Assembly (NCBI RefSeq): GCF_026571515.1
Contig: NW_026854566.1
Coordinates: forward strand, 186,001 to 250,000
Source: Ruditapes philippinarum
Lineage: Eukaryota
Reading direction: 5' to 3'
DNA length: 64,000 nucleotides
The notes under the pieces are model-generated. The model was given only the letters and a program-made list of their open reading frames with translations. It had not been told where the DNA came from and ran no database searches. This document shows positions 1 through 64,000 of this stretch, piece after piece (positions within the stretch are counted from its first letter, which is position 1; every line of letters begins with the position of its first letter). The translations under genes and the position numbers were made by a program.

Positions 1-496
1 GTTCGTTTTTTATCTATTTCAGTAAACTTATCCTGTCTGTCCATTTATGATAATTTGTTCGGGATACTACTGAATAATTATAGATAAATGTAAAATTTAT
101 TATAGTCTTATACATTGAACCGATTTGTCAGAAAGGGTTAATTTTTAACTGGATTGACTTTTTTATACGAGTATTTTATGTGATAAATATTTTCGTTTCT
201 GACAGTCTGAAGAAGTTTCTCAATTTTATGATCTATTGAATTTCATCAATGCAGTTCAATAATTTTACAATTTTAATAAAGCACTGTATTCTAACACGTT
301 TTGCACATTGTACCATTTGATTTAATGTATAATAATTCATTCTAATAACACTGATATTGTGGCCTTACCACATCTATTTATAGAATGAACGCGGATACTT
401 CAAACTTGATTCCGAGTGAAAAGTGGCACTTCTAAATTCTTTAATCAGGGAATATTCTTATAATGCATCAGTATAAAACTCTTGTACTCGAACGTT

Positions 497-628
497 TTAT
501 TACAAACAAATGAAGATTTATCGTCTTTTTATTGAATTCTAGTTACAGATGGTTTTTAGTTGATAGTTTATTACAAACAAATGAAGATTAATTTTTCTTT
601 TATTGAATTCTAGTTACAAATGGTTTTA
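497..628. repeat. ~70-bp tandem duplication
   Basis: tttattacaaacaaatgaagatt..tttattgaattctagttaca.atggttttta occurs twice. Confidence 0.85.
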
Positions 629-3600
629 TAAACAAAGCATTGAATGATGCCAATAACCGTAGTTGTAAATATCAGCAAATTACAGGTCCTATTTCAAACA
701 AACTTCATTCGCAATATTCAGAGCATGCACCATTTTTTTATATGATATATACGCAATTTGTCATATATATGATTTTTGTCTGCATTGTGAGATCATATGT
801 TGATTATTTATTATGATGACTTAGTTAAGGAAACAACAATATGTTTCAATGACGGGCATGACATATTTGCGGCATACGCAACAAATTGAACGTGGCAGTA
901 ATAACACATATTTTCTGTTAACTGAGGCTGCATATAACATGCAAAACATTATACCAAAAACTCAGTGGTATCTTTGCGATTTAGACAAAAATGTGTTCTT
1001 GACAAATGGCAATGTGAGAGTGAAATACATATAACAGCAATAAAGATTCTGATCAAATGAATATGTCTGTAGTGTATGTAATCATATTAAATATGACATT
1101 CATTTAAATTCATTCTTGATTATTTACATGTTTGTTTCTAAATTTTTTTCAATATAGTGTATTTAGTGTATTTAAAAATAATTCGGTTAAACAAAAGAAT
1201 TGTTGACAGCAAGTTTAATGTTGAAGATGATACACAAATATTTGTATGTTATTCAGTTACTTAATACAGAGTTTCCAATACGTCAAATCGTATATTTAGC
1301 TTTTTATATTTTTCTTCAGTCATTAAAATATCTTTGTAGATCCATAACTACTATTCAATTGACGAAGCTTTCCAAGAGGAAAAATTCGATCATGATAGTT
1401 CAGGACAGCTGTTTTTACTGTATCCATCTTTTCTATACAGCTATTTAAACACGATATGCTTTGTTTCTTTTTTCTATCTTTTTCAAAGCAGCTGTGCAAA
1501 GAAAAGAATTGTTTTTGTTAGTTTCGTTACTATGTTAGCGTACATGATGACATTCAAGAGATATTATTTTCACTTTATATCTTCAACATAGTGAGATAGT
1601 ACCAGGACAAAACTCCAATGAAGATATGATAGTTCAATTAAATGTTGTTGAGATGCAGACTTCCTTTAGAATGTGTCGTGTATATATTTTTATTACAAAT
1701 TATAAAATAGGAAAAAACCAAGAGCAACAAGGAAAGGTGGCATTCAATGAACGCAGGATCACCGAGAAACATCCCAGCAAGACACATAACAGGACATTTC
1801 GATAAAAATCGATTAAACTTTCATTAATGAATGTATTCCAAATTGCATTTGAATAGACAAGCTTTAACATGGAGAAGTGGGTGGCGAAAGAGAAACTTTG
1901 TACGTCAAAACCAGACGAACAAGGATAATCTGATATTTCACTTGTGATTTCATTTGAAGGGAAGTGAAATATAAAGGACTATAGCAATCTAAAATCATTA
2001 CAGCAGCCTATAATCATACAAATTGGAAATTCTTACAAAAATCAACTGAAGGCACTTAAAACGAAAAAAATAATTATGCAACAAATAATCAAGAAATATA
2101 CTCTGAGTTAAATTGAAATTCGACTTTAAGTGCTGTAATTAACCACATTTAAGTTGAAAGATTTAAAACGCTTTTCATTCTTGGATATTTTTACATATAA
2201 TAAAATAAATAATTCTCGAAAAACCGGAGTGAAAGAATGATGTTCAGATTGTCATCAAATGGTACACAAATCTCGAATAAAATGTCCAATACTGTTATGT
2301 CAAATTTTTCAGTGAAGTTAATAAGACACAAAGTCTATGAAATGGCATAAGTGTTTGAACTAAGGTTTCATGGATGAATCAATCCCGACCGATTTAACAT
2401 TGTATTTTCTTGTGTTGTAAGTATTATACTTTTAAAAAGTAATAAGAGTTGCGGAGTGGGTGGTGGTGAAGATGTGTGTAGGGTTTCATGGCTGTTTTTG
2501 GCTACGAATACGATTTTTGGCTATGGATAAGTCGCGACCGATTAAATCTTGCATTTCATTGTGTTTTGTAAGTGTTATGCTTGAAGTGAGTTAATGGAAT
2601 TGCAGAGTGGTTACAGTTTTATTCCTTGTTAATAATTGCTATGTCGTTTGAAATTCTACTGTCTGTTTGTCTTTTTTATATTTTACTTGGCTATTTATCG
2701 TTTTTTGAACTTGTACACGATACAATGAACATAAACTAACTCGACCAATCCAAGCATTTACATGCAATTTGATTCTCGTATTATTCGTATTGCAAACATA
2801 CATACAAAGTGAACATTTCATTAAAATCAATTACAAAGATACAAGAAAATACAACAATAAGTATATTTCTTTCTTCTTTTTTATTCACAAATTTAATTGT
2901 GTTCAATGCTTATATCATTCACGAATTACATTGAACCAACTGCTGTAAGACAAAAAATAGAAATTAAAAGCAATATTTGATATGAAGTGTTTCTGCTAAA
3001 GGCATAGATAAAACATGTTAATTAATAAACAGTCTCTTCGATTAAGAGTTTGAAATGCCCTTTAAGCAAATTTCGCAGGAGTTGCAAATATCTGTATATA
3101 TGCTAATACTTCGCTAGCAAAACTACAGTATTAAATATTTGTTCACTCTTGCTTAAAGACATTTTTGTATCAGCATTGCTACATACAACGAAATCAATGA
3201 ATAGATAATGAAAGAAATAAATAAAATTAAATAAAAATGCATTATCTCATTGCAAATAATGATGCTCTGTCGATGAAAAGGGCATTTCCATTTGTTTTCA
3301 AATGTTTATAACATTTACGTCATTCTTAACTATTATCAACGGTGCTAAGTTTATTACAGTATTTCGAGAAAATTTAACCGACAGATAGCAAAACTGTTTG
3401 AAAAAGCAAATTTCGGTATTCACCATCTGGAACATGTTGAAAGAAGCAATGTAAACTAACGGAACTCACGTGAAACCCGGGTTTTCACGAATTACTTCAT
3501 CTTCACTTCAATCAGGTGTTAAAATCTGTCTGTTTATATAAATTTTGTATATATGTAGTCACGCTGATTGCTACAGATTTATAAATTGTCAGTTCTCTTT

Positions 3601-6600
3601 TTCTTATTCTATTTTCCTCTGCTGTAGAGTATAAGAAAAATTAAGGTTATCTATGAATGTTAAGACACTCACTCGCATATAATATTCATACACCTGTTAC
3701 CTTATCATCCATGTTCCAAAACTTTATTAATTCATATACAGTTTTCTGTTGTTGAAAGACTTAAAATGATTTGGTCTGCAATGGGCACATTTTCAATAAG
3801 TATTTCTAATATTGAAAATAATCAATAGGAATGTATCATTTAGACATTCTTAAATAATTTTAAATATTGCTTTTTTATTTTATTTTTATTATCTGCTATA
3901 CTATTATATGTAATATATGGGAGTCCGCCGTCTATGGTTTATTAACTGATACTGACTACGGTGAAAACTGATAATAGCTTAAATGCTGAAAGATTTAATA
4001 TTGGATAAATTGGATACTCTTTACTTGCCAACACCAACTATGTATAATTCCTTCATGTTTTCTTGTTACGTCTGATACTATGTAATATCAATTTAGTTAT
4101 TTATTCTGAAAAGTCAGTCATTAATCGCACATAACATTTAACTTATTTCTGAAAACTTGAATCTTTTACTTTTCTGAAATCATCAGTACATTTTTGTTAA
4201 GTTTGATTTTCTTGTTTTTTTTTTATTGGCTCATCTGGAGACATGCAGCTCGAAGTAAATGTATATTGCAAGTCGAATCTGAACAAAAATATTCTGTGTT
4301 GTTTTATTATTATTGTATTTAAAACTCTGTGATTGTATTTGTTTGAGTTCTGTTAAGGAGTTCGGGTTTTTTTGTTGCCTTTTTTGCTGTTGCTGTTTTA
4401 TTTTGTTTTTGTTCGGCATTACTGAATAGGCATATTTTAAGGTATTTGTATTATTTGCCACAGACGTGTTGTAGACAAATAGAGTGGCAACTCTTAATCA
4501 ACTTTAATTAAACAAAAACATACAAGATGTATTACCTTCCTCGCAGTCGATCAGTCAATTGTCTATGCTTAGAATCCTTACAAAATCTAATTCTTGAGTA
4601 CCAGGTAAGAAAGGAAAACGTCTTATACCGTGGAAGTTAATTAATTACAGACCTTCCGTAGATAGATTGAGTGACATCTTGTTATCTCAGTAACTAAATT
4701 TAGATCCACATTGTAAGCAAAATAAACTACGTGATACAATGATTCAGACGCTTATAGGGGCTATTGTTTTTGTTGATTTCTTTTTGTTACTTTTTTATTA
4801 TTGGTCTAGTAAGGGTAATGTTATTATGTATATTTCTTATTGTGATTTTTTGTCATGTTATTAGCATTAATGGTACATTATATTCTGCTATTTGTAGATA
4901 TGTTAATGCGCTGTAACGGGTTATTTTTTTGTGTTAGCATGGATATATCATCGTCTGAGGTTATACATGTATCATTGTCTTATACGGGGTTATATTTTAT
5001 TTTATTAGGAGTTATATTGTTGTTGTGTCAATAAAATTTATGTTATTTTTGTTGCAGCCATATCTTTTGATGGAGGGAAATGTTGCCTTTCAAAAACTTT
5101 TTTATTATCATTTATTGTCTCAGAAAGGCAAAGGTGATAAAAACAATTTGTTTAAATTTGTGAGCTTATGTATGATAGCTACCTCAAAAGATGACATCAA
5201 ATGTATTAACTGTTTTCCTGAAATGTTGCGGCACACATTTAAAAAAAACAATAGGGCCGTTGATCTCGTATTTTATTCATTTGGCATATAAAATATACAA
5301 TTATTGTAAAATTTTGCTAGTTTTCTTGTCAAATTACGCAGCAAGGTACGAAAATAAAACCAAGACAACGGTTTCGATCAGTATTTTATTTCATTATCAC
5401 GTTTATAAACATATTAAGCTTTCTTGGTTTAGGTATTGTATACAGAACCATATTTGGAATCTTAATACAAATCAAACATTGCGATGCTCTCAGCTTTGTT
5501 ACAAAGCAAAGCTATTCGTTTCAATAAATCTCATAAGTTTTATTATTTATTGAAGGAACACGACCACTTCAAACCTTATGTTGCCAGATAAGTGCATCTC
5601 AATGAACGTCACACTTGTTTGTACTCGACATTTCTATTATTAATAAAATGAAGATTTATTGTTATAATCGCAATCTAATTCTAGATGTAGTACAGATAAA
5701 CTTTACGTTTCCAATAAAAGACTCAGTTGCAAACATATTCAAGCAATATTTTGATAAACGTCCTTATATAAATATATAGAATACGAAAGAAAAATAGATC
5801 ATTTTCTTACTTTGCTGACATTATTTAAAGTTTTTTTAAATGTATGAAATTCTAAACATACAATGCGAATAATGTCTTATTAAATACATGTATAACAACA
5901 AATGGACTTATATAGTAACATATCGTATAAAATGTGCTCTCATTGTTTACTGTTTTTTGTTGTGTTTTTTTGTTGTGTTTTCTTTGTTGTTTTTGTGTTG
6001 TTTTTTTTTTTTTTTGTTGTTTTTTTTTTCATTCTAATTGCTTTGCTTTTTGGAATCTACCTATGTAACCAACATCAGCCGGTACAGCCGTGCCGTGCTA
6101 ATCATGGTCTGCAATGTTCGCTATTCAGTCAGTATGTCTGAAAATGATGAATCATTTTGTCCAGATTTAAAGTAATGGACAAATTTATTTAAGATATTAA
6201 GCATGATAACGATTGAGATGTCTTATGAGTGTACGAGTCTTAAACTAAAATTAATGGGTGACAATGATTTATATAAAGTTATTGCCCACCCGCTTATTTC
6301 AAAAGTAGAGCTTAAAACTGATACTCCTGGGGTATTTGGTTCGATCACCGAGCGAAGCGTATTATTTCCGTGGCAATTGGTGTCTGACATTGAGTCTAAT
6401 GGACATTTGTCTTAGAAATCATCTAGGATTTATTGTCGAGTGCTTGTGGAGAATTACTGGAAAGCCAGTTAAGTAGATCGATCACTGAGATATGACGAAC
6501 AACTTTGTTACTTTCGGAGTAAAATCCAGAAAAACAAATGAACAAATAAAGTAATGGTAGAACCTGACATTAAGTAAAAATCTGTTGCAAATAACGTTGC

Positions 6601-8834
6601 TTGCTTCATTCAAAAATATTTTTTTAATAGAGAGATCAGTTGTTAATCCTTGCAAAGTGTTATAAATTTCATTCCTGATTTGTCATTTTGGATATTTTTC
6701 AAAGCGTCTTCATATTTCAGATTTATTTATTTGCAAAGCAAGTGCTATTGTAAAATTTAATTACTGTAAAACAGAAGTTCAGCGCAATATGTCATGAATT
6801 ATTAATCTTTGTTTTTCATTCAATTGGAGCGACGATATGTTCTTTAATTTAACGTGTAAACTATAGTGCTGAAATAAAAGAATGAATCTTTGTTTACTGA
6901 TATCCTCTAATAATTATTTACATATACGTATTTCTAAACAGCCTTTAGAAACAGAGGAAAAGGTACAATTTGCTCTCTAACTTTATAAATTTAAGATACT
7001 TTTCATAAATTCGATATTGTCCAGTGATTTTTTTTTCTAAACACATTCAATACAAATCGAGTCTTTTAATGTATTTCGATTGCTCCAGAGGGATCTGAGT
7101 AATCTTTCTTTTTTTTAGAATTTCTAGAAGATTTTTGTTCTTAGCCAAATTTAACAACTGCTGTATTGTATAATTTCCTTGATGTTCAAGCAATCCATAT
7201 GCCTAAAACAAATAGCATTTTATAAAGCCAACTTTTAATGCGGGTGAAAACTGTCCGCTTTTAAACCTGGTATTACAATACAATGTTAGGGTATTCAAGG
7301 CATTGGCTGCGCTGTCTTAACTTGTCATACTTGGTCGGGGAAATGAATTGTTTGATTTCTTATCGTTCAAATATAAAATTTATAAAACGAGAAAGAATGT
7401 AGTAGAAAGAAAAGGAAAAGTTTTCAAGGCTGGCTTTTTGAAAATAGCTTGACCGGCTTTAGAATGAATATGCATGGGGTAAAGACGTTGTAACCAGCAT
7501 AAGCTAATCCATGATCTCTCTTCTATGGTTATAAAGTCAAGACATTACTTTGCTTTATTTTGTTGTTTTGATTTGATGAAATTGCAAGATTGCATTTCAG
7601 TGCTTACCATTGTTTTCTAATTGACTAAGTTATACTTTATAAATGCTTCCTTATTGCTTTATTACTGCGTTAATATTATTTTCTTATTAATTTATATGGC
7701 TATACACATGACTTAAGGGCAAATAAATATGTATACATTTTAAGAAAAGATACATTAAAGATTTCGATGTTTCGACTGACCCTAAAATTGTGTCATAACT
7801 GTAAAAATAATTAAAGATAAAAAGCAAAACAGATTGTACATCTTTAAAATGTCAAAGAACTGTTTTTATGAACAGAAATACTGTTTGGTGTTTTATTCTA
7901 TTTGAAAATCAATTACAGCTTTTTTATTTAACTTGTCTAATAACAGTGCTGGAGCCGACACTTGCTTTTCAGGAATAAAAAGTACTACAGGCCACTTAGT
8001 CATAATTTAAAAAAGGACTAGACTAGACAGGACCTAGATATAATTTGGAACAACTTTTTCAACCATTTCATATTTTCATTCTTAAAATCATATATTTATT
8101 ATGCCTTCTTCATCTCATTATGTAACTTTCACTGCTTCCATAATTTGTCTACCAAAGGAATCTACTATTCTAACGAAAACACTGTTTACGTATAGTGAAA
8201 AACTACCAATGCGACTCAGTTTTTGTTTGTGACATTTGCAATCAGTCATTTTAGATTAGTAAAAAAGATTCTTAGTGGAAAAAACACTATGTTTCCTCTA
8301 GAAGACTTGTGTCTGCATTAGAAGAACACTTCAGCCAAGGTTAACACAGAAAATGGATAACAGTATTATACACTGATAGAGATAAGGAAACGATTTGTAA
8401 CAGTCACTGAAAATACGTCTGAAATCTCGGCACAATTAATCTCTTTTGATACTTGCACAAGAAGAGAAAAAATGAAATTAACACATTATTTGTTCCGACA
8501 AAAACTCATTTTGATTAGTCTGTTGCCATCAGCAAGTATGTACACAATTTACATAAGCAGGCCGATTATACCACCTGACGTAGAGAAGAAGGTGAAAAAA
8601 TGCACAACCGTGAAAGCACGAGATTCACATGAGTTTTAAATGTTTACATTTCCACTGCTTACATGATTCATCTCATACAGAGATGAATAAAGTTGTTATT
8701 GCTGCTATCGGAATTTGCTCTTCATACCTAGAAATGAAAATGCCTTTCTATTAAAAAGTCCATCTTTGTTGAAATTTTGAACAAAATACTTTATCTTGCA
8801 CAGTGTTTGTTAATCTGTCTTTTTTATTTCACAG

Positions 8835-8912
8835 GTAACAGGTGTTATTGCTGTTAGATATACTGCAGATGGTCGTGAAATGTAATCAAGATATCAACAA
8901 AACTAAATAATG
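8835..8912 (+). CDS. GPCR probable 5'UTR exon ending in the start codon (ATG 8910-8912)
   Basis: Acceptor ttttatttcacag ends at 8834 and donor gtgagt starts at 8913. The exon ends TAA ATA ATG, a phase-0 join to exon 14026, with an in-frame stop two codons before the ATG. Confidence 0.55.
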
Positions 8913-11900
8913 GTGAGTTCTTAGATGTCATTATAAATGAGTGTAGTATGTTGAATTGTCATGACTTACATGTTTTATCTTGTTTGAATCTTGTAATAAT
9001 AAGCAGTGTATGATTTACAGTTAATTTACCAGTCTTGGTATGACGTAAAACATTACACATGAGAAACATGCAGAATTATTCTCAGACATTTTGAATAAAA
9101 AATTACAAAATGTAGCTTCTGATGATATAAAGTATATACTTAGCTTAACTAGACTAATTTATTCTATACGTTACTTAGTATTTACTTAGCTTGACTAGAC
9201 TTGACTAGACTAAATTGATTCAAGTTCTAACTTAAGTTGTTATTATTGATTGCCATCTTGTCTATGTTGTCAAAGCGTCTCCTGAAATTGGATTTATGGA
9301 CAGACATAAGCAGGTGATAAGTGTTAAACAATGACTGTATTTGTAAATTTTGAGAATGCAGTGTACCCTATTCTTGTAAATGTTTAGACACGTTTAAGGT
9401 CCGTTTATTTATAATGTCTTTATATTATCTTTTACAATTCTTAGTTTTACGTAAATAACATACATAACATAATAATATAATGATGTTGTTGTATTAGTAG
9501 ATATTTTTAACTATTTATTTACGAAGGCTTAAACGTAAATACCTTTCTGGAAAAGGCGATGATTTTTTAAACATGGTAGCGTTTTGTTGAGTCATTTATA
9601 AATGGAATTGTTAAAACAAATTAAGAGGTGGGTCTAAAAATATGCAAAGAACAAATGGAGAGAGAGAAAAAAGCAAACAAAATATATGTTTTGGCACAAA
9701 CTACGGTAAGATAAAGAAAAAGAGGTAAAAGCAAGAAAGGCTGCTTTTTTAAAATACTTCAAATATATTATCAATCAGTACTAAACATTAATAAAAATTG
9801 GTCCCACTCATTGCTGAAATCGTCGAGATTGTTTGGTATTTTCTTTTTTGTTTGACAACTCTATATATTATATTTAGCAAAGTAGAGAATATATAACATA
9901 ATCTTTTTGTGAATGAAAAAAATGACGAAAATGTGTCTTGATTTTATGAATACCAATTTCAACTTACCAATTAAAGAATTCATTCCAAAGATTTGTGTTT
10001 GTTGAAAAGTCCAAAATATATATATTCTATACTATCTGAAATCACAAAGGCTAGATATAGACTAAGGTATATTAATCAACTTTGACATCAAAATTGTTAA
10101 AGGAGCTTCACTCCACTAAGGTCCGAAAGCTTGAAAAGCATATAATTTGAAAATGTAACACAGATAAACTAGGACATTGAAAACAGAAAAATATAAAAAG
10201 GATAATGAAGAAATTACTTGAAATTTATTTGAAAATTGATGTTTATTTCGATTCATATTCCGATTTGAGCTTAAGGCGATTAATTATTTCAGGTAATTTT
10301 GAAGAATGAAAATGTAAATTGATAAAAAAAACGGAGTGATAGATCTGAAATACGAACAAAGTGACTTGCATGTGTCTACATGAATTGAAATTAAAAAATA
10401 TTTTTAAAAAAATCCTGTCGCGTTATGTCAAAAAACCATGAGTTGAGGTCCTTGAAGATAACTACTATTTAGTTCAATAATTATAAGTAAAAGTTGTAAA
10501 GGCATTATATTGCTAGTTTCCATACAGTTGAAAAAGATATTGACGTGGAGATAACCTTCGTGATTTTGTTACAATAAAGATGAAAGAAAAATGAAAAAAA
10601 GGATGATTCAAGAATAACTTGCAGAAAGATTTAAAAAGCCGGTGCACTCTTTCACATATTCTGCACTTTGTTTTAATAGCTCACAAATGACCTTTCTTGT
10701 TATATCCTGTACGTACTGTATTTTATAATATTTCCTGTTCAATATTGAAATTATCAATAAGGAAAAAAATTATTGAATATTAGCTATATTTAGAATTTTA
10801 TCTGATATTGTTACCATATTAGAATTTAATCTGATATGATTTTGTATCCTACTTGTCACTTTGACACACTGATTTAGTATCACTTAGATTAGAAACTAGG
10901 TAATACTTCATTTATTACAAAAGGGTCAGGTTCAACTGAACAGATATGAAATATTACGACAGGGGAAGAAAAATGACTTTTTAATATCTGAATTTATCTA
11001 TTGTGATGAAATAAAAAGCCTTTTTGAAAATGTGTATACTTATCCCAACATTATTTTTATTAAAGACGAGTAAAGATTACAAAAGTATTTTTTTCTTTAC
11101 TTGTTAACAGTTTTGTTATTGCTATTGTATTTCATATATTATATAAAAACAATTATTTCTTTATATGATATGTAAATACAAATATGTACGTTTTGTAGGA
11201 GTCTATTCAAAAGAAAGGACGCACTTTTTCTTTTTTGTTTTCACTTATACTTCTGTGTCACGGTGAGAAATAGGACCTTAAACTATATCTGATAAAATTC
11301 AAAATATTGTATTCGAGATGCTCAGATTTTATACTATATGTTTGTTTAGTTGTGAAATAGTTAAAATAAACCATTAGGTCGGCCGAAAGAACAAAACTGA
11401 AAATGTTGCAGAGTTCGGTTTGATTGGGCTTGTTTATGGACTGCAGTGGCAAATGCTAGCTATCGTTCGCATCCTCTAGCACACGCTGAAGCAAACATCA
11501 ACATTTAAACATAAAAATAATGTTAAATTAGGCTTTATTTTGTAATGCTAAACTAAAACGTTTACCAATATATAAAATTTACCTTCAAAGCTATCGAAAA
11601 ATTTTGATAGGTAATATTTTTGGTATTGAAGTATTTGTGTTTTAAGAACTAATTTGTCTAATCGTGTATAACAATAGGCATACTGTTCATAGTAGTATGA
11701 TGATATAATACGTGTCAAGATGGAAGGAACACATACATACTTACATATGCTATCTTCTAGTATATAGTTAAATAGAGATAAGAGAAATATTAGTCATAAA
11801 CTTGTCAATAGTCACGTGATAAACAAAGTTTAAAGTGACTAATGATTGCTTAGTGGTTATCAGGTGAAGACAATAACATTTAAATGGATTGAGTATTGAA

Positions 11901-14900
11901 TTGAAATCATCGGTTTTATATATATATAATAATTTAATCAGTGTTTTAACTACAAGGTACTGTTTCACAGAGGGTCAAAGTGATAACAACAAAGATTAAA
12001 TTGAATAACAATTAAAGCGATAGATCACTTAAAAAGTAAATCAATGTCAATAATAAGGCAAACATAATCACACAACAATAAGTGGGGCTTAGCAATGTGA
12101 ATAGATAAAAGGAAGAACAACAATTGGTAAGGGAGTTTAATGTGTATTGTTTGGACATAACTGATTTATGAATTTAAAGGTAAAACTTACCAATCTTTTA
12201 CAATAGTAACAATCTATAATAGTTGTTTTTGACATATTTTTGTACTGTTTACTCCTTAGCATACAGGTTTGCCCTGCTTTGAATTTGAAGCAATCTATCT
12301 AGAGTTTAAGACAGTACAATATTAAAACACTTAAAATGAACTATCAACAGTATAGTGTCTGTTTAGACTGCCAGCGATTCGTCCAATTTGTGTATGACAT
12401 CTGTGCACTGTCCAATGGAATCTAGTATTGTACATGTATCCAACAAAATATAGTTTTTATGATTGAATGCTTCATTTACAAATATACTTAATTATATACT
12501 AATGATAAAAACTTATTATTAATCTCTCAAGATGCATGTATCAGATAAAAGAAATATTTTTTTATTATTTATGTATTTCTGCCTGTTCAAAGTTAATATT
12601 ATGCCATTTTCAATATTCTAAGAATTTGATTTAAACAACTGTTCATCGGTAAACAGAAATAAATTACTGCCAAAACTAACAATAAAAAGTCAGTAAGTAA
12701 TAAAATAATGATGTATTTGTCTGACTGCCTTTTAAGTTAAAATTATTGCAGTGTTTTTATCTCCATTATGGAGTTATATTGAACAAAATGAATACGTATA
12801 TTTCACTTCACTTGTTTATCACCTTCTATTATCTGTAATGACTGTAATACTAAACCACAATACCATCCTTAATGTGTTGTAATAAGAAAGTCTGATAGTT
12901 GTAACATTTATTATATTTAACATTACAACTGTGAATCGATGTTCATCTCCAAGGCAATTTATCTTGTTGAATTATATGTCTATAAAAGGACTTTAGCATG
13001 TTATTTAAATTCAAATGATTCAGATTGCATGTTTAATGGAGTATGAGAAATGTGCATTGTGAACGAAGTACGAGAATTAAGCATCCCTTAAAGCCAATAA
13101 ACAGAATTACAAATGTTTTATCTTGGTGTGTTGCTTAAAATGAATTAAACTGATACGCAACTCCATTGTTGTCGTCACTAAATTCCGTGCCTTGTGTTTT
13201 GCATGCGAAGTTAATAACGTTTGTGATTCAAATATTATGCTTCTAAAGTAACCAAATCGATGATATTGAATTTCTTTGAAAAACGTTAATCATTCAATTT
13301 TTCGTAAAAGACGAATAATTTTTACTTTGACTACTTTAATATTGTTAGACCTGGCTTATATTTATGTTTTTAGGATCTCTATTTGGCCTAATGGTTAAAC
13401 TCGCTGACATGAAAATTAATGTTGTTCCTTTTCCATTGCTACTTTAGTTTTGCCAGTAATGTTGAGTTCTTTTTTATTTTAATTTTCAAGCAGAATAACT
13501 TAGTATACTTTAAGTATTATTTTTTTAACTTTTACCTTAACGATGTCAGCAACAGCTGAAACGAATATGTCTTTTCATTTCCTCTAGCATGCACTTTAAT
13601 TATAGAAATAACCAAATCATCTATTTTTCCGGTGGGGGGACAATGACCTTAATTTATTATCAGAAGTCACGAAACAATTTGAAAACAACGCTTTAAAAGT
13701 GCCTCTTTAAAATAGTTATTGCATTCTTGCAAAAAGTACGTTCTCTTGGTTAAGAATATTACCTCAAAACACGAAACTTCTAAGAATAATAATACAATAC
13801 AAATGCATGCTTTTAAAAGTTGGAGAATCATGTGTAAGAATAAACATGATAAGAATAAAGATGTTTACAAAATACCGTATTAGGGCGTACATCGAAATAC
13901 CGCACTGTATACCCAATTAGGGCCAATAACAAAATTATGCAATGTGCATACAGCTAGGACCTTTAGCGAAATACAAACGAGTTATGAGAATTTGAGAACA
14001 TGTAGTGTTTTTACGTTCATTTCAGAGTGTCGCAATTGTGAGCCTTGAAGATCAGAACAGAATAAGAATTGAGAAATATCAGGAGTGTCAGACCCTCATA
14101 TCTCTGGAGGCATCGAATAAAAGCGGTAAGTAAGAATCATTTCCAGATAGCCATTTCACCACAGTATAACTCCATACTGAAAACAGTATGAACTTGTTAC
14201 TTTTGTAATCATAAATCATTACCTTTTTTGTATCTTTTAATAGATTCCGAAAAAGTACTCATACAGATTAATTATATTCCGCTTCCTTTGTTCTTTGACC
14301 ATTGGTATTAGTATAGCGAGTAAGTGTTTGTATGGAACTCAAAAATGTTTTCTCTTAAAGATTATTTTTCTCTTCTTCTTGTTTATTCTTCTTTTTCGTT
14401 TTCTTCTTGCTTTTAACTTTTTAATCATCATTTAAGAATATGGAAGAGATTTTAATCACTTTGTTTATTTAAGAATTGCAAAGAGACAGTATATTTATTA
14501 TCAGCAAGGAACCAACGTTGTTACAACTTTTAAATAATCGAAATGATTTCCCAGAAGGGTTTTTACTTTGAATTTATTGATAACACTTGTTGATAGTTAC
14601 AGTACCTATCTTCTAAACATATGCATTGAACGTTAATGAAATTTCTATTCTAAGGTAAAAATAAATATTATTTTTATGGAAACAAAGCAAAATATAAATT
14701 AAACAAGTAAAATAGATGTTCCAACAACTTAGTATTAGATTTTATATACGGGAATTATTTTAGCTATAGCTGATATTTTAGTGATATCCTAATTGGTATA
14801 TTTAATCTTTTTTCAATAGAGGGGTAACTGGGGGATCTTTTCTACCATGGCCAATGTTACCCTATTTACAACAACAACAACAACATAAACTTTATTAAGC

Positions 14901-17900
14901 TCAAGCCATGATAACAAGCCTGTGAGCATACAGCGAATGACACAAAGAAAAATACCTTGTGGGGTCACGTGACAGATTGTTTGCTTAACGGGGTTGACAA
15001 TAGTGATAGTGTGTTACTCCATTTATTATTTTGAAAAGGACTATAAATTTTTGTCCGGGAATGTTCCATTTTTGGATATTGGGTGGCTAAAACTAATTTA
15101 ATAGTCTACACTTTTTAATAGTTATTTGAATTTTGAACACTATAAACACCATTTTATATTGTTTTTAAATGAAACAGAGTTTAATTGTATTTGTGCAGCC
15201 TGAAGTATATCACTGCATCGAAACCGCGCTATACCCAAAAGGTAGTGTAATCGTCCGCTGTGTAAAAGCCAGGTAACTTCGCGTAAAATGTGTTAAGTAA
15301 TATAAATAATTTGATAAATGATTATCAACGAATGCTTAGTTAAAATATTCAAAAGATGGATATATACTGTTTTGAAACATCTGGAAGTATTCACCATTTG
15401 ATCATAAAAGTATCAGTTTAGCTAATTTAGCAGAAGACCGAGAAATGCATAATGCTATTAATGTGGATGCCCCTTAAAACAAGCAAAACGTAACAAAGCA
15501 AAAATTAATACATATCTGTGTCAATGTAATACTTGATAAAGAGCACAAAGTAACTATGTTGAGGATTTTTAATGTTTGAATAGTCTTATCATTAGCATTA
15601 TTGACATAATGTTAGTTTACAGAGCTTTTTCTTGGTGAATAACAAAAGGTCAAATAGCTTTACCTTAATACCATTTTTTCATATTTAATTTAAATAGTTA
15701 AACATATGAATGTATTTTGAATTTGTCGTCTGCATAATTATTTTTATTTCTTTTGTTAAAGTACTTTTATTGATAATTCATTCTAAGAACGTGACCGCGA
15801 CTCAGCAATATTTGATATAACATAAACAATTATTTAGTCGCATATGAAATTCATTGAGTCTGTCTTTAAATTAATTTTATTATTCAGAAACATGACGTAT
15901 TTATAAACAAGATTTATTTCCTAAATTGCCACAGATTAAATTTTAAAAAATCAGTTAGAAACAATGTTTTGAACGAGACAATTTATTCTAAATTAGAAAC
16001 ATTATATACAAAAACACCCACGATGTTTTTCACAGACCTACGAAATGAGAACATGATAGTGCATTAAGGCAATGGACTGAGGACATACTAAATAATTGAA
16101 TAATTCTATTTGATAATTTGCTGTTTAGTGTGTCTAATTCATTTGAATTTTTTAATTCTATATAAAGAGATATTCTACATTGAAATTTAATTCATATATA
16201 TAAAGATTTACCCTAAATATCAAATAAAGCATGTAATATGTGGACGATATGTTGTAAAAATGTATTTATTTCATATGTGGATATATTTCTCAACTTAATA
16301 TCATTAAACGCCGGAATGTTTTCTGAAGAAAATTTTCATTGTAAATCGGTTAGTTTAATTTGATTAACATTTTGGACCATTGTATTATTTCCCAGGACAA
16401 AAATAATAATTTGTTTATTGAGAATTTGTCAAAAAATAAACAATCCCATAGTTTTTATTGTGTCTATACCTATTGTCTGTTTTCGAAAATGTTAAATCAA
16501 CAACCACTTACTCGTGTTACTTGTATATTAAAAATATTTTAAATTATTGACGTAACTCTTTGTTCATACTAGTATGAATTACATGATGTTCATGTTTGTC
16601 AATGTAATAGATGATGTAATAGATATTAAAAATGTTTTTCCTTTTTGTTTTTGATTGTATTCATATTGCGTATATATGGTGGATTGAAATAAAATATTGT
16701 TGAAACTAATATTCCTCTCAAATAAGAAATTAACGTGGTAAGCATTGGTGTGATACAAAATATAGAAAAAATAACTTTTTGAACTCTCTAGGTTAACAAT
16801 ACACTTTGTTTTTGAAGTTATAAATTTTCGGAATATTTATGATAATAAGTAGTTTTGATAATTATAATTGATAAATAGAACAATTATCATTAGCATAACT
16901 ATGTTAAATTGATGTTTTTCGTTGGCATGGTAAAGGTCATACCATAATTTTTATTCAGAATTTATATTCTGTCAAATATTAAGGTAAACACAGAATCGAA
17001 CATTTTTTATTAGCGTATTCATCATGTTTTTATCAAAAGCACATCAAATAACCCTTTCATTGTTGCAAAACTGTAAAATAGAACTGAATAAATGACCACC
17101 TATCTTTATATGTTAAGCAATCATGATGAAAGCGATATGCTTCTTGAAACTTATTGAATGTTGTATTGAATATTTAGGAAAAAAAGATATGGTGAGTAGC
17201 AATTTAAGAAAGAACAAAACAAAATTGCTTCTTACCATATCTTTTTTTCTAAATATTCAATACAACATTCAATAAGTTCCTTTGTGACAGCACTTGTATT
17301 CCAAAACTTAATAAACTATCCTCCATGTCCAAATATTTGCGCTGCTATATGAAATATTAATAACATTTTAATTGTAGCTATAGTCAAGTGATATTTGTCT
17401 CAAGAAGTAAGCAAACTGTGTCTATGTTTAACGTATGGTAATTCTAGTTGTGTAAAGAACAAACTTTTGTACACATCTACTCGAGAACAAAATTGTGTAC
17501 ATATCTACTTGTCAAATTTAATGATTTTACGCGTTATCTACATATAATTTGATTTTTCTGGCATTAAATGACTATTTATAATTTACATTGTATAATTATT
17601 GCCATTATCTTGCAAAAAGAAAAACGATAATTATCATTATTATAATACATGGCGCAATTTTATGTTATTAGTATTGTTTGGGCCATTTATATTGAAATTG
17701 TAGTATTATTTTTTACAGAACACTTTTTTACTGTGCCAGATTAGGATCGATGAGATGTCCTTTAAAATAACTAAGGATTCTACAATCAAGAATTTTCTTT
17801 TACATTTTCGTGTGTTTACTTGCAACCAACGCCTTAAAGTGTATGCAATTCTCTGAAAATCAGATTCATTCATAATTTGTAAGAAATATATCACTGAAAA

Positions 17901-20900
17901 GCTTTGTTTGTTTTACACTTGATATATTTGATTTGTAATCAGGAATGTAAATACCAAACCAAAATTAGCATTCAAATCTAAACAAGGCGCATATTACGTG
18001 TCTTGATTATTGCTAAGATTTACACTTAATGAACTTTATTTATGGCGTTAAACTAAACTACGTTAAACTAATGTTTAATGACCTTTGTAAGGTACTGCCC
18101 TCTCTCATCTTTCTCATAATGAATTATTATGAAATTACAACGATAACTCCCTTCTAGACACAACTGACAGAAATTAAATGTTTTTGACTCCTCAATTTTA
18201 TACAGCAATGATCTTAATTCAAATCGATGAAATATTTTTCATTCAGATTTCAGTTTTTTTTCTGCACACTAATCTATTTTGACCAAAGTTGAAGGGCAAG
18301 CGGTTTTTTACATACAAATAAAGTTATAATTTATATATCTATCTGTATCCTGCCGAAATGGATTAGAGATTTTATACCATCTGCATTTTTCATTGGACAT
18401 CAGAGATGTTGACATGACTGTTTCATTTGCTCCATCATAAAATGTCGTCGCTATAGAATATACTTTGTAGTTAAGAGATCTCTTTATCTAGAAAGATCAA
18501 GTTAACGTCTTAGTAAACAATGCCGGTTTATTCAGCTTCATGCTAATTTCGTTAATGTAAAGTGACATTTCTTGTGGGAATGTGTCATTTGTTTTAGTCT
18601 TGTTATATTACAAAATTGAAACATTACATTTGTATTGCAAATCTTCTGGATATAAGGGTTTTACTTTTAGTGCATTACGTATAAAGATAGTTTGCTGCAC
18701 ATTTGTAACTGCTTGCCAGCTCTTGCCTGAAATAATGGCACGGAATGGCACCTAAGGTCTTCCTCCACAAGTAAAGCTGGAACGTCACTATACGAGGTAT
18801 ACTGTGTCGGTGCGACATATATCACAATCAAACAAACGAACGAAATTGTAACCGCTTATTTCTGAACTGAAAAGAATCATATTATATATATATGCATGAC
18901 GTCTTCTATGTATATAGATAAAATTTAATATCATGCAATATCGTTGAAGTAATGTAGGCTCGGATCGTGAAGTGAATTTCCATTTTGTCACATGACACAT
19001 ATGATGTTAGTCTAGCTTAGATTTTTTAATCAACATTTAACGTATGAAAGTGATTTTAATCACTTTGTTTGTTTAATGCGATGTATTTCAAAGAGGGGTT
19101 GTTTATATTATCAGCAAAGAACCAATGTTGTTAAAACGTTAATTGTAAACTTTGAAATAATTAAAATGATTTCCCTGGAGTGTTATTTTTACTTGAAAGT
19201 TTATTTTTGACACTTGTTTATATTTACTAGATATGAATGGATATGCATTCAATATGACATTGGAGGATGAGCTATAAACTATTTAAGCATAAACAGTTAT
19301 ACTCTATCGTAGCAAGAGTCCCGATGCTTGAAGTTATATTCATGCATTAAAACTGCACATGCATATGTGCATTAACAGAGAAAAGGGTATTCATTAACGG
19401 ATGAAATCACGAGAGCACACACTGTTATTACACGTTTTATAATAGTGTGGCCCATGCATTAAAAGATAATTGACTGCATTGATAGTTTTCCAAACATTAC
19501 TGTCATATGACATCGCATGCGCATGTAAAAGGAATAACGAAACAGGTTTCTTTACGAAACAAAAAAGACAAATAACGAAAAGGTTAATATTAACTGTTTT
19601 CTGTCATTTAAGGAAAGCCTGCTGAACCTCGACTTGCGTCACCGATCTTCTGCAAATGCGAGAATAAAGATTCAGTAGCTCTTACATGTGGTTAATTATA
19701 ATGATTTTGGATGTACTGCTTTTTATATTAGAAAATTCTTCATAATTATGTTGATGAAGAAAAATGTTTTTTCTTCAAAAGCTTATCAAGACGGTCATGC
19801 TTAGGAGAAAAATAAGTTAAACAGTATTGCCATCTAGTATAATTGTTTAAGTTTAACTTTTTAGTTTAAGTTGACATGTGTTAATGTCATTTTTACTTCG
19901 TATTAAACGTGTTAATCTAATTGTTTTTTTTATATCATGACATAAGGTTCTTTTGCACAATTATAATACATATTAGCGGTGTTATTTTAAATCCAACAAA
20001 AGAAATCAAGAGAAAGCGCAGACATCGTATAAGTGATTATATTGTTTTCTGTGTCAAAATAGTTTTTGATGTCGAAAGAATTGATTATAAATGAAAAAAA
20101 AAAAAGATTTCTTAATGTTTTCATTGTATCAATATAGCATATACGAGATGGTGTATTAACTTATAAAATCATAAAAGTCGCAAACAATCATTCATTTTTT
20201 CATTATTCAAACCTATGTTCGATTTGTCGTCTGCACGATTATCAAGGATGTATGTATTTCTGTTATTTATTTGTCCTTAGTGTAATTTATTTGTCCTTAG
20301 TGTAATTTATTTGTCCTAAGGCACTAAGTTCATTGTCTTTAAGCTCGTGTTGTTGACTTTTAAATGAGTTAGTAGGTTTTCTCTCAGGAGAAAACATCGT
20401 TGGCGGTTTTTATATATAATGTTTCTAATTTTGAATAATTTGTCTCATAAAAACCCTTTTTCTTAACAGATTTATTCGAAATTTAATCTTCGATAATACG
20501 GTAAATTCATCTTTGTTGACTGCAGGTTTCAGCAGGGAAAAACATTAAGTTACACACTCAATTAACTTAAAATGCCACAAAAATAAATGTTTATTTTGCA
20601 TCATTTTGCAGTTATCTGAGATTACATTAATAGTTCAATAAACTCCACTTTTGACGATATTTCATGGACATCGTTCTATCCAGATATCGTAATATCCAAG
20701 AAACAACCAATTTGACAACAAGAGTCTGGACCGTAGCAATAGCATCGTTATAAACGATATCGTTATAAATGAAGTTTACTGTATTTTGTCTTACTATTTA
20801 ATCATAAAAAGTGTCTGTTCTAAACTTAATCGTTGTTTAAAGTACAAAACCTTTTGTCTCTTTTTAATTTTGAAATTAATGATACGTTATAATACTTCTT

Positions 20901-23900
20901 TTGGCTGATATAAGCTCACAAAGTCTGAATTCTGGCTGATTTGATTAGGCATTTGCCTTAATAAAGATTTAATTGAAGGTTTTTAAAGGGTTTTTTGTAA
21001 TGTGTGTGTATCAAAAATATTTCATTATGACTTATACCTTTACCGATTTTGATACTTTATTAGAGATAAGTAATAACCCATATAAATAAACAATTAACGA
21101 AAAAATATGAACGATAAATGCAAATAAATACTGATGCCATGGTATGTAACATTTTTTTTAAGAATACCACATCAAACAACAGAGCATGTTACAGGATTTA
21201 AGGGCCCAGTTACACAGACGGTCGGTCCCCAATCGGTCATTTAATTTTAAATTTACTCGCTGTTATGATCGGTTGTCATGCGTGATTTTATTTCTGGTTT
21301 TCTGTGTACACGGCCTTCGGTGACAGAAAGCAAACTCAAACGGGAATGGGTCGATGATTAAATTCTGAAATACTTTTGGTTTTTATCGTTTGTAAATCGG
21401 AGCTAAATCGGGCGTAACGCTGATTAATCGGTGTTTGATAGCTAGTAATCAATGGTTCAACACTTTCCGTCAGATTCATATTTGGTTATCTTTGTCCGAT
21501 CGGCGATATCGGTGATTAAGAGCTTGCATATCTCGTGATATAGGTTGCTGTCGGTTATTTGTAAAATATTTTCACCGATCGAGAATTTTAAACATGTTTA
21601 TTAATCCCAATCGGTAATTTTTCATTGATGAAACTTATCTTTCCCAAATAGCAGTTGATAGGTGGAAAACAGGTGACCAATAGGTGATATCGGTGTTAAA
21701 TACGTTGTCATCGGTTCACTCCATAATTTGGCTAAAAAAACTACCGATCAATCACCAATGGCTCTGTGTAACTGGGGTGTAAGTTCATATTTATGTTTTC
21801 AGTATATTCATTTTGATCTTGATTAACAGTTTGAAATAGTTCAAAAAAATAGTTAATTAACTGATTATCGCATGTTCGGATGGAGTTTGTTTATACATTT
21901 TCAAGGACAATGCAAACAACATAGAAGAAAAGATTTTTTTTCAATTCTTAAAAAGTTTTCTGCATTTTCTGTGTTGCGAAATTGACCAATAGGCAACAAG
22001 TTTTAATATGTATACAGGTAGGTCAAAACCTTATCCAAGTGTCATTTTGTATCCTTTGAGACCGTTGACTATACTAATACTTTTAGTTTTTTATGATTGA
22101 ACACAGCTTAAACCGGTGCTGGCGTGTGAAAGATGTATCGCTTCACAATGTCTTTCATGAATGGACTTAAGAAAACTGAATTTCCGAGTTGTACTATTTT
22201 ATTTTTTTTTTCAAGGAAATAAGAATCTTTCATTAATGAATTGAATTGTCCCACTGTATTTAAATGATTGCATTTCAGTTCTTTATCTTCTCAGAATTAT
22301 GTTATCAAAAATCAGTTAATTGTATTACATATTTTGGTCCCTTATAGATTTTCATAGAATCAAAAATTATTTGATACAAAACAGACTGTTAATAAAGAAA
22401 TTAACAACCAAAATATAATCCCACTTAGTTATCATATTCTCTTTATCTTCTTCGAAAATTGATAATTTAAAGTCATCACTCTAAATCAAAATCTAATTGG
22501 AACAGCTATAATTTGAATGGGTTCGTCATTCTCTTTCTCTCAAGTAATTTTACCATTTTTAAAATTAAATACATTACATGTGTATATTAAGGAAGATATT
22601 TTTTTCATTTATGATTGATATGATCACAAAAATAAAATGATAAAACAATTTAATAGTACTGGAATATAGTTATGCTTTTATGCACATTAATACAATTTAT
22701 AGTTATTGCCGTTATGATCAAGGCATTATTAATCAGCATTGTTTGAAAACATGTAGGAAACAGCAGTATTGTTTTTTACAAATAGCTTCGACAATTTAAG
22801 GCTAATAAAATACTGATCCTTTACTAAGATCTTTTTCAATTAGGCACTTCATATATTTATGTGACAATGTATAAACTTGTAATTAAAGTACTTATATGCA
22901 GTGCTTTACAATTAAGATAAATGGAAATGTCAAGGAAAACATTTGTTTAAGACTTGATCTATTTATTTCGTAATGGAAAATGTAAAACACCAAACTTTAC
23001 TTAACATATAACTTAACTACATATGGTACTTAACATATAACTTAACTACAAAATTTCATCTATGTGTATCCGTTACATAACTTATATATTACATTTCTTG
23101 ATCACAACAAGATTTTGATGGGCATAGTGTCACTTTAAAATACATGTATGCAATGTGTATATATGGTCACAAACAAGTTTTGTAAATATACAAAAAGTAC
23201 CATAATTCAAAACTCTATCGGGACATTTTCCGAATATTTGACATCATGACGCCTTTTCTAAAGAAAAGTTATATAAACCGATATATAAAATATATGTATA
23301 TGTTATGTTATGTTATGTCATATTATATTGTACATGTATGATTCTATATTTATTATATTATATATTTATTAAACTTTCAGTTGAAGAAATGCTATGTAAG
23401 CATTGAAAGCGCTGCCGAAAATATTGAAAATATGGAGTTTGTTATTTCTTTATATTATCATTTTATTTATAATATACATATGTTTAAACTTTTTCTCACA
23501 ATTCTTATAGCACAAAACCATCACTACGTACGTATTTAAAATATGAAACTTTAAAACAGATATAACAAACAAAATTGCATCTATGTTTATCCGTTACAAA
23601 TTGCATAGCAAAAACTGCAACCATTCTATTTACCATTCACAAAACAAATCTGCACTCATCCATTGAGCTAGATGACGGTAAGAATAACAAATACGTCTTT
23701 TCAAAAGATAATCTCCAGCTTTTAACTTGTTTCAACCGTTGCGTGAAACCTGTCCGATTTGCTATCAAATTTGACTTTAGCATTGTTTTAAAATTAAATT
23801 TTGTTTAAGTAGAAAGGAAATAGTTTCTCTGTTTCAACGTAAGTTAATCCTACATATGTTAGATACAATATTGTGTAACGATAGATTCTCGCGACCAAGC

Positions 23901-26900
23901 GTAAAGGGCACAAAAACAGCATTTATTCCGTACATTAAATATCTGCAGAAGCCTTTGGACTTATTTAATCTCTTGCACTGTGGATGCGTCCTCATGTTCT
24001 TGCAGATGTTGATATACAATAAAAGATGCCTTCACCCTCTTATGTATGATTCTAATTCTCTGACATTTTATGACCTTTTATAATATATATTATTATTTTG
24101 CAATTATCATCAAGGCATTATTAAACCGACGCAATTTTGTGTAATCAGCATCGTTTAAACATAATAGTGGTATTGTTTGTAGAAATTACTTTGCCACATA
24201 AAGGCTAATAAATTATTGGTTTTCTTTCAATCAGGCATTTCATATATTATTAATTTATGTGTATATGTGTTTATACTTTTAATTCAAATACTTATATGCA
24301 ATGCTCTACAATTATGAGATAAATGCTGATTACAAAAGAAAATATCACGACAGAAAACATTTATTTGTTTTAGACTTGATATATTCATTTGTTAAATATC
24401 AAACAAGCACAAGACAAAATTAAGCGTATATTGCATACCCTGGTAATAATTAAATTTTACACTTAATGAAACATTATAAATAGCATCAAACATTTAAATC
24501 ATGTTTTTTAATCATTTTTTTCCTGAATGTATTTATTCTAATAAATTGCAATTTCCATCGATATTTTAGGACTATAAAATAAATTTCAAGATCATTTATA
24601 TGTAATATTTTCAAAAGGCTTTAAATTAATACAAACAATTTTCCAAACAAAACCCATCCCTTGTTTTAGCATAAAATGGTTGTCTTCGCTAGGGAATATA
24701 GTTCATTTTATTCATAATATATACAAAACAATTAAAAACACATAAGTCTACATCAATCAAAGTAATGTTTTATTTTAAATTGCCCCATGATTCAACTTCA
24801 TGTTTAAGTTCCATAACATTAAGTAATATTTCTATTTTTATTTTTTTTATTAGACAATCGTGACATTAATATTATGCTTGAACACAGCTGCTTTCTTTGT
24901 TTCAGCAAAACATATTTACATTCGATGAAGACATATTATAATTTATTTTGTATATAATGATATTTAAATAAATACAAAACATTTTTCTAGATAAATCAAG
25001 TTACTGTTCTTATACGCATTGCCTGTTGATTCAACTTCATGATGACTTCATTAATGTCTGGATTCCAGATATTTGCTTTGTGTACATAGCATTTCATGTC
25101 AGTTTAGAGAGCTAAAAAATGATGCACATTTATGAACATACTCAGTAAAGCCGAGTCTGTCAATAACTTGATTTATGTCATTGCTCTGGAGCGATCTCCC
25201 TTAATGCTGCACATTTGTAACGACGGTTCTCATTTGATATTCATGGCGATTATATTATAAATAAACATGGCTGCAGTAAATCTAATATGTAATTTTTATT
25301 TAAATCAAAGAAAGCATTTAAGCTGTGTAATAAATTTGTTATAATATTTTTTACCGTTTATATGATTATGTATAAACAGTTGTTGGCTATTATTTAACCG
25401 TTTTCAGATCATAAAGTCAAATACTCTTGACAGTTAGAATGTAACATATCGTAAGACAGAGCCAGGAGCAGTGAAAATTGTTGTATTTGTCATTTAGGTT
25501 TCGTTAGCAAGAGAATAAATTTCCTTCAATAACGACACACGTACTATTGTTTCTGCAATTTTAAAAGCAAATAAAATAGTCTGCAATTCGTACATGCATT
25601 CTTTACAGAAATTGTCTCCGATTCATTTTCGTTTTCATTGCTCCGGGGATCCGTTTTTTATTTTATTATATGAAACAAAACCTTAAAGAAAATATGTAGC
25701 TTTATTAGAAGAAGAAAGATTTATTTGAAAGATATATGTATGTCTAGTAAAACTTTCCGAAAAAATAAATTTCTTATTTTAAACACGTTAAACTTGCCTG
25801 AAGTAGACATAATGCCTCAGTGAAAAAGTACCATACTCGCATTATTTTTATTTTTCAGACAAAGCCTATAAGAATTCAAGTTCCTGAAATGAATGAAATG
25901 AATGAGAGCATTTGTTTTTGGTTGTTATATTAAAATGTAAACAAAATCTTTAAAGACTATTACGTGCACAAACGTTTTGGTCTTTGGTCATTTATTTTGC
26001 CCATTTAATCGATTTATTAACGTTTAATAAAACTGCATTACATCTTAATAATATAATTTAAACACAATGACCGTAAATCAAAATCACCTTGAAAGTAATT
26101 TGTTTCTATAAAGAACAAAAAAAACTTCTTCTTTTCTTCTCCAATTTTAGTATGTTTTCTGCCTATCAAGTGATATTATTGCATACGCATTTCCTTAGAA
26201 GGGAGCGCAATTGTCCGCCAACTTATTTTGTCTTATAAATTGACTTGATTAATAAAAAGTGATCTTTTCTACTGAAATAGTCTTGTTGCTTAAGTCTTGA
26301 TGTATTTTCATGTATTCTTCAAACGTCTGTATATAAATGATATGGTTAATCCTCATTCAATTCCGAGTGTTTTTGTTGTTTTACTGATGGTCAACGACCA
26401 AGGTTTAATTATGTACGATTATATGTGTATTTTATATAATCTTCCACACAATTTATATAAGCATTTCAATTAATATATCATCTATAAATAATAATTGCAA
26501 GATGATTACTACACATTGTCTCCACATTCAATTTAGATTTATTGAAAGACTCGAAAAAATTTTAAAGGTCTTTATTTTATTTTAAGTGTTCTTTGACGAT
26601 TTTCACATCCCTTATGTGCTCTACCTCGGGGGTTTTGTTAATTGTAGCTCTGAAATGCTAATTTCTCAAAATTTTATGTTGCTATATCAGTAACAAAGAG
26701 CTTGAATTTATGTTTCGAGCCAAGTTTATCTTGAATAATCCTTACTGCATTACTGGCACCCTCATTATCTTTGTGTTGGACGTGTACAGTTTATTCCTTT
26801 ATTTATGTCCTAAAATATGCATCATATTTTTTTTTACTTACCTCTAAACTAGCACATGTTATGACGTGCAAAAATTTATTTCATTCTAATATCTTCAAAA

Positions 26901-29900
26901 TCTTCCTAGCAAAGTAGTGACCGAAATATTTGAAATGTATCTAGTAATTTATCTAGTATGTGTCTGCAGAAAAAATAGTTGATTTACTATAATTGTTGGC
27001 AAGAGCCATTCACATTTTAAATTACTGATAAGAAATGAAAGTTCGACGGCGTCCTTTTATGTTTTTTTTTTTAAGTTCGGATGAAAGTAAATGTTATCTA
27101 AATGTTAAAAGCATAAGCATTTTATAAAGATATAGTTTTCTCTTTTTTTGTATTTGTCAAAGTTTCTCTCATCATTTCCTTATGACGGAACAAAAAAGCA
27201 AACAAATTGAATTTAGGTTGTCTTTATTAGATGTGATAGGGTCATTGTTCTTTTTAAATTCTTTAAAACGAGTCACGGTGCATTCTTATTTCATAATCAC
27301 ATTTTCAGAACTATTTAAGGATTCGATTTTTTTGTTTTGTAAACAACAACAATTATTTGGGATGTAAATATATAACGTGTGAGCGTCAGACAAGTTTCTA
27401 ATAGAATTTAGTCTAAACTTAAGTTTGCAGTCATGTACATATTATACGACATGTGTACATATACTGAATCTTCTCATCCCTTCTAGATGGTATAAAAAGC
27501 GATATGTTTCGAATAAAATGAATAACTTTCAGTTTAAGTTCATTTCCCATTAAAAACGTGATTTCATCGATAATAGAGGAATGAAATGTTGCACAATTAA
27601 TTTTCCTTGACAAACAGACACAATCAATTCTATTCTGCGATTGTAATTGTTTAATTATTTGATTGCACCGTTGTCTGGGAAGTTGCTGTTTACTCAAAAG
27701 TGTGTTTTGTTAATTGATGCGTTTAAGTTTATAATCTTGTCCTTCGGATTATTGATATTGCAATGAAGAACCAAGTAATCTTTCAGACTGTGCTTCTGGG
27801 CATTCGGTAATTTCACAATTTCATATTTAAGTGATGTTTTACTTAGTTTATTTCTAATCAAATAAACGATATTCAAACGGTAAATAAAATTATCTTCTTT
27901 GGAAATGATACTATAATAATTACGAATGTTAAAGGTTAAAATACATGATCTGTTATTACTTTTAAAGTCAGATAGGTATATCTGTAAAATCTTTCTTTTG
28001 ATAGGAAAAGAACAAAGCTGTATTGGAAAGATATCTTTTATTAAAAACATGCCCCACTAAACTCAATTTGTCACACGTTGAATATAAGGTTTAAGCACGT
28101 TTATATACATTCATGAGCTCAGAGTTTTTATAATATTTTCTGTGTTAAATACAATGTGTTTTATACAATGTGTTAAACAAGCAGACGAATAAAAAAATAT
28201 TTACAATTTATTTAAGAATTTCCAGGTAATAATACCATTGTCTGACTCAAAACTTCAGATCTCTAGAGTACTAAATATCTATTTCTGAAATTTCAAAAAG
28301 ACATTGTTCCTTGCATTATACAACAAAATACAACCGACCATAAAATGTAAATTTTGAATATGCACAAACATTTATATCTATCAGACATTCATTTATATAA
28401 ATGTTCTATTTATATAAATGTTCTGTACAAAAAGGACTGATGATAATTATTTTGTAATGAAAAGATATTTTAAATAAGACAGATATAGCGATTGCATTAA
28501 ATAAATAATGGGTTGTATTTATATAATCGTTTGTAAATATGTATATTCAGAATACAAATGAGGCTCTCTTGCATTGTTATAAATCTAATTGTTTTTGACA
28601 TTATTTGTATGAAAACAAGATCTATAAAACTGAGTCTGTGTACCTTTCAGTGAAAGCGGTTCGGTTATTAAAACTTCAGATTGATTTTAGTTCTGCTTTT
28701 TATATATTGAATTGTTGGTAAGCGGTGCTAAAAAAGAAATACTTTCAAAATTGTAGTTTCAAATAGAAACCTTTGTTTATTGAAAAAAAGAAAACATAAT
28801 GGTTGCATTTTATTAATCAGCTAAACTTTCTTTTCAGTATAAAATATCCATACATTATCTAGGTATATATCTGTCTAATTATCACTGTTTTTATACAAAT
28901 TATGGTAACAATTAAGTCTATCTCATAGATATCTCATTCTATTAAAAATGACATATTCGCGTTACTGAAATCAGATCAAATGTGCAAAAACCACAGAAAA
29001 GATGTAAGTTACAAATTGCACCCACACAAAAATTACGAAGAATTCCATGAAAACTGTCATCGATCAATCGAGGCTAATGAGCTATGAAAAATACTAAATG
29101 AATGTTTTTGTGTGTTTATCTGAGTAAGTCTGTGTTCGAATTAGAATTATACTATATACTGAGAGTTATTTTTGCATACATTACAAATCTTGCTTAATGG
29201 TATCATAAAATGACAAATACATATTTTCCCACTCTTTTTTATTCAATATTGTAATAAAATCAAAAGCACGCACCTTTAATAAAGTGTAGTGTTTCCTGTC
29301 GGAAACAGACAGAACCTAGTCGTAATATTGATAATAAATTATACATTACAATACCTAGAAATCCCAGAAGGTAGGCACTTTTGCACAATGTTAACACTTA
29401 CTGTCATGAAGATTTAATATTCTATGTATTTTATTAAATTTAAATCATATCAAAATTAGGATAAAGTTTTACACATAAATAGACGGGAAACCTACGTATA
29501 CGGGTTTGCTGATTTGCTTGTTTATGAGCAGAATTGTTTCGTGTTTGAAAACTTTAATAGTTTTAAATAATTATTGAACAATTCATCGTTTAGTTATCGT
29601 TGTTATTGTTTATATAGATTATACTTACTTTTATAACGATTATAAGAGAGATTAAGCAAGTGATTGTTAATTGTTAACATTAGTTAATTTAATCAAGTCG
29701 ATGTGCAATGATCAAGGCTTCAACTATTATGTCGACTTCGTTAATGAACTGTGACAGTAATCTTTTCTTTTCCTAGTCTTTGAATATTTGCTTATATCAG
29801 TAAACATTACATCACAATGTGAAGATACAAAACTGATGTTTTACTTCATAGTCTTTGTGACTTTTACAAAAATACTGGCTTAGGAATTTTGCATTTTAGT

Positions 29901-32900
29901 TCTTGTATCAAAAGTAGAAAGTACATATATTTGATATTGTCCCGCTAAATAGAATTTGACAAACATAATCACCGTTAATATTTTGTTATGTGTAACTTAT
30001 CCAAAAAATTTTGGATTTTTTTCCAAATAAGTATCACCTAGTAATGAAAAGAAACTTATCCAAAAAAGGGAAACTTATCCAAAATAAGTGCAACATATCA
30101 AAAAGGGAAACTTATCCAAAAAAAAGGAAACTTATCCAAAAAGGGGAAACTTACCCAAAAAAGGGAAACTTACCCAAAAGAGTGCATGTACATTGCATGA
30201 ACTAGTTTCGTATAGCAATGTTTGAAATAAGGTTATTATTTCATCAATGAAAAATAGAACTGATTCAGAAATTCAGAAACGTCTTCATTCATTTTACTTA
30301 TAATTACGAAATACAAGAAAAATACACTTAAATTGTATATAATTTTCAAATAAATCCCTATCACCTTTTTATATGTAATCGTTTTATATGCATATTTGAT
30401 TTTTAACATAAAAACATGTGCGGACAAATATTCCCATAAAGTATAATTACTGTGCGGCGAGATAATATTACATTCCGCATGCTCATAGCCTCGAAGTCAG
30501 TTAATGGCACCTTACCAGCGATCCTGACTAACAATTGGAATACAATCTTTTTTATTTTCTTAGCGTGTCTCCTTACTTCATAACTGTCATGGGTCGAGGC
30601 CACATGCCCATATCAAAGTACGCAAGGCACGAAAACACAAAGACGAAAAGGGATTTATGAATAAACGTTCTGTTTACTTTGCATTTGATGTTACAATGTA
30701 TGTGACAATATATGTATGTGTATATATTAAAATCTAAAACATATGAATATGAATAAACGTTGTATATATATACACAACCTTTATATATATTCATATGTTT
30801 TAGGTTTGTTTTATATTTTGATTGATATTTACAGTTTTGTATAATGTTTAAGCGTGTTTATTCATTATAACATTTCACATGTCTGTTTAAACAGCAAACA
30901 GAAGAAAAACTATGATATCAAATGTGTGGATGATATATTTGTCATTCAACGAGATTTTTGAAAAAAATATACTATTCTTCAAAAACGATAACTTATCAGA
31001 AATTCAAATTTTAGGCAAGTATTTAATGATTTAATGAAACATTAGTCGTAACTGAATCTAGTGCACGTTATAATCAGAATTATGAAGCTCAAAACGAGAA
31101 AAGGGAAAATTGCGAAATACAACTGTAAGAGATATTTACAAATACATTAAATCTTAGTTTATTAGAGAAATAATATTCAGTTGCAAAGTAAAGCGGAATG
31201 CACTTAAGTCATTGTTAATGTTTTGTTCGGAATTTGACAGATCAATTCTTTATAAAGTAATAAAATATGCATAATCGACTTAATTCAGAGAAATATAACT
31301 GCGCAAGCGTATTTCGTCATTTTAATTCGATAAACATTTTTGAAAGATTTTTTTCCGTATTGCAAATGGGTGAAATATCTTAGAGACAGATAGGACAGTT
31401 TCTAAAGTGAATTTATTTCATTTATGTTTATTTGAATTAATGAGTCGGTTTAGTTGATAAGAGCAAAGAAAGAAATAGAAATGTACTTCGGCATGAACAT
31501 ATATTATTAGACATGATCTTGACTTGAACATAACAGTTATTACAGCAAAGACATAAAAAGAATGTAATTTGGCATGAACATATAATTCAACATGATCTTG
31601 TCTTAAACATAACAGTAATTATATAAATATGATATACATTAAATACAGCAGAAATAAAAATACAAATATACAAATGTAACAATCATTATTATCGATTATA
31701 TAAATTATTCATGTTTTCCTTTATGACACTAAATGATTTATTACAAAATATTGCTTCTTTATTCAAAGTGTTTTTACAACATGTATGAAAAGTTCAATGA
31801 GTTTTTACATGACAGACTGTATATCATCACCTGGTTAGGTTGTAATATATTTTCTAACAAATTAAAACAAAATTGTGTTCATCTTCTATACCATAAAGGT
31901 TGCCAAAACGTACATTTCTTTCAAATCGGACAATTCTCTGTCAGTCTCTGTATTTAAATAGTGCAAAGACAACCTTTCTTCAGCTTTTGATCTGCTTCAT
32001 TTAGAAAAATACATTTTAGTTGTTTGATATTTCAAATTTATAAGTCTTGGTCTAAATATTGGAATAAAGTTATGAAATATCATTAAATACTATTTCTTGG
32101 AGTAATAGGTTAACTTTGGAACCCAAATTATTTACATTTGTATTCGTTCATGTTTCATAATAAACATTATGCTTTTTAAGTGAAATTTACAAATCCTTGT
32201 CTTATTAACAATCAGTTTCACCATACAAAGCATCATTGCATAAAGACAAGAAAAAGATCATCTGAAAGTTCAGCAAATCTTAGTGTTATTGTTCTGAATA
32301 TTTGTCTGATAAAATTTATTTTATTGCATATTGATAATTTTATGTAATAAATTAAATGTAAAGTACATTAAGGTTTCTCATTTATGGACAGCAAATATGT
32401 CTCTGCATTTCCAGGCAGGCTTTCTCCGTTATGACATTTTATTTAATAAATAAGGTATAAAGAAAACCAATGTTTCTCAACGATGGAAAACAAATAAAAG
32501 TGTCTGTATTTCTGGGAAAACTATATATCTTTTGTTGGAATATGTACCATTTGAAATGATACTGATTCAGATATCAAAGAGAAATCTAACATAAGCCATT
32601 TATTTTCAGTTCATAAGATTCTGAAGTAAAAATGATTCTTTTCTGTTATAGTCTAGGAACCAAAATTGACATGTAAATTTATAACCGAGAAAGACAAATT
32701 TTATTGGAAGGAATTCGTAAATGAAAATGAATTAGATTGCGTGACAAAACATATACAGTTTGTATGGTTAAAATTACATAGAAATATACAGTAATATATT
32801 AAAAAATATTATTCGTGATACGAAAATCGAAAAATATAAGATATTTAGAGTCACGTTTTTATTGAAAGGTATGTTTTTTCTTGCCATAAACATATGAACG

Positions 32901-35900
32901 ATTTCTTACTCGATAAAAATATTTAACGATCAGACTCATAAAAGCTTGATATACCGTTATACACTTATGTTTCTTCTGTTCAAACGATTGTTTTAATTTT
33001 GACAAAGAATTTTTTTTTTCTAAAATATCTGTATACAAAAATGTCTGTATGTTTCCTTTAGAATCAATGCTAGGTACATATGCAAGAAATCAATTATTTA
33101 TAAATGGTCACAACCATTACTTAAATTAACAGCCTGTTATTTTGTTCCGGGACATTTTATTATGTATAATTAAAATATTCATGTACAGAGACATTTTATG
33201 TTACAATTCTTTCGAGCAACATTCATAATTGTACTGTTTATACTAGTAATTATTGTTTTAAATATTTCATTACATATAGCTTTATAACCTTTAAAAATGT
33301 TGTGCTGTCGTCAACAAGACAAGAAAAAATGTGTATGAATTTATCTATCTATTTATAGTTTCAAGTTATGCTTTATTAGATGAAGATATATAGGAGTTAG
33401 AACTATCTATATATATAGTTTTAGGCTTTAGTGTATGGTTGACTTCTTTAATGCAGCTATAACATTATTTCTATGAGTTTTAGTTACTACTTTTTTATTT
33501 CAGTTATCGAATCATCGGATAATGCCAAAATAGCATTATGCCTTTGGGATCAAGCATCAAAAGAGTGTTTTGTCTATCTTTTGTTTATTTTGTCCTATTT
33601 TTTTACAAATCAAAAGATGACATTTTTCTACTAGCAAATGAAAACTTTCAGTAGCCACTTTCTATATTACTTCAATCACTTTGATGTCTTCTCTCAACAG
33701 ATTCTCGGTTCTTGTACCATTGACCTTCCGGTGATCATATTGAAATACTTGACCTTCTAACTCGGATTAATACTTTTCATATTAACTTGCAATTTTGTTG
33801 TTGTTGTTTTCAGACAATGGCTGCGAACGTGTTTGGGATAGTCTCTTGTGTTGGCCACCTACTGAAAATGGAACTGTGGCATCCATGCCTTGTCCAAACT
33901 ATGTAAATGGGTTTAAAATAAGTGGTAAGTATCAATATATGCTTTGTTTATACATTGTATATTACTTCTGTTATTTTCACTATAGAGGATAATGTACATT
34001 AACCTCATTCAAGTAATTAAGCAATTTTAATTATGACCGCATTGTTTGTATACTGTTCTCGTATTATTATATACATGTTTCTCTTTGTTAAGCTTTTGCA
34101 AGGTACATACATGTAGTGCTACAGAATATCCCTTTTCCGCAATTCGATGGGGTAATTTTTTATACAAATGTAATCAATAAATCAAATCCAATATATTTAA
34201 GCTGAACTTAAGTTCTGCATGGCATTTCAGGTACTATTCAAGGTATTTTAGCGTTTAAAGAGCACGTCCTACGTATTTTTTCCTCGATAACTTCAATGTA
34301 TCCTTAAAACCAATTGTTGCCCTTGACAATAATATTTAGGAAGAAAAATTGTACCGTTAACATTACAAAATTGTAATTAGATTTAGTGGGCACGACTGAG
34401 GCTTAATGTTCCTTCAAACATCTAGTATAAATAAGGGTATGAATAGTCAATCATTAGAAAAATAGATACATTTGTACATTGAACTGATATCAAATTGTAA
34501 ATTTACTTCTCTTTGAAAAGTCCAACATTTAAAAGTATATTAAAAGCAAATATATGCTTTATTGAAAATAAGGTGATATCAATAATTTTAAATTTATTTA
34601 GAAAATAGCTTTTTTTTCTTAAGATTGCGATGAATCATATACATCGGCTGCCGTGCGGCATAAACAGAGTGTAAGATACTCAGTATTCTAGGACTTCACA
34701 GCTCTAAAATTTTGTAGGTCTTTCTAGGTCTTTGTAGGTTATTTCCTTGTCAGTCATGTGTATTTCTATGTTGTCCTCGACCGCTTTTGAGGCTATTTGA
34801 AGTAAATATATAAAATCTACTACAAAAGACAACATAAATTATATATGCATTTCTACAGGGCTGGCAACAAGAACATGTGACAGCACGGGTGAATGGTGGG
34901 TCAATCCGTTAACGAACGGCACCTGGACGAACTTTACTCTTTGCGCAGATAGAAATTCTGACAACCTGTACGATGTTCCGAAGATTATTGCGGTATGATG
35001 TAATTAATGATGTGTGGTAGAAATTGCCTTTTTGAAGCAAAATGAATTTAATCTTGAGCATAACTTTAACACAGACATATTTTAACAATAATTTTCACTT
35101 ATTCTTACTAAATATAAAACTGTTTAGAACTATCAAAAATCTCATTAGTGTTTCTAAAAAGTAAATAAAAATCAACCGTAGTTTTGCTTTTTCGCTTGTT
35201 CTTTCGTTTGTTCGTTCGTTTATGTGTGATTTTTAGTGTTCTAAATTACAACCATGAAATACAATTATTATTTAAGTAATAGTGAGACAAAACTCTAACA
35301 ATTTAAGCTGCTAAAAAGAGACTAAGCCGTTGTTCTACACGCAGTTTATCAAAGAAAGAAAGAATAAATGATTAGATAAACATGACAAATAATGAGGCTT
35401 AATTTTCATATCTAGGCATTCTTATTTTGGCGAAGAGTAGGCCACATACTTTAAGTTAAACATTCGCCTCTTAAGCAATCTTTAAACCTATTACTCCATT
35501 ATGTTGCTCTACATTAATTAAATTTTCTAAATGCATTGCAATAATAAAATGCATTTAAATAAGACTTACGGTCATCAATGTTTGTAATATTTAACATCAT
35601 CCACATATATTTGTTAAAGTAATATGCCATTTCATAGTATTTGTAGATAGTGCCCATTATTAAGACATTTCAACAGCTTAACTAATTGGCATTTTAGCAT
35701 TAATTTTGACATGTTATCTGCTTTAAGAGGCTTACAATTGCAATACTAAATAAATGCTACAAATTACGAATATCTGCGGACTAATGGCGGAGGTTTAGCA
35801 TATGACAAATCTAAGATAGAAATGGACAATATATATTAGTCTAAGCACGCACATTTCTAATTTGATCTCAGATTTATCATGTAACGCGGGGTAATTTCCT

Positions 35901-38900
35901 TTAAGCGGATACAAAGGACATATTTGGTTTATACAGAATTTATTTTAGTTCGATTGTGCAGGAAGCTATAAGCTTATAAACGCACTTTCGAATCCGTTCC
36001 TGGAACCAACCAGTACTGAGCAATGAGTGTAAAGTTTCTTGCTCAAGGAAACAACGACTTGCCCCTGTCAGGGTTTGAACCCATGCGGCTAGCGATCATT
36101 AGATTACTAGTCCGAAGCGTTAACCACTCGGCCATGCCGCCACAAAGGAAATATTTGTGCTCGTTATATTTATAAAATAATTGACTGGTGTTTTTATTCA
36201 GTAGTTTCCGTTAAATTACGGATTTCCGCTTGCTCCTCGGTGGTGTTCGAGATTGTCCGATATTTATTTTATTTTTTGTTTCAGTATGAATGTTTTTTGT
36301 TTTAAAATAGAAGACAAACGAAATGGTATGGTATCCATAAATCGATCTAGTTGGAGAGATGATTTTGTGGGAGATTGATTACATTAAAAGCAATCTATAT
36401 GACATATGAGAAGTGTATGAGGTTAAAAATATTTCCGTTCTAGATCGGTTGTTCTCGTGTATTTTCGTAATTTAAAGAAACGTGATATAGTACATTTATT
36501 TGACATACAATTAAGTGTGCGACAATTATGTCAAGACGAAACAATCAATAATAAGGACAGTTATGTTACTATATACCTCTAAATTAAATGCTTCAATATG
36601 AAATGCCTTCTATTCATCATCATCATTAAAAGAAACAGCATCATCAACAACAGCATCGCCATCTTCATCATCATCATCATCATCATCATATTCATCATTT
36701 AATTCATTTTGACACACACATTATTATGTAAACAGATTGGATTAAGTTTGTAATTTTCTACTTTAGATGTTAGCATCAGATATATAACAATATCTCTTTT
36801 TTGTCGTCACTATTTCCGAGAGATCTTTCTTTTTTAACTACTATGAGTGGTAAGTGCTGCGGCAGCACTTTTATTCGGAGAAAAGAATGTATACTGATTG
36901 AGACGGTGCTAGGGGTTGGTGTGAGAGATGTAGCTATTGGCATTGCGTTTCTTGAACTGTGTCTACAAAAGTGCATTCAGTTTTTATTGTTCTCGATGGG
37001 TCTACTACCTTATCAAAATATTTTAACATAATGATTGTTACACATTCTAATATATCACATTTATCATTCATAGTTTACTAAAGACATTTTGAACTTACAT
37101 TATGGTGGATATAAACAGATTTTGACATCATGATGAATGTATATATGACGTATTTCAGGCACATATGGGTCGTATTCAACTAATGTACAACATTGGATAC
37201 GGGATCTCACTTGTCTCCCTTCTTCTGGCAGTCGCAATCATGATCTACTTCAAGTAAGATACAAAATATTTATTCTTTTATAAATTTACATTTGTTTGTG
37301 TTTATAGAGATGAGGGTTATGTTTAAATATTGAATTCTGTTTAAACAGATGCTAAGGACAGTAGCTTGCAAAATTGCAGTTACCACTTCTGTCCAGAAAA
37401 AGGCTAAATCAAACTTAGACTGCAGAAATTTTAATTTTGCTGTTTTATGCGTTTTTAGGATAATCCGCTTTTGCCTATCTTATCTAAAAGATTTTTTATT
37501 CATTTCCTTTTTTTCCAATGTCTGTTTGCGTATATTATTCTGCATAGAAACTCGTGTGCCTTGATGTGAAGAGATTTCCAACTGCTTACGGAGTGTTGAT
37601 GATTTTTTAAGTGTCTGCCTGTGCCTGTTAATTGACATTTGAAATCTTCTACGACCACGAAAGTGTCGCCAGCTGGTGTTTATTTTACTTAAACCTAACT
37701 CTGTTGATGTCAACTAACTCTACCGATGCGACAAGTGCAGGCCAAGATCAGTCGGCATATCTGTGCTTTCTGGGTATTGCTTGCATTGTTTGCTATTCAG
37801 TCAGAATTTATCTGAAAATTTCCTTACAAATGGTGAATTGTTTTGTCCAGACTGAAAGATTAACATTTCCATTTAATATATTTAATATGGTAAGGGTAAA
37901 ATATGAAAAACAATGAAGGGAGGCATTCAATAAACGCATCCCAAAACGAAAGACCACCGACAACGAGCCCAGCACAACATGGGATTCCGAACACATAACG
38001 TAGTATAAGAATGTTTAGAATAACAACAATGCGAAACTGAACAACACATAGTCCTGAGAATTTTTGCCCAATACTTCACTTGTATTTTTATTTATTTCTT
38101 GTCCTTCGTGGTCATTGATTATAGCATATTTAGTGGAATTAAGCTTGCTTACGGAACGTGGGTGGTCTTCTTATCATGTGCTCGTTCTTACCTGAAATAA
38201 TGCACGGAGTTAATTTCCTCCACTAGTAAAATTGGTAAGTCTATTGTATTGGTGCGTCGTGACACCAAACCAGAATATGTGAAGTCTGTTAGCCGAAATC
38301 TAATAAAACAGTACCTTTAGTTTTAATTGTTGAAATACAAGTGATTTCATCTGGGACGGAGAAACCTCTGTATAAATTCATAACAATAGTTACTTATTCC
38401 ATAGGAAGTTGCATGTGAAGAAGAGAAATATAACGTACTAAATCGATCTCAGTAGTTTGCCTATTTTATGTTACATTAGTTCTTTTAAATCCCAACTTTC
38501 TATTTCATTTTCAGTACAAATTATTGAAATACCGTTTTCTATTATGCTTAACTTTGTTGCAAAATCACTTGTCCGGGCATCAGGTGCTTTAAAACATTCA
38601 ATTAGCTATCTTCTCATGTAAAGGAAATGTAAATTATAAAACTTATTTTAAAAAATCCATCAGAAAATATCCCTTTATGTGTGTTAATCCAAATTTTATA
38701 ATATCTGACATTGATACAAAAAAATGATATATCTGTTTTCTACGAAAGAACCTACAAAATATAGAATATAATGTCTCAAAAGTACTTGATTTTACACCCA
38801 TAAAAGGATATTTTTTCAGATTAATTTATTTTATAAAATAAGTGTCCTTTTGTACGCAGAAATTGATGTAAATTGTGAAAAGTGTCGTCAAGGTATCCAA

Positions 38901-41900
38901 ATAAATGTATAGAGATTATTATTTTTTAGTTTGGAATATCAAATCACTTTATTATAGCTGTAGATAAAATGTCTGTTTGTTATATAACACAAGTGCTCAG
39001 CTCATCTCTTTGTAATGAAACATAAGACAAAAGTAATACTATAATAATTATTTGTAAATGTTATTATATAAATGTACATTTCTTGCTGGATTTGCTTTTC
39101 AACAAACACAAAAGTTTCTTTCCAAAAATACAGTATGTACATGCGTAAATGGTAGTATATTTTATTGGTTATAAAGACTTTTGATATGATATATCATTGC
39201 CTATCGGCTCGGGTTATATATACAAGCAACTGTTAATAATCACATAACCTCTCAGGAATCTTTACAACGAATTTATAATACAGCAAACTCCCGTTTCGGA
39301 GACAGAAGTGGGCTTTCTTTGTAAATTGACAGCAGCAGTATATATAAAACTATATAAACCTCATGATTGTCAAATGAAAAGCGACGTTACAAAATTGCAG
39401 TTATTGTCTTATAAACTAAAATGGTCAAAAATATTAACTGCTGTAAATATATACCATAAAATTACATGTTTCAAAGAATCAAAGTTTGATACTTCAATAT
39501 GCTTTTTAACAATTTCAGACGTCTTCATTGTCCCAGAAACACCATTCACATCAATTTGTTCGTCTCGTTCATCTTCCGTGCTATCATTTCATTCGTCAAA
39601 GAGAACGCTCTTGTCAATCAAGTCGGCTTTAGTTTTGATGTAGAAGTCGCAACAAATGGCAATGTACGTTTCTTGGAAGACAGTTCGGTACGTATTGTCC
39701 ACAGTTGATTTAACGTCGTAGAAATATTGTGTTGTCTGCATTGGTATTTTCTAGATTAAAACCTCATTTTATACTGGTTTTATATTGCTACATTAATTTT
39801 TAAAGGGTTTTCGTGACTTGTACTAAAACGACATTATCAATACATGTACAATAAACACGTAAAAGAGACAAAATCATAAGATAACATCCCACGGGAAATT
39901 AATTACTTCGAAAAAGGTTAGATAATTTCAGAAAATCAAAGAAATATACGTAATTAATGCTTGACTGTTAGAAATTTCTATAGATCTATCTTATTTCCTT
40001 AAATGTCCACTTACCGTCTGCTCTTGTCATCTGCTGCTAATTACATTGCTTTTAAGTTTCACCGGAACAACATCGGACAGATCGTATTAGGGATTACGTA
40101 ATGACCTCAATTAGTCAGATGTTTTAAACGAGACTGGGGATTACTGTTTCTGTTTTTTCTGTTCTATGTCATAGACAACCATAAAAGCAATTTGGCTTCA
40201 TTTTCATTTGAATATATGAATGTATCTTTGCAAATTTGTTTTCCCTGTGTGTTACATAATGGTTTACTTAAAAGGTTATTTAATCATGAATGTGTATGTA
40301 TAACAACAATATCTTATGGCTTGGGCGGATGACATCACTGAATACGTCATTGAAGGATATGATGGTCTATTCAGACATGATGTATCAGTTGCGTTTAGGA
40401 AAACCCAGCGAAGCAGAGTTACTATAAAATTCAATATCTGATATTTATTCGGAAAACATTGAGAAAGAAAGATGTTCCTCACAGCTTTTGTTTACATTTA
40501 CACTAATTTCGAAATATGTGACGCGGAAAGTGACGGAACTGAACAAAAAATTCCAAATTACCCTGTAATATTAATAACTCAGATTATAACTGCCTGGCGC
40601 AAACATTATCTTTATGGGGTCAAAGTCAGACTATTTCATTATTTCAGGAAAACATGTAAAATAAAATAGGATCCAAAACTCGAATACTTTGCTTGAAATT
40701 CGGTAAATTTAGGTTATGAGATTCATGGTTCCTGTCAAAATAATCAGGTCAATGAATTAAAAAAAAACAGACAAAAATAAAAGAATTTCAGCTGCCTCGC
40801 TTACGTCTTAGCAAAAGGGAAGACAATCTTTAAGCGGATTTCCGGCAGGCCATTAACCCTACCAACGACCATAAACATCTCTCACATGTTATTGCGCACT
40901 GCAATAAAAACACAAAAGTTGGTTTTTATTTCGATTGAAATTGTCGGCCAATGTTTTAGAAAGAAATTCAGAAACAGGTTAAGGACAAGCAAAAAAAATA
41001 TTTTAGACTTGTAACTATAAAACCTTTCTGAAATAATGAGTCAACGGCCTCTGTATAAATTCGACGTCAATAAAAGAAGCATGTTTCAAATTTCAAAAGG
41101 TGTTGAAATGGCAAAACAATTTTTAAAGAAAAATATACGTTTTGGTAAAACGTCATGTATTTATTCTCTCTTTTCTAATATAGGACATGTTTGCTCAGCC
41201 TGATAAAGGCATATTGTTATGTTTTTAGTTAATGAATATGTCAGGCTAAAAATAGCAAAAAAGTGAGCGTTATTGTAAATTAGGAGTAAACATATGGTAA
41301 ATTGCGAGTGAAAGCTATCAGTAACCAAGGTTAAAGTTATTGTAAATTGCGGATTAATGTTATTGTAAATTGCGAGTCAATATAATTGTAAATTGCGAAC
41401 ATTATTGTAAGTTGCGAGTACATGTAAACATTATTGTAAATTGAGAATAATATTAATATTACATTGTATTTGATTAAAGCCATAATTATATTTATTATTT
41501 CGTTTCTTTTTTATTCAGCACTGGCAATGCAAAACGTTCTTTTCGATGTTTAATTACATTCTTGGTGCCAACTACATGTGGATCTTTACAGAAGGGATAT
41601 ATCTACACATGCTGATTACAGTTGCAATGTTCTCGGAAAAATCTGGAATTAAAAAGCTCGTCTTGTTTGGATGGGGTAAGTGTGACATCGTGGCCTTGAT
41701 TTTTTTGCTTCTTGTGATGATCTTCGTGAAACTCAAATCAATCATCCAAGGTTATTGCCCCATGTCCCGACGTTTCAAGTGGTGAACGCATGCACAGATC
41801 CTATCAATTCTTTTCTATTTTTATATCAATAGTTTCATGTTTGAGTATGAAGTATTTGCATGTCAATGTTGGACACAATTGTAAACGTCGTCTCTAAGGA

Positions 41901-44900
41901 AGTATTTTCAAACAAGAGGTTTAAAAATGATATTAAAAATGACCCCCAACGTACCGTAAGACATTATGTTTTTTCGTTTTTCTGCAGTGTCATTCCTATA
42001 TCTGTTTAATCTATTATACTTCAAAGCAGTGTTATTGATTATATCTGATCTATTTAAAAATTAACAATGCATTGGGTTTCTCTTCGTACTTTAGTCAGAG
42101 TTTCGATAAAAAGTGTTGTCTGAAAGCCAGTCTGGTTTTTTGTTCAAATTTGATTGGACGATTCAAATAACAATTTCAAATTGACCAATCAAAAAGCGTC
42201 GAGCATGCAGACTGGGGTTTTTATGCTTCATAATCTCTTTTTTTTTCAGGCACGCCGATTTTGTTTGTAATACCATGGGTTATAGTACGTGCAACTTTAG
42301 AAGACGTGTTGTAAGTTTTTTTTAATATTGATTTTCAGATCGACTTATTTTTACTATAGATTTTTAACTATCTGCAAATAGTGTCAGTCCTTCACTCCAC
42401 GTCGGGTTGTTTACATTGCAATGTAATTCAATACATCTTGTTTGCTTTTATTGTAACGTTTGCTTAATATAGCAAATATATTTACTGAATGTAGTAATTT
42501 CTTCTGGGAAAAAGAGAAGCATACATTTAAGATATTGTTTATTTGATGTGATATTGTTTAAACACTATTTTCCTACTATTTTCACATGCTTACATAACAA
42601 ACAACCATAATAATGATTTACTCTGAGTGGTGTCCAAAGTCATAAATTAGGTACAAATTATTATTGCAGAGAAAAAATAAAGGAGTCGATTATAGACTTG
42701 CTAGGAAAGGTTCTAATGTCATGATTTGTTACAAACGCGCACGAATCTTTTGTTTAGTCAGAATATAATCTACTATTGTTTGATAAAAACGGCAATGTAG
42801 CGTGACACAGTCACATAGTCACTGTGCGGGAGGGGGGGGGAGAAGCAGGGGACCTTAATTTAAACTATTTTCTTAGTTCTATGTGGCAAATACACAATTC
42901 CAAATATTTCAAAATCTTTTACACATGAAGTGAACTAGTTGCTGAGCATTATTCTAGAATACATTTCCTACACATAAACAAGAAAGAATTACAATGAAAG
43001 AGATATGAAAATTGTTTAGCCAGAATCTTCGTCACATCAATACATTTTGCCGGGGCTAGTGTTCGAATATGTCCCCTTGCATTGATTTTAAATGTGTATA
43101 ATCATCATTTTTACGACACGACTTTGGCTTGAATATTCGTTATGTTCAATGGCGCCTAGTACAAGATATACAGTTACTGTCAAGGTGTTAAACACGCAGA
43201 CACATTACATTATTGGCCGCCGTACAGTGTCACCTACTTTTGGCTCATAATTCATATCTTTGGCTAATACTCCGTGGAAATTGCATGGAGATAAATTATC
43301 ACCACTTTGTGCCTCAAAATTATCCCTTATGTTACTATTAAAAGGTCAGCACATTTAGGAAATCTTTTGACAGAAAAAAAACCTTACTGATTTAATGTTT
43401 GAAATTAATTAATACTATTTGGGAAAAAAGTCTAACCCTCCATTTCCTTTTCTAACATTTTAAAGCGCAGCTGGTACGGCCTTTGAATAATTAATTTTAA
43501 GCAAATTTGAAATAATTAATTTTATTATATAAGCGAATCTGTGTTGTTATTTGTCTTGATATAAGTCATTCATTACAACTGAAACACACACTTCAGATGC
43601 ACAAATATCACAATCTTCTTGACATAACCGAACTGAAAATAAGATAAGTATAATTTTAATGTGTCTTTTTTAACATTTACAGATGTTGGAATACGCATCC
43701 TACACATGGGTACTTCTGGATGATCCGAGGTCCAATGGTTGTGGCCATGGTTGTAAGTACTCGAACACCCGTCGATTTATCAATTCAAGTAATACTTTAT
43801 CCATATACTCTGCACATGAAAAGCCTTATAAGTAATTTTAATATTCTAACGAGTAATGGCGGCGTGACGAAGTGGTTAACGCATCGGACTAGTAATCTAA
43901 GGCTGGCCACGTGGGTTCAAACCCTGTCAGCCGTTGTTTCCGTGAGCAAGAAACTTCACAGTGGTTGGTTCCAAGGACGGATTCGAGAATGTTTCAATAA
44001 TCTCACACTCGAACTAAAATCAATTCGCATAAACTAAATGAGTATTTGCGTTTGTCAAATTAGTAATGTGTTTGTCCAAAAGAATACCAGCATATCTTAC
44101 ATTTGACTATTTATAACGTCATATTTCCTGTTATGTATGTGATAAAGTTATTCGTCTCCAAAATAAAAAAGACATGATACTAAAGTAATTGATTTGGAAA
44201 TCAAAGCTGAAGTTAAAGCACTAAACCGAGTTATAAGTCTGAAGGGATTATAACAAGTTGGTCAAGAAGGGAATTTTCTCTATATTAAACAAACTCTTTT
44301 GACACAATGTATCGTCATGTCACTCAAAATTGTTAAAATGTATATTTCTTTAATTTCATCATTTTTTCCGTAAATTTTTTAACATTAACACTAAAATTGT
44401 CATAATATAATGCGCTTCTAATATAATTTTGTAAAACTTCGGCAAATTTCGTAACTTTCCGTATCATACACACTAACACATTTAAGGTCATGTGGCGCCG
44501 AAACAGGGAAGATGATTTTGGCTTACCTTAGGTGTTACAAATTTAAAGCAACACCAAGGGCAAATCCTGTGTTAGAGATGTTAAATATTCTTAACAAATA
44601 TTTATGTTTTAAATGAATATAAGTAGCGAAAATTAAATTCAGACGGAAATTAACGTCGATTGCCGAATTCAGATGAATACTAACTGTCAGACTAAAAGTA
44701 AAGAAAATTGCCGACTTTATAGAGCTTTTGGTGTATGATATACGTTTTTTAATCTTAAACATTCTTCATATTTTTCAGGTCAACTTTTTCATATTTCTCA
44801 ACATTATAAGAGTTTTATTCACCAAGCTGAACGCATTTAAAACCCCGGATGTTAAAAGGTACCGGTATAGGTATGTAGTTGAATGCAATTCTAACATTTA

Positions 44901-47900
44901 GCGCTACTAAACTTCGTTTTCGAATCTTAGATATCTACTTAGGCGATAGCTTTTACTACTGTTAGAAACGTTTCTTTTTTCATTGAGAAGATGTGGCAGA
45001 TTGTTGTGCTTTTTCCGGCTTTATTGCGCAAGAGCAAGAGTTAGAAATACGTTAAACATGATCTTATCTTCGACGTTGCTTGTTTGTAGTTATATTTTAA
45101 ATGTTACAAAATAAACTGTAAATAAAATGTATATACAATGTTATATAAATAGCTGAAAAATATCTAATTGTACAAGATTTCATCAACATCTTTCGATTAT
45201 TAGTTCGAACCTCATGCTACTGTTGGTTTTGCCTTCTTTACGACTTTCATATAGAGGGCAGTTATTTATGGACAATTCGTTTAAAAAAACGAAGATCAAA
45301 ACCTTTCAGTTAGATCAGCGGAAAATTCTTTTGATTTCCTGAATTTAATATCATTTCATTGACGTGACAAAATTTAATGTTGTCTAAAGCCCAAGTTGTG
45401 GAAATATAATGGTCGAAATGTCCGCCATGTTTTTTACTTAAATCCTGCTATGTTCAAACGTTGCTAACTCTATCCCCAAAATAAAAAAATTGAAGTAGGA
45501 CCATTACATTATGATTATATATTACTGCTCATCCAGCTTAACGTTGCCACATATGTTTTGTTGTTATAAGTTATAAATATTTGTCTTGGATCATTCTTAA
45601 GAAATATCAAAGGCAGATTTTACATCTATAAGCAGATAAGATAAGAGAAGAGAAAAAATTTGGTAAGATATAAAAAAAAATGTTATGAACGTGATTTTCA
45701 CAAAAAGCATGTGCAACAGCTTGCCTCACAATACATGTTTTATAATTTTTAACATAATATTTGATTATATATTTGCATGAAAATTATATTATCTTACAAG
45801 ATGATTTATATCATTTATTTTTAATCAATATTTTTTGCTTTTGATAATTATTGCCACACTCTTTACTCCTTGGTAATTTAATACCAAAAGCATGTGAGAA
45901 AAGTATGTCTGTCTAACAATATATGGGCTTTATGTAATACTTGCACGAGATTAGAATGGGTGTCACAATAATTAGGTCACGAGAATTAGGTCACAAGAAT
46001 TAGGTCACGAGAATTAGGTCACGAAACATGTAATAATTTCACGTCCCGTAAGTATTTTCGAGCGCATGATTTTGTTTTGGCATTTTGAGACTAAGGATAT
46101 AAGTATGATATTAATATTTTTACAAGTAATTTGTCTATAAACACTCTTGAAATATGACCAAACATGTGTTGGATAGTGTTTTAGATAGTAGATAGATAAT
46201 AGGGCATGTGGAAAGCTTTATGTAAAATTGTATCTTGATAAATCATTTAGCTAGTTTTATATTTTCTTTAAAAATATGCGGTAAAATGAGACAAACAGTC
46301 AGTTACAAATAGTTTATTAGATTTCCAATTGAAAACAAATAGTAATGATATAACTATTTTGATGTCTGGGTGGATTTTTACCGACAAGATAAATAGATTT
46401 CTAACATGTAAAAGAAAATCCGCTTCTGTTGCGAGATTCGAACCAATACAGGTCTGGGGCAATTACTTTAATCAGCGACACTAAATCATTGTAAGCAACA
46501 GATGCCGTTTTAATATTTTCGAAGAAAAAAAATGTTTTAAAATAAATGATGAAAAAAAATACACTGTCGACTTCTCTGTTATAAAATTAGATCATTTTGC
46601 TCCATGAATTCCAAAAATAGTCAAAAAAAAGAAAACCCAGAGGATCGCCCAGCACAACAAAATTGAAAATGTTGCAGACTCGTTTTTGTTCACGGACGGA
46701 CGTGTTACGTACCAGAAAACTCCTGCTCAGTGGTGCCCCTTTGCTTCGCTACACATCCAATCAAATCTGAGGCACTAGCTCAGTCGGTATAGAAGAATAT
46801 CTAATCCATAGAATGACAGGGCAAACTTTATTCGAATTTGTTCCCCAAAATATTGCATTTAAATGTTTAATTTGTATAGATATAAATTTAGATAACATGG
46901 GAAATTATTTTTATGATTTATTTCTGCAGGAAATTGGCCAAGTCAACGTTAGTCCTTATTCCTTTATTTGGGGTCCATTACATCGTGTTCATTGGCCTAC
47001 CAGATGACGTTGATGAAACTACCGAATTAGTGAAACTATACTGGGAAATGTTCTTCAATTCTTTCCAGGTTATTTTATTATCATTAGTTATAGTAGTTCC
47101 ATTATGATCATAATTGTTATAGTNNNNNNNNNNNNNNNNNNNNNNNNNNNNNNNNNNNNNNNNNNNNNNNNNNNNNNNNNNNNNNNNNNNNNNNNNNNNN
47201 NNNNNNNNNNNNNNNNNNNNNNNNNNNNNNNNNNNNNNNNNNNNNNNNNNNNNNNNNNNNNNNNNNNNNNNNNNNNNNNNNNNNNNNNNNNNNNNNNNNN
47301 NNNNNNNNNNNNNNNNNNNNNNNNNNNNNNNNNNNNNNNNNNNNNNNNNNNNNNNNNNNNNNNNNNNNNNNNNNNNNNNNNNNNNNNNNNNNNNNNNNNN
47401 NNNNNNNNNNNNATGTTATATTTACAAAATTTATAATCCAAATTGTCATCATTTTCTTTGTTATGGAACTTATATTTCAAAAACAGTATGATCACATTTA
47501 TCATTAAAAAAATATATTTCATGTAGATCTATACCTTGTAAATATAACATTATTTTTTTTAAAATCAGTTCTTCAAAAGATGTCCAAATCCGTCTTTATT
47601 CAACCAGATATTATAATTTTTTAATCAGTAAGTGTCCAGAACACGGACATAGTAAAGATTGTCTACAGCATACCGACCAATATTATATGACATCATAAAC
47701 ACAATACAGCTGGTAATTAATGGTAATAGACTCATCACTTAAACCAATTCTAGCAACAACCGCATCGACTATCTCTAGAAAAAAATAATCTAGCTTTAAA
47801 GAACACCTTAAAGACAAGAAAGTATTTTCAATAATTGGCGGACAATTCTCTTTTTATATTTTTTTTCAGGGTTTCCTAGTCAGTCTGTTGTTCTGTTTTC

Positions 47901-48933
47901 TAAACGGAGAGGTAAAGAAGCACATCCATTTCAGACTTTTGTAATTCGTTAACATGTTCTTCAAAAAATCCCAGATAGTTTTTTCTAAAGTTATTGAGAT
48001 GGTTTTGTATGTAGGCTATACCATACAGCGCAAACTGTCTTTATATGGTCCATTAGTTGTCGGTATAGCTGAGTTACGGACGGTGAGCGACAATTTTTGC
48101 CGTAAATTGAACGTGTGGAAATCTGTTTAGTCTGAAATCAGAATACAATCTTGCCATGTGTTATAGATGTACTCAAGTTTGAAAATAACTGGATAACTAT
48201 TGTATCCTGCAGTCAGTAGACTTCGTGTCTTTCTATCAAAAGACTTGATAAACGTAGAATTTTCATTATAGTTTCGGTGGCTACTACATATTATAATTTA
48301 TTTAATCACGGACAATTTAGAAGTAAAGTTTTAGCCTAATTTGAACACAGAGCATTTCTACATCATAAAAACAACAACTTTCAATTCGTTCTTCTTTCAT
48401 GGAGTGTAAAAAGCACAAGATGTAAATTGAGCTCTTTAACACAGTACGTTTCTGTATAAATACCAGTTTTATATATATTATATAGACAGCAGCTATTTTA
48501 TTACGTGTTCATGCGAACAAAAATCGACAGTTCTGATTCTATTTTAAAGGTACAAACAGAAATAAAGAAGAAATGGAAACGTTACATAATAAAGCGCGGT
48601 GGAAGTGGATTCAGACGGGCGGGACGAGAAACTATGACGTCATATGTCTCACGCGCGCGCGGTTCTGTTGCGTCAACAAGTGCCACAATGGAAAAAGACA
48701 TACCAAATGGCAAAACACGGAACAACACAGATAAAAATACTCTTAACGGGGGCTCGTCTTCAGATAATTCAGTACATAATGAACAAAATGGACTTGTTAT
48801 AGGCGACCATGAAGCCCACCCGATGATTGAAATAACTCCACCTGCCGCGCAGCATTACAGAAACGAAGATTCGCCATTAATGTTTAACAATAATGAAAAC
48901 ATAAAACATGAAGAGCCACTAACCAAAGATTGA
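8910..48933 (+). CDS. Class B1 (secretin-family) GPCR, parathyroid hormone receptor-like; spliced gene, ~518 aa
   Basis: 13 coding segments with AG/GT boundaries and compatible phases sum to 1557 nt. Hormone-binding ECD with Cys/Trp pattern ([17 protein letters not shown]...GEW..W.N...C) and 7TM signatures [75 protein letters not shown]. The TM6/TM7 wording is closest to PTH-type receptors. Confidence 0.93.
10101..10452. mobile_element. Possible decayed TTAA-type non-autonomous element
   Basis: ttaa|aggagcttcactc ... gagttgaggtcct|tgaa: 10/13 inverted match, imperfect right TSD. Confidence 0.3.
14026..14125 (+). CDS. GPCR exon: ECD N-terminal helix [33 protein letters not shown]
   Basis: tttcag acceptor and gtaagt donor; open frame with the first conserved Cys. 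The phase-1 end (G) joins AC at 33814 to give Asp. Confidence 0.8.
17148..17278. repeat. Inverted repeat, ~57 bp arms with a 16-nt loop
   Basis: aacttattgaatgttgtattgaatatttag..gatatggtgagtagcaattt / aaattgcttcttaccatatc..ctaaatattcaatacaacattcaataagtt. Confidence 0.9.
18712..18816 (+). mobile_element. Decayed fragment of a second SINE-like family (3' part)
   Basis: cctgaaataatggcacgga..ggtcttcctccacaagtaaagctggaa..ctgtgtcggtgcgac, shared with 38148-38270 and with 51440-51580 on the reverse strand. Confidence 0.6.
20265..20318. repeat. 20-bp tandem repeat atttatttgtccttagtgta, ~2.7 copies
   Basis: Read directly from the sequence. Confidence 0.85.
21202..21779. mobile_element. PIF/Harbinger-type MITE (578 bp)
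   Basis: TIR core CCCAGTTACACAGA / TCTGTGTAACTGGG; TAA target duplication at 21199-21201 and 21780-21782; interior rich in ATCGG repeats. Confidence 0.8.
30047..30179. repeat. Minisatellite, ~19-bp unit aaagggaaacttatccaaa, 6-7 copies
   Basis: Visible tandem array; it explains ORF 30011..30205. Confidence 0.85.
33814..33924 (+). CDS. GPCR exon: [40 protein letters not shown]
   Basis: Class B hormone-receptor motif CxxxWDxxxCWP; cag and gtaagt boundaries. Confidence 0.95.
34859..34992 (+). CDS. GPCR exon: [48 protein letters not shown]
   Basis: RxCxxxGxW...WxNxxxC motif; ctacag and gtatga boundaries; phase fits both neighbours. Confidence 0.95.
35927..36141 (-). mobile_element. tRNA-derived SINE with 16-bp target-site duplication
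   Basis: The minus strand reads ggcggcatggccgagtggttaacg (A box)..gggttcaaaccc (B box)..ccttgagcaagaaacttt..ggttggttccaggaacggattcg. Flanks are acaaaggacatatttg (35911-35926) and acaaaggaaatatttg (36142-36157). Confidence 0.88.
36614..36698. repeat. Interrupted (CAT)n microsatellite
   Basis: Read directly from the sequence. Confidence 0.8.
37159..37253 (+). CDS. GPCR exon: TM1 [32 protein letters not shown]
   Basis: YxxGYxxSLxSL class B TM1 motif; tttcag and gtaaga boundaries. Confidence 0.95.
38148..38270 (+). mobile_element. Decayed fragment of the second SINE-like family
   Basis: cttacggaacgtgggtggt..cctgaaataatgcacggag..ttcctccactagtaaa..tggtgcgtcgtga matches 18712-18816. Confidence 0.6.
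39519..39687 (+). CDS. GPCR exon: ICL1/TM2/ECL1 [28 protein letters not shown]...EDSS
   Basis: RLHCxRNxIHxNLF signature; tttcag and gtacgt boundaries. Confidence 0.95.
41270..41446. repeat. Degenerate minisatellite with core ttattgtaaattgcgag
   Basis: About 8 imperfect copies just upstream of the TM3 exon. Confidence 0.75.
41519..41675 (+). CDS. GPCR exon: TM3/ICL2/TM4 start [30 protein letters not shown]...FGW
   Basis: NYxWxxxEGxYLH signature; ttcag and gtaagt boundaries. Confidence 0.95.
42250..42310 (+). CDS. GPCR exon: TM4 [21 protein letters not shown]
   Basis: GxP...W motif; 61-bp exon with tttcag and gtaagt boundaries. Confidence 0.93.
43683..43752 (+). CDS. GPCR exon: ECL2/TM5 [23 protein letters not shown]
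   Basis: CW...WxIRGP motif; tacag and gtaagt boundaries. Confidence 0.93.
43858..44033 (+). mobile_element. tRNA-derived SINE, same family as 35927-36141
   Basis: ggcggcgtgacgaagtggttaacgcatcggactagtaatct..gggttcaaaccctg..gagcaagaaactt..ggttggttccaaggacggattcgag..cgaactaaaat. Confidence 0.85.
44779..44870 (+). CDS. GPCR exon: TM5/ICL3 [31 protein letters not shown]
   Basis: NFxxFxNIIRVLxxKL motif; tttcag and gtatgt boundaries. Confidence 0.95.
45970..46024. repeat. 14-bp tandem repeat aattaggtcacgag x4
   Basis: Read directly from the sequence. Confidence 0.9.
46930..47068 (+). CDS. GPCR exon: TM6/ECL3/TM7 [20 protein letters not shown]...[10 protein letters not shown]
   Basis: KSTLVLxPLFGVHY signature of PTH-receptor-like proteins; ctgcag and gttatt boundaries. 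Confidence 0.96.
47124..47412. other. Assembly gap (N run) in a GPCR intron
   Basis: Ns in the sequence. Confidence 1.
47870..47911 (+). CDS. GPCR exon: TM7 [14 protein letters not shown]
   Basis: 42-bp exon typical of class B1 genes; tttcag and gtaaag boundaries. Confidence 0.95.
48550..48933 (+). CDS. GPCR last coding exon: helix 8 and C-tail [12 protein letters not shown]...EPLTKD*
   Basis: VQxEIKKxW motif completes NGEVQ; acceptor ttttaaag; stop TGA 48931-48933; AATAAA at 48953-48958. Confidence 0.93.
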   Translation, partial: VQTEIKKKWKRYIIKRGGSGFRRAGRETMTSYVSRARGSVASTSATMEKDIPNGKTRNNTDKNTLNGGSSSDNSVHNEQNGLVIGDHEAHPMIEITPPAAQHYRNEDSPLMFNNNENIKHEEPLTKD

Positions 48934-50619
48934 ATAGATATGCTCTCATATAAATAAAGGTATTCATCTTCCCGGAACTGATGCCGATTACACAGTTACG
49001 TCAGTTCCTGTTTATATTTTTCTTATCTGTGATAGACACACGTGTTTAAACGTGAATTTGGTAACAAAGATATTATCTTATGATTTATATACATAGAGTC
49101 AGTGATGATTTCACCAAAATGTGGCATCATGAATAGTAGATAAACCTACAGAAGATAGGTGGCGTAATTAAGAGGTGCATATTTTGGCGCTAAAATTACG
49201 GCCACATAAAAAAGTGCATAGATCTGTCTTCGAGCTTTGAACAAAGGTTGCTTAACAATGATAGCACAAACGGACTTTCAAGTCATGATGAGATGATATA
49301 ACAATATGCTAACGTACTCGAATGAATATAGAAATACCACACATCCTAAGTAAATCTAAAATATAAATTTTGTCTTTTTGTGTGTTATTAATTAAAAATG
49401 AAGTAGCAAGTAATGCTGTACAGTAATTGTTATATATGATAGCGTTCACGGATTTTATAGTAGCATTGCACTGTGTTCTATGTTTTTATAGATCTTATAC
49501 AGAGATGATTTAAATTGTAAACAGATGTTTCTTAATTGTAAAGGTGCCCGTGATGTTACCGTAGTAAATTGCGGTAAATGGTTTAAAAAAAAAGTTCACC
49601 AAAAATACACCTTTACCGTACATATACAGAAGTATGATAATGTGCACGGATCAAAACTGGTATGGTTATCTAGTTATCCACTTCAATTTATTGGGCGTAT
49701 TTCTGGCAATGTAAATAGAAAGAAATAGTGTAGATAACTATAATTCTTCTTTGGCGGGATAAAAGATTAATAATTTTGTGATTTAATTTTATTGAATTCA
49801 CAAAATTTATTACCTAGGATCTAAAACACCATTTCTTTACTGCTATTAAGTAAATGAGGTCGTCGCTGTTAATGGTGGTCCGTTGGGATCATCGTTCTTT
49901 CAACACACGGATAGGTGTTTCTATGTTACGATTGTACGATGGCCCAAATGAAACACCATACTTTACACTACTATCTTAGCGTGTACGAAGACAAAAGTTT
50001 GATGGACTAAATAATACTCTATATATTATAATCATTGTTGTTAATTTATGAACATTGTGTATATAAATATGTATTATTTATGGTTTTACATTTCAGAATT
50101 TTATAAATAAATAAAATTATTGAAAATTCTTATATGTTTTTCACTTGAATTCCTTAATATGAAGCCCTACCAGGAAATATCCTTTTTGATATCATTTATA
50201 TTTACGTTTCGACACAGGATGTCCAATTGTGACAGATTCGGTGCTTTTCTCACAGATGCTTCAATATACAAATTTTTTTTTTTTTCCAAATCCAGTAAAA
50301 GAAATTTACTGTCTAATCTCGAGAAAAAGGTAAATATTATATACAAGTAATTTTAGTCAACAATTTTATTCAGAAGAGCTGATATAAAGATAATGGTCTT
50401 AAGCGACGGGTGCTCGTCAAGAGGTATTTAGGTTACAAAGTACTAAACTTAGATATTTCAGTACTTCCGGTCTAGACTTGAGATAATGGCAGGAAATCAT
50501 GAATCCCCGTTATTTCCATAGTCCCCTGACTGTTAGCTGTTAGGCTTGTACATAAAAACATTGCAATGGAAGCTTTTTTCTGTACTTTTATATTTCAACA
50601 AGCTGATAGGTTGTGTTAA

Positions 50620-50978
50620 AGGGACTCCATTGAGTGTTTTTGCCATGAAGGGACATGAAACATATTTCAAAGATTTATGTACCATTTGATGTAAGTCTAG
50701 ACCAATATCTTGTTTACAAATAGTCTGATCATTCCTTTACCCAATTTGCCTGACTAATCGTTTTTATTGTGCCAAATGACCCAAAAATGAAAAGCTTCGT
50801 AACGCCTTTCACTCAAATCGTGCTAAGAATTGAACAAAAACTCGGTATTCAATTTAATAATGAGTATATTTTTAAATTATTCTTTGTAGATGTTTCGATA
50901 AGAAGCGTTTTAAATTATCTATTTATGTAAAAAAATCAAAGTTTATGTGTTTAGGCTTTTAACCTCTTCGGAGCTCCT
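50620..50978. mobile_element. Possible TTAA-flanked (Kolobok/piggyBac-type) non-autonomous element
   Basis: ttaa|agggactcc ... ggagctcct|ttaa: 7/9 inverted match with TTAA on both sides. Confidence 0.42.
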
Positions 50979-51195
50979 TTAAACTGTCACTTAGTAGAGA
51001 ACACATTCCATAAAAAAATCTAATTCCCATTTATATGGCCAGCAAAATACCAATATGAAAATAGGCGAGTGAATATAAATTGGGACTATGTGTAAAAGGT
51101 TTGTGAAAATAGTGTGCTTAATATAAAGTTTCATTTACATGTAGTATTTTCTGTCGATTATTCAGTATGTATAATTCTCGCGGTATTTATATATA

Positions 51196-51427
51196 TTTGA
51201 GCCGTGTCAAGACAAAACCAACATAGTGCGTTTGCGACCAGCATGGATCCAGACCAGCCTGCGCATCCGCGCAGTCTGATCAGGATCCATGCTGTTCGCT
51301 TACCAACTCTATTACAAGTAGAGAAACTGATAGCGAACAGCATGGATCCTGATCAGATGGGCAGGCTGGTCTGGATCCATGCTGGTCGCAAACCCACAAT
51401 GTTGGTTTTGTCGTGACGCGGCTCATT
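51196..51427. mobile_element. Palindromic MITE (~230 bp fold-back) flanked by TA
   Basis: tgagccgtgtcaagacaaaaccaacat..gcgaccagcatggatccagaccagcctgc..ctgatcaggatccatgctgttcgct is mirrored by agcgaacagcatggatcctgatcag..gcaggctggtctggatccatgctggtcgc..atgttggttttgtcgtgacgcggctca. Confidence 0.9.
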
Positions 51428-51439
51428 TATGTCAAGTCA

Positions 51440-51580
51440 CACCGCCACTGTGAACATCATACGGCTACTTTCTAATTTCAATACTGGAGAACAAAATTCT
51501 GATGACATTACGGGCATTCTTTTGACAAAAGCGGGCACCTGTGTAGAACCACAAACTTTACATTAGCAACTGGATACTTT
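51440..51580 (-). mobile_element. Decayed fragment of the second SINE-like family, reverse orientation
   Basis: gcgggcacctgtgtagaaccac..agcaactgga resembles the reverse complement of the body seen at 38148-38200. Confidence 0.45.
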
Positions 51581-51741
51581 CGAATCAACACTGGTGTAGT
51601 GCCAGTTGAAGGACAAAGAAATTGACACTCGGCAAACTTCACCAGTCACCCCAACAGGTAGATTTATATCCAAACTTTTACCTCAGTATAGTCTTAATTC
51701 ATAACAAAACATTAATTTTACACATTTTATTTTTTAAACAT

Positions 51742-52338
51742 AGACTCAGTGTGGCAATACCACGTGACCGTGACGTCATTTTTGGCATTATTTCCAAGAG
51801 AAAAACCGCTCGCTTCAAACAAGAAAATAGCCGTAAGTATTTTATTTCTGCACCAATTTCTATGGGAAATGCACCAGTCTACGGGAAAAAATATTAGCTT
51901 TCCGCGGAATATTAGATCTCAATCAGTAGATGAGCCATTTTATCAAACACTTTGCCTAACCTTAGAAGTTGTTTGTATACGAGCGGACTGCAGTTGCAAG
52001 CAACTTTGTTTTTTGCATTACCTGATCTATACGATGATTTAAAGACCACTTTAACATCAACCGGGAATATCGAAGGCAAAATCCTGCCTAAATATTTCTA
52101 TTTTGTTACAATTTATTGCGTAAATCTTACATTTTCTTCAATTTTCAATTCTGGCACCAGTTCCAAGCCAAAATAAACGGACTACAGTTTAAAGCAGTTT
52201 TCAGAATTGACTGAAAATACGAAGCAGCGTGCATACTTTTACTTTTACATTATTATGTTAACCACCGAAACCAATTTTTATTAACCAAACGACGTTTATT
52301 CTTAAAAGCGTATGCGTTTTTCTTTTTAAAATTTTACT
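51742..52338 (+). repeat. Left terminal inverted repeat (~597 bp)
   Basis: ctcagtgtggcaataccacgtgaccgtgacgtca...ctttttaaaattttact is the reverse complement of 61061-61646, apart from roughly a dozen substitutions and one ~10 bp indel near 51954-51963. Mirror-image ORFs in the ORF track agree. Confidence 0.97.
51761..51838 (+). promoter_or_regulatory. Putative TIR promoter/leader: E-box CACGTG, CRE TGACGTCA and splice donor GTAAGT (51833-51838); mirrored at 61550-61627
   Basis: The motifs are read directly in both TIRs. Both internal genes have an acceptor just before their coding start and no other obvious upstream exon. Confidence 0.5.
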
Positions 52339-52502
52339 TGCCGCGCTTTATCTAACTTTGATGGTCGTAAAATTGGCCTCTGTTCAATGAAATTTATTTG
52401 CTCGTTCGTAATTACACAGGCATGATTGTGCAAGCAATACCAGTTACTTGTTTCGCACTCATGAATGGAGTCAAATCAAACAAATTCAGGGCTCCGTTTA
52501 CA

Positions 52503-52858
52503 TATAGAGAGGATATTAAATGAATGTAAGTTAAATACTGAATTTATTGCAGCAGTTGAATAAAATTATATTATGCTAGCCTTTGGTGAGCATAATATCA
52601 TTTTATTCAACGAGTTCAATAAATTCAGTAATGAACTTACACGAATTTAATATTCTATTTATGACACACCCAAAATAAAGACCGGTTAAAGTGAAATAGA
52701 GTCATTTTTCACTGGCGCGCCTATATAGTATAACGCTGACATTTAGCGCGTCTTTACACTATGTTTGTATAACGCTAATGACGTCACGTCAAAATATATG
52801 CACGGCCGTGCAATTACATTTTTACGGAGTCGCAAAATCGGCACGGGTGTGTGATAAA
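52503..52858. mobile_element. Small non-autonomous repeat nested in the transposon: ~150 bp hairpin followed by a second short inverted-repeat pair
   Basis: tactgaatttattg..gttgaataaaat..atattatgct pairs with agcataatat..attttattcaac..caataaattcagta; ttatgacacaccc (52659) pairs with gggtgtgtgataa (52846-52858). Confidence 0.55.
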
Positions 52859-52942
52859 TTTAAATATTTAGGCACACAGTTTGAAGTTGTTTAAATCTCT
52901 TTCTTATCTTATGCAATATATCGTGTTTTCTCCTATTTCAGA

Positions 52943-53824
52943 ATGGCTGACAACACATTTGTATGCTCTCAATGCGGGAAAGGTTTCAAGTATAAAAGAA
53001 ATCTAAGAACTCATGAACGTGGACATTCTGGGACGCTACCTTTCACATGCTGTGGAAAGGGATTTGCTTCATCGCGAGAGTTGGAAAGCCACAGGTAATT
53101 CTTTCAGTGTTATTTTTGCAAAGAGTTACTTTAACCTTCAATTATACATATACATGTACTAGGAAAAACTGCAACAGTGCTTTTGTACGTTAGATTCAAG
53201 TTTTTTTATAACGTTTACGTTGTTAATGAAGATTAATATAAAGGAAGTTTCATATCATGAAGTGGATAAAATCTCGTTCCGCCAGAATATCGTGAATATT
53301 TACATGAGTACATACTGCTATAAAATGGAATTAACACATTTTTTTTAGAAACTGCCATAATTAATAGTGTTTCAGAAACTAAACTTGATAAATTATGTGA
53401 CACCGTTTCCCACATATTATTAGAGTGTGTATATGTAGCACTTCAATTGTAAAGGTAAATACATTATTATGGTCAAATTTTCCGTTGGTTTTTTTTCTCT
53501 TCAGTTGTACACATTTAAATTTTATTTTATAGATACTCTGTCCATGATGAAACCAAAAAGTTCGTCTGCAAGACATGTGGAAAAGACTTTGCCAGGGCCC
53601 AGACACTTGCTTTACACGAATCTAGGGAAGCAAGAAATAAAATGTGTACGTGTGATGTGTGTGGTCACAATGCAGTCACCAAAGATGACCTAAAGGTTCA
53701 TCTGGTCACACACAGTGAAGACAGAAGACACGGGTGTCATGTGTGCGGATAGAGATATAAACACAGTAGTTCTGTGTATAAACATGTAAAGAAGACGCAT
53801 AATACTGATCAAAATAACAATTAG
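52943..53824 (+). pseudogene. C2H2 zinc-finger gene inside the transposon; exons 52943-53094 and 53533-53824; five fingers, premature TAG in finger 5
   Basis: MADNTFVCSQCGKGFKYKRNLRTHERGH SGTLPFTCCGKGFASSRELESH R YSVH..FVCKTCGKDFARAQTLALH..CDVCGH..LKVHLVTH..CHVCG*RYKHSSSVYKHVKKTH. Phase-2 GT-AG intron; stop at 53750-53752; AATAAA at 53865-53870. Fingers 2 and 3 are atypical. Confidence 0.88.
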
Positions 53825-56006
53825 CTCTCGAAACAATGTCAACAATAGTAGGATTGTTTAATTGAATAAATTGTTGACTTGTTAAGTCGTAAGTTGCTTG
53901 GTAATAATGTAACGGTAATTTTCAATAATAATAAGTCAGCTAATTTCTGCAAATAAATTTGGACAATGAGGGCATCATTTTTATATCTATACTATTCTAC
54001 TTCACCATTAAATCATTTTCAAAAATGTTATTGTCGATAATCATTTTTATTTTCATTTTTAAGTTTTATTTCAAAAAATTTGACTGTGATAATTGAGTGT
54101 ATTTTTGTCAAATCATTATGCTATTTACTTTTTTGTTCACTTCTCATGACGTCCGTGGGCCTCTTTTCATATATGCTAAATAAACATAGAGTCATGAGTA
54201 ATGCAGTATATTTCATGTTTTAATGTTCGTGTCTTTTGTAAGTATAGAATCACTCAATCATTGTAATCATTATTTTATTTGTGTATTGTTTTTTTCCCAT
54301 ATTTTTCAAGAAATTTGACTGTGATCATTACTGTGATTTTAAAGTACTTATGTTATTTATGTTGTTTATTAATTACAATGTATGTAAATAAACATATTAA
54401 AATACTAAAGCTGGCTGGTTTCATATTACTAAAGTATCAGGTATACGAGACACAAATTTCAACAAGAAGATTCTGATGATATTGAAAAATAAAATTGTTC
54501 TACACAAAGAATAAAGCCTTAATGATAATGAAAGTCCATAGTGATCAATTAAAATCACAATGTAATATCATTTAGTTCTACTCATTCAAATCAGACAAAA
54601 ACTATGGCTGCGAGAGTTTATGATATTTTTGTATACGGTTCATACAAGGATAGCACAATTAAGAGCATAATGACTCGATATATACACAATCTAACGAATC
54701 ATACGTTATGCCGTAAAAAAAGTATGACATGTAAACTTTCAATGCTTGCGCGTCATGTGACGTCAATAAATCAAATGACGCCATGGAAATCTCTTCTATA
54801 CTCAATGTAGTTCAACATATCTTTTATCATTTTTATAATGTCAGACTTATCGATCAAATGCTTGTAATTTATCACTCGGGCATATAGGCCTTGATTATAT
54901 TCCTGTTTATTTGACATTTAAACGTGAAAATTTAATAATGACTAAAATTTCGTTTTTTTTTAATAAGCAAAAAATTTTTAAATTACTTTTGCTGCTGGGG
55001 GCTGTAAAAATTAACCCAGAAAAATTTTGATATAATTTTATTACAACTTATATTAAAATATAAATCTAAAACAATATGCACGTTCTGTAAAGAATCAACA
55101 AGCAATCATTTTAACATATTTCAACTCATCTTTGTGTGCATGTTTGGTATATCACGACTCTGTTATCAGTTATTTCTTAATTAAAATATTAATTATACAA
55201 TCTCCACTGTCCCAAAGTCTCTACTGTCTAAGAAAAAACAACAGAATATTTTGATTATATCTTTAAAATGAAGTATGGTGCACTATATCCGTTGAACAAG
55301 AAACTTATTTTGTAACTTGAATGTTAATTCGTATAACATGTCTTTTTTAAGCTTGATGTAGTTTTGACAATTGTTCATGTTATATCGTTCATGTCGAGTC
55401 CGAGCCTAAAAGTTGGCAGCAATTTGCTTTCGTTTCGCCTTGCATTCTCAAATCGGACAGGTAATGTCCCTCTCGCAACCGCATTTCGGTTCCCATCCTG
55501 CCTTGCCTCTTTTACTTTTGATTTTAACCTCCGCCTTCCAGGGTCATCAAATTGGTGATATCTGAAAAAAGCAACAACACAGAGAACAGTTAATATAATA
55601 AATATATATACATGTATTTTGAAATTTTATGGTAACGTCGGAAAATATATTGATGCTGTCAAAGTTTGCTGAAAATGTCGTCTGCCTTTAGAATACTTAG
55701 ATTATAAGATTATAAGATTTCTCAAAATCAGAAAAAGTAATTTCTGTTGGTCAAATGTATATCCATTGTACTGCCTTTTCAAAGTTCATTGTAATGCTGA
55801 AACACCTTAAATAAAATTATTGTTAATTATTACCGCACGTTAGAAGCTTTGCTGTCAGCATTGACATCGTCCGGGTTCATTTCAAGTGATGGTTCTGAAT
55901 TATACTGTCCTACTAGTTGGTATACATTTTTTCTTGAAGTCCGGTACGAGAACGTTCTGAAAGAAGAGAATGGGGAATTCATGACCCAAGAATTCATTAG
56001 GACGAC

Positions 56007-56154
56007 NNNNNNNNNNNNNNNNNNNNNNNNNNNNNNNNNNNNNNNNNNNNNNNNNNNNNNNNNNNNNNNNNNNNNNNNNNNNNNNNNNNNNNNNNNNNNN
56101 NNNNNNNNNNNNNNNNNNNNNNNNNNNNNNNNNNNNNNNNNNNNNNNNNNNNNN
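56007..56154. other. Assembly gap (N run) within a predicted transposase intron (55957-56205)
   Basis: Ns in the sequence; the flanking splice sites join in frame without needing the gap sequence. Confidence 1.
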
Positions 56155-58326
56155 ATTAAAACAATATAGATTTTAAAGATTGAATGAACCTTTAAGTTGC
56201 CATACCTCTTTGGATCCAATCGCATGTGCAGCTTCTCAATCGTCATGTCCATGAATTTTCCGAATTCATCGCATGTGATCGTGCCCTGTCCCCTTCGGTC
56301 AGACAAAGTTACTTCAGAAAAGAAAGTTTCTCCCATCATGCTGGAGAAGGCTCGTACATGGTAAGTTTTACTTCTGACAATGTGGTACAAAGTTCTCTTT
56401 GCATCAATACTAGCGATAATGGCCTCCCATATTTGTGTTGGCCAACCTTGGACATACATACCAGGTGGTGGAAATGAAGAAAAATCTATATGTCCAATTA
56501 ATCTCGATCGTAAAGCTGAACGGAGGCTTATTCGATTTTCGGCTGAAATACCCGGTTCATCTTCCGCTCGCCACCAGTTTCTAATGTCCCGACAAAGCCT
56601 TGCTTCACTTACGTCTCCATTTTTAAGCATTTCGTTTTCAACAGCTTCGCTAAAATGCGTATTTGCCACAGATACTGTCATGGGTTCAGTAATACAATCC
56701 ATCATGCCAATAGATAACGACGTCTTCTTCGATTTTGCTACTTTTCGCCAAGCCTGATTGCTGAATCCATCTAGACCCCCTTTTGCACTTTTTCTTCTCG
56801 TTCTGGTAAGAAAATGGGAGGAATCGATACAACTAACCTCCAGCTGACATCTACTTCTGCTAAAAGATGGGTAATAGAACTGTTCATCTATGTCTTTGTC
56901 AGCAACCGGAAATTGCCGTTTTGGCTCACTTAGTTGCTGTTGCCATTGCTTATATTCGTCTTCCCAGATATATTCTGCGTAAATAATGTTTAAATCTTTC
57001 TTAGTTAAGGATTTATTAAGTTGCTTAAGAGCAAGTTCTGATAATCGTTTAGGTTGATTATGTGTTTTTGTTTTTGTCATTCTTGTTTTATCTGATAGTT
57101 TGTAATGTAAACCTAACAACTTGCATATTTGTCCGACTTTCGCCTCTTTCCTGTCGCTATCTTTCAATTTCAGTTTATGTGTTCTGTTGATGTACCGTAC
57201 TATGATGCGTAATTCGCAGTCACGCAGCTTTCTTAGAGATTTATCATCAACGAAATACGAGGAAATGTCTCTGGATGATAAATTATCCCATGATTGATTT
57301 GCGTTAACAAGTTTATCGACTCGAAATAATGCCAACAATGAAGTATTGTCTGCTTCATTCCACTGAATAATTTTTTCTTCAGTTGACGGTTGAATTGCTA
57401 CTTCTTTCTCAAAATCAATATGAGTCACTTCTGAATCATCTTTGTCTTCTATTTCTTCTGCATTTATTTCCGTGTCTTCTCCTATAAGTACCGGATTCAG
57501 TACATTTGATGCTATCAGATGTTGTTCGTTTCTGTGCATTTTCCTTTCTTCTTTGTGTTGCCACACTGACTGAAATTTTAGGTAAACGCACTCCATTATT
57601 AGTACATATAATTGATTTTGATTCCGACTGATCCTCTGCGTGAACTTCATTTAGGCGTATAACTACTTTGTTCAGGTCAAAAAACTCAGTAATTATATCA
57701 CGCTTTGACTTCTTTTCAACCTTATTCCAAACATCCTTTTGAAGTTGTAATGTCGTCAGTGGGGCTTCATTTTCATCTCTTATTGCAATACAATGCCACT
57801 GGCCATCGAACGATAACGCAGGTACATACAAACCTTTTTCTTTACAACTGTTCATAACACATTCGACAATTTTTCTCATTGTACTTGTATCGAGTGATCC
57901 ACCTTTAGGAAACCAACAGACAGGCACACTATGAGCCCTGTCTTCTTCCCACTTTCTATCTAGGTCACAGCAAAGGAACACGACTGCCTCTGTTGCTGGT
58001 ATTCGTTGCAATTCATAGAAATCGTCATAACACTTTATCAGCTGATTTAACAGAACCTCACATCTTTGAACCGAGTATATCCCATTGTCATAGCTGTTTT
58101 CCGTATCTGGTTGATGTTTTAAAGATTGGAACACACCAATAAACTCCACCATATCTTCTGAACTACAAGCCTTATGAATTTCAGCAGAGAGCAGTCTGCT
58201 TTCTTCCGACAGCTTCGTTGGTCTTTTAGGCTTATCTACATCATACAATTCCACAGCCGCCTTAAATGCCCTTTGGAATAGAGTAGGGTTTCTTTTAATT
58301 CTAAAGCATGTTGAAATGTCCGGACG

Positions 58327-58806
58327 CCAGCTTAAATAGAGAAGTTCTGGTACATTCAATGCCTCAATTTCACTTAAGCATTGTAACAAATACCTTCGTG
58401 GAAAACTTGTGTGGACATCGTAAATTGGACATTTCAATTCAATACCACACGTAGTACAATCTTCTCTCTCTGTTGTTCTAACGCTGCCGTCTGGAGAAAT
58501 TATCATAAATGGTTTTGTGCGTACAGAATCTAGTTCGATGAACCCTTCTTCGTACATTTTTAGACCTGGACACATCATGGGTAACACTTTACCGACCATG
58601 GTAGCAGCGGCGTTGATCTCGTTTTCAGTTCCGTGTAACATTGCAGAGCTGCATTTTGTTGATCTTTCCTTCTCAGGAAGTCCAACCACTTTAACGTCAA
58701 AGTGTTCTTTTTGACTAGTTAAACCATCTAAGCCTAGTGCATTGTACATCGAGCTTCCAGTAATTTTAACTTGTTTTCTTCGATCAAACCACTGTTCAGA
58801 TCTTTG
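58327..58806 (-). CDS. YqaJ / lambda-exonuclease-like PD-(D/E)XK domain within the transposase
   Basis: QRSEQWFDRR..ITGS, AMLHGTENEINA, YEEG, IISPDG, GIELKCP, YLLQ..LLYLSW: hallmark motifs in order, with catalytic D, E and K intact. Confidence 0.92.
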
Positions 58807-61060
58807 TTTTATTTGACGAGTTGTTGGATTTTCTGATTGTTGTTTTATGTCCGTTTCACAATAGTGTTCACTTTTATGCAAGTCTATATCCGTCTTTGTT
58901 ACCACATTAGGTGATTTTCTAAGGCTGCTAATAAAAATAAGCAGTTCATTAATTAACGCCATACTCTCTCTTATGAATGTGTCTTTATCATATATGAATG
59001 CTATCGTTGCACTTATTGCATATACAAACTTGCCATTTTTCCAATCATCCTTTCCTCCCTTTTCAATAAGTTTCTCTTTGGCGTATTCTTTTTTATTCTT
59101 CAAATCTCTAGATGCGCATATGTTTAAGGACACTATTTTATATTTGACTTGATAAAGTGTCAGAAATTTCTTTTCGTTCATCATCCGTTAATTCTGTGCA
59201 TATGTTATCAACTGTGTTCATTTCAGAGAATTTGCACAACAATCTATTTACTGGCATTTTCCTCTCTTCCAAAATACATTTTCGTTCGCATAGCGACAGA
59301 TCCTGCTCAAATCCAAGTAAAATCAACGTCGCCTGACGTTTCCTTTAATCCTCTTTTAAGCTTCTTGCCATAAATGTTAGACAGTATGAAGCATTTGAAT
59401 TCGAGGCTGCAAGGCTTTCCAACATATCTGTAAATATTCCAGGCTGTCTGCCGTTACTGTCTGTTGAAATGTCATATGGAGTGTAAGATGTTAGAATGTC
59501 CTTCCCCCGGCACAGCAAAGTTAATCTCTGAAATCGTAGGATATAAATGCTTCTCTCGGTTGGCCCGTCACACAGAATTTTCCGGGTTTTTTTTTCCCGA
59601 CATAAGTATAAATGACCCCAATAACGATATCCAATTTTCCAAAAAATTTTTGGGATTTTTGAATATTTATTTCAGCGTACTATCTAAAACATTTAAACCT
59701 TTTTAGCCATAAATGTAAGGTTTTTTTCATAGAAATTTGTTTTGCTTCCCAGTTAAAAGAATTAAGGAATTTTTATCCCTTCCCATGCATTATTCAATCA
59801 AACCGGTTAATAGCTTTTTAATTTCTTCAACCAAGGAAGTAATTTTTTCTGTGTTTTTTTAACATCGAATACCGTCACATAGTTTCTTTTCTAAAAACTT
59901 GTTCGAGTTTCAAGTCATCTTCACCAAAATAATCTCTATTTATTTGATCATTCAAAGCTATGTTTTTTGCCGGGATATTTGCAACCGATGTATATAATGT
60001 TCTCCTAGTTCTTTTTGGAAAAGGTGATTTAGACGGCGTTATCTCTGATTCAGATCGTGATTTGGACGATATTCTTTTCACACTTGACCTCTTTGGCGTC
60101 GAGAACTTAACATTTGATGGCGATCGAACAGATGTAAAGGTTTTCGTTGCCGTTCGGGGTGTTTTGGGGGAATACAACTTGTTGACACATGAGGAAAATT
60201 TGACTCTATTATATATCTCATCTTCTGTGCAGATCCACTGGCGGGAAAATTTGATCTTTCTGGTTTCAGTTTTGAAACGATTTCGCCTGTACCGCTTGCC
60301 AAGCGTGAGTTTTGACTTCGGTTTTGTCATCACATGTTAGTACGGCATTTCCCAGTATGTCAACTTCAGTACGATTGCAGCATACTGAAATATAAAATAT
60401 TGTACTGTAAATATTGTATATCTAGCCATAAACTAACTTTAAAAGAAACAAGTCGTATATAAAACTTTTGTAGACAGACATACTTTAAGATCCAATACGC
60501 CCCAAAATACATACGTTCATTTCATTTCTCAAACGACATTTTATTGTTTGTGCTCTTTGATTTTTTTCTAAAACTTTATAACTAAAAAACTTACTGAAGT
60601 ATATACTGCTTCTGATTATTTTTCGTTATAAGTACAGCATACATGTAGTAATATAATAGTTTGTATGGAAGTCTAAATACTTCTTCTTTACATTTGGCTA
60701 CCTTTATTATGAATGATCTCACATGCAAATCTATTTTAATAAGAAAACGTATCTGACATGTTTAAAACTATTCTTTTCACGATTTAAAATGCTTCACCCC
60801 CCTTTCTTAAGAAGATAAATGTTTATTTCTGACGCAAATTATGCCTTTAATTTGATGAAATTCTTTACTGTTTCAGATTTTTCTATGTGATATACTGTTA
60901 TAAATTATTTTTATAATTTACTGAAAAGAAATATAAACATAGAGAAAAATTGAAATGACTTGTGCAATAATAGATTTTGCTTCCATACACAAATAGATTT
61001 TCTATAATTTGTACCATCACAAAAGAGCAAATATAATCTTTGTACATAACTTTCAAAGTT

Positions 61061-61646
61061 AGTAAAATTTTAAAAAGAAAAACGCATACGCTTTTGAGAA
61101 AAAACATCGTTTGGTTAATAAAAATTGGTTTCGGTGGTTAACATAATAATAGGAAGAGAAAGTATGCACGCTGCTTCGTATTTTCAGTCAATTCTGAAAA
61201 CTGCTTTAAACTGTAGTCCGTTTATTTTGGCTTGGAACTGGTGCCAGAATTGAAAATTGAAGAAAATGTAAGATTTACGCAATAAATTGTAACAAAATAG
61301 AAATATTTAGGCAGGACTTTGCCTTCGATATTCCCGGTTGATGTTAAAGTGGTCTTTAAATCATCGTATAGTTCAGGTAATGCAAAAAACAAAGTTGCTT
61401 GCAACTGCAGTCCGCTCGTATACAAACAACTTCTAAAGTGTTTGATAAAATGGCTCATCTACTGATTGAGATCTAATATTCCGCGGAAAGCTAATATTTT
61501 TTCCCGTAGACTGGTGCATTTCCCATAGAAATTGGTGCAGAAATAAAATACTTACGGCTATTTTCTTGTTTGAAGCGAGCGGTTTTTCTCTTGGAAATGA
61601 TGCCAAAAATGACGTCACGGTCACGTGGTATTGCCACACTGAGACT
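61061..61646 (-). repeat. Right terminal inverted repeat (~586 bp)
   Basis: agtaaaattttaaaaag...gacgtcacggtcacgtggtattgccacactgag mirrors 51742-52338. Confidence 0.97.
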
Positions 61647-62350
61647 GTCACATGACGTAAGTAACTATCAAATACAATAACATACAACAGCCATTCGGTC
61701 ACGTGATATATCCGTACACCAATGAACACAAGTTGTAAATATATCTTAACTATTGTCATATATTTTTCTGGTTTAAATACCTTCATTTGCGACAATTACT
61801 TTACAAAGCAACTTAAGTTCTTCAAGATATTGTCAGAATTATATGCTACAATACATATACTAACTTTAGACATCATTTCTATGAACTCTAATTAACGTCA
61901 GTGTGTTGTTCTCATCTATAATGAAAAAACGAGGTAATAAAATAAGATAACAAGATGTTATTCAAATGAAATTGTCTTTTATGCACTGGATGACACATAA
62001 TCAACGCAGAAGTATATATTAAATGTCATGTGGTACTTCATCCTGGTTGTCGGTCACATTTATCCTTCCATCAAGTACTCAGTACTTACAGGCACATTAC
62101 ACACCGGAGAAACTGAAAAATTAGAATATCAACAAAATAATAAACATGTACATATATATCTTTTTAAATACTCGTATATTCATAAAATATGTGAAACACA
62201 CAAAAATGCTGCTTTGCGGGAGGATCTTTTAAAGAGAAGAACCGTGTACCAGATTTCAGGCAAGGGCGGGGGCTCATACCAATTTTCGGATCCATAACGG
62301 TCTAAACTTTGAAATCAATAAGTTACACAACATTAACACCATCCTTGTTT

Positions 62351-62616
62351 NNNNNNNNNNNNNNNNNNNNNNNNNNNNNNNNNNNNNNNNNNNNNNNNNN
62401 NNNNNNNNNNNNNNNNNNNNNNNNNNNNNNNNNNNNNNNNNNNNNNNNNNNNNNNNNNNNNNNNNNNNNNNNNNNNNNNNNNNNNNNNNNNNNNNNNNNN
62501 NNNNNNNNNNNNNNNNNNNNNNNNNNNNNNNNNNNNNNNNNNNNNNNNNNNNNNNNNNNNNNNNNNNNNNNNNNNNNNNNNNNNNNNNNNNNNNNNNNNN
62601 NNNNNNNNNNNNNNNN
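62351..62616. other. Assembly gap (N run) between the transposon and the duplicated GPCR exon
   Basis: Ns in the sequence. Confidence 1.
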
Positions 62617-63729
62617 GGCTGTCAAAAAAAACTGCAAAATACATCAAGAGTTGTCTGTTCATAGGACAACAAGTGGGGTTTTACATTTCAAAAATAAGGC
62701 TACCCACGGCCGAACCATTTACATTTATCAGTTATGTCATGTTAAATGTTAATCAACCATGTGTATCCGACGCTGACATTACAGTTGTTAACAATCTGCT
62801 GGTCATTTAGTTTGTTAACACTCTACTGGTCACACTTTTGTCCCAATTGTCACACAACATCGTAAGAATGTGTGTGACAGGTTTTGCTCGAGTTTGAACA
62901 TGGATCACCTTGGTTGAAAATCAGAAGTAGGTCACAGTAGCCAAAAAATAGAAAAAATGTTTTAGCTCAATGGTTCATCTAAAGTTAAGAAGTTGGTAAC
63001 ACAACCTGATTATGGAAAACCCCTTGTTAACTTGCTATCCAATATAAATGGATTTCTTGGAAAGGTTGTTCATGAAGACTATATGTAACAATTATTGAAT
63101 AATGAAAATATTACAGTACATTTGAATTGTTTTGATTATAGATTTCATTTTTATTAATAAACGATAAAGTAATGCATTTGAAAATTAATGTGTAGAGATT
63201 AATACAACACACCGGAATATATTTAATAATGCATCAAAGTACAGTACATAGATGTACTATAATTTGGTAATTAAGTCTTGTAGGATGATTCAATTAATTG
63301 ATTTTGTATAGAGTTCAAGCCAGATCATGTATTTTATCAGATAGCATCACTGGAAACTCAATATGACTGTTTCAATATTCTAGTCTGAAGTCCATTTAAC
63401 GGGTGTTTCAAAAAAATGATTTCTTTATTGCTCATCTACATTGTATCAGCTTGCCTAGCAATACACAGATGGAACATTACATCTTCCTTGTCTCATAAAT
63501 AACTTTGGAAGAAAAAAGCCTTGGTGCATGTGAGTCACTTGTTAGGGACATTGACCTTGGTCAGAAGATGACCCCTATTGTTTCCGAGGTCAGTAGGTTA
63601 AAATCAACATGGCTTTGATGACAAAAATGGATTATATTATCAAGCAATGTATACTTCAGTACTTTCAGTGCTTTGATTTATAACGTGTTCATGCGAACAA
63701 AATTCGACAGTTCTGAATCTATTTTAAAG

Positions 63730-64000
63730 GTACAAACAGAAATAAAGAAGAAATGGAAACGTTACATAATAAAGCGCGGTGGAAGTGGATTCAGACGGGC
63801 GGGACGAGAAACTATGACGTCATGTGTCTCACGCGCGCGCGGTTCTGTTGCGTCAACAAGTGCCACAATGGAAAAAGACATACCAAATGGCAAAACGCGG
63901 AACAAAACAGATAAAAATACTCTTAACGGGGGCTCGTCTTCTGATAATTCAGTACATATGGAACAAAATGGACTTGTTATAGGCGACCATGAAGCCCATC
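63730..64000 (+). other. Duplicate of the GPCR last exon, running off the window end; paralogous fragment or uncollapsed allele
   Basis: 63683-64000 aligns to 48503-48820 without gaps and with about 9 base differences. The frame is open and the acceptor is retained, but sequence upstream of 63683 is unrelated. Confidence 0.9.

Follow-up and report, generated by a model that had tools for sequence, protein, structure and literature searches.

A YqaJ-type nuclease domain within the predicted RNase H fold of a P-like transposase family from clams and other animals

The window, as we call the whole 64-kb stretch of Ruditapes philippinarum (Manila clam) DNA analyzed here, contains a decayed transposase in which a YqaJ/lambda-exonuclease domain appears between the first and second catalytic Asp residues (D1 and D2). 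This raises the question whether one enzyme is lodged inside the catalytic fold of another and, if so, what the two might do together. Based on structural models, we consider it very probable that the RNase H fold is split in the β1–β2 loop by a stalk and a complete YqaJ nuclease module of about 455 residues in all, with β1 and D1 still packing beside D2 and the third catalytic residue, E. That the tethered exonuclease would resect 5' ends is argued by analogy, and we see the case as evenly balanced. The explanation as a whole, family architecture plus resection mechanism, is one that we favor moderately.

The element in the window is a dead copy of a cut-and-paste DNA transposon of about 9.9 kb with long terminal inverted repeats (TIRs). 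Its left arm (51747..52338, plus strand; terminus CAGTGTGGCAATACC...) pairs with the right arm (61061..61641, minus strand); each TIR spans about 600 bp and ends in CAGTG, and the two are 97–99% complementary. The terminal 22-mer was present solely at the two element ends, and in other TIR copies the alignment began only at query position 5–6. Relatives of roughly 540 bp are present in high copy number. The arms are flanked by direct repeats of the identical pentamer AGACT (51742..51746 on the left and 61642..61646 on the right), a putative 5-bp target-site duplication (TSD). No TIR pairs were seen in the 9.5–9.9-kb loci of seven intact paralogues, which were too short on the 3' side. The decayed transposase coding region (55830..60333, minus strand) contains several frame changes and an N gap (56014–56163), which was kept as is. 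Several frame changes fall in the N-terminal third (59.1–59.9 kb) and one more between 57436 and 57650, giving at least four in total, and the copy is broken and non-functional.

The motifs reported in an earlier, sequence-only reading of the locus were all found on the minus strand in the order it had claimed: D1 block, YqaJ domain, D2. The motif PGIFTDML..YCLTF was read at about 59372–59440, and the β1/D1 block YCLTF(D)GKK lies at 59361..59386. The Asp that the earlier reading had bracketed in this block is unreadable in the window copy, where the loss of one nucleotide between 59372 and 59371, private to this copy, breaks the codon (TTT-ATGGCAAGAAG, one G fewer than TTT GAT GGC AAG AAG), but it is intact in the sibling copies L013 and L003 (TFDGKK) and is Asp in all 67 aligned family sequences. 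Next comes a conserved GDVD-LLGFE segment (59298..59333), the last canonical P-like element ahead of the insert, which hhalign aligned with GDVVELxGF of canonical clam P-like transposases and which has a private 1-nt insertion in a T-run at 59319–59322. The ascending helical stalk (58810..59297), with three long helices in the model (residues 104–127, 130–176, and 186–221), is interrupted by another private 1-nt insertion, in an A-run at 59143–59145. These two insertions part the D1 block from an uninterrupted 582-aa ORF (57436–59184) that holds the helical linker, the YqaJ domain and D2; the exonuclease and D2 thus do share one reading frame, as had been stated.

Within this ORF, the YqaJ/lambda-exonuclease (PD-(D/E)xK) domain (58210..58809) is intact in the window copy. 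Its motifs are QRSEQW (58789–58806), TGS (58750–58761), HGTENE (58618–58635), SPDG (58486–58497, with the PD Asp codon at 58489–58491), ELKCP (58426–58440, with the Glu codon at 58438–58440 and the Lys codon at 58432–58434), and LLQCLSE (58369–58389). A descending linker with a return helix to the RNase H sheet (57997..58209; helix 511–532 in the model) is poorly conserved, at 16%. It leads into RNase H β2, β3, α1 and β4 (57796..57996), the segment to which positions 63–132 of PF21787 match in paralogues, including the strands β2 (ATEAVVFL, 57973–57996), β3 (SVPVCWF, 57910–57930) and β4 (LSFDGQW, 57796–57816; D2 codon at 57805–57807). Further downstream, β5 (CIDSSH, 56814..56831) carries the C/DxxH signature common to P, hAT, Kolobok and MuDR transposases, in which the D and the H are each present in 66 of 67 family members. 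The third catalytic residue, E (codon 56328–56330), belongs to GETFF on helix α4 (56319..56333).

Identification of the insert required paralogues and profiles. Single-sequence Pfam and PDB searches with the window ORFs gave no match, and PF09588 was not reached even at E ≤ 1 when the window ORF was searched alone against Pfam. In four of the five intact paralogues scanned, PF09588 scored above its gathering threshold of 22 bits (29.6–38.9 bits), and 29 of 34 members matched it at E ≤ 0.01. A family HMMER profile searched against the PDB found LHK-Exo (E 9e-4) and lambda exonuclease (E 6e-3), with PD, ExK and the 5'-phosphate Arg aligned. The predicted fold of the insert superposed on lambda exonuclease with VIA-align at Z 15.8–16.1 and an rmsd of 2.5–3.2 Å over 169–185 residues, and Foldseek matched it to the lambda-exonuclease fold at E 1e-4. 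The likeness to lambda exonuclease and LHK-Exo (PDB 1AVQ, 3SYY) thus covers the fold (Z 16) as well as PD, ExK, Q and the 5'-phosphate Arg. These enzymes, however, are free-standing toroidal trimers partnered by an annealing protein, whereas the clam domain is lodged in a loop that belongs to a different enzyme, and the clam family showed no annealase. In the HMM alignment the Arg of the family WxxxR motif, conserved in 65 of 67 sequences, pairs with the Arg of lambda exonuclease WHKLR, which we take to be R28, the binder of the 5'-phosphate.

The intact Manila clam paralogues share 27–45% amino-acid identity and are saturated, and their close siblings are all decayed; selection was therefore judged by the conservation of residues and domains in an alignment of 67 sequences with 22–43% identity to the reference. 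The PD Asp, the Glu and the Lys of the exonuclease, all three of which are kept in the window copy, were found in 67/67 sequences, as was D1; D2 was kept in 64/67 and E in 63 of the 64 sequences covering it. The Q, W, TGS and GTENE Glu were nearly invariant. Conservation by segment was similar in the YqaJ domain (34%) and the RNase H pieces (34–35%), compared with 16–21% for the stalks. At the level of sequence, the family as a whole has kept both predicted active sites. The YqaJ segment stays in frame without insertion borders of its own, and it diverges in step with the core of the transposase (Mantel r 0.66, a value reached in 0 of 999 permutations).

DDE cleavage yields 5'-phosphates. In the resection mechanism that we propose, the DDE site would cleave the element ends to leave 3'-OH and 5'-phosphate ends, and the tethered exonuclease, with its Arg aligned with lambda Arg28, would load in cis on the 5'-phosphate ends. 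From the ends of dsDNA, lambda exonuclease removes the 5'-ended strand (PMC3424549). Similar 5'→3' digestion by the clam domain would create 3' single-strand tails, or extend existing ones, at the ends of the element, in the flanks of the donor site, or in both places. At the donor break, such tails would favor gap repair by homology, with the sister chromatid as template, and thereby a net gain in copies. A point against this picture is oligomeric state: lambda exonuclease acts as a toroidal trimer and P transposase as a dimer or a tetramer, so that the tethered domain may not be able to form a ring.

The same domain might instead be a TnsA-like second-strand endonuclease acting on the 5' (non-transferred) strand, while the DDE site cuts and joins 3' ends only. 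Cas4 and herpesvirus alkaline nucleases, which have endonuclease activity, are among the fold matches of the insert, and the 5-bp TSD and CAGTG termini differ from those of P elements, so that the cleavage chemistry may differ too. TnsA itself is a PD-(D/E)xK enzyme active in transposition (PMC3424549), and in Tn7 the DDE enzyme TnsB and the PD-(D/E)xK nuclease TnsA act jointly on both strands of the transposon ends; Tn7, however, is bacterial and uses two polypeptides, and TnsA is restriction-endonuclease-like, not of the lambda-exonuclease type. We nevertheless find this reading unlikely. The closest relatives of the clam domain in both sequence and fold, lambda exonuclease and LHK-Exo, are true 5'→3' exonucleases, the retention of the 5'-phosphate-type Arg suggests that the domain loads onto a 5'-P end that is already there, and P transposase cleaves both strands unaided (PMC7776569).

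It is considerably less probable that the domain is no longer a nuclease and serves as a DNA clamp, an oligomerization module or a regulatory module. Its position on a long stalk, distant from the DDE site, would suit such a role, as would ring formation, since lambda-exonuclease-type domains oligomerize as rings. The invariant Asp, Glu and Lys at 22–43% identity nevertheless form the pattern expected from selection on catalysis, and the near-invariance of the Q, W, TGS and GTENE Glu speaks against a non-catalytic role as well.

Whether the exonuclease lies inside the transposase fold was addressed with two structure predictors. In the AlphaFold2 model (pLDDT 82), the YqaJ domain stands on a helical stalk that emerges from the β1–β2 loop, in keeping with the earlier proposal. 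The core matched the Drosophila P element transposase 6P5A by far the best (VIA-align Z 28.6, 320 of about 375 residues, rmsd 2.7 Å), followed by the weaker RAG1 (Z 9.7) and Hermes (Z 8.2). The superposition runs from model residue 40 to 1198 and from 195 to 569 of the 6P5A chain, covering both flanks of the insert and including the P transposase catalytic triad D230, D303 and E531 (PMC7776569). When the chain was split for prediction with ESMFold2, the packing score was 0.84 compared with 0.00 for the controls. The β1 residues 72–77 contacted residues 542–545 and 591–597, with 599 and 1157–1159 also in the interface, so that β1 is predicted to be lodged between β2 and β4, adjoining D2 and E. 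Both predictors place FDGKK against SFDG and the E helix, a packing that the earlier reading had made a condition of its claim, and from the superposition and the contact list we infer that D1, D2 and E would converge on one site.

In canonical clam P-like transposases the β1–β2 loop is a low-confidence loop of about 43 residues, compared with about 455 residues between β1 and β2 here. A second insert, of about 390 residues, lies between β4 and β5. From sequence alone, P homology is weakly supported. In the paralogues PF21787 matched through the above profile positions only, and only after the YqaJ domain, at 18–21 bits, which is under the gathering threshold of 24.6; 9 of 34 members reached E ≤ 0.01, none of the 34 showed PF21788 or PF21789, and one gastropod member has a precomputed PF21787 match. 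Full-length alignment with canonical clam P-like copies by hhalign was colinear at D1, β2, D2 and DxxH and paired DGKK with DEM, through weak, local matches that are not significant alone (P values 0.03–0.6 overall, and 0.03–0.07 for those bearing on P homology). The family HMMER profile gave no match to 6P5A in the PDB, and the nearest clusters by protein-language-model features were all TNP-like.

These data also bear on a reading in which the exonuclease would be N-terminal to a complete RNase H domain, the true D1 being the Asp of an SDLDR turn and DGKK belonging to a DNA-binding region. The SDLDR turn is conserved and lies 52–54 residues ahead of D2, a D1–D2 spacing that occurs in retroviral integrases. 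The model, however, has just two strands ahead of α1 after the insert, the post-insert PF21787 match starts at profile position 63, and the 6P5A superposition begins ahead of the insert; the split-chain placement of the DGKK strand, with D2 and E in its interface, and the pairing of DGKK with DEM also argue against this reading, to which we give very little credence. In the models of the clam family, the contiguous β1-β2-β3-α1-β4 half-domain of P-type transposases is interrupted.

The assignment to P/THAP9 transposases made in the earlier reading stands for the core and fails for canonical membership. The family shares with Drosophila P and THAP9 (TNP-like) the RNase H DDE core, an insertion domain between β5 and α4, and the DxxH and ENFF-type motifs. 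It differs in having a stalk and YqaJ domain in place of the short P-type β1–β2 loop, in the β4–β5 insert, and in having no Pfam THAP domain (five intact paralogues were scanned and gave no match at E ≤ 0.1); four of eight aligned paralogues have a C2H2-like N-terminus (CxxC...HxxxH). The ends also differ from those of Drosophila P elements: the clam TIRs are long and terminate in CAGTG, and the putative TSD, read in a single copy, measures 5 bp, compared with 8 bp for the P element.

The Manila clam genome contains at least 76 matches to the transposase family, eight of which are intact ORFs of 1293–1489 aa (one of them LOC132745056), all eight with the order D1, YqaJ, D2, DxxH, E. The same order was found in 150/150 of the best of 4,564 library matches, each a single contiguous match spanning the insert, and a family profile search gave 817 cluster representatives at E ≤ 1e-30. 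The YqaJ segment is likewise present in all 67 aligned sequences. Bivalves, one gastropod, one annelid and amphioxus are represented among the members, which belong to the genera Mytilus, Mercenaria, Mya, Pinctada, Solemya, Dreissena, Tegillarca, Batillaria, Owenia and Branchiostoma. The D1-YqaJ-D2 motif order is far beyond chance, and the nested architecture is a trait of a large, undescribed, P/THAP9-like transposase family and not a peculiarity of the window copy. When the post-insert half served as query and shorter proteins were admitted, all matches were fragments of family members, and no close relative free of the insert appeared. A one-off nested insertion, or an assembly or gene-model artefact, could be suspected from the frameshifts in the window copy and the many 1-nt indels between sibling copies in the assembly, but was rejected as having a negligible probability given the intact single ORFs, the identical order in hundreds of homologues from other phyla, and a segment that is always in frame with no internal TIR or border.

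Transposases accompanied by such nucleases are known from other systems. KolobokE, which also occurs in molluscs, combines a eukaryotic DDE transposase and a lambda-exonuclease-like PD-(D/E)xK nuclease in one protein (Kojima and Bao 2022, PMC9587614), but in that protein the complete transposase domain precedes the nuclease, which does not fall between D1 and D2. The KolobokE rows of that paper's supplementary alignment show VADGSGW, IADGDSS and CTNH where the clam family has DGKK, SFDGQW and DxxH. Kolobok elements have TTAA TSDs, RR..YY termini and zinc fingers, whereas the clam element is flanked by AGACT and its family lacks those zinc fingers; no conserved Cys cluster was found between DxxH and E in the clam family alignment. 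Membership in KolobokE was rejected on the position of the exonuclease, the flanks, the D1, D2 and DxxH motifs, and the missing Cys cluster. ISL2EU is likewise a cut-and-paste element with a YqaJ exonuclease as an accessory function (PMC4482050, PMC4122938), but its exonuclease is a separate second ORF and its transposase is PIF/Harbinger-like with THAP; membership was rejected as the clam protein is a single ORF with a P-like core. The novelty is therefore the exonuclease inside the transposase fold, of which we found no published description; KolobokE and ISL2EU carry such nucleases outside it.

A further, tentative proposal, which we think possible though doubtful, is an undescribed cut-and-paste chemistry in which the DDE site and the in-fold exonuclease would act in sequence on one end, replacing or extending the P-type staggered second-strand cut and committing the donor break to homologous gap repair. 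Coupling of a transposase to a 5'→3' exonuclease would then be a general way of gaining copies that arose independently at least three times, in the clam family, in KolobokE and in ISL2EU. The insertion domains of the DDE transposases P, Hermes, Tn5 and RAG1 all lie between β5 and α4 (PMC7776569), and the clam family suggests that the β1–β2 loop, too, can host an entire second enzyme. The family would offer a natural single-chain system for the coupling of a transposase to end resection and repair-pathway choice. Should it prove active, such a compact transposase, equipped to resect ends by itself, could interest genome-engineering toolmakers. Expansions of "YqaJ viral recombinase" genes in bivalves have been interpreted as endogenous viral elements (PMC7826175); part of these expansions can be re-explained, at least some being transposases. 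Members of the family are currently annotated only as uncharacterized or YqaJ-domain proteins.

The open reading frames of the window describe a decayed transposase gene on the minus strand (60333–55830), in AT-rich surroundings of about 30% GC. A protein of this genome matches LOC132745056 at 100% identity, which assigns the genome to Ruditapes philippinarum, the Manila clam. A 582-aa ORF (57436–59184, minus strand) encodes a helical segment, the YqaJ motifs in the order QRSEQW, TGS, HGTENE, SPDG, ELKCP and LLQCLSE, a second linker, and then RNase H strands including the D2 block, with ATEAVVFL, SVPVCWF and LSFDGQW following one another past the linker. CIDSSH and GETFF are borne by a 606-aa ORF (55830–57650) in another frame of the same strand, interrupted by an unfilled gap of 150 N (56014–56163) within the C-terminal part of the transposase frame. 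The sequence-only reading had placed the YqaJ exonuclease between D1 and D2, the first two catalytic Asp residues of the DDE triad, with exonuclease and D2 in one uninterrupted ORF; both do lie within the 582-aa ORF, and the motif order was confirmed in the window and in 8/8 intact ORFs from the Manila clam genome. Its D1 held only in part: the frame changes precisely at this residue, after PGIFTDML..YCLTF and upstream of the 582-aa ORF, where the site reads TTT-ATGGCAAGAAG and the Asp codon is broken, while two sibling copies 95–97% identical to it, L013 (contig C7054) and L003 (C12529), read TTT GAT GGC AAG AAG (TFDGKK).

Two further 1-nt insertions are private to the window copy (T-run 59319–59322, A-run 59143–59145), and more frame changes fall in its N-terminal third and between 57436 and 57650. 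Between sibling copies there are 44–72 gap openings per ~3.7 kb, and the copies L002, L003, L013, L016, L021 and L029 are 95–97.5% identical to window positions 55700–60400 with 29–72 gap openings per 3.4–3.9 kb. Because the three indels inspected among siblings were all single-base and at or in short homopolymer runs, part of the apparent frameshifts may be assembly errors, besides decay. The window copy is dead.

Searched against the genome, the 582-aa ORF gave at least 76 matches, eight of them intact single ORFs of 1293–1489 aa with only 27–45% identity to one another or to the window ORF. All eight keep one and the same block order in the alignment: MRY..FW..G..LRFMSG, PGI...xDGKK and GD(I/V)DLWGxE in the N-terminal part; ~150 helical residues, the YqaJ domain and ~100 linker residues in the middle; ASExLVFLxSDLDR, PVAY, SFDGQW and a variable acidic stretch after the linker; and a helical region, lDxxH and ENFF/ETFF towards the C-terminus. 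Word-based and exhaustive profile searches found members in Mytilus, Mercenaria, Mya, Pinctada, Solemya, Tegillarca and Dreissena and, outside bivalves, in the gastropod Batillaria, the annelid Owenia and the cephalochordate Branchiostoma. At E ≤ 1e-30 the profile search returned 817 cluster representatives (clustering at 50% identity), and in 150/150 of the best 150 matches the D1-block/YqaJ/D2-block profile was matched as one contiguous stretch or a fragment thereof. The segment is thus no one-off nested insertion, being present in all eight intact ORFs and in these best 150 library matches; the D1–YqaJ–D2 arrangement is no accident but a trait of the family, which is real and widespread. 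Where members carry a source name, their annotation goes no further than "uncharacterised", "hypothetical" or "YqaJ viral recombinase domain-containing" protein. The NCBI entry of one 1018-aa member, P0015, assigns it to a MAG of 'Candidatus Thiodiazotropha sp.'; it probably stems from the host, whose DNA would have been binned together with that of a clam symbiont. Four of the eight intact paralogues (L034, L036, L037 and L038) have an N-terminal CxxC..HxxxH motif, in a conserved, C2H2-like CxYC...HLxxxH start at the place of the THAP domain in P/THAP9 proteins; the N-terminus of L031, L032 and L035 differs and is non-conserved, and L033 is without the region.

PF09588 (YqaJ) exceeded its gathering threshold of 22 bits in four of five intact paralogues scanned (29.6–38.9 bits) and matched 29/34 family members at E ≤ 0.01; the window ORF by itself had no Pfam match at E ≤ 1. 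The family profile matched LHK-Exo (3SYY, E 9e-4) and lambda exonuclease (1AVQ, E 6e-3), aligning SPDG, ExKCP, the Q helix and the arginine of WxxxR, which we take to correspond to the 5'-phosphate-binding Arg of lambda exonuclease. By protein-language-model features, the nearest named clusters were all YqaJ for the insert and all TNP-like for the post-insert part. PF21787, the TNP-like RNase H N-terminal domain, matched four of the same five paralogues below threshold (18–21 bits), limited to profile positions 63–132 and solely after the YqaJ domain, the pattern expected of a split domain; 30 canonical P/THAP9-like loci of the same genome match positions 2–134 contiguously over ~143 residues. 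Aligned by hhalign with canonical clam P-like copies, the family blocks gave weak but colinear pairings (P 0.03–0.6): AVPxxxL..PGI..xDGKKI..GDIDLWGFE with LPSxxTL..GF..IxDEMSI..GDVVELxGF, ASEvLVFL with THxLQFL, GLyvPvvSFDG with GFxVxYTCMDG, and lDxxHlltnxR with MDxSHVxKKIRN. Sequence alone gives weak support for homology to P; predicted structure and colinear motifs together support a P-like core.

Conservation was scored in 67 sequences 22–43% identical to the reference. The catalytic residues proved conserved, which the sequence-only reading required of PD and ExK: D1, the PD Asp, the ExK Glu and Lys, and the Trp and Ser of the N-terminal YqaJ motif were kept in 67/67, the Arg aligned with the lambda exonuclease 5'-phosphate Arg in 65/67, D2 in 64/67, the DxxH Asp and His in 66/67 each, and E in 63 of 64 covering sequences. 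Mean pairwise identity was 34% in the YqaJ domain and 34–35% in the three RNase H pieces, 16–21% in the stalks and 13% in the variable stretch. YqaJ and transposase-core distances co-vary (Mantel r 0.66; 0/999 permutations as high), as would be expected of one old capture inherited jointly with the core.

Residues 84–1283 of L033 were modelled with AlphaFold2 on the 67-sequence alignment (mean pLDDT 82, pTM 0.73; model numbering is the L033 residue minus 83), with secondary structure assigned by DSSP. The model places β1 at 72–82 (D1 = 78), three long stalk helices at 104–221, the YqaJ domain at ~249–500 and a return helix at 511–532, in line with the stalk-borne YqaJ proposed earlier; β2 (538–546), β3 (558–566), α1 (572–588) and β4 (592–598, D2 = 599) follow, then a mostly disordered stretch and helical domain to ~960, β5 (987–993), a helical domain between β5 and α4 (995–1155), and α4 (1156–1168, E = 1159). 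A second large interruption of the fold, between β4 and β5 (L033 ~683–1070, model 600–987; window ~56850–57800), comprises conserved helices and a hairpin of low confidence, together with a disordered acidic stretch of ~120 residues and a helical domain (model 814–956). LHK-Exo, lambda exonuclease and the Drosophila P element transposase topped the Foldseek list against the PDB. VIA-align superposed model 40..1198 on 6P5A_A 195..569 (Z 28.6, rmsd 2.7 Å, 320 aligned residues), covering both sides of the insert and the P element catalytic residues D230, D303 and E531 (PMC7776569), compared with Z of only 9.7 for RAG1 and 8.2 for Hermes; model 249/261..457 gave Z ~16 with lambda exonuclease and LHK-Exo. 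Offsets agree on the N side (195 to 230, 35 residues in 6P5A; 40 to 78, 38 in the model) and on the C side (531 to 569, 38; 1159 to 1198, 39).

The pre-insert piece (model 40–103) and the post-insert core (529–1200) were also folded as separate chains by ESMFold2 without an alignment. The score was 0.84 twice and 0.81 in a third run, against 0.00 in 3/3 controls. Both predictors, AlphaFold2 and ESMFold2, may have been informed by the solved P element structure, and their results denote likeness to it and no independent proof. In calibration, the mark used was reached by 51/78 solved complexes and 2/108 mismatched pairs; at least 92% of contacts agreed between runs, and partner pLDDT was 62–63. 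The best-determined contacts set β1 (72–77) between 542–545 (β2) and 591–597 (β4), the canonical strand order 3-2-1-4-5, and the interface takes in 599 (D2), 994 and 1157–1159 (E). The expected packing of the D1 strand with D2 and E is thus borne out in prediction, here and in the superposition spanning the insert, and the models support a second nuclease inside the RNase H fold. As a control, a canonical P-like transposase of the clam was also modelled, with lower confidence (pLDDT 63); its β1 at 437–446 is followed by a low-confidence loop at 447–489 and then by β2, β3, α1 and β4. By this comparison we place the insert in the β1–β2 loop, which is predicted to be long and floppy already in ordinary P-like enzymes.

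Transposase insertion domains described so far lie between β5 and α4 (PMC7776569), whereas the clam insert occupies the β1–β2 loop. Lambda-exonuclease-like nucleases are known in eukaryotic cut-and-paste elements at other gene positions (PMC4482050, PMC4122938, PMC9587614): ISL2EU encodes its nuclease in an ORF of its own (PMC4482050, PMC4122938), not inside the transposase fold as here. Membership in KolobokE is excluded, since its nuclease is downstream of the transposase domain rather than between D1 and D2 (PMC9587614), its motifs VADGSGW, IADGDSS and CTNH (supplementary alignment of PMC9587614) are unlike those of the clam family, and the Kolobok hallmarks TTAA TSD, RR..YY termini and zinc fingers are all absent here. 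YqaJ expansions in bivalve genome papers have been interpreted as viral relics (PMC7826175). Full-text searches outside Repbase Reports and subscription journals found no paper joining YqaJ with P/THAP9 and no description of a nuclease within a transposase RNase H fold.

DDE cleavage products have 3'-OH and 5'-phosphate ends, and P element ends bear 17-nt 3' tails. Enzymes of the lambda exonuclease type load onto the ends of dsDNA, where they degrade the 5'-ended strand (PMC3424549). The main rival for the role of the nuclease domain is that of a TnsA-like second-strand cutter; we infer resection instead. DDE cleavage would make 3'-OH/5'-phosphate ends, and an exonuclease tethered on a stalk next to the DDE site would be in position to resect them, whether element ends, donor flanks or both. 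If the donor flanks were resected, homologous gap repair and copy gain would be favoured.

Terminal inverted repeats of ~600 bp, 97–99% complementary, were found at 51747–52338 (left) and 61061–61641 (right), with termini reading CAGTGTGG. A 5-bp direct repeat, AGACT, the putative target-site duplication, flanks the element at 51742–51746 and 61642–61646 in one copy, that of the window; target-site duplications of P elements are 8 bp. The CAGTGTGG terminus, seen in a single copy, is more hAT-like in look. The left repeat had 873 first-look candidates in the genome, and most of the 40 scored were ~80% identical across query positions 5–541/551; these high-copy matches look like a probably non-autonomous relative of the window element. 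Short hairpin or palindromic repeats, with arms of 24–82 nt that are 78–100% complementary, cluster at 51193–51430, immediately beyond the element's left end.
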